Made by a program: the position numbers and the translations under genes | Shown here: positions 1 to 16,283 of the stretch, piece after piece | Layout: each line of letters opens with the position of its first letter | Numbering within the stretch: the stretch's first letter is position 1 | Virus genome (UHGV): UHGV-0153204 | Source of the DNA: a virus | Reading direction: 5' to 3' (one strand) | DNA: 16,283 bases | The notes under the pieces: generated by a model | Seen by the model: only the letters and a program-made list of their open reading frames with translations | The model's database searches: none | What the model was told of the DNA's origin: nothing

Positions 1-121
1 CATTTTTGTCGCGCTGGGCTTTGTAGGTAATGGCGTTATCACGGTAATGATTAACCGCCCATGACAGACAGACGATGATGCAGATAACCAGAGCGGAGAT
101 AATCGCGGTTAATCTGTTCAT
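1..121 (-). CDS. Rz: Spanin Rz, N-terminal portion (gene runs off the left edge of the window)
   Basis: Minus-strand translation from ATG at 121..119 gives [39 protein letters not shown]..., closely matching the N-terminus of lambda Rz as I recall it. The ATG overlaps the R stop (ATGA). No stop inside the window. Confidence 0.8.
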
Positions 122-594
122 ACCTCAATCTCTCTGACCATTCCGCCCGCTTCTTTGAATTTTGCAATCAGGCTGTCAGCCTTATGCTCGAACTGACCAT
201 AACCAGCGCCCGGCAGTGAAGCCCAGATATTGCTGCAACGGTCGATAGCCTGACGAATATCACCGCGATCAATCATCGGTAAAGCGCCACGCTCTTTAAT
301 CTGTTGCAGTGCCACAGCGTCCTGGCTTTTCGGAGAGAAGTCTTTCAGGCCAAGCTGCTTGCGGTAAGCATCCCACCAGCGTGAAAGAAGTTGATAACGG
401 CCTGCAGCTGTTGATTTGAGTTTCGGGTTTAGCGTGACAAGTTTGCGAGGGTGATCGGAGTAATCAGTGAAGAGTTCTCCACCGACAATAACGTCATAAC
501 CGTGGTTACGTGTCGGTTGTCGCCCGTTATCCGTTCCCTCTGACCATGCCACCATATCCAGGAAAGCTTTACGCTGGGAATTTAGTACCTGCAT
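118..594 (-). CDS. R: Endolysin R, lambda-type lytic transglycosylase
   Basis: 158 aa; near-identical over most of its length to lambda R as recalled ([44 protein letters not shown]...), including the WSEGT catalytic-glutamate context. Sits immediately downstream of the holin and overlaps the Rz start. Confidence 0.93.
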
Positions 595-597
595 AAA

Positions 598-924
598 TTA
601 CTCCTTAGAGCCACCAAACTTGTTACCGATTACTCTCATTGCAGCCCCACGAATAGCATCAACACCGATCAGCCCCACCCCACCACCAATGGCAACAGAT
701 AGTGATTTAGGCCATCCGACATACTCAAGAGCGGATGCAAAAGTCAGCGTCAGAGCGCCACAGAGTAGAATTTCGAGTGTTTTTCGCTTCCAGCCGCCAC
801 CACCGCCAAAATAGGCAATACGTAAACCAGCCATAACAATCGACATAATCACTGCGCCCAGCGGTGTGTCTCCACGCCACCAGCTCTGGACCAACTCCAG
901 CCATGTATTTGGGTTATGAGGCAT
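598..924 (-). CDS. S: Holin (class I-like, three predicted TM segments)
   Basis: 108 aa directly upstream of R with three hydrophobic stretches (LGAVIMSIVMAGLRIAYF, TLEILLCGALTLTFASALEYVGW, LSVAIGGGVGLIGVDAI) and a charged C-terminus. Position in the S-R-Rz cassette is canonical; it is not the lambda S sequence itself. Confidence 0.8.
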   Translation of the reverse strand: MPHNPNTWLELVQSWWRGDTPLGAVIMSIVMAGLRIAYFGGGGGWKRKTLEILLCGALTLTFASALEYVGWPKSLSVAIGGGVGLIGVDAIRGAAMRVIGNKFGGSKE

Positions 925-1065
925 TTGTAGTTATCTCTCACCTCGCTGATACAGCAGGTGCAAATTGAGGAAACATCATGTACCGCAAATCAGAAGCGGA
1001 AACGTCAAAGAAGCCGAGTCAATGGATAACTGCGGGATAGGCTAGGACCAAGGAATCCCCAGACC

Positions 1066-1098
1066 CAGAAACGACAAAACCCGCTCGATGGCGGGTTT
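1066..1098 (-). terminator. Intrinsic terminator on the minus strand upstream of S (tR'-like position)
   Basis: Minus-strand RNA would read AAACCCGC-CAUCGA-GCGGGUUU followed by UUUGUCGUUUC. Stem 1077..1084 / 1091..1098, U-rich tract from 1076 downward. The plus-strand version has only a 3-T tract. Confidence 0.45.
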
Positions 1099-1215
1099 AA
1101 GCTGTGTGGCGAAGTGAGCACACTTAACAGATTACGATATTTTTTGCGTACGCGTTAGTGTTTTGATAGAATTTTCAGCCACATAAAAATTCATTCTTAT
1201 AATTCGGGATATATA

Positions 1216-2391
1216 ATGGATATAACTTGTTTAGAATGTGGCAATGTTCTTGACGACCCAACTGTAGCTTGCGATAAATGCGGTGCCACGCCTCATGTTG
1301 TAGCGCTGGGCAAACAATCGTACTTTCCTATTGGTGCTGTAACAGCAAATCTTGAAAAAAATGATTCAAGAGCATTTGATTATCGATTAGGTGAAGTTTG
1401 GGATCTAAAAAATGAAGTCACATCTGAATTCATAACCAGAATTGAGAAAAAATTTAGCCGAAAAAACAAATTTCATAACTTCCTAGACTCAGATCACAAC
1501 CCTTCATCCATTCCTACGATCCTAAAAAAATACATTAATAAAAATAATGAATTCATTGATTTATCTAGAGCTATAATAGAGAAGCTTAAACATAATGCTA
1601 ATAACGAATCGAGAGTTGCCCAACTTCAGGGGGGGAGCGTTGTTTTCATCCACTATAAGTCTACCGAACCAGAGGATTTGGGGAAACTTCTAATCGTAAT
1701 GGTTGATAAACAAAGCGCCTATGACTTTGATTCGGATAAGTTGACCCCAACAAGATTAAATCCAATTAATACCGATGCCTTACGGCAGGCTGCGATGTTC
1801 GATTTAACTTTATTCGAAGCCAGTTATCCAGAAAACAAGGGTGACTCATATGTACATTTCTTGCAAGGTAAATCTAAAAGCGATTTTTTCAAAGACTCAT
1901 TAGGTTGCCGACATGATTCGGACAATAAAAGAAGCATTCAGCAATTATTCAGTGCTATAGATATTTTTGCTAGTAAAAACTCACTCGGTCGTGTACTGCG
2001 TGATACTATTGACAATGAAGTTAAATCCTTACTGGAAAAAAAATCAAAAGATAAACACGGAAATAAGTCCGTTAAGATAGAGGATATTTCAAAAATAATT
2101 GACTCATGCCTGACTGATTCACACAAATGTAAGGGAACGTTTGTCGATTTTGTTAATCTTAATGGTTTCCAGATTGACCCTCAATTTGAACCAACTCCTA
2201 AAGCAGCTGAAAGCGCGCTTACAATTGAAGTGGCAGATAACGACAATAATTTTAAGTTGAAAATAATGCGTGGAGCTATTGGAGACGAAAAGTCAAATAA
2301 GCCTGTAATTCTCACTGACAACAAATGCGAAATTGTGATAAAATTGAGTCAGGCAAATTATGATGAACTCAAAAGATATAGAGACAGCTAA
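1216..2391 (+). CDS. Hypothetical protein: N-terminal CxxC...CxxC zinc ribbon plus NdpA/YejK-like nucleoid-associated-protein domain (candidate cassette gene A)
   Basis: 391 aa ORF, visibly AT-rich. N-terminus CLECG...(12 aa)...CDKCG. The central region GGSVVFIHYK...YVHFLQGKSKSDFFKDSLGC resembles the GGFVLFCHY...[23 protein letters not shown] block of E. coli YejK as I recall it. Needs HMM confirmation. Confidence 0.7.
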   Translation: MDITCLECGNVLDDPTVACDKCGATPHVVALGKQSYFPIGAVTANLEKNDSRAFDYRLGEVWDLKNEVTSEFITRIEKKFSRKNKFHNFLDSDHNPSSIPTILKKYINKNNEFIDLSRAIIEKLKHNANNESRVAQLQGGSVVFIHYKSTEPEDLGKLLIVMVDKQSAYDFDSDKLTPTRLNPINTDALRQAAMFDLTLFEASYPENKGDSYVHFLQGKSKSDFFKDSLGCRHDSDNKRSIQQLFSAIDIFASKNSLGRVLRDTIDNEVKSLLEKKSKDKHGNKSVKIEDISKIIDSCLTDSHKCKGTFVDFVNLNGFQIDPQFEPTPKAAESALTIEVADNDNNFKLKIMRGAIGDEKSNKPVILTDNKCEIVIKLSQANYDELKRYRDS

Positions 2392-2393
2392 TA

Positions 2394-3608
2394 ATGACAA
2401 TTGCTGATGACTTATCAAGATTAGCGCAGATTATTAACGGAGCCTCAAGCAGAGTTGAGGGCTACTACACTGTCATAAGTCTTGAAGAAAGCATTGTTAT
2501 TGTAAATAGTTCTGAAATAATTAGACTGTTACAATCTATAGGTTATAAAAAGGCAACAACCTGCATCGAAAATAATGAAATTTGGCTAGATCGCCAAGCT
2601 TCATCTTGGGATGATGCTATAATTTATGAGAATGTTGAGTCTTTTTGGTCTAGAGTAAACACCCAAAACGCTCTTCCGAAAAATTATATCATCGGAACGC
2701 CGTTAATACTCCCTACTTCTAAGAATGAAAGCATCGAAAAAATCCATATTTTCTTTATGTGGAAAGATATCCTTTCATTAATTTCTGATCATCATAACAG
2801 TGACTGCTCTGTCTTATTTTTCACCAATGAAGACAAAAGTTATACAGTCGAACTCACGCATTTTTTACAATATAGCGAGATTAATCGCTTATCGAACTCG
2901 TCTCTTAAATATGAAATTATAAAGGAGCTTCTCGACACAATAAAAATCAATGATTTACACAAAAGCGAGCGCAAGCTCGTTATACGCTCAGCCATAAACG
3001 AAGTATTTAAAGCAAATGGTACGTTCAATTTCTTTGACTTGCTTAACTCTACTGAACTCGTCAGGAAAAAATATGATGAACTATATGAGATTTACACAAA
3101 GAGGTTTTCTGTAAATAAAATTCTTAACGAACTCGATGAGAAAAATCTTGAGTTCACGAGTAAAATTAACGAATTCATATCATCTAATCAGACAAAAGCA
3201 TTGACTATTCCCGGTGCATTAATAGCAGCTGGTGGCTTAGTGAAGGCTAATGAAACAACCGAAGCAATATTGATTATCGCAGGACTTTGGATGATAAAAA
3301 AAGTCAATTACATTTCTATTGAGATATTCAATGAAACATTCGACAACTTACGTTCTCGAGTGGAGTCCGCTTTCGATAAGTATTTAAAGTTTGAAGAAAA
3401 TAAAGAAATCAAAGATAATGCAGATAGTATTAAGAGTAGCATTACAGGTTTGATTGATAAAGCTAAAAAAAGGATGAGAACTGTTAAATATCTCGCATCA
3501 GCCATGTTTTATGGAGGCCTTATTTACGTTGGATATAAACAGTTCCCAGTCTTTTTTGAAAAATCGGCAGTAAATCTATTTTATTTTTTATGCCATACTA
3601 TAAGCTAA
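2394..3608 (+). CDS. Hypothetical protein with predicted C-terminal membrane-spanning segments (candidate cassette gene B)
   Basis: 404 aa ORF starting 2 nt after the gene A stop (likely translationally coupled). AT-rich, Lys/Asn/Ile-rich. Hydrophobic segments ALTIPGALIAAGGLV / AILIIAGLWMI and YLASAMFYGGLIYVGY near the C-terminus. No recognisable catalytic motif by eye. Confidence 0.7.
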   Translation: MTIADDLSRLAQIINGASSRVEGYYTVISLEESIVIVNSSEIIRLLQSIGYKKATTCIENNEIWLDRQASSWDDAIIYENVESFWSRVNTQNALPKNYIIGTPLILPTSKNESIEKIHIFFMWKDILSLISDHHNSDCSVLFFTNEDKSYTVELTHFLQYSEINRLSNSSLKYEIIKELLDTIKINDLHKSERKLVIRSAINEVFKANGTFNFFDLLNSTELVRKKYDELYEIYTKRFSVNKILNELDEKNLEFTSKINEFISSNQTKALTIPGALIAAGGLVKANETTEAILIIAGLWMIKKVNYISIEIFNETFDNLRSRVESAFDKYLKFEENKEIKDNADSIKSSITGLIDKAKKRMRTVKYLASAMFYGGLIYVGYKQFPVFFEKSAVNLFYFLCHTIS

Positions 3609-3959
3609 CATTGCTAAACAGCCATCAACAAACCCCATTGCAGTTTGCAGTTCCTTCCTAATTGTGCCATCAGAGCATTTTCTCTTCTTCGCAATAGTGC
3701 GTAATGAGATACCGATAACAAAGTGGGCGATGATGAGCTCATATTCCTCTGGTTTATACCTTCTCAACCGAGCCACACAACTGTCTATCATGATGCCTTC
3801 GTCATCATCACACTGAATCCGTGACTTTTTGCCATGAGGTAAAAGTCCCTTGAAACCAGCCGCTATCGGCTGCCAGTCCACTCCGCTATTGTCTGAAGCA
3901 GCCCAAGCTCCCCAACGATCCATTACTTCATACATATCACGCATCAACTTTCTCCACAA
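3588..3959 (-). CDS. Q: Late antiterminator Q (QuuD-like short Q family)
   Basis: 123 aa; motif pattern RWGAWAA...W..IAAGFKGL...KSR.QC.DD...CSDG.I.K.LQ.A.GF matches DLP12 QuuD-type Q proteins as recalled. Lies upstream (in phage orientation) of the lysis genes. True start may be the internal Met (MRDMYEVMDRWGAW). The 3' end overlaps the convergent cassette gene B by about 21 bp. Confidence 0.75.
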   Translation of the reverse strand: MWRKLMRDMYEVMDRWGAWAASDNSGVDWQPIAAGFKGLLPHGKKSRIQCDDDEGIMIDSCVARLRRYKPEEYELIIAHFVIGISLRTIAKKRKCSDGTIRKELQTAMGFVDGCLAMLAYSMA

Positions 3960-3961
3960 AA

Positions 3962-4957
3962 TCAGGCCAGCACACCAATTGCCAGCGCACGATCGATAAA
4001 ACGAAATATCAACTCCAGCTGGGAGCCATACTTCTCTTCAAATGCCACGGTATCCGCATGCAGCTCGTCGTGATGCTTTCTGCACAAAGGCAGCACAAAG
4101 AGATCATGCGCTTTTGTACCCATTCCCCCCTGACCGTGGCCTATCAGATGGTGGGGATCATCAGCAGGCTTTCCACAACATGCACACGGCTGCGTCTTAA
4201 CCCAGCGCGTGTACTTTTCATTAACCCAGCGGCGACGTTTTGGGCGTAACATAAAAGACTCCGGCGACTCCGGATCCACTTTCAGCGCCAGCACCTTTTT
4301 AGCTTTATCCTGGATGATGCTGGTGGCAGGAACCGAAGGCACAAGGTCACTTTCCCGGGTGACAGATGGCACAACAGGCTTCGGTAATCTCAGTGCCTTA
4401 CGGGCTGCACTTTCCGGTAAGGCATCCGCCAGATCATTACGAACCAGCCACCAGCACAGTTCCGGCATTGTCACAACGTGACTGTCATCAAAACCGAGAT
4501 CCCGACGCACGACAGACAACACCCAGCGGGCACAGTTATCCGTTGCCATTGATTCCAGCCGTTCCGTGAACTGGTCACGCAGCTGGTTATCGCAGTGCCA
4601 GCACAGACGAATTGCTCCCGGAGCGTGCCGCATTGTGGTCATGTTCTCGCTGTGCCAGTCAGAATGAGGCCACTGACAGCCCTTTTCACGAAGTAACCAG
4701 CTTTCAAGACATTCCACGCCACCAGCACGACGGATCACTGCCTCATTGCGGAACACGGTCCGAACGGCAGGATCATCCGCCAGCGGTTGTGATGCCGCCG
4801 GAACGGCACCACTGGCGAAAGATGAATAACGTTCCGGCTCTGGCTCCAGCAGGACACGCCCCTGCATAAACAGGGGCATCAGCTCTGAACCTGGCCTGAA
4901 CAATACGATCCCCATACGCGGGGCAATTTCAGGCGTCAGTAGTGCTCTCACGGTCAC
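3962..4957 (-). CDS. DUF968-like nin-region protein with C-terminal HNH-like Cys/His motif
   Basis: 331 aa; C-terminal CACCG...DPHHLIGHG...HDLFVLPLCRKHHDELH cluster typical of the DUF968/YdfU-like prophage proteins. Tightly packed between Q and the KilA-N gene. Confidence 0.6.
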   Translation of the reverse strand: MTVRALLTPEIAPRMGIVLFRPGSELMPLFMQGRVLLEPEPERYSSFASGAVPAASQPLADDPAVRTVFRNEAVIRRAGGVECLESWLLREKGCQWPHSDWHSENMTTMRHAPGAIRLCWHCDNQLRDQFTERLESMATDNCARWVLSVVRRDLGFDDSHVVTMPELCWWLVRNDLADALPESAARKALRLPKPVVPSVTRESDLVPSVPATSIIQDKAKKVLALKVDPESPESFMLRPKRRRWVNEKYTRWVKTQPCACCGKPADDPHHLIGHGQGGMGTKAHDLFVLPLCRKHHDELHADTVAFEEKYGSQLELIFRFIDRALAIGVLA

Positions 4958-4958
4958 C

Positions 4959-5756
4959 TCAATGAACGGTATCGAGTAGCTTTAACAGCTCAGGGAATCG
5001 GGATTCGAAGAAATGCGGCTGCGTCTCGCGCGGATTTGCGGGACTGGTGATGTTCTTGCCGAACATGCAGCCTTTCGCCGTCAGCGACCAGAATTTTTTG
5101 ATGTTGTTAATCGCGGTACGGCTGTATCGTTCGCGCTGCTCGACGATCCCCAGCTTCACCATCTGGTGATATGCCTGATTAGCTGTCAGGCGGATACCAT
5201 ACTGCTTCAGCAGTGCACTCAGTGACAGCGTGGGGCGGCTTGAGCCATCAGGCGCGTCAGCAGGAGCATCAATGGCATAGCGCGGTGCCAGATTCGGTAA
5301 GCCAACAGCCTCCTGGAGTTTCTGACAGGCTCCAAGCACTGAAGAGTTAGACAGATTTAACTCCCGGCGCATAAAGTCCAGCAGAATCACGCCAGCCTGC
5401 ATCTTGTCAGCAGCCTGTCCGGATAATTTTTCAGGTGCGCTGGTTACCATGTCGAAAGTACGGATCACCTTCAGATGGAATGACGGGCTGATCCACATTG
5501 CATAGGCATACACCAGTTCTTTGCAGACATACGTCCCCTGGTTATTTCCGCCACGAATAACGTTAACTGGCTCTATATTGACCGAGTTGCAAATCTGCAA
5601 CTCGCTTATTAAACGTTCAGTTTGCTCATTGCGGAGCCAGAATGCAGGCTTATGCTTATCCAGAGAACCGGCAGCCCTGTGCAGATCGTTCAGGCTGTAA
5701 CGACCATAAGCATCACGACGAACTTCAATACCATCAATGACCATCAGATTATTCAT
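4959..5756 (-). CDS. KilA-N domain protein (putative antirepressor-like)
   Basis: 265 aa; N-terminal MVIDGIEVRRDAYGRYSLNDLHRAAG...KHKPAFWLRNEQTERLI is a typical KilA-N signature as I recognise it. C-terminal half uncharacterised. Confidence 0.65.
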   Translation of the reverse strand: MNNLMVIDGIEVRRDAYGRYSLNDLHRAAGSLDKHKPAFWLRNEQTERLISELQICNSVNIEPVNVIRGGNNQGTYVCKELVYAYAMWISPSFHLKVIRTFDMVTSAPEKLSGQAADKMQAGVILLDFMRRELNLSNSSVLGACQKLQEAVGLPNLAPRYAIDAPADAPDGSSRPTLSLSALLKQYGIRLTANQAYHQMVKLGIVEQRERYSRTAINNIKKFWSLTAKGCMFGKNITSPANPRETQPHFFESRFPELLKLLDTVH

Positions 5757-5775
5757 ACTTCGTTTCTCCTCTTAA

Positions 5776-6165
5776 TCAGGCGGCTGCACCCGCCGGTTTC
5801 TCGTACTTACTGATAGTGATCTCGACCTTCCCTTCCGGGATAACCGGTCCCCACTCCACCAGCATTCTTTTCACCTGACTGTCGTCTTCCCACACACCCG
5901 CGTGGGTCAGGGCGTCAAACAGCGCCTTGTTATAGTTGTCCAGATCGCGGATCCGGTTATCCGGAGGAAACAACACGATCTCCACTGAAGCTGGTGCCGA
6001 CGTTGGTTTCGGCAGACGGCGTAACTGCTCAATGATGGCGGCACACGCCGCGCCCTGGAATTTACGCCCCGCCGCGCTTATCAGGCTCTTACCTGCAAAA
6101 GCCCCTTTGTTGGGGTGTCGCCAGTACGTGTTCACGCTGGGGGGAAACGGCAGGATCAGCTTCAT
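5776..6165 (-). CDS. rusA: Holliday junction resolvase RusA
   Basis: 129 aa; pattern LPFPPSVNTYWRH...DLDNYNKALFDALTHAGVWEDDSQV matches the RusA family (compare E. coli RusA LPWPPSNNRYYRH...[25 protein letters not shown]). Canonical nin-region position upstream of Q. Confidence 0.85.
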   Translation of the reverse strand: MKLILPFPPSVNTYWRHPNKGAFAGKSLISAAGRKFQGAACAAIIEQLRRLPKPTSAPASVEIVLFPPDNRIRDLDNYNKALFDALTHAGVWEDDSQVKRMLVEWGPVIPEGKVEITISKYEKPAGAAA

Positions 6166-6488
6166 ACTTTCAGGCCCCTCTCATGTAACCAGTGGGCTGC
6201 ACGCAGCCTGCCGTTTTCCTCACCGGCAAGCAGTGCGCGGATAATCCCGACCGCCTCGCTGTCGTCGTCCTTCACCGCGGTATGAAGAGTTATCCCCCGG
6301 GCCACGCCACGCTTTATCGTGATGACGCCTTTTTTCTCCAGTGCGCGAAGATGCTCCACCGCTGCATTCACCGAACGGTATCCCAGCATGGTTGCCACCT
6401 CCTGATTGGTTGGCGGAAAGCCACGTTCTTGCTGGTAAGAAATCAGCATATCCAGCACCTGCTGCTGGCATTGAGTTAACGTCGTCAT
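6162..6488 (-). CDS. LexA N-terminal DNA-binding-domain-only protein (no S24 peptidase domain)
   Basis: 108 aa; LTQCQQQVLDMLISYQQERGFPPTNQEVATMLGYRSVNAAVEHLRALEKKGVITIKRGVARGITL aligns by eye to the LexA winged-helix domain ([55 protein letters not shown]). Ends without a cleavage-site or peptidase region. Confidence 0.7.
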   Translation of the reverse strand: MTTLTQCQQQVLDMLISYQQERGFPPTNQEVATMLGYRSVNAAVEHLRALEKKGVITIKRGVARGITLHTAVKDDDSEAVGIIRALLAGEENGRLRAAHWLHERGLKV

Positions 6489-7138
6489 GCCGCCATCTCC
6501 CTGACCAGTTTTTCCGCCTGCTGGCGAACCTGCGCCAGAAAGGCCTCACCACATGCCTCAAGTTCATCGCGCCCGATGTAGCTGATTGCCGATCCCTTCC
6601 AGGTCTTGTCGAAAACAGCAATGGCACCAGCGAAGAAAGCACCTGTCGGCACCTGCTTCTCGTCCTTCGGTATAAACCAGGCAGGTAGTTCAAAACCAAT
6701 ACGCCCGCGAATAAAAGCAATATGATCTGCATCTTCCGGCCACCACACTTCGCTGGTAGCTGCTTTGATCAAGAAAACATAGCGCCCGCCTTTATCACGC
6801 ATGGCACTGGCATGCTTCATGATGTAACGCATGCCGGTGATGTATTGCCCCTCATGCTGACTGGCGCGGCTGTATGGGGGATTACCAAAGGCAGCACCTT
6901 TAAGCTCCGCAAGACGTTCTGACCAGTCATGCGCCAGCGCGTTGTCTTCCGCCGTGTAATACGCGGCACATTTGGCGTTATCACCGTCAGTGAACAGATC
7001 CAGAACAAACGGGCCAAACAGGGTGTTAATTCCCCAGAAAATGTTGTCCGGCGTGCGCCACTGATCGCCCACTTCCTTCAGTTCATGGGCTGGTTTGTTC
7101 CGCAGTTCCACCAGCGCCTGCCAATATTTATTACTCAT
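6485..7138 (-). CDS. Phage N6-adenine DNA methyltransferase (Dam-type, NPPY motif)
   Basis: FGNPPYS motif (NPPY-type amino-methyltransferase motif IV) and overall resemblance to phage Dam-family proteins. The six-frame ORF starts at 7171; the Met at 7138 (MSNKYWQ...) overlaps the upstream stop by 1 nt and is the more likely start. Confidence 0.7.
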   Translation of the reverse strand: MSNKYWQALVELRNKPAHELKEVGDQWRTPDNIFWGINTLFGPFVLDLFTDGDNAKCAAYYTAEDNALAHDWSERLAELKGAAFGNPPYSRASQHEGQYITGMRYIMKHASAMRDKGGRYVFLIKAATSEVWWPEDADHIAFIRGRIGFELPAWFIPKDEKQVPTGAFFAGAIAVFDKTWKGSAISYIGRDELEACGEAFLAQVRQQAEKLVREMAA

Positions 7139-7632
7139 TAAGCCCCCACGTAATTCCCTGACAGATACCACTCATCACCCGATACAGCGCACTTGCTGCT
7201 TTTCCGTAAGCACCGCTCACGGCGCGCCAGAAAATTGTTTCGTTCTGGCTGGGAGTGGCTTTCACGGAATGCCGCCATCCACACGGTTGCAGCACGACGG
7301 TATAAGCCCCTGGACTCCAGTTCTTCAGCCTGGCGGGTCAGGCACAAAATTACCCGTGGATCGTTAGTGCCGACATAGAAATTGCGCACAGGTCTGGTTT
7401 CACGAACTGGTTGTGGTTCCGGCTCCTGCGCTCTCTCAGTCAGGCGCGGGAAATGTCTGCGTGTATCTCCTTCACAACGGTGATCCACACGCCCACTCTG
7501 ACGTAACTTGCTTGCTGACTGCAGAACGCGCTGCCGTGAGTAACCTGCAAAAGCATCCGCAATGTCTCCGGAAGTACACCCCGGATGGGCTTCAATGAAT
7601 TTCTGAACGTCATTTAACAGACTCATGATCAC
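7138..7632 (-). CDS. Hypothetical prophage protein, possibly PerC-like regulator
   Basis: 164 aa ORF, translationally coupled on both sides (ATGA overlap with the upstream gene). The segment LESRGLYRRAATVWMAAF is reminiscent of PerC-family proteins, but this is weak recall, not a confirmed match. Confidence 0.5.
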   Translation of the reverse strand: MIMSLLNDVQKFIEAHPGCTSGDIADAFAGYSRQRVLQSASKLRQSGRVDHRCEGDTRRHFPRLTERAQEPEPQPVRETRPVRNFYVGTNDPRVILCLTRQAEELESRGLYRRAATVWMAAFRESHSQPERNNFLARRERCLRKSSKCAVSGDEWYLSGNYVGA

Positions 7633-8540
7633 CCCCTGAATCCTGCCGGGATCTGGCTGTAGTCCACATTGTCGTAACTGGATTTGAAGTACGGGTCTTC
7701 GCGTTTTTCGGTGTACGTGCTTACGGACGGCGATAAGCGCAGGGAAAGCTCATCCCATTTTTCCCGCAGCTTCGACGGGCTGAGCACGTTACGGCACCAG
7801 AACGGAGCGCGGCTGACGCGGCTGTACATCTCGCAGATTTGTTTGTGAGTACGACCATCCTGCACACACATCAGGCGAATTTCGTTTGCCCAGGCTGTCC
7901 AGTTCGGTTCTTTGGGACGAACCACCTCGCCGTCACATTCGGCAGCCTGCTCGTACAGGGCGATGATTTTTTTCCAGAGCCACTGTGCGCAGGTCAAATC
8001 ATCCTGCGTCCCCCACTGGCGCTTTTTAGGGCTGAATACAACCGCATCAGGATGGCGAGTTAAAAAATCCTGTTCAGCCGTCTGCGTGTCCGGTTGCGAA
8101 GCGTCCGGACGAGAAGGTTTTTTATCTGACGGATCATGTTTTGATTTTACTGACGGATCCCCGCCAGATTCTGACGGGTGAAAACCCGCTTTTTTGCCAG
8201 ATTTCGACGCATCAAATTTTGACGGGTCAGAATCTGACAGTTGAGAAAATGCCGCTGCCTGAAGCTTCGCAACGTTAAGCTGATAAACATTCGACGCATT
8301 GCGGTTACCCTGGCGACGCGCCTTACGCGTTAACCAGCCTTCTGCTTCCAGCCGTGCGATAGCCGTTCTGACGGTACTCATCCCCGCGCCAATCTGACGG
8401 GCAATGGTTTCAATTGATGGCCAGCACACACCTTCGTCATTACTGAAATCAGCCAGGCGGGCCATAATTGCCACGCTGGATAACTTCATGCCTGATGCAG
8501 CGCAACCATCCCATACATAGCCGGTTAATTTAGTGCTCAT
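7629..8540 (-). CDS. Putative replication initiation protein (O-like, N-terminal winged HTH)
   Basis: 303 aa; N-terminal LSSVAIMARLADFSNDEGVCWPSIETIARQIGAGMSTVRTAIARLEAEGWL is a typical wHTH of phage replication initiators. A Ser/Pro/Lys/Asp-rich linker is followed by a conserved-looking C-terminal domain. Lies in the early-right operon below cro. Confidence 0.55.
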   Translation of the reverse strand: MSTKLTGYVWDGCAASGMKLSSVAIMARLADFSNDEGVCWPSIETIARQIGAGMSTVRTAIARLEAEGWLTRKARRQGNRNASNVYQLNVAKLQAAAFSQLSDSDPSKFDASKSGKKAGFHPSESGGDPSVKSKHDPSDKKPSRPDASQPDTQTAEQDFLTRHPDAVVFSPKKRQWGTQDDLTCAQWLWKKIIALYEQAAECDGEVVRPKEPNWTAWANEIRLMCVQDGRTHKQICEMYSRVSRAPFWCRNVLSPSKLREKWDELSLRLSPSVSTYTEKREDPYFKSSYDNVDYSQIPAGFRG

Positions 8541-8549
8541 GACCGACCT

Positions 8550-8888
8550 CTATTTCCCTGAATTTACGACGAAACTGTTCGAGCGGACTGAAGCATTCAT
8601 GCTCATAACCTTCGCGGAGGTAGATAACCCGTTGTGTTTCCGGCTCCCAACGAATGACTCTGACGGGCACTCCGTAGTGATCTTTGAACCAGCGGTTAAC
8701 TTGTCGCAAAGGACTGTCTCCTTCTGCCGGTTGAAATCACCCACAGCCCACTCTGCAAAGCTGTGGGTTACAATTTCCCTGTCACCTGGTACATTCACTG
8801 CATAGCAATATTCCACCTTCGCTTTTCCACCCGGTACAGGAAGCGCAATCAGTTGCGAGCGACGGTAGTGTGTTGTTAAACTGTTCAT
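8550..8888 (-). CDS. Hypothetical early protein with apparent frame disruption (possible pseudogene or overlapping genes)
   Basis: The N-terminal ~55 codons of the called ORF look protein-like. Downstream the called frame becomes Ser/Thr-rich and atypical, while an alternative minus-strand frame over roughly 8528..8730 encodes ...[62 protein letters not shown] and ends overlapping the O-like start. Confidence 0.35.
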
Positions 8889-9442
8889 GCGTTAGTTTCT
8901 CCACAACCAGAAGCAATCGACGCCACGACGCCCGGAGCTGCACACTCGCGGGCGTCATTACTTTCTGAAATGCAAAAAATTTTGTAGACAAGTGCTGCAT
9001 GCTCCTGCAGCTTCGAAATTGAGAGATACAGCTCGTCGTTAATTGCTGTCTTCTCATGCGGTTCCACCACACCGTCTTCGATTGCCGAACGAATCTGTTT
9101 GGAATAACTGCCAATCTGTTCAATGACTTCCAGCAGGCGCTGGTTAATATCGGCGTTATCCACATCCTCGACGTCAGGAAGAGACACAAAGACGCCATTT
9201 GCAGACTGCGCCACAGCGTCAGCAATGAAGTGAGTGCCACCAGCACGTTGTAAAATCATCGCCCATCCCAGCGGGAAAATTTGATCGCCATCGGCACGAA
9301 GGCGGTTAAATAATGCGTTCTCTGTTACATCCAGCCAGTCAGCTGCTTCAGCGTAACCCCCCGGCAACGCTGCGATAGTTTTTCTGACAGCTTTCACGTA
9401 CCACTTAGGCTGTTTTTCTACTTTCCAGTGATGCTTACCCAC
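8885..9442 (-). CDS. CII-like / YdaT-family regulator
   Basis: Likely GTG start at 9442 preceded by AGGAG (9453..9449); the longer six-frame ORF would overlap cro by 83 bp. Contains an HTH-like [18 protein letters not shown]. Position immediately after cro corresponds to cII/YdaT in lambdoid and Rac-type prophages. Confidence 0.5.
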
Positions 9443-9464
9443 GGCTATCTCCTTAAAACTGTGG

Positions 9465-9713
9465 TTACTTTTCATCTGATGAATCTTTAATCTTTTGAAA
9501 AATATCTGGACGTAATTTTTCTTTTGATATGCCAGTGGTCTTTTCAATGAATATCGAGAGCTTTGCAGGGGGACGCTTTTCTCTGTTCAACCAGTTCCAG
9601 ACATGTTGTTGCTTTACTAAATGACCGCTGCTGGCTGTGAGCTTCCGAGCCAATTCTGATTGACCACCAGCCAGAGCGATTGCCTCCGATAAGGCTAATT
9701 GCTCAGGTGTCAT
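9465..9713 (-). CDS. Cro / YdaS-like HTH transcriptional regulator
   Basis: 82 aa; HTH GGQSELARKLTASSGHLVKQQHVWNWLN. Divergently transcribed from the CI-like repressor across a repeat-rich operator region. Strong SD (AAAGGAGA) upstream. Confidence 0.75.
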   Translation of the reverse strand: MTPEQLALSEAIALAGGQSELARKLTASSGHLVKQQHVWNWLNREKRPPAKLSIFIEKTTGISKEKLRPDIFQKIKDSSDEK

Positions 9714-9848
9714 AGCTTTCTCCTTTTTTGGTAGTTAAGTTGTTACGAGTTGCAAGAATACAACATTAACAACTTTTATCACAACTTTTAGGTGTTGGAA
9801 AGCTAAAACATAAAGTTGTAACCTCATCAAAAAAGAGAGGGATATGTT
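9714..9848. promoter_or_regulatory. Divergent operator/promoter region between cro-like and cI-like genes (OR-like)
   Basis: Repeated inverted motifs: AAGTTGTTAC (9737..9746), TAACAACTT (9768..9776), ACAACTTTTA (9781..9790), TAAAGTTGTAAC (9811..9822). Sits between divergent regulator genes. Confidence 0.6.
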
Positions 9849-10535
9849 GTGAAAACACTGGCAGAACGATTAAAGATAGGTAGAGAGAAAGCTGGCATGA
9901 GCCAAGCTCAACTAGCTGAAAAAATTGGACTTTCACAACAATCTGTAGCCAAAATAGAGAATGGCGAAACTCTACAACCGCGCAAAATTAAAGAAATTGC
10001 AAAAGTTTTAGGTGTATCACAAAAGTGGTTACAACTTGGTATTGAAGACAACGCATCCATACCTGATCTTGTTGTAAAAGAAGCAGAAAGCACCGCATTA
10101 GACCCCGATATTTTCGTAAACATTCCTGTTTTAGATGTCGAGTTATCGGCAGGTAACGGATGTCTGGCTGAAATAGTTGAATCAGCTATTGACTGGTTTC
10201 CGTTAAGAAGAGCAGATTTGAGAAAATCTGGCGTATGTGCATCTAATGCCAAGATCGTAAAAATATGGGGGAACAGTTTATTACCGGTTCTCAATAATGG
10301 AGATCTTGTTGCCGTTGATATTTCTCAAACCGTTCCTATTCGTGATGGCGATCTTTATGCCGTACGAGATGGTGTATTGCTAAGGGTTAAAATACTTATC
10401 AACTTACCTGACGGTGGCTTGATTCTTAGAAGCTTCAACAAAGATGAGTACCCAGATGAAATACTTACCTTTGAAGATAGACGAGCCAGAATTCATGTTA
10501 TAGGTAGGGTATTCTGGTCATCGCGAACTTGGTAA
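9849..10535 (+). CDS. cI: CI-like prophage repressor (N-terminal XRE HTH + C-terminal S24 LexA-like peptidase domain)
   Basis: GTG start at 9849. HTH GMSQAQLAEKIGLSQQSVAKIENGE; C-terminal region with GNSLLP (Ser) and LRVKIL (Lys) typical of S24 autocleaving repressors. Confidence 0.85.
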   Translation: MKTLAERLKIGREKAGMSQAQLAEKIGLSQQSVAKIENGETLQPRKIKEIAKVLGVSQKWLQLGIEDNASIPDLVVKEAESTALDPDIFVNIPVLDVELSAGNGCLAEIVESAIDWFPLRRADLRKSGVCASNAKIVKIWGNSLLPVLNNGDLVAVDISQTVPIRDGDLYAVRDGVLLRVKILINLPDGGLILRSFNKDEYPDEILTFEDRRARIHVIGRVFWSSRTW

Positions 10536-11408
10536 TGCATCGAAAAGCATTTCTTCAGAAATAATTTTAAGTTTTGCACCATTATCATCTCTATAAGATA
10601 TAGCCTTTTCGATCTTCCTTCCGTGACTAGAGAATTTCCAATCACGGGAGGAAAGCGTCCCAATTACTAAAAAATCCAACTGTTGAGTAATTCCACTACT
10701 GATGTTCCCACCAGCATTTTTAATCAAATTTTCAACTACGGCTCTCTTTCCTGCAACAAAAGTGCCTGTAAGACAATAGGTTTTACCCTCTAACTCTATC
10801 GAAGCCTCTACATCAATAGGCAGCCTGGTCGCCAAACCATCCACCACCCCACTTTCCAAGTCACATCCTGTGAAGTCTACTAATGCCTTATGTAGAGTTA
10901 AACTCTCATCTTCAGTAATAACACCATCTTTAAGAATTTCCTTTACAAGTGCATAAAGTTTTTTTCCTGGGTAGTTGTTCTTCAAAGCTCCATTTTGCTC
11001 AAGCCACCAATTAAGATATCTTATTTCTTCTTGAGTTAAGTTCCGATCAGCAATTAATCCTTTACATAGTCCATTAAGTAAATGGACATCTACATCCTTG
11101 GAGTAAAAATCAATTTCAGGGATATCAAGAATTTCCCTCTGTATTTGGAGAAGGCTATTTTTAAGGTCATCACGTTCTTCTGATGTGATTATTCCATCCG
11201 CAAGAATATCCGACACCCGTGCAGATAGACTTTTTATAACTCCATTATTGATAATCTGCTTTGCTTCAAGTAACCATGTATCTAAGTAAAGAACCTCCTC
11301 TTCACGGACAACTCCATCTGCAATGATTCCATCAATGATGCTAATCAAGTTAGCAAATAACTTGTCCCGGTTCTGTGTGTAATTAAAAGCGTAAAGCGCG
11401 TCTTCCAT
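10518..11408 (-). CDS. Hypothetical protein: four tandem ~36-aa repeats plus C-terminal BRCT-like domain (immunity-region accessory gene)
   Basis: Likely start ATG at 11408 with perfect SD (AAAGGAGGttgtATG); the ORF track begins at 11438. Repeats share a hydrophobic-ADG-hydrophobic-(I/V)(T/R)xEE...L core (IIADGVVREEEV, ILADGIITSEER, LIADRNLTQEEI, ILKDGVITEDES). C-terminus GKTYCLTGTF...DFLVIGT...KLKIISEEMLFDAL resembles the LigA-type BRCT domain. AT-rich, convergent with cI. Confidence 0.7.
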   Translation of the reverse strand: MEDALYAFNYTQNRDKLFANLISIIDGIIADGVVREEEVLYLDTWLLEAKQIINNGVIKSLSARVSDILADGIITSEERDDLKNSLLQIQREILDIPEIDFYSKDVDVHLLNGLCKGLIADRNLTQEEIRYLNWWLEQNGALKNNYPGKKLYALVKEILKDGVITEDESLTLHKALVDFTGCDLESGVVDGLATRLPIDVEASIELEGKTYCLTGTFVAGKRAVVENLIKNAGGNISSGITQQLDFLVIGTLSSRDWKFSSHGRKIEKAISYRDDNGAKLKIISEEMLFDALPSSR

Positions 11409-11439
11409 ACAACCTCCTTTTTTTGATAATCCTTGCACT

Positions 11440-11530
11440 CCTTGGCCACTCGTTCAAACCACATAAAGTTGTTGACAACATTCAAAACCACAACTAAATT
11501 ACAACTTAAAGGTGTTAAAACAACGAACAG
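11440..11530. promoter_or_regulatory. Second operator-like region (OL-like) with consensus-like plus-strand promoter
   Basis: Shares ACATAAAGTTGT and ACAACTT(T/A)(T/A)AGGTGTT blocks with the cro/cI intergenic region. TTGACA (11472..11477), 17-bp spacer, TAAATT (11495..11500) on the plus strand. Also upstream of the minus-strand BRCT gene. Confidence 0.45.
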
Positions 11531-11613
11531 GCAGGACGCCCACGAAGTAGCCCGCCTGGTACGTACGAAGACCGGGATGATTCGTTAGCGGATGATTTCA
11601 GTGGAGAGAATAG

Positions 11614-11922
11614 ATGAATGAGCAGAATTTGAAGCATGTGATCGCATTGTTGCTGGAAGACGCTAAACGTTTGCAGCAGATAGAGCCAAATGCAGGCACT
11701 GAGGCCCGTATTTTGTTAGCAAAACAGGCATTAAAGACTTGCGGGGCGCAAGACCCTGATCGAACCAAGTTCATGAATTTCATGGCTAACACGATCACCC
11801 CCCTGCCATGCAATGGAGAGAGGGTGAGCCGTGTTTATCACGACACAATGGTTAAGGCATTAAGAATCGAGCTTGATGGGCTTAGGCGTAAGATCGTGAT
11901 GAACAAAATCGTTGCCAACTAA
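11614..11922 (+). CDS. Hypothetical early-left protein
   Basis: 102 aa ORF with SD GGAGAG 5 nt upstream; helical-looking composition. First gene downstream of the OL-like promoter. No recognisable family; not similar to lambda N by eye. Confidence 0.45.
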   Translation: MNEQNLKHVIALLLEDAKRLQQIEPNAGTEARILLAKQALKTCGAQDPDRTKFMNFMANTITPLPCNGERVSRVYHDTMVKALRIELDGLRRKIVMNKIVAN

Positions 11923-12203
11923 GGAAGCAGACGGAAGTAAGCATGCGCTTTGTTCAAATTTGCAGACAAATATATTTGCGTCAACACCAGCACTGTTAGC
12001 AATGGAAAAAGTTTGATCAAGGATTTGTTGGCAGTTCATTGTGCTTTTGAGGATATATCCCTCTGGAATCAGTCTGCAGCAGCTATCGTCAGACTCTTTG
12101 ATTGTTTTCTGGTACAGAAAGTTAAGCATTAATTCTTCAAATTTTTTGGTCTGTTCGGCTGTTGCTTCAAACAGACGAACGTGAACATAAAACTGGTTCA
12201 TTA
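11860..12203 (-). CDS. Hypothetical protein (minus strand, overlaps 3' end of preceding plus-strand ORF)
   Basis: Best start ATG at 12203 with SD AAGGAAACC. N-terminal MNQFYVHVRLFEATAEQTKKFEELMLNFLYQK looks protein-like. 63-bp convergent overlap with 11614..11922 means at least one of the two may be mis-called. Confidence 0.4.
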
Positions 12204-12299
12204 GGTTTCCTTGCTGGCTGTGTGAGAACTCCAGCATACCACCGAGCCTGAAGTGGTGAAAAGACAGGCAATAGTTTCATTGCTGTGTGTAGTCTTGGA

Positions 12300-12345
12300 G
12301 GTACCAGCTTGTACCCTTGCTTCCGGCTGGTACCGTCCTTTTTAC
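12300..12345 (+). terminator. Putative intrinsic terminator (plus strand)
   Basis: Perfect 9-bp inverted repeat GGTACCAGC (12300..12308) / GCTGGTACC (12326..12334), 17-nt loop, followed by GTCCTTTTTAC. Confidence 0.4.
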
Positions 12346-12556
12346 AAAACAGAGAAGAGCATCACCGGACGACGAGCTCATAACCCAATCCATCCGGGCG
12401 GCTGCCACCGCAGGTGTTCTTCTCTGTTTTGTGGAGAAACTAACCGCCCCTACGGGGGCATTCATGGAAATGTAATTGACTCAATAATCGCCGGACGGTG
12501 AGGGCTTTCTTTTACCCGAATTCAGCGCGGTGCAGCGCATATACGTGGAGAACAAA

Positions 12557-13093
12557 ATGTCATTTATTACAACTTTTTCTGGGAAGCATTTTTATTATGA
12601 CAGGATAAATAAAGACGACATCGTTATTAACGATATCGCGGTTTCCCTTTCAAATATCTGCCGCTTTGCAGGACACCTTTCACACTTCTATAGCGTCGCC
12701 CAACATGCGGTGCTTTGCAGCATGCTGGTACCGCAGGAATTTGCTTTTGAAGCATTAATGCATGATGCAACAGAAGCGTATTGCCAGGACATCCCCGCAC
12801 CACTGAAACGCCTTCTTCCTGACTATAAACGGATGGAAGAAAAAATAGACGCCGTAATCCGTGAGAAATACGGGTTACCTCAGGCTATGAGCACGCCCGT
12901 GAAATATGCCGATCTCATCATGCTGGCAACCGAACGCCGCGATCTCGGGCTTGATGATGGCTCTTTCTGGCCAGTATTGGAAGGTATCCCGGCAACAGAG
13001 ATGTTCGAAGTTATTCCTCTGGCTCCTGGCCATGCCTACGAGATATTTATGGAACGTTTTAAAGAGCTGCATAAGATACATAAGCAATCCTGA
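12557..13093 (+). CDS. HD-domain phosphohydrolase (YfdR-like)
   Basis: H...HD motif (VAQHAVLC...LMHDATEAY) and size are consistent with the prophage HD-domain 5'-deoxynucleotidase family (CPS-53 YfdR-like). Start at 12557 (SD GGAGAA) preferred over the ORF-track start 12530. Confidence 0.6.
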   Translation: MSFITTFSGKHFYYDRINKDDIVINDIAVSLSNICRFAGHLSHFYSVAQHAVLCSMLVPQEFAFEALMHDATEAYCQDIPAPLKRLLPDYKRMEEKIDAVIREKYGLPQAMSTPVKYADLIMLATERRDLGLDDGSFWPVLEGIPATEMFEVIPLAPGHAYEIFMERFKELHKIHKQS

Positions 13094-13133
13094 CAGCGAA
13101 ATTAACTAGTGAAATAGTTTTGTAGCAAAAGAA

Positions 13134-13394
13134 ATGAGGTTATCAAAAATGCTTCAAATGCTGACACTTGAAGAATGGGCTGCGGAAAAATTTAGGAGTA
13201 ATCCTCCAAGTGTGTCCACATTGCGTCGTTATGCTAAGCAGAATTTATTTTGTCCACCAGCAATGAAACAAGGTCGACTCTGGCGAGTACGTGAGGACGC
13301 AGAGTTAGTTGGGGAATTAGTTACTCCAGTAATCAAGAAAAGTGATTCTATTATTCTGCAAAGGATTTTAAGCAATGGCAGCCAGACCACGTAA
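13134..13394 (+). CDS. xis: Excisionase Xis
   Basis: MLTLEEWAAEKFRS...LRRYAKQNLFCPPAMKQGRLW parallels lambda Xis (MYLTLQEWNARQRR...VRRWVRECRIFPPPVKDGREY). Overlaps the int start as in lambda. True start may be 13149 or 13158 rather than 13134. Confidence 0.8.
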   Translation: MRLSKMLQMLTLEEWAAEKFRSNPPSVSTLRRYAKQNLFCPPAMKQGRLWRVREDAELVGELVTPVIKKSDSIILQRILSNGSQTT

Positions 13395-14502
13395 AAATAA
13401 TGTTTCAGTACCTAACTTGTATCCGCTTTATAGTAGAAAAGTAAATAAAGTCTATTGGCGATATAAGCATCCAGTGACCGGGAAATTTCATTCGTTGGGC
13501 ACAAATGAAGCTGAAGCTATTGCTATTGCCACTGAAGCTAACACTCGTCTGGCTGAGCAAAGAACCCGGCAGATTCTAGCTATCAGTGATAGGATCGCAA
13601 CCAGCAAAGGAAAAGCGATCACAACGTCAACCTGGTTAGATCGTTATCAAGCGATCCAGGATGACAGGCTCAAAAGTGGTGATATAAGACTCAACACCTA
13701 TAAGCAAAAAGCTAAACCAGTATCCTTGCTCAGAGAACGAGCAGGAATGAAGTTGATCTCATCCGTTGATGTTAGAGATATAGCACAATTGCTTGATGAG
13801 TATATTGCAGCTGGACAGCCTAGAATGGCCCAAGTCGTTAGGTCTGTATTGATCGATGTGTTTAAGGAAGCACAGCATTATGGCGAAGTTCCGCCAGGGT
13901 ATAACCCTGCTCTTGCGACGAAGCAACCCAAAAGAAAAATTACCCGTCAACGCCTCAGCCTGGAAGAATGGCAAAAAATATTCGATATAGCAGACGCCAA
14001 TCATCGTTACATGGGAAATGCCATGCTCCTAGCTTTGGTCACTGGGCAGCGTTTGGGAGATATATCCAAAATGAAATTTAGTGATATTTGGGAAGATCAT
14101 CTTCACGTCATTCAGGAAAAGACTGGAAGCAAAATCGCTATCCCTCTTTCTCTTCGCCTCAATGCGATTAACTGGAGTTTACGCGATGTTGTAGCGCGCT
14201 GCCGAGACTATGCGGTTAGCCCATATTTAGTGCATTTTTTCCGTGCAACATCACAGGCAGAACGTGGCGCACAAGTTAAATCCAATACATTGACGATGAA
14301 TTTTAGTAAAGCGAGAGATTTAGCAGGAATTGACTGGGGAGAAGGTTCACCTGCCACATTCCATGAACAAAGGTCTTTATCTGAACGTCTGTACAAAGAA
14401 CAGGGGTTAGATACACAAAAACTACTTGGCCATAAAACACAGCGACAGACAGATCGATACAATGACGACCGAGGCAAAGGATGGAACAAGATAGCGTTGT
14501 AA
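13375..14502 (+). CDS. int: Tyrosine recombinase, lambda-family integrase
   Basis: 375 aa, colinear with lambda Int by eye (PNLY, HSWLDRY, VVTGQRVGD-like LVTGQRLGD, catalytic C-terminal HKTQRQTDRYNDDRGKGWNKIAL versus lambda HKSDTMASQYRDDRGREWDKIEI, including the tyrosine). Confidence 0.93.
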   Translation: MAARPRKNNVSVPNLYPLYSRKVNKVYWRYKHPVTGKFHSLGTNEAEAIAIATEANTRLAEQRTRQILAISDRIATSKGKAITTSTWLDRYQAIQDDRLKSGDIRLNTYKQKAKPVSLLRERAGMKLISSVDVRDIAQLLDEYIAAGQPRMAQVVRSVLIDVFKEAQHYGEVPPGYNPALATKQPKRKITRQRLSLEEWQKIFDIADANHRYMGNAMLLALVTGQRLGDISKMKFSDIWEDHLHVIQEKTGSKIAIPLSLRLNAINWSLRDVVARCRDYAVSPYLVHFFRATSQAERGAQVKSNTLTMNFSKARDLAGIDWGEGSPATFHEQRSLSERLYKEQGLDTQKLLGHKTQRQTDRYNDDRGKGWNKIAL

Positions 14503-14843
14503 AAATTTTAAACGCCTCTACGCCACCGCAAATTTATCACCATACATGAAAAAGAAGCAAACAGTCTGTTTTGAGAAGCAGAAGTTATATTCAATTTCTA
14601 TCCTCTGGTGTTCCCTAATGAAATACCAGCCTCCATTGGCCATTACCAGAATACTGGTATCATGGTAGGAAATGTTCGAAAAGGATTAATGACGAATCGC
14701 ATCAGAGCAGCGGCAAGAACCGCCAGTACTACAGGATGCAGGATGCGGGATGCGGGAGTATCGGCGGTACAAGGTTATCTTTGATCAGTGAACTTCTTTA
14801 AGATTACATCTCTTTTATAGTTTTAAGCAACTATGAAGTGGCT

Positions 14844-15434
14844 TTACTCACCATCATCTAATTCGTTTAAAAATCTGGCAAGAACATCTCCGTGGCACGG
14901 ATAGGGTTTGCAATGGCAACCAAGGATTTTTCCTTTATGTGCTTTCAGCTTTTCTTTGAAATCCTCTCCCCCTTTTAAAAAATTTCTATCAAAGTCATAC
15001 TTAAACTTTCTTATAACTTCATCACGATCACCATCTGCTCCAATCGCATAAGGATTACCCCATAAAGTACCGCGACCGCAATATACATCGAAGTGTTCCC
15101 CCCTGTCTTTATTGGATACAAAAGTAATTTTGTCTTTTATATACCTTACGGGAATTTGTGATGCTAACGTTTCATAAATTGTTGTGAACTCAGGTTTCAA
15201 AGCTGAATCAAAAACAACGGCATGCGTTAAACCAAGATTATAAGGATCTGTAAGAAGGTCAGGATCAAGTTTAAAAATCAAATCAGAAGAAAAATAGTCA
15301 TGTATCAAGTTCTGGTTATCTTCAAAATAAAATACTTTGTATTCACTCGATTCGGAGAAGATACGGGTAAGCTTTCGCTCAAACTTACCCTTTGAAGCAA
15401 AATCAGGATGATACATAACTAGTACTTTCATCAT
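14844..15434 (-). CDS. DUF4326-like domain protein with N-terminal extension
   Basis: C-terminal FDVYCGRGTLWGNPYAIG...GKILGCHCKPYPCHGDVLARFL matches the DUF4326 signature as I recall it (..CGRP..WGNPF...L.C.C.P.pCHGDVL). AT-rich. ATGA-type overlap with the upstream DUF488-like gene. Confidence 0.55.
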   Translation of the reverse strand: MMKVLVMYHPDFASKGKFERKLTRIFSESSEYKVFYFEDNQNLIHDYFSSDLIFKLDPDLLTDPYNLGLTHAVVFDSALKPEFTTIYETLASQIPVRYIKDKITFVSNKDRGEHFDVYCGRGTLWGNPYAIGADGDRDEVIRKFKYDFDRNFLKGGEDFKEKLKAHKGKILGCHCKPYPCHGDVLARFLNELDDGE

Positions 15435-15871
15435 ATTAAATGCTTAACCTCAAAATCTGCATCCCAGTGCTTGTTCAGATATTCTATCACAAGACGACGA
15501 TGACAGTGATGGGGTTTGTGCTCACTACATAACAAGCAACCGTCAGAGATTAAGCTCTTATCAATACGTTCAATATTCCTTTTTTCCATAAGATTCAGAA
15601 AGTTATCTTCGTAAACTTCCCACGAAACATTACCTTTTTTATAAGGGTCGAGTATCTCTTTAGTTGGGGCGAGCTCTGGAACATGGGCGTAATCTACCCC
15701 GCACAACTCACGAAGGAAAAATTCGAGGTCCTTCTTTTTAGCAAAACCAGCAAGTTGCGACACGTTATTTAGCCGGACATCAACTAGGGTTTTGATTGGC
15801 TGCGACTTAATCAAGGTAAAAAATTTTTCAGCAGTTTTTTCAGTAAAGCCAATTGAGTATATCTTCAACAT
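15431..15871 (-). CDS. DUF488-like domain protein
   Basis: 146 aa; MLKIYSIGFTEKTAEKFFTLIK...LVDVRLNNVSQLAGFAKK...LLCSEHKPHHCHRRLVIEYL fits the DUF488 family pattern as recalled. Same operon as the DUF4326-like gene. Confidence 0.55.
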   Translation of the reverse strand: MLKIYSIGFTEKTAEKFFTLIKSQPIKTLVDVRLNNVSQLAGFAKKKDLEFFLRELCGVDYAHVPELAPTKEILDPYKKGNVSWEVYEDNFLNLMEKRNIERIDKSLISDGCLLCSEHKPHHCHRRLVIEYLNKHWDADFEVKHLI

Positions 15872-16240
15872 AGTATGTCTGCTATAAGTTTATAATGGAA
15901 ACCACCAAAAGTATCTAAAGCAAGACTAATGGTGATATAAGCATTCTCATGAATATGTGTACCTAATGGTTTGTTTTCATAATAATCTAACCAATAAATA
16001 TCTGTGATTTTTAAATTGTAAGTAGTGCCGTTATATACAAACTCGCCTCTTAGCTTTAATTTATCGCCCCATTTAGATGCATAGATTGTTAGTTCTCCAA
16101 CATAAATAAAATATAAACTTTCATCAATTTCTTGGGCTTCTTGAGGAGTTACTTGATCGTTGATCCCACCACCAGACTCATTATTATTATCCCACAATGA
16201 ATCTGGGGTGTCGCATAATAAAGATAATGCGGCGTCTGTA
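15865..16240 (-). CDS. Hypothetical protein, 5'-truncated (N-terminus lost at contig end; apparent start is adapter-derived)
   Basis: The ORF as called begins MCIRDS..., encoded by the Nextera mosaic-end sequence at 16241..16259, so the real gene is incomplete at its 5' end. Remaining sequence is AT-rich with no recognisable domain. Confidence 0.4.
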
Positions 16241-16283
16241 CTGTCTCTTATACACATCTGACGCTGCCGACGACTTAATAGGT
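16241..16283. other. Illumina Nextera transposase adapter read-through (non-biological)
   Basis: 16241..16273 is CTGTCTCTTATACACATCTGACGCTGCCGACGA, i.e. the Tn5 mosaic end CTGTCTCTTATACACATCT plus Nextera adapter tail. The following CTTAATAG + GT is consistent with an 8-nt index and the start of the flow-cell primer segment. Confidence 0.93.

Follow-up and report, generated by a model that had tools for sequence, protein, structure and literature searches.

The AT-rich gene pair that lies between the antiterminator gene Q and the holin gene in the analysed stretch of viral DNA (UHGV-0153204; 16,283 nucleotides, hereafter the window) is, as judged from its sequence, the two-gene anti-phage system DS-1. 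This system (DefensePredictor discovered system 1, working ID D390; DeWeirdt, Mahoney & Laub; bioRxiv 2025, Science 2026; PMC13092281) consists of a YejK-like DNA-binding sensor and a membrane effector. The full reading, in which DS-1 is the antisense cargo of an e14-like, icd-integrating lambdoid prophage and works by a nucleoid-release abortive-infection mechanism, is one that we hold with moderate confidence. The defence role of the cassette has already been published, and assigning it here was a correct call and not a discovery. New in the present analysis are the slot of variable content, bounded by Q and a conserved 89-bp element, in which the cassette resides, and the other cargos of that slot.

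Sequence identity of the cassette with DS-1

The cassette and the cloned DS-1 (D390) have the same gene order, 2-nt spacing and 2393-bp span, and compared with the sequence given in Table S8 the proteins are identical at 390/391 residues for gene A and 403/404 residues for gene B. The difference in gene A is V30A relative to the cloned WP_000355468.1, in the linker of low confidence that follows the zinc ribbon; that in gene B is A131S relative to the cloned WP_000150292.1, where serine is the family consensus at position 131. Neither substitution looks disabling, and the pair that was cloned and tested is a different allele from the copy in the window. Gene B is the RefSeq protein WP_000150293.1 and gene A is, apart from its one substitution, WP_000355468.1; these RefSeq proteins are common to many E. 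coli prophages. The dedicated equivalog models were matched over nearly their entire length, with gene A scoring 452.1 bits against NCBIfam NF053868.1 (DS1_1_antiphage; cut-off 330, E = 1.3e-135, model positions 3-369 of 369) and gene B 375.3 bits against NF053869.1 (DS1_2_antiphage; cut-off 315, E = 2.7e-112, positions 1-337 of 337).

Protection has been measured for a near-identical DS-1 pair with its native promoter region in E. coli MG1655 (PMC13092281). In the part of Table S7 of that paper that covers D390, -log(EOP) in MG1655 was 7.6 for Bas1, 2.7 for Bas26, 1.7 for Bas3, 1.7 for T3, 1.0 for T5 and 0.9 for T7, and the protection is marked as replicated in Table S8. Bas01 is a T1-like phage of the Drexlerviridae and Bas26 a T5-like phage of the Markadamsvirinae.

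The first-pass annotation of this DNA had proposed an anti-phage or abortive-infection module that was not recognised as a named defence system. The proposal itself stands, the pair differing by one residue in each protein from a system with experimental validation, and the statement about naming is out of date given the published DS-1 (NCBIfam NF053868, NF053869; PMC13092281). The cassette had looked unnamed because PADLOC-DB v2.0.0 (2023) lacks DS-1; no family in that database matched gene A or gene B at E ≤ 1, and since this version predates the DS-1 publication its null result is no evidence against defence. That the cassette was recognised as defence from raw sequence alone, though DS-1 was described only in 2025-2026, is of value for calibration.

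Layout, boundaries and distribution of the cassette

The following features define the cassette and its surroundings in the window.

598..924, minus strand: lambda-family holin (RefSeq 'phage holin, lambda family'), first of the late lysis genes; marks the left side of the slot
1076..1164, minus strand: conserved 89-bp Q-associated element, with an intrinsic-terminator hairpin at 1098..1077
~1165..~3621, plus strand: DS-1 cargo module (promoter region and genes A and B), an AT-rich insert between conserved backbone
1163..1203, plus strand: candidate sigma-70 promoter(s) for gene A (TTGATA-16-AAAAAT at 1163-1190; TATAAT at 1198-1203)
1216..2391, plus strand: gene A (DS-1A), ORF of 391 aa
2394..3608, plus strand: gene B (DS-1B), ORF of 404 aa
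3588..3944, minus strand: antiterminator Q (Pfam PF06530 Phage_antitermQ, E = 2.7e-47; RefSeq)

Both ORFs are on the plus strand and Q and the holin gene on the minus strand, in agreement with the antisense position between Q and holin that had been described from the letters alone. The 2-nt gap between the genes was likewise confirmed (TAA of gene A at 2389-2391, ATG of gene B at 2394), as was the higher AT content, GC being 0.348 at 1216-3608 and 0.468 in the remainder of the window; in 300-nt intervals flanking the cassette GC was 0.45-0.59, or about 50% overall in the flanks. The holin coordinates agreed with the RefSeq annotation of the APEC O2-211 locus. Q had been correctly identified but placed at 3588..3959, and the RefSeq ATG start shortens it to the extent listed above. 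The cassette limits first given as 1101 and 3608 had to be moved to ~1165 and ~3621, as alignments with sibling prophages carrying other cargos showed backbone homology to end at ~1164 on the left and ~3622 on the right.

Upstream of gene A the TATAAT hexamer at 1198-1203 is a perfect consensus, the promoter calls being pattern matches only (consensus scan and direct reading), and a Shine-Dalgarno-like GGGA is present at 1206-1209. Gene B and Q are convergent, their 3' ends overlapping by 21 nt, and no plus-strand terminator was detected downstream of gene B.

The module was found at ≥99% identity in 106/5426 complete E. coli genomes, where some copies were broken by IS elements (H12, H13), and the locus of APEC O2-211 differed from the window by a single base within 1101-3608. 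The region 925-1215 is present in 387 E. coli genomes. Deposited phage genomes (50,697 records) contained nothing that matched the cassette at the DNA or protein level; it was seen in prophages only. The coupling of the two genes extends well beyond E. coli: A directly preceded B on the same strand at 19/19 loci, which came from Enterobacterales, Pseudomonas, Colwellia, Thalassotalea and Pseudoteredinibacter, and two very distant B homologues were likewise immediately preceded by an A gene on their strand. Gaps or overlaps between A and B were at most 18 nt across the examined loci, including two distant ones. Homologous pairs also occurred outside prophages, in defence islands. Defence genes in the neighbourhood of homologous pairs were AbiEii and AAA_21 (L008), BstA (L009) and SLFN_AlbA_2 (L031).

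Domain architecture of the two proteins

The domains of the two proteins, all encoded on the plus strand, are as follows.

1228..1281, plus strand: zinc ribbon of gene A, residues 5-22 (CLEC-x10-CDKC; cysteines 5, 8, 19 and 22)
1405..2343, plus strand: NA37/YejK domain of gene A, residues 64-376 (Pfam envelope)
2394..3038, plus strand: acidic N-terminal alpha/beta domain of gene B, residues 1-215 (AF2 secondary structure)
3051..3329, plus strand: long helix and, after it, hydrophobic helical hairpin of gene B, residues 220-312 (AF2, conservation)
3474..3605, plus strand: C-terminal hydrophobic helices of gene B, residues 361-404 (TM-like windows)

The HMM and structural checks suggested in the first pass both placed gene A in the YejK/NdpA family. 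The Pfam NA37 match had E = 1.2e-23, the match to PDB 9be2 (YejK) was E = 1.4e-20 by profile and E = 7e-14 by Foldseek (prob 1.0), and the AF2 pLDDT was mostly 80-95 across the domain. The NdpA-like region had been expected at residues ~140-240; it is present but considerably longer (residues 64-376), being a YejK/NA37 domain of full length. In the same way the four cysteines of the predicted zinc ribbon are present, with a CxxC-x10-CxxC spacing and not x12. Pfam zinc-ribbon scores were sub-threshold (E = 0.07) and the pLDDT of this segment was low; HHpred identified it as NinF-like with 86% probability in the DefensePredictor study (Table S5, PMC13092281). The ribbon was kept in the enterobacterial members of the family and a few others and was absent in Pseudomonas and more distant members.

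Assignment of gene A to the housekeeping YejK itself was rejected, the score being 81.4 bits against the cut-off of 341 for the YejK equivalog (NF001557 / PRK00378). By these scores gene A is not YejK but a paralogue in its family. With E. coli YejK (NdpA, PDB 9be2) it has fold and family (NA37) in common, at an identity of only ~19%, and it differs in the extra N-terminal zinc ribbon, the mobile and AT-rich setting and the constant pairing with gene B. As a nucleoid-associated protein of the YejK/NA37 type, gene A is the presumed sensor, and no TM-like windows were found in it (Wimley-White octanol scan).

Gene B matched phrog_5023 (E = 5e-158) and gave a confident AF2 model (pLDDT 85.4). A Pfam search returned noise only (SWIB, CdvA and UPF0184, E > 0.09), and a sequence search of the PDB with the gene B profile gave no match at E ≤ 1. 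Residues 1-215, the candidate partner-binding ('DNA-mimic') domain, have a net charge of -8 and a pI of 5.2; a net negative charge of this domain recurs in 28/28 aligned homologues. The most conserved block of the protein is residues 220-312 (KYDELYE..YTKRFSVNK..TIPGALIA.G), with invariant or near-invariant columns at 226-284; the AF2 helices are H220-268, H271-284, H288-333, H337-383 and H385-403. In a 19-residue Wimley-White octanol scan, for which lysozyme was negative and the holin positive as controls, TM-like windows were obtained at 291-312, 366-389 and 381-404. Windows at ~365-400 recurred in 28/28 aligned family members and those at ~290-315 in most, in support of the hydrophobic segments near the C-terminus noted earlier. 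The segments are borderline by Kyte-Doolittle (maximum 1.56) and the hairpin helices are short. Gene B is the presumed membrane effector. The idea of a DNA-binding sensor with a membrane partner thus agrees with the family and fold of gene A and the conserved membrane-type helices of gene B.

Comparison with PANGU and proposed mechanism

Type II PANGU consists of the YejK-like Pag2A and of Pag2B, a TM effector whose N-terminal domain is acidic. In PANGU-Ecu both genes are needed, neither is toxic alone and the growth phenotype is abortive-infection-like; Pag2A is on the host nucleoid before infection, leaves it on T4 infection and binds the acidic domain of Pag2B with a KD of 19 nM (bioRxiv 10.64898/2026.04.06.716658). 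The cassette is similarly bicistronic, with an NA37 gene first and then a partner with an acidic N-domain and a C-terminal TM-like region, and both systems have an E. coli representative and occur on mobile elements as well as in defence islands. Compared by architecture alone, DS-1 is probably a system of the same kind as type II PANGU. Neither of the two papers refers to the other.

The two differ in spectrum, since PANGU-Ecu blocks T4/Bas34 and not T1 or T5, whereas DS-1 blocks Bas01, Bas26, T3 and T5; in the D390 part of Table S7, DS-1 was strongest on the T1-like phage and modest on T5, and T4 is not among the phages given there. A zinc ribbon is present in DS-1A, whereas none is mentioned in the text of the type II PANGU preprint. 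This ribbon, largely enterobacterial, might give DS-1 a trigger unlike that of PANGU and could explain the difference in spectrum. In type I PANGU (Pag1A and the GRel toxSAS Pag1B) a YejK-like sensor also binds an acidic domain of its partner, but the effector is a cytoplasmic alarmone synthetase, and neither a toxSYNTH domain nor one of any other Pfam family is found in gene B. The closest known systems further include CorA-type channels and the alpha-pore-forming toxins of the ClyA family (ClyA, AhlB, SmhB, MakA).

A mechanism of this kind has been demonstrated only for the PANGU systems, and by analogy DS-1 probably works as follows. In the uninfected cell the YejK-like gene A protein would sit on the host chromosome and thereby be kept apart from gene B, which its hydrophobic hairpin (~270-312) and C-terminal helices (~361-404) would anchor in or at the inner membrane. 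A phage that destroys or remodels the nucleoid would presumably free gene A, and the freed protein would then bind directly to the acidic N-terminal domain of gene B. Binding would switch on a membrane-damaging activity of gene B that stops the infected cell and with it the phage, i.e. abortive infection. The components of this scheme that we observed in the cassette and its homologues are the family membership, the YejK fold, the A-then-B synteny, the acidic N-domain and the conserved TM-like helices.

Alternative explanations

Instead, gene A could sense phage DNA directly, its YejK domain, and perhaps the zinc ribbon too, binding unmodified DNA that is entering the cell or being replicated. 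Gene B would then be recruited or activated at the membrane and would kill the cell or block DNA entry. The DNA of T1-like, T5-like and T3/T7 phages is largely unmodified and that of T-even phages contains glucosyl-hmC; lambda DNA is unmodified. The D390 rows of Table S7 fit this in that the restricted phages are T1-like, T5-like and T3/T7 and T-even phages are absent, but lambda is absent from the same rows too. The effect of 7.6 logs on Bas1 given there, with no plaques, resembles interference at an early stage more than a leaky abortive infection, and the zinc ribbon as a lineage-specific add-on could provide additional nucleic-acid contacts. However, YejK-type proteins bind DNA with no known sequence or modification specificity, Pag1A binds long DNA generically according to the preprint (bioRxiv 10.64898/2026.04.06.716658), and Pag2A is on the host nucleoid already before infection. 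In addition, the LptD-, FhuA/BtuB- and LPS-dependent phages that are restricted have no common receptor or injection logic. Direct sensing of phage DNA is for us an unlikely explanation. Receptor-level superinfection exclusion was set aside, the restricted phages belonging to unrelated groups with different receptors.

A toxin-antitoxin pair, in which gene B is a membrane toxin neutralised by gene A until transcription shut-off by the phage or proteolysis depletes the latter, would account for a tightly coupled two-gene operon on mobile elements whose second gene is putatively membrane-active, and the IS-disrupted copies in E. coli are what one would expect of a costly locus. Since the genes of type II PANGU are singly non-toxic and both needed, with the nucleoid protein acting as the activator, and since a 44-kDa DNA-binding protein would be an unusual antitoxin, we regard this as quite improbable. 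Much less probable still is a function outside defence, whether the pair organises or silences prophage DNA, as a prophage-encoded nucleoid protein plus its membrane tether, or its antisense transcription into Q helps to stabilise lysogeny. YejK is a housekeeping nucleoid protein, and this role, together with the overlap of gene B with Q and the absence of a detected plus-strand terminator beyond it, speaks for such a function. Against it, the pair defends MG1655 from several unrelated phages also when cloned outside its prophage, homologous pairs are found in defence islands outside prophages, and the slot also takes unrelated cargos that include PADLOC candidate defence systems; the published plaque assays largely refute it.

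A variable cargo slot next to Q

The first-pass annotation had placed the cassette at a moron hotspot and proposed a comparison of the Q-S region in related prophages. This comparison showed the interval between Q and the 89-bp element to be a variable cargo site, occupied in sibling prophages by at least five further cargos, all antisense, and empty in one of them. The 89-bp element adjoins every cargo type and moves with Q where the late region differs (L004), and in the empty slot (L029) it lies 14 bp past the Q stop codon. On the opposite side the last ~11 codons of Q are cargo-specific and Q homology between cargo types stops at ~3622. Given that a consensus scan of 1100-1215 found no minus-strand promoter, we can only infer that the element is a late-leader (pR'/tR'-type) region. 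An Rfam search over the entire window gave no family, and the element is not a known RNA.

Two of the alternative cargos match PADLOC candidates, one PDC-M53 and the other PDC-M68A-like with an HNH-type endonuclease effector domain. The unannotated cargos encode proteins of 87 and 242 aa, a TIGR04255-family protein with proteins of 114 and 204 aa, and proteins of 365, 140 and 211 aa, respectively. It is quite possible, if marginally doubtful, that in this group of e14-like and lambdoid prophages the Q/89-bp-element interval serves as a dedicated hotspot for defence genes, open to antisense cargo only. The uniform orientation may mean that read-through from Q at prophage induction silences the cargo. 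A literature search for this Q-proximal defence hotspot found nothing specific, which is not proof of absence. DS-1 is one of at least six occupants, and if the hotspot reading is true the three wholly unannotated cargos would be new defence systems; among its uncharacterised antisense cargos the slot thus offers a few candidates for new defence systems.

Identity of the gene pair

The gene pair is situated between the holin gene and the antiterminator gene Q of the prophage, with the following layout in the window:

598-924, minus strand: lambda-family holin, flanking the gene pair
1216-2391, plus strand: gene A, ORF of 391 aa
2394-3608, plus strand: gene B, ORF of 404 aa
3588-3944, minus strand (opposite to the pair): Q, Pfam PF06530 (E = 2.7e-47), starting at an ATG in RefSeq

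The first-pass annotation had described a coupled, AT-rich ORF pair antisense between the holin and Q, and both points were confirmed. The gene A stop codon (TAA, 2389-2391) and the gene B ATG (2394) are separated by exactly the 2 nt that had been proposed, and the GC content is 0.348 in the pair versus 0.468 in the rest of the window (0.45-0.59 in flanking 300-nt windows). The boundaries had to be corrected: Q had been started at an upstream TTG (3959) instead of the RefSeq ATG, and the module had been delimited at 1101-3608, whereas the sibling prophages share a common backbone up to ~1164 and again from ~3622 in the alignments, giving an inserted module of ~1165 to ~3621. Around window 3588-3621, gene B and Q run convergently and share 21 nt at their 3' ends.

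Both proteins scored above the curated equivalog-level cut-offs of the NCBIfam DS-1 models, gene A with 452 bits (cut-off 330) against NF053868.1 DS1_1_antiphage ("nucleoid-associated anti-phage protein") and gene B with 375 bits (cut-off 315) against NF053869.1 DS1_2_antiphage. The name DS-1 comes from DefensePredictor (DeWeirdt, Mahoney & Laub; bioRxiv 10.1101/2025.01.08.631726; Science 2026, PMC13092281), in which predicted transcription units, together with the native promoter region predicted for each, were introduced into E. coli MG1655 on low-copy plasmids and assayed against 24 phages; the 42 validated units were named DS-n. DS-1 (working ID D390) is 2393 bp long, which is the length of window 1216-3608, and encodes WP_000355468.1 (391 aa; HHpred: YejK/NA37 at 42-382 and a NinF-like zinc ribbon at 3-26) and the unannotated WP_000150292.1 (404 aa) (PMC13092281). 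Compared to the cloned proteins, the window carries V30A in gene A and A131S in gene B and is otherwise identical. V30A falls in a low-confidence linker behind the zinc ribbon in the AF2 model, and S131 is the family consensus and adjoins the near-invariant D132-H133. The cassette is thus almost certainly DS-1. The defence function guessed for the pair was therefore correct, while the statement that it is not a named defence system does not hold; since DS-1 has already been described, validated and curated, the system is not new. No model in PADLOC-DB v2.0.0 (2023) matched gene A or gene B.

With regard to DS-1, the DefensePredictor main text states only that defence is a newly validated role for a YejK nucleoid-associated domain, and it gives neither mutants nor a mechanism for the system (PMC13092281). 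DS-1 is flagged as replicated in Table S8, and protection was reported as follows.

Protection by DS-1 (D390) as -log(EOP), from the Table S7 entries covered (PMC13092281)
Bas1: 7.6
Bas26: 2.7
Bas3: 1.7
T3: 1.7
T5: 1.0
T7: 0.9
SECphi27: about 0, plaques smaller only

Bas01 is a T1-like member of Drexlerviridae and Bas26 a T5-like member of Markadamsvirinae (PMC8594841). Among these Table S7 entries there was no T4 row for DS-1.

Architecture of the two proteins

The NdpA/YejK-type match expected for gene A was found in three ways: by Pfam NA37 (E = 1.2e-23), by a profile of 31 homologues that matched the E. coli YejK structure 9be2 (E = 1.4e-20), and by Foldseek with the AF2 model (pLDDT 83.9) against 9be2 (E = 7e-14, probability 1.0). 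The Pfam match covers residues 64-376 and not just ~140-240 as first proposed, and the zinc ribbon cysteines (5, 8, 19 and 22) are spaced as CxxC-x10-CxxC, not CxxC-x12-CxxC. Identity with YejK itself was rejected at 81 bits versus the 341-bit YejK equivalog cut-off, which makes gene A a paralogue. The zinc ribbon is present in the enterobacterial homologues and a few others; since Pseudomonas and more distant members carry an acidic tail in its place, the ribbon is not a defining trait of the family.

For gene B, the Pfam search returned no domain and the PDB sequence search no relative. In a confident AF2 model (pLDDT 85.4), an N-terminal alpha/beta domain that reaches from residue 1 to ~215 precedes a series of very long helices (220-268, 271-284, 288-333, 337-383 and 385-403). 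No significant match came from the fold searches; at non-significant scores, CorA channels and pore formers of the ClyA family turned up repeatedly. The N-terminal domain is acidic (net charge -8, pI 5.2), being net negative in 28/28 aligned homologues, and conservation peaks at residues 226-284, closing with TIPGALIA.G. A Wimley-White scan, in which gene A and lysozyme were negative and the holin positive, gave membrane-type windows at 291-312, 366-389 and 381-404. The last two bear out the hydrophobic segments noticed near the C-terminus, and windows at ~365-400 were found in every family member, those at ~290-315 in most.

Likeness to PANGU and possible mechanism

In PANGU systems a YejK-like nucleoid protein is the infection sensor, and type II combines the nucleoid protein Pag2A with the transmembrane effector Pag2B, whose N-terminal domain is acidic and "DNA-mimicking" and whose TM region is C-terminal (Li et al., 10.64898/2026.04.06.716658). 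The DS-1 pair shares this architecture, and on that comparison DS-1 probably belongs to type II PANGU. The preprint does not cite DefensePredictor. The spectra differ, which speaks against full equivalence: the E. coli type II system PANGU-Ecu gave no protection against T1 and T5 (10.64898/2026.04.06.716658), whereas DS-1, in the Table S7 entries above, was strongest against a T1-like phage and has no T4 row. This may stem from differences in the expression of a single system, or from differences between alleles.

For an E. coli type II representative, growth curves indicate abortive infection, Pag2A-GFP leaves the nucleoid for the cytoplasm upon T4 infection, and Pag2A binds the acidic domain of Pag2B with a KD of 19 nM (10.64898/2026.04.06.716658). 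Given the shared architecture we adopted this model for DS-1. Gene A would be held on the chromosome before infection and set free when the phage attacks the nucleoid; the freed protein would dock on the acidic N-terminal domain of gene B, which would then harm the membrane. Degradation of host DNA is common to T1-, T5- and T7-type phages and would fit the phages restricted by DS-1. We consider the chances that this relocation and activation holds for DS-1 to be about even.

As an alternative, direct sensing of unmodified phage DNA seems unlikely. Toxin-antitoxin logic is less likely still: in the E. coli type II system defence needs both genes, and either gene alone is non-toxic (10.64898/2026.04.06.716658). 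A chromatin role without defence, to which the kinship of gene A with YejK might point, is very improbable for a pair that differs from a validated defence system by one residue per protein.

A variable cargo slot next to Q

The proposal of a moron hotspot between Q and the holin was upheld, as sibling E. coli prophages carry five other cargos, two of them matching PADLOC candidate systems, and one slot is empty.

Cargo of the slot in sibling prophages (locus coordinates; all antisense to the late genes)
L002, 4293-5293: 87 + 242 aa; no matches
L003 (4401-6128) and L026: TIGR04255-family protein + 114 + 204 aa; match for the first only, an uninformative family
L025, 3788-5399: 342 + 191 aa; PADLOC PDC-M53A (E = 1e-31) and PDC-M53B (E = 2e-54)
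L027, 3767-4513: 248 aa; PDC-M68A and HNH-type endonuclease effector models
L028, 3819-5977: 365 + 140 + 211 aa; weak PDC-S54 for the 211-aa protein (E = 7e-6), no match for the others
L029: empty

An 89-bp element (window 1076-1164) is kept beside every cargo type, and at the empty site its equivalent (L029 3501-3585) starts 14 bp past the Q stop codon. It contains a minus-strand intrinsic-terminator hairpin (1098..1077), while neither a consensus promoter nor an Rfam family was found in it; judged from sequence, it is probably the Q-responsive late leader or pR' region. The last ~11 Q codons vary with cargo type, so that the Q C-terminus is rewritten at each insertion; we infer that cargo inserts between Q and the element and replaces these codons. 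Because all six cargo types (6/6) are antisense to the late genes, one could speculate that read-through from Q runs antisense over the cargo at induction. In E. coli FORC_043 (L004, 2551-6869) the exact DS-1 protein pair, Q and the 89-bp element adjoin a late region of another, Stx-phage-like type with tRNA-Ile/Arg/Arg and a SASA esterase, which shows that Q, cargo and element move together by recombination.

Other regions of the prophage

Three overlapping, co-directional ORFs (window 14844-16283) lie near the integrase:

13375-14502: integrase
14844-15434, minus strand: mSLOG + DUF4326, just past the integrase
15431-15871, minus strand: DUF488 / DUF488-N3a, overlapping its neighbours
15865-16257, minus strand: DuOB dual-OB domain

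At the integrase end of the prophage, this group thus has the look of a conflict-system cargo centred on nucleotides. The sibling prophage L012 has DUF262 and a hypothetical protein at that position, before icd. A 306-aa protein (10518-11438, minus strand) with a BRCT domain (PF00533, E = 1.4e-6), an unusual domain in a prophage immunity region, runs convergently into the cI-like XRE repressor ORF (9849-10535, plus strand) and overlaps the end of that ORF.

Distribution of the pair

The cassette was present at ≥99% identity in 106 of 5426 complete E. coli genomes, with identical Q-side annotation in all 15 matches listed, and in none of the deposited phage genomes. It is interrupted by ISKpn26 (IS5-like) in NZ_CP182203.1 and by IS1 in NZ_OZ547033.1, and the Photorhabdus viridis copy of the pair is degraded and in fragments; such disrupted copies suggest that the system is inactivated from time to time. 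Homologues across Gammaproteobacteria formed 110 clusters for gene A and 69 for gene B, and a full HMMER profile search with gene B gave 794 50%-identity clusters (E ≤ 1e-3). An A-type gene was directly upstream of the B-type gene on the same strand in 19/19 loci examined (the Photorhabdus one degraded), and likewise for two very distant gene B homologues. Neighbouring genes encode AbiEii and an AAA_21 ATPase (L008), BstA (L009) and a Schlafen-AlbA_2 protein (L031). The pairs in Pseudomonas aeruginosa (L005-L007) lie by a Pf-type filamentous prophage (Zot, DUF2523) and a distant pair (L030) lies amid prophage tail genes and immediately precedes one for a GpJ-like tail-tip protein, which indicates that the pair is carried by quite different mobile elements.

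Follow-up and report, generated by a model that had tools for sequence, protein, structure and literature searches.

We have analyzed a stretch of viral DNA from UHGV virus genome UHGV-0153204 (16,283 nt, hereafter the window), in which a complete gene of the DUF4222 family evidently lies nested, out of frame, within the 3' half of ymfM. The segment at 8530..8888 on the minus strand is part of the early-right operon of an e14-like lambdoid prophage. YmfM (frame A) consists of a conserved N-terminal domain and a tail that is free of constraint as protein and is nevertheless kept free of stop codons throughout the overlap with DUF4222 (frame B). The reading that we favour, and consider probable though well short of certain, is that of a nested out-of-frame gene pair in which read-through of the tail is kept so that ribosomes can be relayed into the replication gene downstream. 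The features of the locus are as follows.

8885..9442, minus strand: ymfL, 185 aa (PGAP), a CII/CP76-family regulator (Pfam Phage_CP76, E 2.2e-13)
8888..8885, minus strand: ymfL/ymfM junction, ATGA, in which the TGA stop of ymfL overlaps the ATG of ymfM
8550..8888, minus strand: ymfM ORF, frame A, 112 aa (ATG 8888..8886, TAG 8552..8550)
8694..8888, minus strand: N-terminal domain of YmfM (residues 1-65), which is conserved and folded
8553..8693, minus strand: YmfM tail, residues 66-112, which reads the +1 frame of DUF4222
8718..8724, minus strand: Shine-Dalgarno sequence GAAGGAG for DUF4222, 8 nt upstream of the TTG
8530..8709, minus strand: DUF4222 gene, frame B, 59 aa (TTG 8709..8707, TAA 8532..8530)
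8538..8552, minus strand: ymfM/O-like junction, with TAG, a 9-nt spacer with GAGG, and an ATG in the ymfM frame
7629..8540, minus strand: O-like replication initiator (HTH_36), 303 aa (ORF call and Pfam)

Frame B is offset from frame A by -1 (equivalent to +2) and is open only from 8736. LCDKLT, the last six or so residues of the YmfM N-terminal domain, overlaps the first codons of DUF4222. The junction at the other end of ymfM reads TAG-aggtcggtc-ATG (8552..8538); the GAGG Shine-Dalgarno sequence of the O-like gene is made up of the G of the TAG and the first three bases of the spacer (8550..8547). The TAA of DUF4222 falls 8 nt past the O-like ATG (8540), i.e. inside the O-like gene. An earlier, sequence-only reading of this DNA had noticed the 112-aa ORF with its Ser/Thr-rich second half and, over the same DNA, a second minus-strand frame ending in an overlap with the O-like start. 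Both descriptions hold: Ser and Thr make up 11% of the first 56 residues of YmfM and 29% of the last 56, and the two genes overlap as described. That reading was also right that there is no homopolymer at the apparent switch point, the letters at 8720..8735 being ttcaaccggcagaagg. Rfam, promoter and terminator scans of the region found no RNA element and no internal promoter.

Three explanations had been proposed for the two frames: a sequencing indel, a frameshift pseudogene, or two genuinely overlapping small genes. The indel is contradicted by comparison with known DNA. A 601-nt stretch matches the finished genome of E. coli 504239 at 100% identity and K-12 MG1655 at 99.8%; in the latter strain it belongs to ymfL-ymfM of the e14 prophage. 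The number of complete E. coli genomes that have it at 80% coverage or more is 1900, and other genera share the layout. All that speaks for an indel is the remark, in the sequence-only reading, about other quality problems of the assembly. An indel introduced in sequencing or assembly is ruled out by this finished-genome identity and by the same layout in other genera, and its probability is negligible. The DNA shared by the window and E. coli 504239 is limited to 7586..9443, and the prophage is therefore a mosaic.

Database records differ in which of the two frames they report. On the identical DNA, PGAP calls only the 59-aa DUF4222 protein (WP_001250269.1, identical to the product of frame B) and not the 112-aa frame; the record of phage SfIV has the 112-aa frame only, under the name SfIVp40. 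PHROGs contains both products in separate families, phrog_1170 for full-length YmfM and phrog_1343 for DUF4222, as well as a 63-aa profile of the YmfM N-terminus (phrog_20047). YmfM of the window aligns with phrog_1170 over residues 1-112 of 112 (E 7.6e-70); database homologues are 96-98% identical, and forms of 112-117 aa are found down to 46% identity. The 112-aa annotations (EcoCyc for K-12 and many phage records) and the 59-aa annotations (PGAP) are both correct, and neither record shows the overlap.

The second frame had been judged to encode a well-composed C-terminal sequence; it matches the full Pfam model of DUF4222 (PF13973; E 8.6e-19, 67.3 bits against a cut-off of 27), with residues 2-53 aligned to model positions 3-52 of 53. 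Stand-alone relatives (n=139) occur in many enterobacterial genera and range from about 43 to 86 aa, most of them being about 59-70 aa long. A Shine-Dalgarno-like motif at -8 to -17, followed by ATG, GTG or TTG, is found in nearly all DUF4222 clusters; in the window and its closest relatives the start is TTG, a weak codon. Within the overlap, nucleotide diversity at DUF4222 codon positions 1, 2 and 3 is 0.16, 0.12 and 0.47, a pattern that marks frame B as coding. The pN/pS of DUF4222 is about 0.23 (uncorrected Nei-Gojobori, comparable pairs). AlphaFold2 gives a confident SH3/Tudor-like barrel (pLDDT 80.5). By all these indications DUF4222 is under purifying selection and is genuine coding sequence. 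There is also a second, deeper clade in which DUF4222 is about 45-55% identical to that of the window, often starts with GTG, and is read through in frame A in the same way. The ATG of the replication gene keeps a constant offset from DUF4222, regardless of which type of replication protein is encoded there. The literature searched describes neither a function for DUF4222 nor its position abutting replication initiators.

The N-terminal domain of YmfM is constrained as well, with a pN/pS of about 0.32 compared to 0.15 for the O-like gene (uncorrected Nei-Gojobori). An HMM of the domain finds matches in 31 clusters across genera, and stand-alone genes for it exist in Yersinia phage YeP1 (53 aa) and in an Entomohabitans prophage (78 aa). 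The ATGA junction with ymfL and an MNSLT or MTSLT start are kept in all the loci compared. Residues C61 and T65 are nearly invariant and are retained in the Entomohabitans prophage, which is missing most of DUF4222; the N-terminal domain therefore reaches about six codons into the overlap. This extent agrees with the finding that Asn5 of DUF4222 is invariably encoded by AAC. It is only in these first six or so overlapped codons (frame A residues 60-65) that dual constraint is apparent. The N-terminal domain, too, is evidently under purifying selection and genuine coding sequence.

These findings bear on the view that DUF4222 alone is real, the 112-aa ymfM being a spurious ORF and the 175 nt upstream of DUF4222 non-coding. 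The PGAP calls of DUF4222 only in E. coli genomes fit such a view, as does the fact that YmfM matches no Pfam family and that the AlphaFold2 model of YmfM, in which the N-terminal domain shows a beta-beta-beta-alpha-alpha pattern (pLDDT 57-75), is of low confidence and without a fold match. However, the view accounts neither for the pN/pS of the N-terminal domain nor for the maintenance of the ymfL junction and of the MNSLT start in all loci, nor for homologues across genera that include stand-alone genes. It also does not explain why the avoidance of stops in frame A, described below, is confined to loci that have the N-terminal domain. We regard a spurious ymfM as very improbable.

The proposal of a frameshift pseudogene can be considered together with that of a programmed -1 frameshift, since both suppose a single N-domain-DUF4222 protein, decayed in the one case and still produced in the other. 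The -1 offset between the frames agrees with this, and rare single-frame fusions of the YmfM N-terminus to DUF4222 with a PF13973 match do exist (P0031, P0053, P0060 and P0065). These fusions are found on one contig each and their junctions differ, so they are sporadic mutants or assembly errors rather than the ancestral form. Going upstream from its start, the DUF4222 frame closes after 0-39 codons, and after just 0-1 codons in two loci (L017 and L038). DUF4222 has its own Shine-Dalgarno sequence and start codon, with which its relatives stand alone, and the 112-117-aa frame is open wherever the N-terminal domain is present. Dozens of diverged loci (more than 40 lineages) have kept both frames intact. 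No slippery heptamer of the form X XXY YYZ was found at the junction in the 31 cluster representatives, and only a sporadic AAATTTA at +144 occurs in a few of them. A programmed frameshift is unlikely because a conserved slippery site is lacking, DUF4222 has start signals of its own, and its frame is closed upstream in some loci; a frameshift pseudogene is ruled out by the finished-genome identity together with the conservation of both frames. Taken as a pair, a decayed ancestral fusion and a programmed frameshift are very improbable. Of the three explanations proposed from the sequence, it is the two genuinely overlapping small genes that is upheld, by the DUF4222 family match and by the retention of both frames in dozens of diverged loci. 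The sequence-only reading had treated the frames as competing, so that homologues with the 112-aa protein as a single conserved frame would speak against the other peptide. The 112-aa frame is indeed conserved in homologues, but the DUF4222 frame is conserved too, and the frames are not alternatives.

The behaviour of frame A across DUF4222 was examined in loci from three sources: 37 from one-genome-per-species contigs, 80 from viral contigs, collected with a more divergent DUF4222 alignment, and several from phages and metagenomes. DUF4222 cores were grouped into clusters at 88% nucleotide identity. The chance that frame A would be open was estimated by resampling the synonymous codons of each DUF4222 with the codon usage of the loci themselves. 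In 35 of 35 unique genome sequences frame A traverses DUF4222 and ends at the same DUF4222 codon pair, and none of them has an open third frame. All 31 clusters with an upstream N-terminal domain have an open frame A, where the simulated chance was 0.02-0.20 for each and 0.07 on average. Of the 10 clusters without an upstream N-terminal domain, 5 have it open, where about 0.13 per lineage would be expected; the Fisher test on the two groups gives p = 3e-4. Clusters are kin by descent and recombination, and the Fisher tests and probability products accordingly overstate significance, while the direction is unambiguous. Given the 5 of 10, part of the openness may be inherited or compositional. 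The two-frame pattern is far beyond chance.

Codon choice points to how frame A is kept open. At Val and Leu codons before an A, none of 87 in DUF4222 ends in a purine, compared to 201 of 306 in the flanking genes of the same loci; at "safe" sites within DUF4222 itself, 33 of 66 codons are purine-ending. Phylogenetic independence does not apply to these counts either, so p-values derived from them give an upper bound on significance. The openness of frame A is thus due to a context-specific choice of codons in DUF4222 that avoids stops. This signal of stop avoidance is present only where the N-terminal domain is present.

In the tail no corresponding constraint on amino acids is seen. The synonymous divergence of frame B in the overlap (pS 0.56) is not reduced relative to the O-like gene (0.58), and frame A codon position 2, which coincides with the synonymous sites of frame B, therefore evolves freely. 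Amino acid constraint on both proteins across the overlap was accordingly dropped as an explanation, frame B synonymous divergence not being below that of flanking genes. Mean amino acid identity is 48% for the tail compared to 79% for frame B. The tail is Ser/Thr-rich and predicted to be disordered (AlphaFold2 pLDDT 32-38), and its length is nearly constant at 47-52 residues. Its "poor composition" had been remarked on in the sequence-only reading; the description is correct, the composition being poor because the tail is overprinted on a strongly constrained DUF4222 gene. These comparisons show a tail whose sequence is unconstrained as protein and whose openness and end-point are constrained.

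The position of the end-point is equally regular. The frame A stop keeps close to the next ATG, at -8..+12 nt in all 30 clusters, compared to 1 to 89 nt past that ATG for the frame B stop. In the e14 clade the stop is built from rare DUF4222 codons, ATA, TTA or CTA, plus the next base (35/35), and it lies 12 nt before the ATG of the replication gene (the stop and a 9-nt spacer with a Shine-Dalgarno sequence), in the same frame. For the second clade, it is DUF4222 that ends as ATGA on the ATG of the replication gene, and the frame A stop follows 5-8 nt later. Among the N-domain loci compared, none had a frame A stop in the middle of DUF4222.

Natural variants depart from this layout in several ways. 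In YeP1 the TGA of the 53-aa N-domain gene overlaps the ATG of DUF4222 (ATGA), and locus L103 has the same ATGA onto the DUF4222 start with a longer N-like protein. The Entomohabitans prophage has an internal deletion of DUF4222 and a YmfM of 78 aa. Since YeP1, L103 and the Entomohabitans deletion variant all lack the tail, it is not strictly required. In Serratia-type phages a KilA-N gene precedes DUF4222 and frame A is closed. In another locus (L079) DUF4222 is cut short by a premature stop and frame A is intact. In mEp460 and SfV frame A is without the usual stop and continues in frame into the Rha antirepressor, the whole being annotated as a single 383-aa protein.

It might be argued that the tail is a functional, composition-defined disordered region of YmfM, such as a linker, a degron or an interaction segment, and that the frame is open for the sake of the protein. 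The open tail frame in 31 of 31 clusters and its nearly constant length agree with this, high sequence turnover is tolerable in disordered regions, and a clone of the ymfM ORF causes filamentation. On the other hand, the synonymous sites of frame B evolve as fast as those of neighbouring genes, the composition of the tail is set by DUF4222, and the N-terminal domain occurs without the tail (in YeP1, in the 63-aa phrog_20047 profile and in Entomohabitans). A function of the tail also leaves unexplained why the stop is positioned at the ATG of the next gene. We consider a tail maintained for its own function possible, although on the whole unlikely.

The end of frame A falls on the DUF4222 start or at the start of the replication gene and never between, and for this reason a ribosome relay is the best explanation. 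In the relay that we propose, ymfM would be translationally coupled to ymfL through the ATGA, and DUF4222 would be translated independently from GAAGGAG-N8-TTG inside ymfM. Ribosomes coming from the ymfM start would have to avoid release in the middle of DUF4222, and hence the tail would stay open; they would then be passed to the start of the replication gene by termination-reinitiation. In the serial layout found in some phages, ribosomes would instead be handed to the DUF4222 start via ATGA. DUF4222 would be the older gene and the tail an overprinted extension. Coupling is probably operating at these junctions, as the geometry of the stops and starts suggests. The O-like gene is preceded by a GAGG Shine-Dalgarno sequence of its own, and translation of DUF4222 alone could serve the same purpose. 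The early-right genes of e14 are repressed during normal growth. If the relay is correct, the ymfM tail would be a non-coding-like "ribosome conduit" whose openness serves translational relay only, an unusual form of selection behind a long ORF.

The nested layout has consequences for the phenotype assigned to ymfM. The ymfM gene of e14 (b1148) was recently identified as the long-sought sfiC of E. coli K-12, whose product is an SOS-inducible inhibitor of cell division (Ansari et al., bioRxiv 10.1101/2020.11.19.390815). Expression of the K-12 ymfM ORF from pBAD24 abolished Z rings and led to filamentation, and deletion of ymfM reduced SOS filamentation (Ansari et al., bioRxiv 10.1101/2020.11.19.390815); induction of the ymfM transcript during the SOS response has been reported, and earlier library fragments contained the whole of ymfM with parts of neighbour genes. 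The pBAD24 clone also carries the Shine-Dalgarno sequence and start of DUF4222 and its codons 1-53 of 59, i.e. the whole folded core, and the ymfM deletion removes DUF4222 as well. The bioRxiv text of Ansari et al. describes no truncation or frame-specific control. Since every construct (ORF clone, library fragments and deletion) includes or removes DUF4222, filamentation is not attributable to one product. It is conceivable, if rather less than likely, that the SfiC phenotype is due wholly or partly to the nested DUF4222, or to the 65-residue N-terminal domain alone. If so, either DUF4222 gains its first function or the real inhibitor is about half its assumed size. Our guess, which is a matter of opinion, is that the fast-evolving N-terminal domain is the likelier inhibitor and that DUF4222 is tied to the replication module it adjoins.

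In comparison with what has been described before, the ORF of the window is the same gene as e14 ymfM and has the same neighbours, ymfL upstream and the O-like gene downstream. It differs from the published account in that the literature has a single 112-aa gene, whereas here the 3' half is found to hold a complete, conserved DUF4222 gene. Frame B is in turn a full-length member of the family represented by PF13973, WP_001250269.1 and phrog_1343, and its nesting in ymfM is new relative to the papers searched: the literature retrieved for DUF4222, ymfM and sfiC, in which Ansari et al. was covered in its bioRxiv version, does not mention the overlap.

Nested out-of-frame genes are well known in phages, examples being lambda Rz/Rz1, A/B/K of phiX174, and E within D in the same phage. 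In Rz/Rz1 both overlapping products are functional and act together. The pair described here resembles Rz/Rz1 in that a small gene, with a start of its own, is contained wholly or largely in another gene, in another frame, and in that the layout is kept across lambdoid phages. It differs in that the overlapped part of ymfM is without amino acid constraint, only its openness and the position of its stop being conserved: both frames are intact beyond chance, while purifying selection on both products was not found across the overlap. Phage operons are likewise known to couple genes by termination and reinitiation where these meet as ATGA or as stop-N(x)-ATG, and the junctions here are of these kinds, namely ATGA between ymfL and ymfM, TAG-N9-ATG between ymfM and the O-like gene, and ATGA between DUF4222 and the O-like gene in the second clade. 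Compared to the usual coupling, the proposed relay would need some 50 codons to be read in the alternative frame of another gene. An alternative frame that is stop-free in this way, without amino acid constraint, would be missed by methods that look for overlapping genes through a reduced synonymous rate. On the comparative evidence, the arrangement of ymfM and DUF4222 is a new and well-supported example of nested overlapping genes with an unusual selective signature.

The only segment of the window that matches the thrW-linked prophage of E. coli strain 504239 is 7586..9443 (98-99%), while the remainder matches other E. coli prophages, with FHI_NMBU_10 at 97% over 5000..12000. The immunity/replication module is thus a cassette of mosaic origin. 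In the window the O-like ORF has 303 aa, versus 313 aa in 504239 and S88. The start of ymfL, the CII/CP76-family regulator gene, differs between calls:

Window 8885..9547, minus strand: mechanically called ymfL ORF, 220 aa from TTG

The PGAP ymfL in identical DNA is 185 aa (558 nt), with a start equivalent to window 9442; the additional 35 codons of the longer ORF overlap an 82-aa Cro/YdaS-like ORF (9465..9713).

The junction with the replication gene was compared among the genome loci L004-L038.

Positions +169/172/175 from the DUF4222 start, L004-L038; 8540 in the window: ATGAGC start of the replication gene

The offset from DUF4222 to this ATGAGC is constant across these loci, and the sequence downstream of it encodes at least five unrelated types of replication-protein N-terminus (GCAASGMKL.., INPDLAYSIG.., SGQRNCITIP.., IAYNPSFAK.. 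and CDIQPISRK..). The fixed offset together with the unrelated N-termini suggests that the boundary is a conserved module junction or a recombination joint.

Several DUF4222 lineages have no recognisable ymfM N-domain upstream.

L089-L100, L104, L109, L117, L123 and L084-L088, viral contigs: DUF4222 lineages of this kind

The +1 frame is stop-free across DUF4222 in five of the ten clusters (88% nucleotide identity) that lack the N-domain, where about 0.13 would be expected per cluster. This openness could be inherited, could be owed to another ORF upstream in the +1 frame that was not recognised, or could stem from composition.

Damaged variants of DUF4222 were also seen. In one viral contig (L079:1501-1533) it is cut by a premature stop after MQELDRQYKDP, and the overlapping ymfM frame (114 aa) is still intact; in L127 the start codon is lost, Ala standing in place of Met/Val.

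L042:2501-2737, Entomohabitans teleogrylli prophage locus: internal deletion in DUF4222

This deletion took most of DUF4222, of which only a C-terminal remnant, FRERFKRVDR-stop, survives in another frame. The YmfM of this locus is 78 aa, retains the LC..LT motif and terminates 11 nt within the replication gene.

A longer protein is annotated in phage mEp460, in a layout also found in SfV (orf37) and in the cdtI and Stx2c phages.

L045:1352-2503, phage mEp460 gp41: annotated 383-aa 'transcriptional regulator/antirepressor'

Its ymfM-like N-terminus is followed by passage, in the +1 frame, through an intact DUF4222 (63% identical, GTG start), then by about 100 junk-like codons and an in-frame Rha domain, for which a separate Met is present (MATIPTL...). 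Probably the 383-aa gene call is extended too far; the alternative is a genuine fusion.

Follow-up and report, generated by a model that had tools for sequence, protein, structure and literature searches.

A repressor gene (cI) and a divergent cro-like gene lie in the 16,283-nucleotide stretch of viral DNA analysed here (the window), and a gene for a BRCT-domain protein converges on cI from the other side. The two intergenic regions that flank the cI-BRCT gene pair carry repeats of the ACAAC type, which a sequence-only reading had taken for operators of one repressor that controls both switch promoters and possibly the BRCT gene. Are these regions the OR and OL of a lambdoid immunity switch, and what would the repressor do to the gene that lies between them? 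The genes concerned are as follows:

9465-9713, minus strand: cro-like gene (82 aa, YdaS-type HTH), first gene of the PR operon
9849-10535, plus strand: cI repressor gene (228 aa, GTG start; HTH and S24 domains)
10518-11408, minus strand: BRCT-domain gene (296 aa), which converges on cI and shares 18 bp with its 3' end
11614-11922, plus strand: first ORF of the PL operon (102 aa; phrog_12693, without assigned function)

One 15-bp dyad in two clusters

Two types of block had been reported to be shared by the regions, and both are indeed present in each: ACATAAAGTTGT at 9808-9819 and 11461-11472, and ACAACTTWWAGGTGTT (ACAACTT(T/A)(T/A)AGGTGTT) at 9781-9796 and 11501-11516. Both types occur in exactly two copies, confined to the cro-cI gap and the BRCT upstream region; no further copy of ACATAAAGTTGT is found in the 16.3-kb window with up to one mismatch allowed (0.10 expected), nor of ACAACTTWWAGGTGTT with up to two (0.04 expected). 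They had been described as separate motifs, but they constitute a single one, because the two block types are reverse complements of each other (inverted repeat I4). The motif is a 15-bp imperfect dyad, ACAACTT-n-AAGTTGT. The clustering of ACAAC/GTTGT half-sites also stands: there are five such pentamers in 9714-9848 and six in 11409-11530, where the rest of the window predicts 0.35 and 0.31 (Poisson P = 3e-5 and 1e-6, respectively), and 11 of the 28 strong half-sites fall inside 282 nt (1.7% of the window). Block order and orientation are unlike in the two regions, with D to the right of A but C to the left of B (sites named below), and a stretch of ~27 nt is alike in both, in the same orientation (ACAACTTTTATCACAACTTTTAGGTGTT vs ACAACTAAATTACAACTTAAAGGTGTT).

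The four strong dyads are A (9781-9795), D (9805-9819), C (11458-11472) and B (11501-11515). Their scores are 16.9-19.8, the next best site in 16.3 kb scores 10.9 and shuffled sequence yields just 0.03 sites per shuffle at the level of the four, a scoring that is circular for A, B, C and D in that the matrix was derived from these same sites. When total lengths of 13-17 bp were tried, strong dyads appeared solely at 15 bp; none of 13, 14, 16 or 17 bp was found, and 14-bp dyads score no better than background. Each cluster is made up of two full dyads and conserved orphan half-sites and not of a lambda-style triplet of full sites, only two dyads per cluster exceeding background. Two matches within cI, the 10.9-scoring site at 10001-10015 and an 11-nt match at 10027-10037, are taken as chance occurrences because they are not conserved in relatives. 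The 12-mer GTTGTTGACAAC, proposed as an element overlapped by a -35 hexamer, is present at 11468-11479 and does overlap that hexamer, but its palindrome is not conserved: relatives keep GTTGTTGAC alone and the right arm varies, so it is no element in itself and is ruled out as a palindromic operator.

Related loci were fetched from E. coli, Serratia, Proteus, Providencia, Plesiomonas, Salmonella and others (~170 in all, 85 via cI and 84 via the BRCT protein). All four dyads are kept in every one of the 84 BRCT-found loci (plus one E. coli relative) and in 15 of 15 scanned representatives of the cI-found loci; in these 15 the spacings are 24-25 bp from A to D and 43 bp from C to B. Column identity is 0.90-0.99 in operators and promoter hexamers and 0.45-0.60 in spacers and leaders. 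The dyads keep their sequence and position in relatives with just 57-85% identity in cI, while the flanks of the dyads diverge, although part of this conservation is inheritance, since the relatives are phylogenetically related. About 1% of complete E. coli genomes have this immunity type, as do several other Enterobacterales. A search of 50,697 phage records gave no known phage with this immunity region, just matches to its flanks and leader.

Could the shared blocks be remnants of a duplication between the two intergenic regions, with no protein-binding role? The similar ~27-nt stretch described above is what such an origin has in its favor. Duplication does not fit the differing block order and orientation or the unrelated flanks, nor the dyad symmetry of the blocks, whose imperfect half changes sides in relatives. 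The blocks are moreover fixed across genera while neighboring bases fall to 45-60% identity, and every one of them coincides with the edge of a promoter hexamer. We consider a functionless duplication very improbable.

The repressor, Cro and the cro-cI gap

The cI product has the domains of an SOS-cleavable repressor (Pfam HTH_3, E 1e-15; Peptidase_S24, E 6e-15), including the Ala101-Gly102, Ser143 and Lys181 residues of the self-cleaving domain. Its best match among solved structures (phmmer against PDB sequences) is the phage 434 repressor DNA-binding domain (1per/2or1, E 4e-13); the recognition helix reads SQQSVAKIENG in CI and TQQSIEQLENG in 434, and the QQS helix is conserved in all relatives. 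The 434 operators are 14-bp sites, dyads with conserved outer ACAA bases (PMC1636474). The QQS helix fits ACAA half-sites, and judging from this resemblance each half of the dyads here is probably read by it. The cro-like product is of a different kind from 434 Cro: it is a YdaS-type protein (Pfam YdaS_toxin, E 8e-15; phrog_35, transcriptional repressor), annotated as a transcriptional regulator in RefSeq relatives, with a helix, VKQQ(H/Q)(V/I)WNWL, that is invariant in relatives and a marginal match to solved Cro proteins (E 0.08).

The divergent cro and cI genes are separated by a 135-bp gap that contains the following features:

9737-9743, minus strand: orphan half-site AAGTTGT (minus strand ACAACTT) in the cro leader, at ~+5..+11 of PR
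9755-9784, minus strand: predicted PR (18-nt spacer; start ~9748)
9760-9766 and 9769-9775, plus strand: orphan half-sites ACAACAT and ACAACTT, within the PR -10 and spacer
9781-9795, plus strand: operator A, ACAACTTTTAGGTGT, a 15-bp dyad with 5/7 symmetric pairs
9795-9824, plus strand: predicted PRM (-35 TTGGAA 9795-9800, 18-nt spacer, -10 TAACCT 9819-9824; start ~9831)
9805-9819, minus strand: operator D, AAAACATAAAGTTGT (minus strand ACAACTTTATGTTTT), within the spacer of PRM and at the edge of its -10

The predicted PR has a -35 TTGTGA (reverse complement of 9779-9784) and a -10 TATTCT (reverse complement of 9755-9760) with conservation values of 0.94 and 0.82; in most relatives the -10 is a perfect TATAAT. 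For the predicted PRM the values are 0.99 (-35) and 0.85 (-10), and its -10 is TAATCT, TAGTCT or TAAAAT in relatives, with the T-A-n-n-n-T positions retained; its leader has the SD GAGAGGG ahead of the cI GTG at 9849. PR is called predicted because it was read from the sequence and missed by a generic consensus scan, which did not pick up PRM or the BRCT promoter (below) either.

Operator A (dyad score 17.4, conservation 0.97) is at -65..-69 from the cI start in 15 of 15 representatives and is OR2-like in that it shares bases with the PR -35 and adjoins the PRM -35. Operator D (score 16.9, conservation 0.97, position constant in relatives) begins 24 bp after A and is OR3-like, because it is located in the PRM spacer and at its -10 edge. 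In lambda, OR2 is centred about -42/-43 relative to PRM and the OR1-OR2 spacing is 24 bp, the same as from A to D here. With CI on A, PR would be closed and PRM could be stimulated; occupation of D by CI or Cro would close PRM. From the sequence we would expect CI to bind these sites, filling them in some order.

At lengths of 13-17 bp, the PR -10 and start are covered by no third full dyad, in contrast to OR1 of lambda and 434, and just orphan half-sites lie there, which we have counted against the OR/OL reading. The half-site at 9737-9743 (score 10.5, no dyad partner) has a mean column identity of 0.99 in 16 diverged relatives compared with 0.45 in its flank. Those at 9760-9766 and 9769-9775 score 9.0 and 10.5, have conservation values of 0.86 and 0.93 and are likewise without a dyad partner at any total length of 13-17 bp. 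Half-sites that are conserved like the dyads yet partnerless are unexpected for a simple CI dimer, and they may have a role of their own; the invariant KQQ-containing helix of Cro may read ACAA-type half-sites. Do Cro or another phage protein (YmfL/CII-like or BRCT), and not CI, then account for most of the binding to the ACAAC repeats, the orphan half-sites especially? The likeness of Cro to solved Cro proteins is marginal, as noted, CII-type activators act downstream of cro and not in OR/OL, and a lineage that lacks the BRCT gene retains all four dyads, so the BRCT protein is dispensable. We regard this alternative as rather improbable. In lambdoid switches CI and Cro share operators, so binding by Cro would add to the model of CI operators and not replace it.

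Predicted promoters and probable operators upstream of the BRCT gene

The second cluster and its surroundings contain the following features:

11429-11457, minus strand: predicted BRCT promoter (17-nt spacer; start ~11422)
11458-11472, minus strand: operator C, ACCACATAAAGTTGT (minus strand ACAACTTTATGTGGT), flanked by the BRCT-promoter and PL -35 hexamers, which stand back to back
11472-11500, plus strand: PL (TTGACA 11472-11477, 17-nt spacer, TAAATT 11495-11500; predicted start ~11507)
11490-11496, plus strand: orphan half-site ACAACTA, at the upstream edge of the PL -10, which it overlaps
11501-11515, plus strand: operator B, ACAACTTAAAGGTGT, covering -6..+9 of PL (6/7 symmetric pairs)
11523-11585, plus strand: structured element in the PL leader (closing stem, invariant 5' arm, covarying 5-bp hairpin)

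The TTGACA-17-TAAATT plus-strand promoter that had been pointed out here matches the consensus at 10 of 12 positions and is the sole match of that quality in 9400-11950. A consensus match alone proves little, because the total of promoter-like matches in this interval is not above shuffle expectation; the PL hexamers have conservation values of 0.98 and 0.95 compared with 0.45 in the spacer. Operator B, which would cover the rightward PL start, has the best dyad score (19.8) and begins 43 bp after C. In many relatives it is ACACCTTAAAGTTGT, the imperfect half having moved to the opposite side, as is expected for a dyad site. The nearby orphan half-site scores 8.1 (conservation 0.95). Operator C has a score of 17.4 and a conservation of 0.98, and in the Proteus/Providencia subgroup it is ACAACATAAAGTTGT, with 6/7 symmetric pairs. 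It is centred at ~-43 relative to both the BRCT promoter and PL; a repressive role at PL is uncertain, because its overlap with the PL -35 is just 1 bp. From the positions of the dyads at OR and OL, CI would repress both early lytic promoters with one specificity.

The BRCT protein has helical N-terminal repeats and a C-terminal BRCT domain (Pfam BRCT, E 1e-6) that is of the RFC1/LigA type by sequence and fold. It belongs to phrog_3989, a family without assigned function, and its sole match among anti-phage defence families is weak and partial, to the PADLOC candidate PDC-S48 (E 2e-7, residues 119-251). Its N-terminal domain matches no Pfam family at E < 0.05, the AlphaFold model is of moderate quality (pLDDT 72, pTM 0.38), and a fold search recovered nothing beyond the BRCT domain. 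The gene occurs with this cI type in 84 of 84 loci (plus one E. coli relative), these 84 being the loci retrieved with the BRCT protein, or a homolog that matches exactly, as query. It shares with rex genes a position between cI and OL; it is not co-transcribed with cI from PRM, being on the opposite strand with its own predicted promoter.

This promoter has a -35 TTGAAC (reverse complement of 11452-11457) and an extended -10 TGcAAGGAT (reverse complement of 11429-11437), and the leader before the ATG is AAAAAGGAGGTTGT. Conservation is 0.97 in the -10 and 0.90 in the -35 compared with 0.57 in the spacer, the 17-nt spacing is constant in 60 of 60 unique OL sequences, and the hexamers have decayed in the lineage in which the BRCT gene is deleted. 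No gap separates operator C from the -35 in any of the 60 unique sequences, and the centre of C (11465) is 43 bp from the predicted start at 11422. This geometry suggests activation by CI, or no effect, in preference to simple repression; occlusion is unlikely because C does not overlap the promoter core. By analogy with lambda OR2 and PRM, positive control of the BRCT promoter by CI is plausible, and the BRCT gene may plausibly be kept expressed by CI in lysogens, because C lies at ~-43 from the BRCT start as A does for PRM.

The dyads could equally be operators beside a BRCT promoter that CI does not activate, one that is constitutive (a moron-type gene beside OL) or repressed at C (BRCT being an early lytic gene), and to this we give somewhat less than an even chance. 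The -35 is already fairly good (TTGAAC/TTGATT), the extended -10 TGn could permit activator-independent initiation, and the strict linkage of BRCT and cI is explicable by hitch-hiking of a gene trapped between cI and OL. The gene also points the same way as cro, its 3' end overlaps that of cI, and no terminator was detected between the two convergent genes, an arrangement that would be awkward if it were strongly transcribed in lysogens. Non-activation has to contend with the invariant abutment of C at a distance that matches that of A from PRM, and with a sub-optimal -10 (AAGGAT) that is poor in the way typical of activator-dependent promoters.

The structured element belongs to the PL transcription unit and not to the operator. 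In its consensus fold 9 of 17 pairs have compensatory changes (pair counts), and 97% of cells are paired compared with 20-44% in slid controls. It is single-copy in each locus, with no second copy downstream of PR, and it has no Rfam match. HK022 putL begins ~17 nt after the PL start (PMC9378689), and the element here likewise starts ~17 nt past the predicted PL start. Unlike lambda nutL/nutR and HK022 putL/putR, which are paired, it stands alone; a covariance model of it finds no match in the HK022 regions, and the window contains no boxA or boxB. We accordingly do not assign it to a known RNA or to nut/put-type antitermination RNAs. A SAM-III match at 15086-15166 (E 0.93, far under the gathering score) is due to chance. 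The first PL-operon ORF is variable, being found in just a few loci of the same immunity type.

Relation to known lambdoid switches

The proposal that the clusters are OR-like and OL-like holds in every in silico test that could be run. The clusters occur at the two expected places only, are dyad-symmetric and conserved in relatives, and lie at the divergent PR/PRM and rightward PL positions, and the neighboring gene encodes an HTH and S24 repressor with a 434-like DNA-binding domain. Divergent repressor and cro genes and a second, distal cluster at an outward early promoter are what a lambdoid switch has, and the operators overlap or adjoin four predicted promoters, PR, PRM, PL and the new leftward BRCT promoter. 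We think it quite likely, from the sequence, that the two clusters are OR and OL of an SOS-cleavable, phage-434-like CI in an e14-type lambdoid E. coli prophage. The locus is very probably an ordinary lambdoid immunity switch that has an unusual extra gene with its own promoter inside it. A literature search turned up nothing relevant on the operator strings, on BRCT genes adjoining cI or on e14 repressor operators, nor any binding experiments, footprints or mapped transcript starts for this immunity type.

The system resembles that of phage 434 in its CI N-terminal domain and (T/S)QQS...ENG helix, its C-terminal self-cleaving S24 domain, its operator dyads with outer ACA(A)...(T)TGT, its divergent cI and cro and its second cluster at PL. 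It differs in that the dyad is 15 bp (ACA-N9-TGT) and not 14 bp (ACAA-N6-TTGT), that the fifth base is an invariant C and 434 Gln33 is Lys, that each cluster has two full dyads and orphan half-sites where 434 has three full sites (OR1-3, OL1-3), and in its Cro type. As in lambda, one repressor specificity with two clusters would control divergent PR/PRM and PL, an operator centred near -42/-43 abuts a weak -35, and an accessory gene lies between cI and OL (rexAB in lambda). Unlike in lambda, that gene runs towards cI on the other strand, and its separate predicted promoter has operator C in common with PL; the operators differ in sequence and length, and no OR1-like dyad lies over the PR -10.

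With e14/SfII/SfIV/ST64B/phiNP-type prophages the locus shares the gene order (YmfL-like cII, cro, cI, OL/PL) and the same conserved PL leader element, and the close relative is integrated at icd with intE/xisE. The operators of those prophages differ (ST64B has TTGCA-N5-CGCAA-like repeats), cI is followed by a terminator in them, and their interval from cI to OL lacks a BRCT gene.

The phage-434-like repressor of this immunity type is an uncharacterised one, and the BRCT gene is strictly linked to the type. A more far-reaching model, which we offer as possible though on the whole doubtful, is that OL is a second bidirectional switch: a CI dimer at C would help to repress PL while activating the BRCT promoter, BRCT would be a CI-dependent lysogen function (in defence, or as a DNA-damage-linked modulator of the switch), and the PL transcript would open with a widespread covarying RNA element of no described family.

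The arrangement is otherwise textbook lambdoid and leaves general concepts unchanged. Its operator code (ACAACTT-n-AAGTTGT, 15 bp) and promoter map are now defined for this immunity type. The dyad is a natural variant of 434 recognition with one extra bp between the half-sites, which is useful for the evolution of repressor specificity and dimer geometry, and the locus is a concrete, testable example of an accessory gene wired into OL.

Gene layout and a single probable operator motif

The window contains the early region of a lambdoid prophage of the e14 type, and a relative with 99% identity is integrated at icd with intE/xisE. The genes of the window around the immunity region are as follows:

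8885-9448, minus strand, YmfL/CII-like gene
9465-9713, minus strand, cro, YdaS-type
9849-10535, plus strand, cI, GTG start, HTH_3 and Peptidase_S24 domains
10518-11408, minus strand, BRCT-domain gene, 296 aa
11614-11922, plus strand, first ORF of PL (the rightward early promoter), 102 aa
11860-12237, minus strand, YmfI-like ORF

The cro-cI gap is 135 bp and the gap between the BRCT gene and the next ORF is 205 bp. The YmfI-like ORF is convergent with the first PL ORF and runs over its 3' end by ~60 bp. The GC contents of cro, cI and the BRCT gene (0.42, 0.40 and 0.38) compare with a window average of 0.45 and 0.50 for the neighboring cII-like gene, which is consistent with the AT-richer immunity module (9465-11408) being a separately derived mosaic module.

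Two sequence blocks had been reported from each of the two gaps, and each was indeed found exactly twice, once per gap and nowhere else in the 16.3 kb with mismatches allowed; the ACAAC/GTTGT half-site pentamers reported with them are 15-20 times enriched in both. The blocks are not separate elements, since an inverted-repeat search (I4) showed ACATAAAGTTGT and ACAACTT..AGGTGTT to be mutual reverse complements, and so there is only one motif, an imperfect 15 bp dyad, ACAACTT-n-AAGTTGT, with four strong copies:

9781-9795, dyad A, OR cluster (cro-cI gap)
9805-9819, dyad D, OR cluster
11458-11472, dyad C, OL cluster (upstream of the BRCT gene)
11501-11515, dyad B, OL cluster

No comparable dyads of other total lengths were found. 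With a symmetric half-site matrix the four dyads score 16.9-19.8 and the next best site 10.9, values that gauge specificity rather than discovery because the matrix was derived from the four sites themselves. A 12-mer, GTTGTTGACAAC, had also been considered an element; relatives keep only its GTTGTTGAC part.

The two clusters depart from textbook switches in containing just two full dyads apiece. Over the -10 of PR (the predicted leftward cro promoter) there are orphan half-sites (single ACAAC-type halves without a dyad partner) rather than a full dyad, and the orphans at 9737-43, 9760-66, 9769-75 and 11490-96 match the dyads in conservation. Another conserved orphan (9845-9849) overlaps the cI GTG start. 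The spacing of GTTGT(9739)-N16-ACAAC(9760) is invariant in the main group of relatives, and the intervening 16 nt vary.

Related loci were collected by cI protein searches (four genomes, labeled Pseudomonas lundensis, Proteus terrae, Providencia rustigianii and Serratia microhaemolytica, and 80 viral contigs; cI identity 57-100%) and by BRCT protein searches (84 further loci). All share the module cro-OR-cI-BRCT-OL, with the sole exception of one lineage whose BRCT gene has collapsed. The four dyads are present in all 85 loci scanned in the BRCT-derived set and in all 15 representatives scanned from the cI-derived set, in which their positions are constant (A to D 24-25 bp, C to B 43 bp). In alignments of 16 diverged representatives, column identity is 0.90-0.99 at the dyads and predicted promoter hexamers and drops to 0.45-0.60 in spacers and leaders. 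Dyad B reads ACACCTTAAAGTTGT in many relatives, with its imperfect half on the opposite side, and dyad C is near-perfect in the Proteus/Providencia subgroup (ACAACATAAAGTTGT); both observations favor a dyad protein site over merely inherited sequence.

Predicted promoters and the CI repressor

The promoter map was inferred from sequence and conservation, and all start points are predicted:

PR, leftward: TTGTGA (reverse complement of 9779-9784), 18 nt spacer, TATTCT (reverse complement of 9755-9760), start ~9748
PRM, cI promoter: TTGGAA 9795-9800, 18 nt spacer, TAACCT 9819-9824, start ~9831
PL, rightward: TTGACA, 17 nt spacer, TAAATT, 11472-11500, start ~11507
BRCT promoter, leftward: TTGAAC (reverse complement of 11452-11457), 17 nt spacer, TGcAAGGAT (reverse complement of 11429-11437), start ~11422

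The PL sequence, already recognized in the sequence-only reading, is the sole 10-of-12 promoter match of the region, and the PR -10 reads TATAAT in most relatives. The hexamers and 17 nt spacing of the BRCT promoter are conserved in 60 of 60 unique OL sequences, and its spacer sequence varies. Dyad A, centered at ~-43 from the predicted PRM start, overlaps the PR -35; D lies within the PRM spacer; B spans -6 to +9 of predicted PL; and C sits exactly between the back-to-back -35s of PL and the BRCT promoter, at ~-43 from each.

Among solved structures, the DNA-binding domain of the phage 434 repressor comes closest to the N-terminal domain of CI (E 4e-13); the CI recognition helix SQQSVAKIENG aligns with 434 TQQSIEQLENG and is essentially invariant among relatives that have diverged by 40% elsewhere. 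Operators of 434 are 14 bp dyads whose outer ACAA bases are conserved and protein-contacted (PMC1636474), and the ACAAC half-site would fit a 434-type reading by CI, although the dyad here is 1 bp longer and Gln33 of 434 is replaced by Lys. CI carries the Ala-Gly site and Ser/Lys dyad typical of self-cleaving repressors, so SOS induction is expected. The VKQQ helix of Cro is invariant, and Cro has only marginal similarity to solved Cro proteins.

The BRCT gene and the PL leader

In the BRCT protein, helical repeats at the N-terminus precede an RFC1/LigA-type BRCT domain at the C-terminus. The protein matches the PADLOC candidate PDC-S48 weakly and partially, and has 344 homologs in Enterobacterales, none of them named. 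Its gene accompanies this cI/operator type in 84 of 84 BRCT-derived loci and one E. coli relative, across several genera, a linkage that may reflect regulatory coupling or may equally be hitch-hiking within the immunity region. The gene is dispensable, since in one lineage it has shrunk to a 34-codon remnant and its promoter hexamers have decayed. It is convergent with cI, with an 18 bp overlap at 10518-10535 (9-18 bp in relatives), and no terminator-like site was detected between the two, so their transcripts must overlap antisense; as it is transcribed toward OR and cro, antisense or interference effects are possible.

A structured leader element (11523-11585, plus strand) begins ~17 nt past the predicted PL start. 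Among 68 distinct sequences, 9 of its 17 pairs have compensatory changes, abundant in the closing stem and 5 bp hairpin, and 97% of cells are paired versus 20-44% in slid controls, in an alignment that was itself fitted to the model. Its 5' arm, AGGCAGGACGCCCACGAAGTAGCCGCC, is invariant; it is single-copy in each locus, has no match in Rfam and is not put- or nut-like. Its exact core occurs in at least 120 IMG/VR viral contigs, and among related loci it lies at 3771-3841 (L086), 3496-3566 (L087), 3501-3571 (L088) and in many others. The heteroimmune enterobacterial temperate phages SfII, ST64B, phiNP, YeP1 and mEp460 share it, likewise downstream of differing OL/PL regions. Genes to the right of OL vary widely among loci with the same immunity region, which places a mosaic junction directly past the leader. 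In the PL operon of related locus L010 (4769-4780) and 24 others an rrn-type boxA, GCTCTTTAACAA, follows the leader by ~35 nt with a small hairpin ahead of it; the window has no rrn-type boxA. Its presence in some relatives is a hint that this phage group may use Nus-dependent antitermination.

The proposed switch

We propose that CI dimers bound to dyads A and B, together with D and C, would shut off PR and PL. Lambda CI at OR2 stimulates PRM, and CI at A would be positioned to do the same; D would provide OR3-like negative autoregulation and probably serves as a target for Cro. At C, CI would be positioned to stimulate, or at least leave unblocked, the BRCT promoter, making the BRCT gene a lysogen-expressed function, the least secure step of the mechanism. 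The original finding of two clusters with shared motifs flanking the cI/BRCT pair is correct, and its interpretation as OR and OL under one repressor appears sound. Judged from its sequence, this immunity switch is a new representative of the 434/lambda class. Its variant traits (a dyad of 15 bp, clusters that each combine two full sites with half-sites, and an accessory gene promoter that shares OL) merit modest interest.

Follow-up and report, generated by a model that had tools for sequence, protein, structure and literature searches.

Prophage genes adjacent to the repressor, such as rexAB of phage lambda, are a classic source of exclusion systems, and the stk gene of 933W is another gene located after cI. 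In the viral genome UHGV-0153204, a stretch of 16,283 nucleotides that we have analysed as a whole and call the window, the slot that rexA/rexB take in the lambda immunity region is occupied by a different gene, and the question is what the product of this gene may do beside a repressor. A previous sequence-only reading had called the position a rexAB-equivalent slot. In the positional sense this is right: the gene sits between cI and OL/pL, inside an OL-gene-cI-OR-cro block, and is located with its neighbours as follows.

10518..11408, minus strand: coding sequence of the repressor-linked BRCT protein, 296 aa (open reading frame, RefSeq annotation, match to PHROG 3989)
11413..11419, minus strand: Shine-Dalgarno sequence AAGGAGG (from the sequence), with the ATG 4 nt downstream
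9849..10535, plus strand: cI repressor, HTH_3 + Peptidase_S24, convergent with the BRCT gene
9737..9819, no strand: OR, four operator motifs (motif enrichment), part of the co-inherited immunity module
9465..9713, minus strand: cro, the remainder of the co-inherited immunity module

The open reading frame with its stop at 10518 on the minus strand has two candidate starts, GTG 11438 and ATG 11408. Across 15 loci, whose proteins are 68–91% identical, AAGGAGG is near-invariant and the ATG is kept; in addition, an E. coli prophage integrated beside icd carries a 99.6%-identical copy, for which RefSeq likewise annotates a product of 296 aa. From the conserved AAGGAGG and ATG together with this annotation, we take 10518–11408 as the coding sequence, in agreement with the real gene and strong Shine-Dalgarno proposed before. 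The gene had also been described as AT-rich and convergent with cI, and so it is, with a GC content of 37.9% vs 44.9% for the window and an 18-nt overlap of the two 3' ends, tail-to-tail. The dN/dS is 0.056 between the window gene and the 91%-identical copy in the viral contig L037, the closest diverged pair and the only one for which the ratio can be computed, as dS is saturated in all other pairs. Based on this one unsaturated pair, it is established that the BRCT gene is real and under purifying selection. As for RNA elements, an Rfam scan of the window has returned no RNA family match, and the conserved non-coding stretch at 11513–11589 folds no better than its shuffles.

The protein is composed of two duplicated four-helix modules of ~85–90 aa, followed by a BRCT domain.

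11115..11387, minus strand: helical module 1, residues 8–98, four helices, with the A-D-x6-E hairpins D31/E38 and D71/E78
10851..11099, minus strand: helical module 2, residues 104–186, duplicate of module 1, with D121/E128 and D161/E168
10539..10793, minus strand: BRCT domain of the LigA/RFC1 type, residues 206–290, with conserved pocket positions T214-G215, R222 and K265

For the N-terminal part, four tandem repeats of ~36 residues had been described. Four repeat units do exist in the N-terminal 190 residues, as each module holds two A-D-x6-E hairpins, but the real organisation is that of two duplicated modules of ~90 aa (HHalign of module 1 against module 2: 99.7%, E 2e-26). In the structure model, the helices of module 1 span residues 10–28, 36–48, 56–69 and 76–95. 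Among 60 diverse family members, D31 is conserved in 57, and E38 and W45 in all 60; the acidic pairs D31/E38, D121/E128 and D161/E168 reach 92–100% conservation, and D71/E78 75–80%. TerB had been named as a candidate for the repeat family, and what stands of this is a weak likeness. The module-2 consensus scores 19.1 bits against Pfam TerB (PF05099), for which the gathering cut-off is 24.4, five of the 60 members give TerB matches at E<0.01, and the window protein itself shows no TerB match in Pfam. The modules are apparently weakly TerB-like, and a relation to TerB is only suggestive.

The structure model, built with a 60-sequence alignment, is a single rigid unit (pLDDT 93.6, pTM 0.91), and supersedes an earlier, mediocre model from 15 close homologs (pLDDT 72.9). 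The whole protein has a pI of 4.7, while the BRCT domain is basic (pI 8.0); the top 19-residue hydropathy window is 1.52, which gives no clear transmembrane-like segment. Neither a catalytic domain nor a membrane effector domain has been found in the window protein. Overall, these results show that the protein is soluble and acidic, and that its two four-helix modules and the BRCT domain form one rigid body.

The C-terminal part had been likened to the BRCT domain of the NAD-dependent ligase, and both the Pfam match and the predicted structure bear out the BRCT fold. Residues 206–290 match Pfam BRCT (PF00533) with 29.0 bits vs a gathering cut-off of 21.3, the same model is matched by 51 of the 60 diverse family members, and the window protein is predicted to adopt the alpha/beta BRCT fold, i.e., a four-stranded parallel sheet with flanking helices. 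In BRCT domains, three elements make up the phosphate pocket: the S/T-G that follows strand 1, a basic residue within helix 1, and the lysine with which helix 2 opens. In our family, T214, G215 and R222 are each conserved in 59 of 60 members, and K265 in all 60. T214 and R222 align with the equivalent residues of RFC1, in which we take the counterparts of T214/G215/R222/K265 to be T415/G416/R423/K458. A family-specific insert, S-R-D-W-x-x-S-x-G-R-K, precedes helix alpha-2, and W257, G263 and K265 are invariant. The window copy carries Q242/Q243, where most family members have K/K.

The nearest BRCT relatives by sequence and profile are those of the NAD-ligase LigA and of RFC1 (p140), which have the fold and the T-G, R and K pocket positions in common with the window BRCT. 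The BRCTs of LigA and RFC1 bind DNA nicks or 5'-phosphorylated recessed ends, and phosphoproteins are further ligands of BRCT pockets. At the level of sequence, the above comparisons confirm that the window BRCT belongs to the nick or 5'-phosphate-binding class. That the protein might itself be an NAD-dependent DNA ligase is ruled out, as the BRCT of LigA alone matches. TIGR00575 gives 28.8 bits vs a cut-off of 444.45, with the match confined to model positions 583–634 of 652. In NCBIfam, the matches are confined to the last ~50 positions of the LigA models and to the BRCT end of one model for a DEDDh exonuclease, and all score far below the cut-offs. The window protein is without the adenylation, OB-fold, zinc-finger and HhH domains of LigA, none of which has a Pfam match in it. 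Going by these matches, the names "NAD-dependent DNA ligase" on homologs are over-annotations that cover the BRCT alone.

This kinship leads to one possible role, namely that the BRCT protein supports the DNA metabolism of its own phage, be it in infection or upon induction, either by shielding the cohesive ends from RecBCD, or by aiding ligation or circularisation by the host LigA. The closeness of its BRCT to LigA and RFC1 speaks for such a role, and so do structural matches to the ligase subunit B of T5-like phages, which bears a BRCT, while the lack of a catalytic domain, with nothing of LigA but its BRCT, speaks against it. Further evidence on both sides comes from the control region and the distribution of the gene.

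An operator-like region upstream of the gene had been noticed, and it can now be resolved into 15-bp OL operators at 11458–11472 and 11501–11515. The window contains nine copies of the 7-mer ACAACTT vs 2.8 expected, and six of the nine sites are between cI and cro (9737–9819) and upstream of the BRCT gene (11466–11507). The sites read as 15-bp imperfect palindromes, ACAACTT-n-AAGTTGT, i.e., putative operators.

11458..11472, no strand: OL operator ACCACATAAAGTTGT (plus-strand sequence), from motif enrichment, near-invariant in 15 loci
11472-11477 (TTGACA), 17-nt spacer, 11495-11500 (TAAATT), plus strand: pL-like promoter, directed away from the BRCT gene
11501-11515, no strand: second OL operator ACAACTTAAAGGTGT, covering the pL start region
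11429..11457, minus strand: candidate promoter of the BRCT gene itself, with -35 TTGAAC 11457-11452, 17-nt spacer and extended -10 TGcAAGGAT 11437-11429

The operator at 11458–11472 is identical to the OR site 9805–9819 at 12 of 15 positions; it abuts the -35 of the candidate promoter and overlaps the -35 of pL by 1 nt. The candidate promoter has been derived from comparative conservation in the 15 loci and not from the consensus promoter scan, which has detected no minus-strand promoter upstream of the BRCT gene. In the 15-locus alignment, GTTTGA (11459–11454), T-G (11437–11436), A-A (11434–11433) and T (11429) are invariant, and within the candidate promoter these bases are the TTGA of the -35, the TG, A-12, A-11 and T-7. 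The 17 spacer positions are unconserved, while their length is constant. We infer that the BRCT gene probably has a promoter of its own beside the OL operator.

In lambda, CI at OR2, next to PRM, activates PRM. By analogy, CI binding at OL would be compatible with transcription of the BRCT gene, and may favour it, while pL is shut. CI at the adjacent operator could instead repress the candidate promoter, in which case the gene would be immediate-early and divergent from pL, as would suit a role in the DNA metabolism of the phage itself. In addition, the scan has shown no terminator-like site between the convergent BRCT gene and cI, so PRM and the candidate promoter may interfere, and with the convergent overlap the expression of the BRCT gene could fall when PRM is active.

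The next point is the unit with which the gene is inherited. In all 86 enterobacterial loci (80 from IMG/VR and 6 genome loci, with proteins 68–100% identical to the window copy), a cI homolog lies tail-to-tail with the BRCT gene, followed by cro, and the BRCT gene, cI and cro diverge together across loci. Only three loci share the promoter-side genes of the window, with a fourth matching in part; the cII-like gene is mosaic among loci, and conservation in the upstream alignment ends just past the second OL operator. Mosaic flanks and conservation ending after OL indicate that the inherited unit is OL-gene-cI-OR-cro, i.e., the immunity region. For distant relatives, whose contexts were sampled one protein at a time, we have observed the following arrangements.

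Vibrio phage K139: PL-cI-orf2-glo-int, an annotated lysogenic operon
Aeromonas P2-like prophages: cI, BRCT gene, unknown ORF, int
Oceanimonas P2-like prophage: cI, BRCT gene, GmrSD_N, HEPN, methylase, int
Pseudomonas D3-like (Detrevirus) phages, four records: repressor then BRCT gene, 30 bp apart, same strand
Phage PG1: S24 repressor, one ORF, BRCT gene
Phages Lodos and D14L: BRCT gene beside int
Sulfurimonas phage SNW-1: BRCT gene first in an operon divergent from cII, with a thermonuclease next
Mobile-element operon: giant helicase, SMC-like ATPase, RNase_T, BRCT gene, ion channel
Shewanella locus: BRCT gene adjoining a Septu-like ATPase+HNH pair
Pseudoalteromonas locus: BRCT gene with Nmad2, HTH/M78 and GmrSD_C
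Gammaproteobacterial assemblies: chromosomal, non-prophage copies in conserved housekeeping synteny

The linkage to the repressor holds in at least four phage lineages with differing gene orders. The orf2 product of K139 (NP_536630.1) is a homolog of the window protein with 33% identity over 95% of the length (E 2e-39), and like the window gene, orf2 has the same architecture and adjoins cI. Orf2 follows cI in the PL operon and shares its orientation, whereas the window gene lies in the opposite orientation with its end overlapping that of cI, and differs also by a candidate promoter of its own. The published exclusion function of K139 is annotated to the neighbour glo, not to orf2, which counts against exclusion by the BRCT gene. 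The cI-int interval of K139-like phages has been named a defence-system hotspot by Rousset et al.

How widespread is the gene? The exhaustive profile search has identified 3,526 family representatives at E<1e-3, 388 of them below 1e-30, and PHROG 3989, labelled "unknown function", matches the window protein over its full length (E 2.9e-128). There are two main sizes, ~295 aa (two modules + BRCT) and ~210 aa (one module + BRCT). Other members carry an N-terminal RNase_T/DEDDh exonuclease fusion (P0252, P0247 and P0205) or HhH2 and a second BRCT (P0157 and P0221), and the Shewanella forms of ~395 aa possess an extra N-terminal BRCT. The earlier reading had left room for a universally conserved replication or regulatory component of phages. 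Actually, 17 of 50,697 phage records contain the gene, as do 47 of 5,426 complete E. coli genomes, among which a cI of the same type occurs in 48. The odd one is E. coli RMDEC465, which has a ~715-bp internal deletion of the BRCT gene with cI, cro and operators intact; the viral contigs L037 and L038 carry a nonsense codon at position 242 of the gene. The BRCT gene is an accessory and not a universal phage component, being rare and occasionally lost.

This distribution also bears on the role in the phage's own DNA metabolism, as few of the otherwise similar lambdoid phages carry the gene, and its loss leaves the neighbouring genes in place. In addition, the placement in the repressor operon of K139-like and D3-like phages implies that the gene is expressed in the prophage, which does not suit such a role either. 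Taken with the points above, we consider this role unlikely.

The constancy of the neighbour raises another possibility, that the BRCT protein modulates the lysis-lysogeny switch or prophage induction. It might sense a phosphoprotein or damaged DNA, the latter through the 5'-phosphate of a gap or nick, and then tune the RecA-dependent self-cleavage of the S24 CI or aid the establishment of lysogeny. Such a role would explain why the gene stays beside cI. Nearly all partners are HTH+Peptidase_S24 repressors, across four arrangements and phage lineages; in the P2-like phages the BRCT gene comes first after cI while the cargo behind varies; cI and the BRCT gene are near 1:1 in E. coli; the candidate promoter abuts a CI operator; and the lysogenic operon of K139 includes int, so it is active in lysogeny establishment. 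On the other hand, low recombination inside immunity modules alone can give linkage, and the deletion and nonsense variants retain cI, cro and operators unimpaired. Copies are also found away from repressors (at int in Lodos/D14L, in defence-island-like loci and in housekeeping synteny), and exonuclease fusions are unlike a regulator. It seems that this role, too, is improbable, though the close association with an S24 repressor keeps it in view.

We have compared the window protein with known systems. In the PADLOC search, the sole match listed at E<=1 is the candidate PDC-S48, which consists of a DEDDh exonuclease, a helical module and a BRCT; no similarity to RexA/RexB was observed, and no Shango, Bunzi or Dionysus model was matched by the window protein. 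Residues 119–251 match positions 239–377 of 411 in PDC-S48 (E 2.2e-7), which cover one module plus the BRCT. The exonuclease-fused member P0252 (RNase_T) matches PDC-S48 at 2.8e-28, while the window protein is without the exonuclease domain (no RNase_T match) and has a second helical module instead. A literature search has found no paper mentioning PDC-S48, which therefore appears to be a candidate and not a validated system. With regard to lambda, the window gene runs toward cI whereas rexAB runs with cI; in homologous phages the gene is co-oriented with cI in the repressor operon, like rexAB. RexAB comprises a sensor and a membrane protein, in contrast to the one soluble protein of the window. 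Our literature searches on K139 orf2 and on BRCT proteins of prophages and temperate phages, in anti-phage defence or together with TerB, have returned no reported function, and among the PADLOC models and the PHROG annotation none assigns a function to the family. The family dates from the K139 sequence and, as far as the searchable literature shows, is without characterisation.

TerB domains are present in the validated defence systems Shango, Bunzi and Dionysus, and the TerB-domain proteins SngA of Shango, BnzA of Bunzi and DinB of Dionysus may possibly be distant kin of the A-D-x6-E hairpins. These systems are multi-gene, with ATPase, helicase or membrane partners, whereas the window gene stands alone. 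The weak TerB-like signals would also agree with a lysogenic-conversion factor, which would serve the stress or DNA-damage tolerance of the host and be unrelated to phage-phage conflict. The accessory position in the prophage and the AT-rich composition would suit such a factor, as would the family members in conserved chromosomal, non-mobile contexts. Actually, these housekeeping-synteny copies imply that the family is not exclusively devoted to phage conflict and has a cellular role too. However, the TerB score is sub-threshold, there are no Ter-operon partners nearby, and most contexts are prophage immunity regions or mobile elements. We regard a lysogenic-conversion role as quite improbable.

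Several contexts point toward DNA ends. The RNase_T and BRCT gene pair of the mobile-element operon is apparently a split version of the exonuclease fusion. The fusions themselves (to the exonuclease and to HhH2 plus BRCT), the adjacent RNase_T gene and the SNW-1 thermonuclease support a role at ends or nicks, and the BRCT type and the exonuclease fusions make it reasonable to suppose that foreign DNA ends may be sensed. The Septu-like neighbours in Shewanella, the repressor linkage across lineages, the conserved promoter signature and the accessory nature of the gene also speak for a defence role of a lysogen-made protein. Considering that the cI-adjacent slot is used for exclusion, that the P2-like interval is a hotspot, that the module is joined to nucleases, and that a PADLOC candidate exists, we tentatively favour exclusion or defence via DNA-end or nick binding by a BRCT protein made in the lysogen, a serious possibility that still falls short of probable.

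According to this favoured explanation, the BRCT gene would belong to the lysogeny (immunity) module as an accessory, expressed in the lysogen from its own extended -10 promoter, the -35 of which abuts the OL operator in a way reminiscent of CI at OR2/PRM. The ligand of the BRCT would be a DNA 5'-phosphate end or nick, and binding would interfere with the incoming or replicating genome of a foreign phage, leading to superinfection exclusion or defence. Either the nicks and ends at cohesive ends would be capped and made unusable for the host ligase or replication, or a host nuclease would be recruited, as the relatives fused to or located beside a DEDDh exonuclease suggest. The integrated prophage would be spared, since it has no ends. 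A more specific version would be a non-enzymatic "end-capping" immunity protein of the prophage, a mimic of the ligase/RFC1 BRCT that recognises the 5'-phosphate at the cohesive-end nicks or ends of incoming phage genomes and either blocks sealing or replication or hands the ends to a host DEDDh exonuclease; in this specific form we find the proposal distinctly unlikely. Separately, the absence of an enzymatic or membrane effector, Q242/Q243 in the window copy, and the candidate status of PDC-S48 are points against defence, and so are the chromosomal copies in housekeeping synteny, phosphoproteins as alternative ligands of BRCT pockets, and the chance that CI or the convergent overlap with cI holds expression down in the lysogen.

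The architecture of two helical modules plus a BRCT is absent from validated systems, and the annotation-level facts are already in databases. The family is often mislabelled as DNA ligase, yet its place beside the repressor is kept in no fewer than four phage lineages. A concrete and testable hypothesis emerges from the linkage to cI across lineages, the conserved candidate promoter at OL, and the exonuclease relatives, both split and fused. Should the protein tune the cleavage of CI, a well-studied genetic switch would gain a new input. Should it act on DNA ends or nicks, the BRCT, a central reader of DNA damage in eukaryotes, would enter phage-phage conflict, and the PADLOC candidate PDC-S48 would be explained as well. 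If end-capping is true, bacteria would have in this protein their first antiviral sensor based on a BRCT, and its gene would be a defence gene coupled tightly enough to the CI repressor to be kept beside it in lambdoid, P2-like and D3-like phages.

Two kinds of natural change have been observed in the BRCT gene, which encodes helical modules and a BRCT domain. In E. coli RMDEC465 (NZ_CM177019.1, positions 4688-4995 of locus L090), a natural internal deletion of ~715 bp has left the start of the gene, its Shine-Dalgarno site, the promoter, the operators and the last ~48 codons. Beside the deleted gene, cI (93% amino-acid identity), cro and ymfL are intact, and several adjoining genes are flagged as pseudogenes. 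The other change is a stop at codon 242 in the 91%-identical copies of two viral contigs (L037 2237-3124 and L038 5001-5888). This codon, a basic position adjoining strand 3 of BRCT, specifies K in most of the family but Q in the window. The window copy is therefore unusual there; either variant, AAA to TAA or AAA to CAA, takes a single base change, in both cases at the first position of the codon.

On the other side of the operator region OL, the early-left promoter pL is followed by these features:

11513-11589, non-coding stretch directly downstream of pL
11614-11922, + strand, first ORF after pL, 102 aa
11860-12237, - strand, ymfI-like ORF, convergent with the 102-aa ORF

The non-coding stretch is 84–90% identical in 23 phage records, including SfII, SfIV, ST64B, YeP1-3, phiNP and mEp460, and none of them carries an annotation there. 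It is present in roughly half of the BRCT loci, which places a mosaic joint between OL and the stretch. It has no match in Rfam, and its folding energy shows no advantage over shuffles (z -1.3). Its function may be that of a leader, a nut-like element or a terminator in the early-left transcript. The 102-aa ORF, for which Pfam gives no match, runs 63 nt into the 3' end of the ymfI-like ORF. Of the 86 related loci, just 2 have both ORFs, and a third matches the 102-aa ORF in part.

Beyond int (13375-14502), we found a cluster of three genes at 14844-16257:

15865-16257, - strand, DuOB dual-OB protein, ORF of 130 aa
15431-15871, - strand, DUF488 protein, PADLOC PDC-M45 match 8.3e-68
14844-15434, - strand, mSLOG+DUF4326 protein

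The DuOB and DUF488 proteins match the A and C components of the PADLOC candidate system PDC-M45, the DuOB ORF covering positions 91-210 of the 210-position DuOB profile, i.e., the C-terminal part only. Because E. coli RM7190 has a DUF262 protein at the position of this cluster, the end next to int seems to be a second site for variable cargo.

Separately, an AT-rich gene pair (1216-3608, +) lies between the lysis genes and a gene at 3588-3959 (-). One product (391 aa) has an NA37 nucleoid-associated-protein domain (1.2e-23), the other (404 aa) has no Pfam match, and neither is matched by PADLOC. Different genes occupy this place in the RM7190 relative, and the pair resembles an uncharacterised moron.

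A distant BRCT-family member is found in an operon on a metagenome scaffold (L096, 1-6588), a mobile element with integrase and RepA. The operon has the following genes:

helicase, DUF4011/AAA_11/AAA_12/DUF3320, 1,980 aa
SMC-like ATPase, 871 aa
RNase_T exonuclease, 210 aa
BRCT-family member, 293 aa, 13 bp downstream
ion-channel protein, 233 aa

In this operon, which looks like a so far undescribed candidate for a multi-gene defence system, exonuclease and BRCT protein have separate genes.

What the first reader, a model, noticed from the sequence alone, without database searches (positions are those of the whole stretch)
14844..16240. AT-rich DUF488 / DUF4326 operon just outside the integrase-att end
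Past the integrase and a ~340-bp non-coding stretch lies a minus-strand operon of three overlapping genes (partial unknown, DUF488-like, DUF4326-like), with base composition unlike the phage backbone. Both domain families are poorly characterised, and the DUF4326-like protein carries a ~100-aa N-terminal extension. This could be a host-side island at the integration site or prophage cargo, and the truncated first gene hides the operon's upstream part.
Basis: partly seen in the sequence, partly recalled or inferred. Interest (0 to 1): 0.5.

Follow-up and report, generated by a model that had tools for sequence, protein, structure and literature searches.

The report
Prophage-borne DuOB–DUF488–DUF4326 candidate defence operon
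The AT-rich operon next to the integrase is a rare three-gene cassette (a DNA-binding double-OB protein plus two phosphatase-like enzymes) that sits inside an e14-type E. coli prophage, in the slot where related prophages carry known anti-phage systems, so it is most likely an untested anti-phage defence system that was already predicted computationally.

Summary
Three overlapping minus-strand genes lie at 14844-16240, at 36% GC, after a 341-bp gap from the integrase. HMMs confirm DUF4326 and DUF488. They also name the two unknown parts: the ~100-aa N-terminal extension is a minimal SLOG domain, and the truncated first gene is the C-terminal half of a Dual-OB (DuOB) protein. That gene is cut by an Illumina Nextera adapter (16241-16283), which also supplies its false start "MCIRD".

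The interpretation "outside the att end / host island" is wrong. In the one complete E. coli genome with the same cassette, and in a sibling IMG/VR prophage, the operon lies between intE and the icd attachment site. Related e14-family prophages carry Lit, DarTG, PD-Lambda-5, Tmn or PDC-S06 in that slot.

The triad DuOB → DUF488-N3a → mSLOG-DUF4326 keeps its order from Enterobacterales to Pseudomonas and Methylococcales. It always rides on prophages, satellites, plasmids or islands, and only 14 of 5426 complete E. coli genomes have any version. DuOB evolves much faster than the two enzymes and occurs fused to RecQ helicases, an AAA_13 ATPase and DUF488.

Best reading: an experimentally untested defence cassette acting on DNA ends or ssDNA, matching dedicated Pfam families and partly PADLOC candidate PDC-M45.

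The parts
13134..13394 (+). xisE-type excisionase. Together with int and the operon it forms a 3.2-kb module that is 99.97% identical in E. coli SC487.
   Evidence: Pfam Exc 47.5 bits. Window 13053-16240 matches L001 10551-13738 at 99.97%.
13375..14502 (+). intE-type (lambda-family) tyrosine integrase of an e14-family prophage that integrates into icd.
   Evidence: Pfam Arm-DNA-bind_1 127.5 bits and Phage_integrase 65.9 bits. Annotated intE in related genomes with icd downstream.
14503..14575 (.). Conserved segment downstream of int, shared by e14-family prophages. It is the left border of the variable cargo slot.
   Evidence: Homology of L001 to L010 and L011 runs to 73 nt past the int stop and then breaks. 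Hits H2/H5/H6 end at window 14563; hits H3/H4 and H7-H11 end at 14500.
14576..14843 (.). Non-coding 3' flank of the cargo cassette. Positions 14748-14843 are conserved with the 88%-identical alleles. An imperfect GC hairpin at 14719-14768 may act as a terminator.
   Evidence: Megablast of the window against L090 and L093 starts at 14748/14749. Inverted repeat I2. The fold is not better than shuffles, z = -0.4. No Rfam match.
14844..15434 (-). Gene 3: mSLOG (residues 1-106) fused to DUF4326 (residues 108-186), 196 aa. Invariant motifs are YxGRG...WGNPY and GCHCKPxxCHGD, plus a C-terminal acidic DDG(E/K) tail.
15431..15871 (-). Gene 2: DUF488 of the 'active N3' subclade, 146 aa. Invariant motifs are DxRLN..SQ and CLLCSE..P..CHRR.
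   Evidence: Pfam DUF488 89.7 bits and DUF488-N3a 39.9 bits. PADLOC PDC-M45C 8.3e-68. Invariant columns.
15865..16240 (-). Gene 1, 3' part only: the C-terminal ~125 codons of a 220-aa DuOB (dual OB-fold) protein. The N-terminal OB is missing because the contig ends here.
   Evidence: Pfam DuOB 91.6 bits, profile 91-210. The full gene is in L001 13363-14025 (182.7 bits) and L089. PADLOC PDC-M45A 9.8e-25.
16241..16283 (.). Illumina Nextera adapter read-through (mosaic end, tail and the reverse complement of i5 index S518). This is not genomic sequence, and it creates the false start codon and the 'MCIRD' N-terminus.
   Evidence: The sequence itself. Homology to L001 and L089 ends at 16240. The adapter identity comes from my own knowledge.

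Best explanation
The region is the accessory ('moron') cargo of an e14-family lambdoid prophage of E. coli. It sits in the variable slot between the integrase gene and the attL site in icd.

The cargo is a self-contained, translationally coupled three-gene cassette: DuOB (two OB folds), then DUF488-N3a, then mSLOG-DUF4326. I take it to be an anti-phage defence system.

Proposed mechanism (inferred, not shown):
- The fast-evolving DuOB subunit recognises single-stranded DNA or exposed DNA ends of an infecting phage.
- These enzymes remove, transfer or cap terminal phosphate or sugar-phosphate groups. The mSLOG domain may hold a nucleotide- or ADP-ribose-derived ligand as substrate or signal.
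- The phage DNA can then no longer be ligated, circularised or replicated.

Status of each step:
- Shown here: domain identities, operon conservation, mobile-element and hotspot location, rarity, rate asymmetry, and DuOB fusions.
- Inferred: the defence role.
- Speculative: the chemistry.
For: 1. Identity. Pfam hits for all three proteins are well above their cut-offs. The catalytic-type motifs are invariant across 20-55 homologues.

2. Unit. The gene order DuOB, DUF488-N3a, mSLOG-DUF4326 with overlapping or abutting genes recurs widely:
- Klebsiella, Pseudomonas, Enterobacter and a second E. coli allele.
- Small Citrobacter and Acinetobacter plasmids.
- Most species-representative loci that have a full-length gene 3, including Methylococcales, where the upstream ORF is a divergent DuOB.
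- 15 IMG/VR prophage-like contigs.
- Flanking genes differ between loci, so no fourth conserved partner exists.

3. Location. In SC487 the cassette lies between intE and icd, inside the icd-repeat boundaries. Prophages with the window's backbone or with intE relatives carry other cargo in the same slot:
- Lit (PADLOC 8.5e-124).
- DarT/DarG (1.4e-42 / 6.6e-58).
- PD-Lambda-5 methylase plus ATPase (1.9e-121).
- Tmn (1.1e-50).
- PDC-S06 (E = 0).
- An Sll1717-type ATPase.
All sampled cargos are AT-rich, 31-36% GC. In Pseudomonas the triad abuts P4-like satellite genes. In Enterobacter it lies next to the terminase of another prophage.

4. Rarity. 14 of 5426 complete E. coli genomes carry any version.

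5. PADLOC lists DuOB and this DUF488 as candidate system PDC-M45 A and C.

6. DuOB as a DNA-end or ssDNA sensor:
- Fusions exist to RecQ helicases, an AAA_13/SMC ATPase, a wHTH and DUF488 itself.
- Against the SC487 copy, DuOB identity is 54/29/28/39%, DUF488 is 93/84/86/65% and gene 3 is 91/66/67/47% (Enterobacter, Klebsiella, second E. coli allele, Pseudomonas).

7. Literature. [quoted passage not shown] The Burroughs and Aravind 2023 paper (cited, text not held) predicts DNA-end processing by this clade; that statement rests on my own recollection.
Against: - No experiment on this cassette, on DuOB or on PDC-M45 was found.
- No component is an obvious effector such as a nuclease, NADase, pore or protease.
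- Gene 3 has no PADLOC model, and the PDC-M45B component is absent.
- The DUF488-DUF4326 relationship is seen here only as a 20-column shared motif (hhalign probability 30%).
- Solo DUF4326 is very common in lytic phages (1806 records), and a SLOG-like anti-Avs protein has DUF4326-fused homologues. The same domains are therefore also used on the phage side.
- The hotspot argument is guilt by association.
- The window itself stops before att, so the position inside the prophage is inferred from SC487 and L089.
Confidence: 0.6

Rival explanations
1. Counter-defence or signal-scavenging module that benefits the carrying element. mSLOG binds an immune nucleotide or ADPr-derived signal (as the ThsA SLOG binds 3'cADPR), DUF4326 and DUF488 destroy it, and this protects the prophage, plasmid or satellite from host immunity.
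For: - Solo DUF4326 occurs in 1806 isolated phage genomes, mostly lytic T4-like or jumbo phages, and in 61 large IMG/VR contigs.
- Homologues of the anti-Avs protein ORF83 carry a C-terminal DUF4326.
- DUF4326 is predicted to process ADPr-derived phosphates.
- A variant triad sits beside csm6, csx16 and cas1 on an Allochromatium plasmid.
Against: - A DNA-binding DuOB subunit, conserved in every triad and fused elsewhere to RecQ and AAA_13 ATPases, is not needed for degrading a small molecule.
- The full triad is absent from 50,697 isolated phage genomes.
- In temperate elements it occupies a slot otherwise filled with defence systems.
- The fast-evolving DuOB fits target recognition better.
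Confidence: 0.15
2. Stabilisation or addiction (toxin-antitoxin-like) module of mobile elements, with no role in phage infection.
For: It is found on small plasmids next to ccdAB, parA and rep genes. It always rides on mobile elements. The genes are small and translationally coupled.
Against: There is no similarity to known toxins or antitoxins in Pfam, NCBIfam or PADLOC. Three conserved enzyme or DNA-binding components with invariant catalytic-type motifs are atypical for TA pairs. Many defence systems share the same genomic contexts.
Confidence: 0.08
3. DNA-end or nucleotide-repair accessory used by the element for its own life cycle, for example processing ends during excision, replication or packaging.
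For: It lies adjacent to xis-int here and to the terminase in Enterobacter. The DuOB-RecQ fusions suggest DNA repair or replication contexts.
Against: Sibling prophages with the same backbone lack it and carry unrelated cargo instead, so it is dispensable for the phage cycle. It also occurs on plasmids, satellites and islands with unrelated replication modes.
Confidence: 0.07
4. Host-side chromosomal island or core metabolic locus flanking the prophage.
For: It lies beyond the integrase and has a different base composition.
Against: In SC487 it lies inside the icd-repeat boundaries. The host flank is icd-rluE-nudJ, and genomes with sibling prophages lack the cassette. Only 14 of 5426 E. coli genomes have any version.
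Confidence: 0.02

Closest known systems
DuOB / DUF488-N3 / mSLOG-DUF4326 predicted conflict system (Pfam PF22557, PF22751, PF22565, PF14216; Burroughs & Aravind 2023, NAR Genom Bioinform 5:lqad029. The paper's text is not held, so its content is from my own recollection.)
   Same: All four domain models hit above their cut-offs. The gene order is the same and the active-type DUF488-N3a motif is intact.
   Different: There is no difference in architecture. What this analysis adds is the placement in the e14 int-icd hotspot and the rate asymmetry of DuOB. No biochemical or phenotypic data exist for any member.
PADLOC candidate system PDC-M45 (A = DuOB, B = ~204-aa DUF488 paralogue, C = ~145-aa DUF488)
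   Same: DuOB matches PDC-M45A (9.8e-25) and the DUF488 protein matches PDC-M45C (8.3e-68). An A-B-C type locus was seen on the Allochromatium plasmid.
   Different: The third gene here is mSLOG-DUF4326, which matches no PADLOC model. There is no separate PDC-M45B gene. This is therefore a sister architecture in which a DUF4326 enzyme replaces the second DUF488.
Lit, DarTG, PD-Lambda-5, Tmn and PDC-S06 cargo of e14-family prophages
   Same: They occupy the same genomic slot (intE stop +73 nt to about 107 nt before the icd stop), have the same AT-rich composition, and ride on the same or related prophage backbones. DarT, like the proposed DuOB system, targets ssDNA (established knowledge of DarTG).
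   Different: There is no sequence or domain relationship. Those systems have experimentally shown or clearer effector activities.
SLOG-domain sensors and enzymes (ThsA of Thoeris, YpsA, LOG, DprA)
   Different: It is a minimal version of about 105 aa with its own conserved residues (K17, R20, K21, D39, T70-H71). There is no SIR2 or TIR partner. The similarity is only at fold level (5-13% identity).
Solo DUF4326 proteins of lytic and jumbo phages and NCLDVs
   Same: They share the DUF4326 core with the WGNPY and CHC..CH motifs, at 35-48% identity over about 90 residues.
   Different: The phage versions are about 100 aa (median ORF 107 aa), have no mSLOG in most cases, and lack DuOB and DUF488 neighbours. 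They often lie near nrd genes and probably serve the phage side.

Membership tests
DuOB-DUF488-N3-DUF4326 predicted conflict system | A DuOB (dual OB) protein is encoded first in the operon. | tested here: met
   PF22557 scores 91.6 bits on the truncated window copy (profile 91-210) and 182.7 bits on the full 220-aa copy in L001. AF2 predicts a largely beta-stranded fold consistent with OB domains, pLDDT 93.4.
DuOB-DUF488-N3-DUF4326 predicted conflict system | A DUF488 of the active N3 subclade with its conserved Cys/Glu/His/Arg motif. | tested here: met
   PF04343 89.7 bits and PF22751 39.9 bits (cut-off 27). C112, C115, E117, P120, C123, H124, R125 and R126 are invariant in 20 homologues.
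DuOB-DUF488-N3-DUF4326 predicted conflict system | A minimal SLOG domain fused N-terminally to DUF4326. | tested here: met
   PF22565 59.3 bits (residues 1-106) and PF14216 79.5 bits (residues 108-186). The architecture is constant in 120 listed homologues.
DuOB-DUF488-N3-DUF4326 predicted conflict system | A conserved three-gene operon carried on mobile elements. | tested here: met
DuOB-DUF488-N3-DUF4326 predicted conflict system | Enzymatic processing of nucleic-acid termini or ribose phosphates. | not testable with these tools
   Only motif conservation is available, and no solved structure or assay exists.
PADLOC PDC-M45 | PDC-M45A (DuOB) is present. | tested here: met
   9.8e-25 on the window fragment.
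PADLOC PDC-M45 | PDC-M45C (short DUF488) is present. | tested here: met
   8.3e-68, covering 2-145 of the protein and 1-144 of the 145-position profile.
PADLOC PDC-M45 | PDC-M45B (a ~204-aa second DUF488 paralogue) is present as a separate gene. | tested here: not met
   The only B hit is a secondary match of the same DUF488 protein (1.1e-12). The third gene has no PADLOC hit. A true A-B-C locus looks like L015.
Anti-phage defence system (general) | Resides in a defence island or hotspot of mobile elements. | tested here: met
   The e14 int-icd slot holds Lit, DarTG, PD-Lambda-5, Tmn and PDC-S06 in relatives. In Pseudomonas the context is a P4-like satellite.
Anti-phage defence system (general) | Reduces phage plating or propagation when expressed. 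| not testable with these tools
   No published test was found.
Thoeris-like SLOG signalling | A SLOG sensor coupled to a TIR signal producer and a SIR2 or membrane effector. | tested here: not met
   There is no TIR or SIR2 domain in the operon or among its conserved neighbours. Only fold-level SLOG similarity is seen.
Rhodanese-phosphatase superfamily, RapZ-C/DUF488/DUF4326 clade | A shared Rossmannoid fold and active-site loop between DUF488 and DUF4326. | tested here: inconclusive
   hhalign finds only a 20-column shared C-x-P-x-x-C-H...YLN motif, with probability 30% and E 5.6e-4. No solved relative exists to compare against.

The most novel reading that the evidence does not exclude
The triad is a mechanistically new kind of immunity. 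A hypervariable dual-OB sensor binds phage ssDNA or genome termini and directs two rhodanese-phosphatase-like enzymes to modify the DNA ends chemically. They could dephosphorylate the ends or cap them with a nucleotide- or ADP-ribose-derived group supplied through the mSLOG domain. Circularisation or replication is then blocked without a nuclease or a cell-killing effector. The invariant acidic C-terminal tail of gene 3 (DDG-E/K) might occupy the OB cleft, like an SSB tail, until DNA displaces it.
Probability: 0.2. Interest if true: 0.75.

Novelty: new member of a known kind. Interest (0 to 1): 0.4.

Why it matters
If the cassette protects against phages, it would give a first phenotype and a tractable E. 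coli model for three families with no experimental function: DuOB, DUF488-N3 and mSLOG-DUF4326. DUF4326 is also widespread in lytic and giant viruses. It would also show what chemistry this branch of the rhodanese-phosphatase superfamily performs on nucleic acids.

The comparison further documents the intE-icd interval of e14-family prophages as a swap-in slot for defence systems. That makes it a useful place to mine for further candidates. As it stands, the finding is a correct but already computationally predicted candidate system, not a new kind of element.

Tried and rejected
- The key paper (Burroughs & Aravind 2023) could not be read by DOI, a guessed PMC id or a PubMed id. Its content is therefore cited only from memory, from the Pfam family names, and from its citation.
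- Literature searches for DUF488+DUF4326, PDC-M45, DuOB and 'dual OB' gave no experimental work. A cold-seep study validated other PDC systems but not this one.
- NCBIfam has no model for any of the three proteins.
- PDB sequence searches found nothing. The peptide deformylase hits at E~0.4 are chance. Foldseek against PDB found nothing at E <= 0.001.
- The first genome-contig scan, with the DuOB alignment, confirmed no locus. The rescue scan with the gene-3 alignment worked.
- My narrow DuOB HMM missed the Methylococcales DuOBs. Pfam showed they are divergent DuOB (43-45 bits). The '1%' identity for L036 is an alignment artefact and is not used.
- In the 341-bp spacer, promoter and terminator scans were at the level expected from shuffles, repeats were short, there was no Rfam family, and the fold z-score was -0.4. 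Nothing beyond a possible weak terminator hairpin is claimed.
- An att site in the spacer was considered and rejected. No icd-like repeat occurs between int and the operon in L001.
- Tandem prophage integration was considered as the origin of the integrase remnant in L001. It is not supported by any intervening att copy and was left open.
Full report
**Observation**

The window holds three minus-strand ORFs at 14844-15434, 15431-15871 and 15865-16257. They overlap by 4 and 7 nt, which is typical of translational coupling. They follow a 341-bp stretch without credible ORFs after the integrase stop at 14502. The operon is 36.3% GC, against 44.9% for the window and 52.4% for the phage early region. 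The coordinates and the composition claim are therefore correct.

One correction is needed. Positions 16241-16283 read CTGTCTCTTATACACATCTGACGCTGCCGACGA-CTTAATAG-GT. I recognise this from my own knowledge as the Illumina Nextera mosaic end and tail, followed by the reverse complement of i5 index S518. Homology to two independent genomic copies stops exactly at 16240. The first gene is therefore cut by adapter read-through at the contig end. Its apparent start 'MCIRD' is adapter-encoded.

**Domain identities**

- Gene 3 is a minimal SLOG domain (PF22565, 59.3 bits, residues 1-106) fused to DUF4326 (PF14216, 79.5 bits, residues 108-186).
- Gene 2 is DUF488 (89.7 bits) of the 'active DUF488-N3' subclade (PF22751, 39.9 bits).
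- Gene 1 is the C-terminal 56% of a Dual-OB (DuOB, PF22557) protein. The full 220-aa gene in the matching genome scores 182.7 bits.

NCBIfam has no model for any of the three. PADLOC recognises gene 2 as PDC-M45C (8.3e-68) and gene 1 as PDC-M45A (9.8e-25), but has no model for gene 3.

**Where the operon sits**

Only one of 5426 complete E. coli genomes carries this allele: strain SC487, at 99.9% identity. In that genome the gene order is as follows:
- icdC' pseudogene, mcrA, pinE, tail-fibre genes, xisE, int;
- then the 341-bp spacer, mSLOG-DUF4326, DUF488 and DuOB;
- then a 150-bp remnant of another integrase, a 204-aa hypothetical gene, and icd.

The duplicated icd 3' end (L001 15028-15243 versus 6668-6883, 91% identity) marks the two ends of an e14-type element. 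The operon lies about 1 kb inside it.

The window shares only xis-int-operon with SC487 (13053-16240, 99.97%). Its remaining backbone matches other icd-integrated prophages at 98-99% up to the integrase stop. An IMG/VR viral contig (L089, 35.1 kb) matches window 6871-16240 at up to 99.75% and carries the complete DuOB gene.

**The slot is a defence hotspot**

Aligning three such prophages shows that homology breaks 73 nt after the int stop (window ~14575). It resumes about 107 nt before the icd stop. Between these borders, sampled relatives carry different cargo:

| Strain | Cargo between intE and icd | PADLOC E-value |
|---|---|---|
| K-12 | lit, ymfE, ymfD | Lit 8.5e-124 |
| MS1679 | DarG / DarT | 6.6e-58 / 1.4e-42 |
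| GF131 | PD-Lambda-5 methylase plus ATPase | 1.9e-121 |
| PCP06173 | Tmn-like YobI NTPase | 1.1e-50 |
| PSS-08-2 | PDC-S06 ATPase plus an LmuA-like protein | 0 |
| A42 | Sll1717-type ATPase | no hit |
| AMSHJX01 | two unknown genes | no hit |

The measured cargos are 31-36% GC. The reading 'outside the att end / host island' is therefore not supported. The operon is cargo in a defence hotspot of e14-family prophages.

**The cassette as a unit**

Gene 3 has hundreds of full-length homologues with the same mSLOG-DUF4326 architecture, in Enterobacterales, Aeromonas and Pseudomonas. The order DuOB, DUF488-N3a, mSLOG-DUF4326 is kept in every context examined, while the flanking genes differ:
- Klebsiella: an island with a resolvase, IS3, HigB and an integrase.
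- Pseudomonas: next to P4-like satellite genes.
- Enterobacter: next to the terminase of another prophage.
- A second E. coli allele: on an integrase island.
- Small Citrobacter and Acinetobacter plasmids.
- Most species-representative loci with a full-length gene 3. These include Methylococcales, where the upstream gene is a divergent DuOB.
- 15 prophage-like IMG/VR contigs, mostly near a contig end.

A sister architecture, DuOB plus a 202-aa DUF488 plus a 145-aa DUF488-N3a, lies beside csm6, csx16 and cas1 on an Allochromatium plasmid. It corresponds to PADLOC's PDC-M45 A/B/C.

In E. coli, 14 of 5426 complete genomes have any version. DuOB is absent from 50,697 isolated phage genomes. Solo ~100-aa DUF4326 proteins, in contrast, are common in lytic phages (1806 records).

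**Clues to mechanism**

*Conserved motifs.* Gene 3 keeps YxGRG...WGNPY and GCHCKPxxCHGD invariant, plus a C-terminal DDG(E/K) tail. Its mSLOG part keeps K17, F18, R20, K21, D39 and T70-H71. DUF488-N3a keeps DxRLN..SQ and CLLCSE..P..CHRR. A profile-profile comparison links the two enzymes only through the shared C-x-P-x-x-CH...YLN motif (probability 30%).

*Structure models.* The AF2 models are confident: pLDDT 93.8 for gene 3 and 93.4 for DuOB.
- No solved structure resembles the DUF4326 part.

*Family size and fusions.* An exhaustive profile search finds about 2700 DuOB clusters at 50% identity, mostly solo proteins of about 220 aa. Informative fusions exist:
- RecQ helicase (DEAD-HelC-RecQ_Zn-RQC-HRDC) plus DuOB;
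- AAA_13/SMC ATPase plus DuOB;
- wHTH plus DuOB;
- DuOB plus DUF488.

*Rates of change.* DuOB diverges far faster than its partners. Against the SC487 copy:

| Compared locus | DuOB | DUF488 | mSLOG-DUF4326 |
|---|---|---|---|
| Enterobacter | 54% | 93% | 91% |
| Klebsiella | 29% | 84% | 66% |
| Second E. coli allele | 28% | 86% | 67% |
| Pseudomonas | 39% | 65% | 47% |

This pattern is expected for a specificity or sensor subunit.

**Interpretation**

I conclude that this is a prophage-borne candidate anti-phage system. DuOB probably binds ssDNA or DNA ends and recruits or activates the two rhodanese-phosphatase-like enzymes. mSLOG probably holds a nucleotide- or ADPr-derived ligand.

Published predictions fit this reading. 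DUF4326 is proposed to process terminal phosphates on the ribose of ADPr derivatives and to bridge NAD-based signalling with DNA modification (PMC9503650; PMC7824862). By my own recollection, the Burroughs and Aravind 2023 paper proposes DNA-end processing for this clade; its citation was seen but its text is not held.

The defence role is inferred from location and distribution. The chemistry is speculative.

The main rival is a counter-defence or signal-scavenging role. It draws support from the abundance of solo DUF4326 in lytic phages and from DUF4326-fused homologues of the SLOG-like anti-Avs protein ORF83. The obligatory DNA-binding DuOB, and the absence of the triad from isolated phages, argue against it.

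**Novelty**

The triad corresponds exactly to dedicated Pfam families and partly to PADLOC candidate PDC-M45. It is therefore a new member, in a newly documented hotspot, of a computationally known but experimentally untested kind. Interest is moderate. The system is directly testable in E. coli, and a positive result would give a first function to three widespread families.

Noticed in passing
window 16241-16283: Illumina Nextera adapter (mosaic end, tail and the reverse complement of i5 index S518) forms the contig end. It creates a false ATG and an 'MCIRD' N-terminus for the last ORF. The assembly was made from untrimmed reads.
   Followed up: yes
window 1216-3608 (+): A second AT-rich (34.8% GC) two-gene insert lies between the lysis genes and the Q antiterminator. 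It encodes an NA37-family nucleoid-associated protein (84.5 bits) and a 404-aa protein with no Pfam or PADLOC match. The same insert is present in sibling prophages (A42, MS1679). It could be another moron or defence candidate.
   Followed up: partly
window 10518-11438 (-): A 306-aa BRCT-domain protein (28.9 bits) with a weak PADLOC PDC-S48 match (2.4e-07) is encoded convergently, right after the cI-like HTH/Peptidase_S24 repressor (9849-10535). The region is AT-rich, about 38% GC. A similar BRCT gene sits in the same place in strain PCP06173.
   Followed up: partly
L001 14175-14324 and 14341-14955 (E. coli SC487): Between the DuOB gene and icd lie a 150-bp remnant of a second integrase 3' end (74% identical to the resident int) and a 204-aa gene with no family match. 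This suggests the cargo slot was rebuilt by recombination at integrase 3' ends. No att copy lies in between.
   Followed up: partly
window 13053-16240 versus L001 10551-13738: The xis-int-operon module is 99.97% identical between two prophages whose remaining backbones are unrelated: a full lambdoid prophage here and a degraded K-12-like e14 in SC487. This indicates recent exchange of the whole integration-plus-cargo module.
   Followed up: partly
L015 3471-5195 (Allochromatium tepidum plasmid pAt1): A DuOB + DUF488 + DUF488-N3a variant (PADLOC PDC-M45-like) is wedged between csx16/cas1 and csm6 of a type III CRISPR-Cas locus. This hints at a possible link to cyclic-oligoadenylate signalling. 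It is a single example.
   Followed up: no
phage collection hits H14-H38; loci L104-L165: Solo DUF4326 proteins of about 100 aa occur in 1806 isolated phage genomes (T4-like, jumbo and others), often next to nrdA/nrdB genes. PHROGs files them under phrog_464 (unknown function).
   Followed up: no
proteins P0214, P0263, P0224, P0277: DuOB occurs as a C-terminal domain of RecQ-type helicases and of an AAA_13/SMC-like ATPase, and is fused directly to DUF488. These architectures could be separate uncharacterised systems.
   Followed up: partly
window 14734-14757: A short run of three GGATGC(R)G-like units lies inside an imperfect 19-nt inverted repeat (14719-14768) in the spacer. No significance could be shown.
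   Followed up: partly

Follow-up and report, generated by a model that had tools for sequence, protein, structure and literature searches.

The window, as we call the whole stretch of DNA that was analysed (16,283 nt of the virus genome UHGV-0153204), is mostly prophage. Positions 1 to about 14563 form the lysis-to-integrase arm of an icd-integrating lambdoid prophage that is common in E. coli, with 95-99% identity. The genes of this arm are holin, GH24 lysozyme, Rz, Q, RusA, repressors, xisE and intE. Beyond the integrase the GC content is 36%, against 46% for the prophage. This part of the window carries a cassette of three minus-strand genes (14844..16240), the first of which is cut by the contig end, followed by 43 terminal nucleotides. 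The features of this region are as follows.

14844..15434, minus strand: intact gene with mSLOG and DUF4326 domains, the third gene of the cassette (Pfam PF22565, 4.7e-16; PF14216, 3e-22).
15431..15871, minus strand: intact DUF488 (DUF488-N3a) gene, the second gene of the cassette (Pfam PF04343, 2.9e-25; PF22751, 6e-10; PADLOC PDC-M45C, 8.3e-68).
15865..16240, minus strand: genuine 3' part of a DuOB (dual OB domain, PF22557) gene, 376 of 663 nt (identity to the E. coli loci L001-L008; Pfam; PADLOC).
16240..16257, minus strand: M-C-I-R-D-S, the false N-terminus given to the listed ORF; the complement of 16255..16257 provides the ATG, and only base 16240 is genomic.
16241..16259, plus strand: Tn5 mosaic end (ME), 19 nt, CTGTCTCTTATACACATCT (exact single match).
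16260..16273, plus strand: read-1 (i5-side) Nextera adapter tail, GACGCTGCCGACGA, the reverse complement of TCGTCGGCAGCGTC (exact 33-mer together with the mosaic end; primer sequence in PMC9010798, Table 6).
16274..16281, plus strand: i5 index S518 (CTATTAAG) in reverse complement, CTTAATAG (exact prefix test; PMC9010798, PMC7589761).
16282..16283, plus strand: GT, with which reverse-complemented P5 (GTGTAGATCTCGG...) begins (prefix test; 2 nt of P5 are weak evidence on their own).

Some features of the prophage arm lie apart from the 3' end. The 5' contig end (1..121) cuts an Rz-type lysis gene on the minus strand, and base 1 lies inside rzpD in strain A42. No adapter suffix was found at this end, and it is genuine, since several complete genomes align from window base 1. 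The break there is probably repeat-induced, because lambdoid lysis modules are found repeatedly in one genome. Two large genes (391 and 404 aa) at 1216..3608 on the plus strand, located between the lysis module and the Q antiterminator, run opposite to the surrounding late and early genes. The pair, annotated in strain A42 as a nucleoid-associated protein and a hypothetical protein, is a candidate moron-like insertion.

The genomic part of the contig ends in ...GGCGTCTGTA and is followed directly by CTGTCTCTTATACACATCTGACGCTGCCGACGACTTAATAGGT, the junction falling between 16240 and 16241. The mosaic end at the start of the tail is the synthetic hyperactive-Tn5 end employed in Nextera tagmentation. 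It is unique in the window when both strands are searched, and 0 copies are expected by chance. With the following 14 nt it forms the 33-mer CTGTCTCTTATACACATCTGACGCTGCCGACGA, which corresponds, in reverse complement, to the Nextera read-1 transposase adapter, TCGTCGGCAGCGTC + AGATGTGTATAAGAGACAG. The exact-match check of 16241..16273 gave a single perfect match of this 33-mer to the Nextera adapter sequence: one copy in the window, on the plus strand, with 0 mismatches. In 200 dinucleotide-preserving shuffles the 33-mer was matched 0 times with 3 mismatches tolerated. A chance origin of the tail is ruled out by these shuffles and by the uniqueness of the match.

The last 10 nt (16274..16283), CTTAATAGGT, are the reverse-complemented S518 index plus GT, and this GT corresponds to the AC that ends P5, read in reverse complement. 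The published sequence of Nextera XT v2 index primer S518 is AATGATACGGCGACCACCGAGATCTACAC[CTATTAAG]TCGTCGGCAGCGTC (PMC9010798, Table 6), and its index sequence is also given in PMC7589761. In a direct prefix test, the reverse complement of the S518 primer plus mosaic end began with exactly the 43 nt of 16241..16283 (43 of 43), so all 43 bases of the tail are synthetic. An earlier note on this DNA had claimed that the last ~43 nt are Nextera read-through and not genome; this proved correct, and every base can be assigned directly, sample index included. The coordinates given there for the tail (16241..16283) and for the affected ORF (15865..16257) were also exact. The tail is the only adapter copy in the window; it is strictly terminal, lies on the plus strand and is directed out of the contig. 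TruSeq, Nextera i7-side, P5, P7 and phiX start sequences were searched for in the window, and none was present.

The genuine continuation of the contig was read from E. coli genomes. When 15400..16283 was compared by megablast with 5,426 complete E. coli genomes, a single chromosome was returned, that of isolate SC487 (NZ_LR778149.1). Over window positions 15400..16240 SC487 shows 100% identity, and the alignment stops exactly at 16240. Base by base, the SC487 locus (L001) differs from window positions 13053..16240 by one mismatch in 3,188 nt, at 15360, and it is identical across 15865..16240. In the tail only 6 of 43 bases agree with SC487, where about 11 are expected at random.

Seven further loci (L002-L008) were taken from NCBI assemblies that encode exactly the DUF488 protein of the window. 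L008 is SC487 again, so that the eight records represent seven E. coli assemblies. In all seven of these loci the alignment to the window ends exactly at 16240. Over 15865..16240 identity is 370 to 376 of 376 positions, and in the tail it is 6 of 43. Past 16240 the seven loci share one continuation, TATTCATACTCG... (TATTCATACTCGTC..., TATTCATACTCGTCTACTTTTTCC...). The adapter is absent at the homologous position in all eight records, and identity drops exactly between 16240 and 16241. Both the exact junction and the true continuation are thus observed directly. The junction 37-mer was not found in IMG/VR or in JGI metagenome contigs.

These genomes bear on the question of why the contig stops where it does. 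The tail could be adapter while the stop at 16240 reflects a true strain difference inside DuOB, such as an insertion, deletion or rearrangement, and the slot between int and icd does vary between strains. However, the gene is intact (220 aa) and continues identically in all seven cassette-bearing assemblies, which makes a rearrangement at 16240 unlikely. One of them (L005, GCA_015687555.1) matches the window at 100% identity throughout 11431..16240. Moreover, adapter tails at contig ends are common without structural cause, as seen in IMG/VR and in PMC11536531. We regard a strain difference as quite improbable.

The contig end falls inside a gene, as the earlier note had also held, and the same loci show that this gene is DuOB. 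In SC487 the intact gene, coding for 220 aa, carries the annotation 'dual OB domain-containing protein'; it is intact at this length in all seven assemblies, from which the true gene length is directly known. Of this gene the window retains residues 97-220, the stop codon and, from the Tyr96 codon, the third base; 287 nt (residues 1-96) are missing, together with the promoter region. With the Pfam DuOB profile (PF22557), the intact homologue exceeded the gathering score, with 182.7 bits over profile positions 1-210 of 210, and the window copy scored 91.6 bits over positions 91-210 only, as a 5'-truncated member of the family. The full-length protein matches PADLOC model PDC-M45A (1.7e-53).

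The listed minus-strand ORF at 15865..16257 encodes 130 aa (MCIRDSTDAALS...). Its ATG belongs to the mosaic end. The adapter supplies codons 1-5 as well as two bases of codon 6, and 16240 is the last genomic base. The further claim that this ORF borrows its start and first six residues from the adapter was therefore borne out: the true protein has 220 aa, and the false ORF joins it at residue 97. No stop codon occurs in the DuOB frame between the ATG and the contig edge (LLSRRQRQMCIRDS...), so a gene caller that permits partial genes would add 14 adapter-derived residues, not 6. Neither the 130-aa false ORF product nor the 138-aa open-to-edge product had an exact match in a large protein collection. 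A search of species-representative genomes for DuOB relatives with a single protein as query gave 26 pattern matches, 0 of them confirmed, which reflects the reach of one sequence and not absence.

When read 2 of a Nextera library runs through a short insert, the elements follow in the order ME, GACGCTGCCGACGA, reverse-complemented i5 index and GTGTAGATCTCGG.... The order of elements in the window tail is exactly this standard one and agrees with the primer table of PMC9010798. We conclude, with a probability of about 98%, that the 43-nt tail is a laboratory and assembly artefact, namely untrimmed Nextera adapter read-through at a contig end. Such a tail is an ordinary assembly artefact with no biological novelty.

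The artefact probably arose in the following way. The DNA would have been prepared as a Nextera (Tn5 tagmentation) library with i5 index S518. At least one fragment, produced by a Tn5 cut between positions 16240 and 16241, would have been shorter than the read length. Read 2 would then have run off the insert into the i5-side adapter, giving ME - GACGCTGCCGACGA - reverse-complemented index - GT.... Adapter trimming may have been absent or incomplete, and the assembler would have extended the contig end with such a read or reads. Judged from the standard Illumina layout, the tail is most likely derived from untrimmed short-insert read-2 sequence. The skipped trimming is inferred, as is the reason for the stop at 16240, for which low coverage, tangling of the graph at adapter k-mers that are shared, or a structural difference in the source strain are possible candidates. 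Read inward, the mosaic end gives ATG TGT ATA AGA GAC AG. Its frame happens to be that of the interrupted DuOB gene, and the output of an ORF finder is therefore the 130-aa MCIRDS protein instead of the real one of 220 aa.

The same 33-mer was then looked for in IMG/VR, and at least 120 contigs (L009-L128) carried it, with 121 copies among the matches listed. All but one of these listed copies (120 of 121) lie within 100 nt of the end to which they point, and the median distance from the contig end is about 12-13.5 nt. The listed copies face outward, on the plus strand at 3' ends and on the minus strand at 5' ends. Various 8-mers follow the adapter among them: that of S518 in 2 contigs and other known-looking indices in the rest. 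GT comes after the 8-mer in all 86 of the listed copies with enough trailing sequence. In the 120 terminal tails listed, every post-index part is consistent with reverse-complemented P5. Tail length among the matches listed is 33-120 nt with a median of 46 nt, and the 43 nt of the window are typical. We considered a fixed assembler k as the cause of the 43-nt length and rejected it, since the wide range of tail lengths speaks against one length fixed by a k-mer.

The false start is equally general. Read inward, every listed copy begins MCIRD[R/S]; 20 of the 121 (17%) open an ORF of at least 60 aa and 12 open one of at least 100 aa, the longest having 859 aa (L048). End location, orientation and false start were thus all observed directly in these contigs.

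Many of the listed adapter-capped contigs come from one metagenome (3300045988), and one contig (L025) carries the adapter at both ends, at 12..44 and 14891..14923. The only internal copy among the 121 listed is at 2154..2186 of L011 (IMGVR_UViG_3300000510_000121). There 'NN' comes first, then CAC, an 8-nt index (TATCCTCT) and the adapter. The NN together with the adapter points to a scaffold join onto an adapter-capped contig start, so that the two halves may not belong together. It had also been suggested that joins across such points could be chimeric; L011 makes this reasonable by providing one, though nothing is joined in this window.

The generality of the tail also bears on whether a laboratory Tn5-derived transposon, for example in an EZ-Tn5 mutant, had inserted in DuOB with the contig ending just inside it. 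Transposons of the EZ-Tn5 type end in the same 19-bp mosaic end, which is present at 16241..16259. However, the next 24 nt are the read-1 primer tail, the catalogued index S518 and the start of P5, that is, a PCR primer and not the interior of a transposon, and at least 120 unrelated viral contigs are capped in this same way, with other indices. We give such an insertion next to no weight.

The tail matches GenBank records as well. Its terminal 35-38 nt match 26 phage records, whose hosts are Vibrio, Listeria, Acinetobacter, Paenibacillus, Bacillus and Escherichia. The matches cover 34-48 nt, mostly at record ends, and the records have nothing else in common. Unrelated genomes that share only a short piece show the signature of common contamination, not of homology. 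These 26 matches might suggest a natural origin for the tail, from an IS50/Tn5 end or from true mobile-element or phage DNA common to the matching records, but the phages infect unrelated hosts and share only that short, mostly terminal piece, the natural Tn5 OE and IE differ from the tail at 3 and 4 of 19 positions, and the tail is an exact match to a synthetic primer with its index, so the chance of a natural origin is close to nil. Neither natural OE nor natural IE was matched anywhere in the window.

Adapter copies away from record ends are found, for example, in LR595870.1/NC_049386.1 (1296..1329), MK373775.1 (149749..149782) and MK170160.1 (22697..22734). Adapter sequence also lies under annotated CDSs, such as the terminase large subunit of Peduovirus P22H1 and the long tail fibre of vB_EcoM_WFK. 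The occurrence of such internal copies suggests assembly joins or circular-permutation artefacts across the adapter.

The cassette whose first gene is cut by the contig end is the sole lead of biological interest in this region. The DUF488 gene overlaps the DuOB stop by 7 nt and the mSLOG+DUF4326 gene overlaps the DUF488 stop by 4 nt; the cassette is translationally coupled. Intact copies are found at 5445..7128 of L001 and at 3345..5028 of L002-L008. The cassette lies between int, or a remnant of it, and icd in every locus examined. By megablast it was present in 1 of 5,426 complete RefSeq E. coli genomes, and the DUF488 protein was present in 792 blocks of a wider assembly collection.

Among the PADLOC models, the mSLOG+DUF4326 gene gave no match, and the only match to PDC-M45B was a weak one by the DUF488 protein (1.1e-12), with no separate B gene in the cassette. 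None of the three cassette proteins is covered by an NCBIfam model. DUF4326 is a clade within the rhodanese-phosphatase superfamily, frequently found in fusion with SLOG and with a predicted role in processing the phosphates of ADP-ribose derivatives (PMC9503650). A literature search on DuOB, DUF488 and mSLOG returned nothing specific apart from that paper and no experimental work on the cassette. Tentatively, and at rather less than even odds, the cassette might be a working, uncharacterised anti-phage system or a conflict system that processes nucleotides or ADP-ribose, as a variant of PDC-M45 with mSLOG-DUF4326 replacing B.

The cargo between intE and icd differs by strain, as seen from window positions 14503..16240, L129 17487..19542 and L001 5104..8181. 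In strain A42 the int-icd slot is occupied by a Sll1717-family P-loop ATPase. In the window and in SC487 its cargo is the DuOB cassette, after which SC487 has an integrase remnant and a 204-aa hypothetical protein. The slot looks like a variable, possibly defence-related, cargo site.

The adapter finding itself matters for data hygiene only. The contig should be trimmed at 16240, and DuOB annotated as 5'-partial (residues 97-220 of 220) and not as a 130-aa MCIRDS protein. Untrimmed adapter tails create false protein N-termini, for which a start of MCIRD[R/S] is a simple screen. They also create spurious similarity among unrelated records, such as those of Vibrio, Listeria, Acinetobacter and E. 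coli phages, and they can seed false joins, as illustrated by the scaffolded L011. From the leaked index S518 it can be seen that the library was made with an index of the Nextera XT v2 Set D type.

Like EZ-Tn5-type insertions and natural Tn5/IS50 ends, the window presents a 19-bp Tn5-type terminus abutting host DNA; in contrast to them, that terminus is followed by 24 nt of library primer, index and P5. Like GenBank records of Vibrio phages JSF5/JSF6, Escherichia virus Lambda_4C10, ESSI2_ev015, Peduovirus P22H1 and ev207, which carry the same 34-38 nt of Nextera sequence mostly at their termini, the window ends in adapter. In some of those records the adapter is internal, within annotated CDSs and possibly at joins, whereas in the window it is confined to the end. 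According to a survey of microbial genome databases (Moeller lab, BMC Genomics 2024; PMC11536531), adapters are concentrated about 10 bases from the ends of contigs and are linked to contig breaks, lying forward at ends and in reverse complement at starts. The window and the IMG/VR contigs share this pattern. The survey's account of this pattern concerns the Illumina universal adapter (TruSeq-type), whereas here the adapter is Nextera i5-side with its index, and set beside it the present analysis makes the effect on gene calling explicit in the false MCIRDS start. As for the cassette, its closest counterpart is the PADLOC candidate defence system PDC-M45, of which components A (DuOB) and C (DUF488) are strongly matched here. 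It differs from PDC-M45 in having no convincing B, its third gene being mSLOG+DUF4326.
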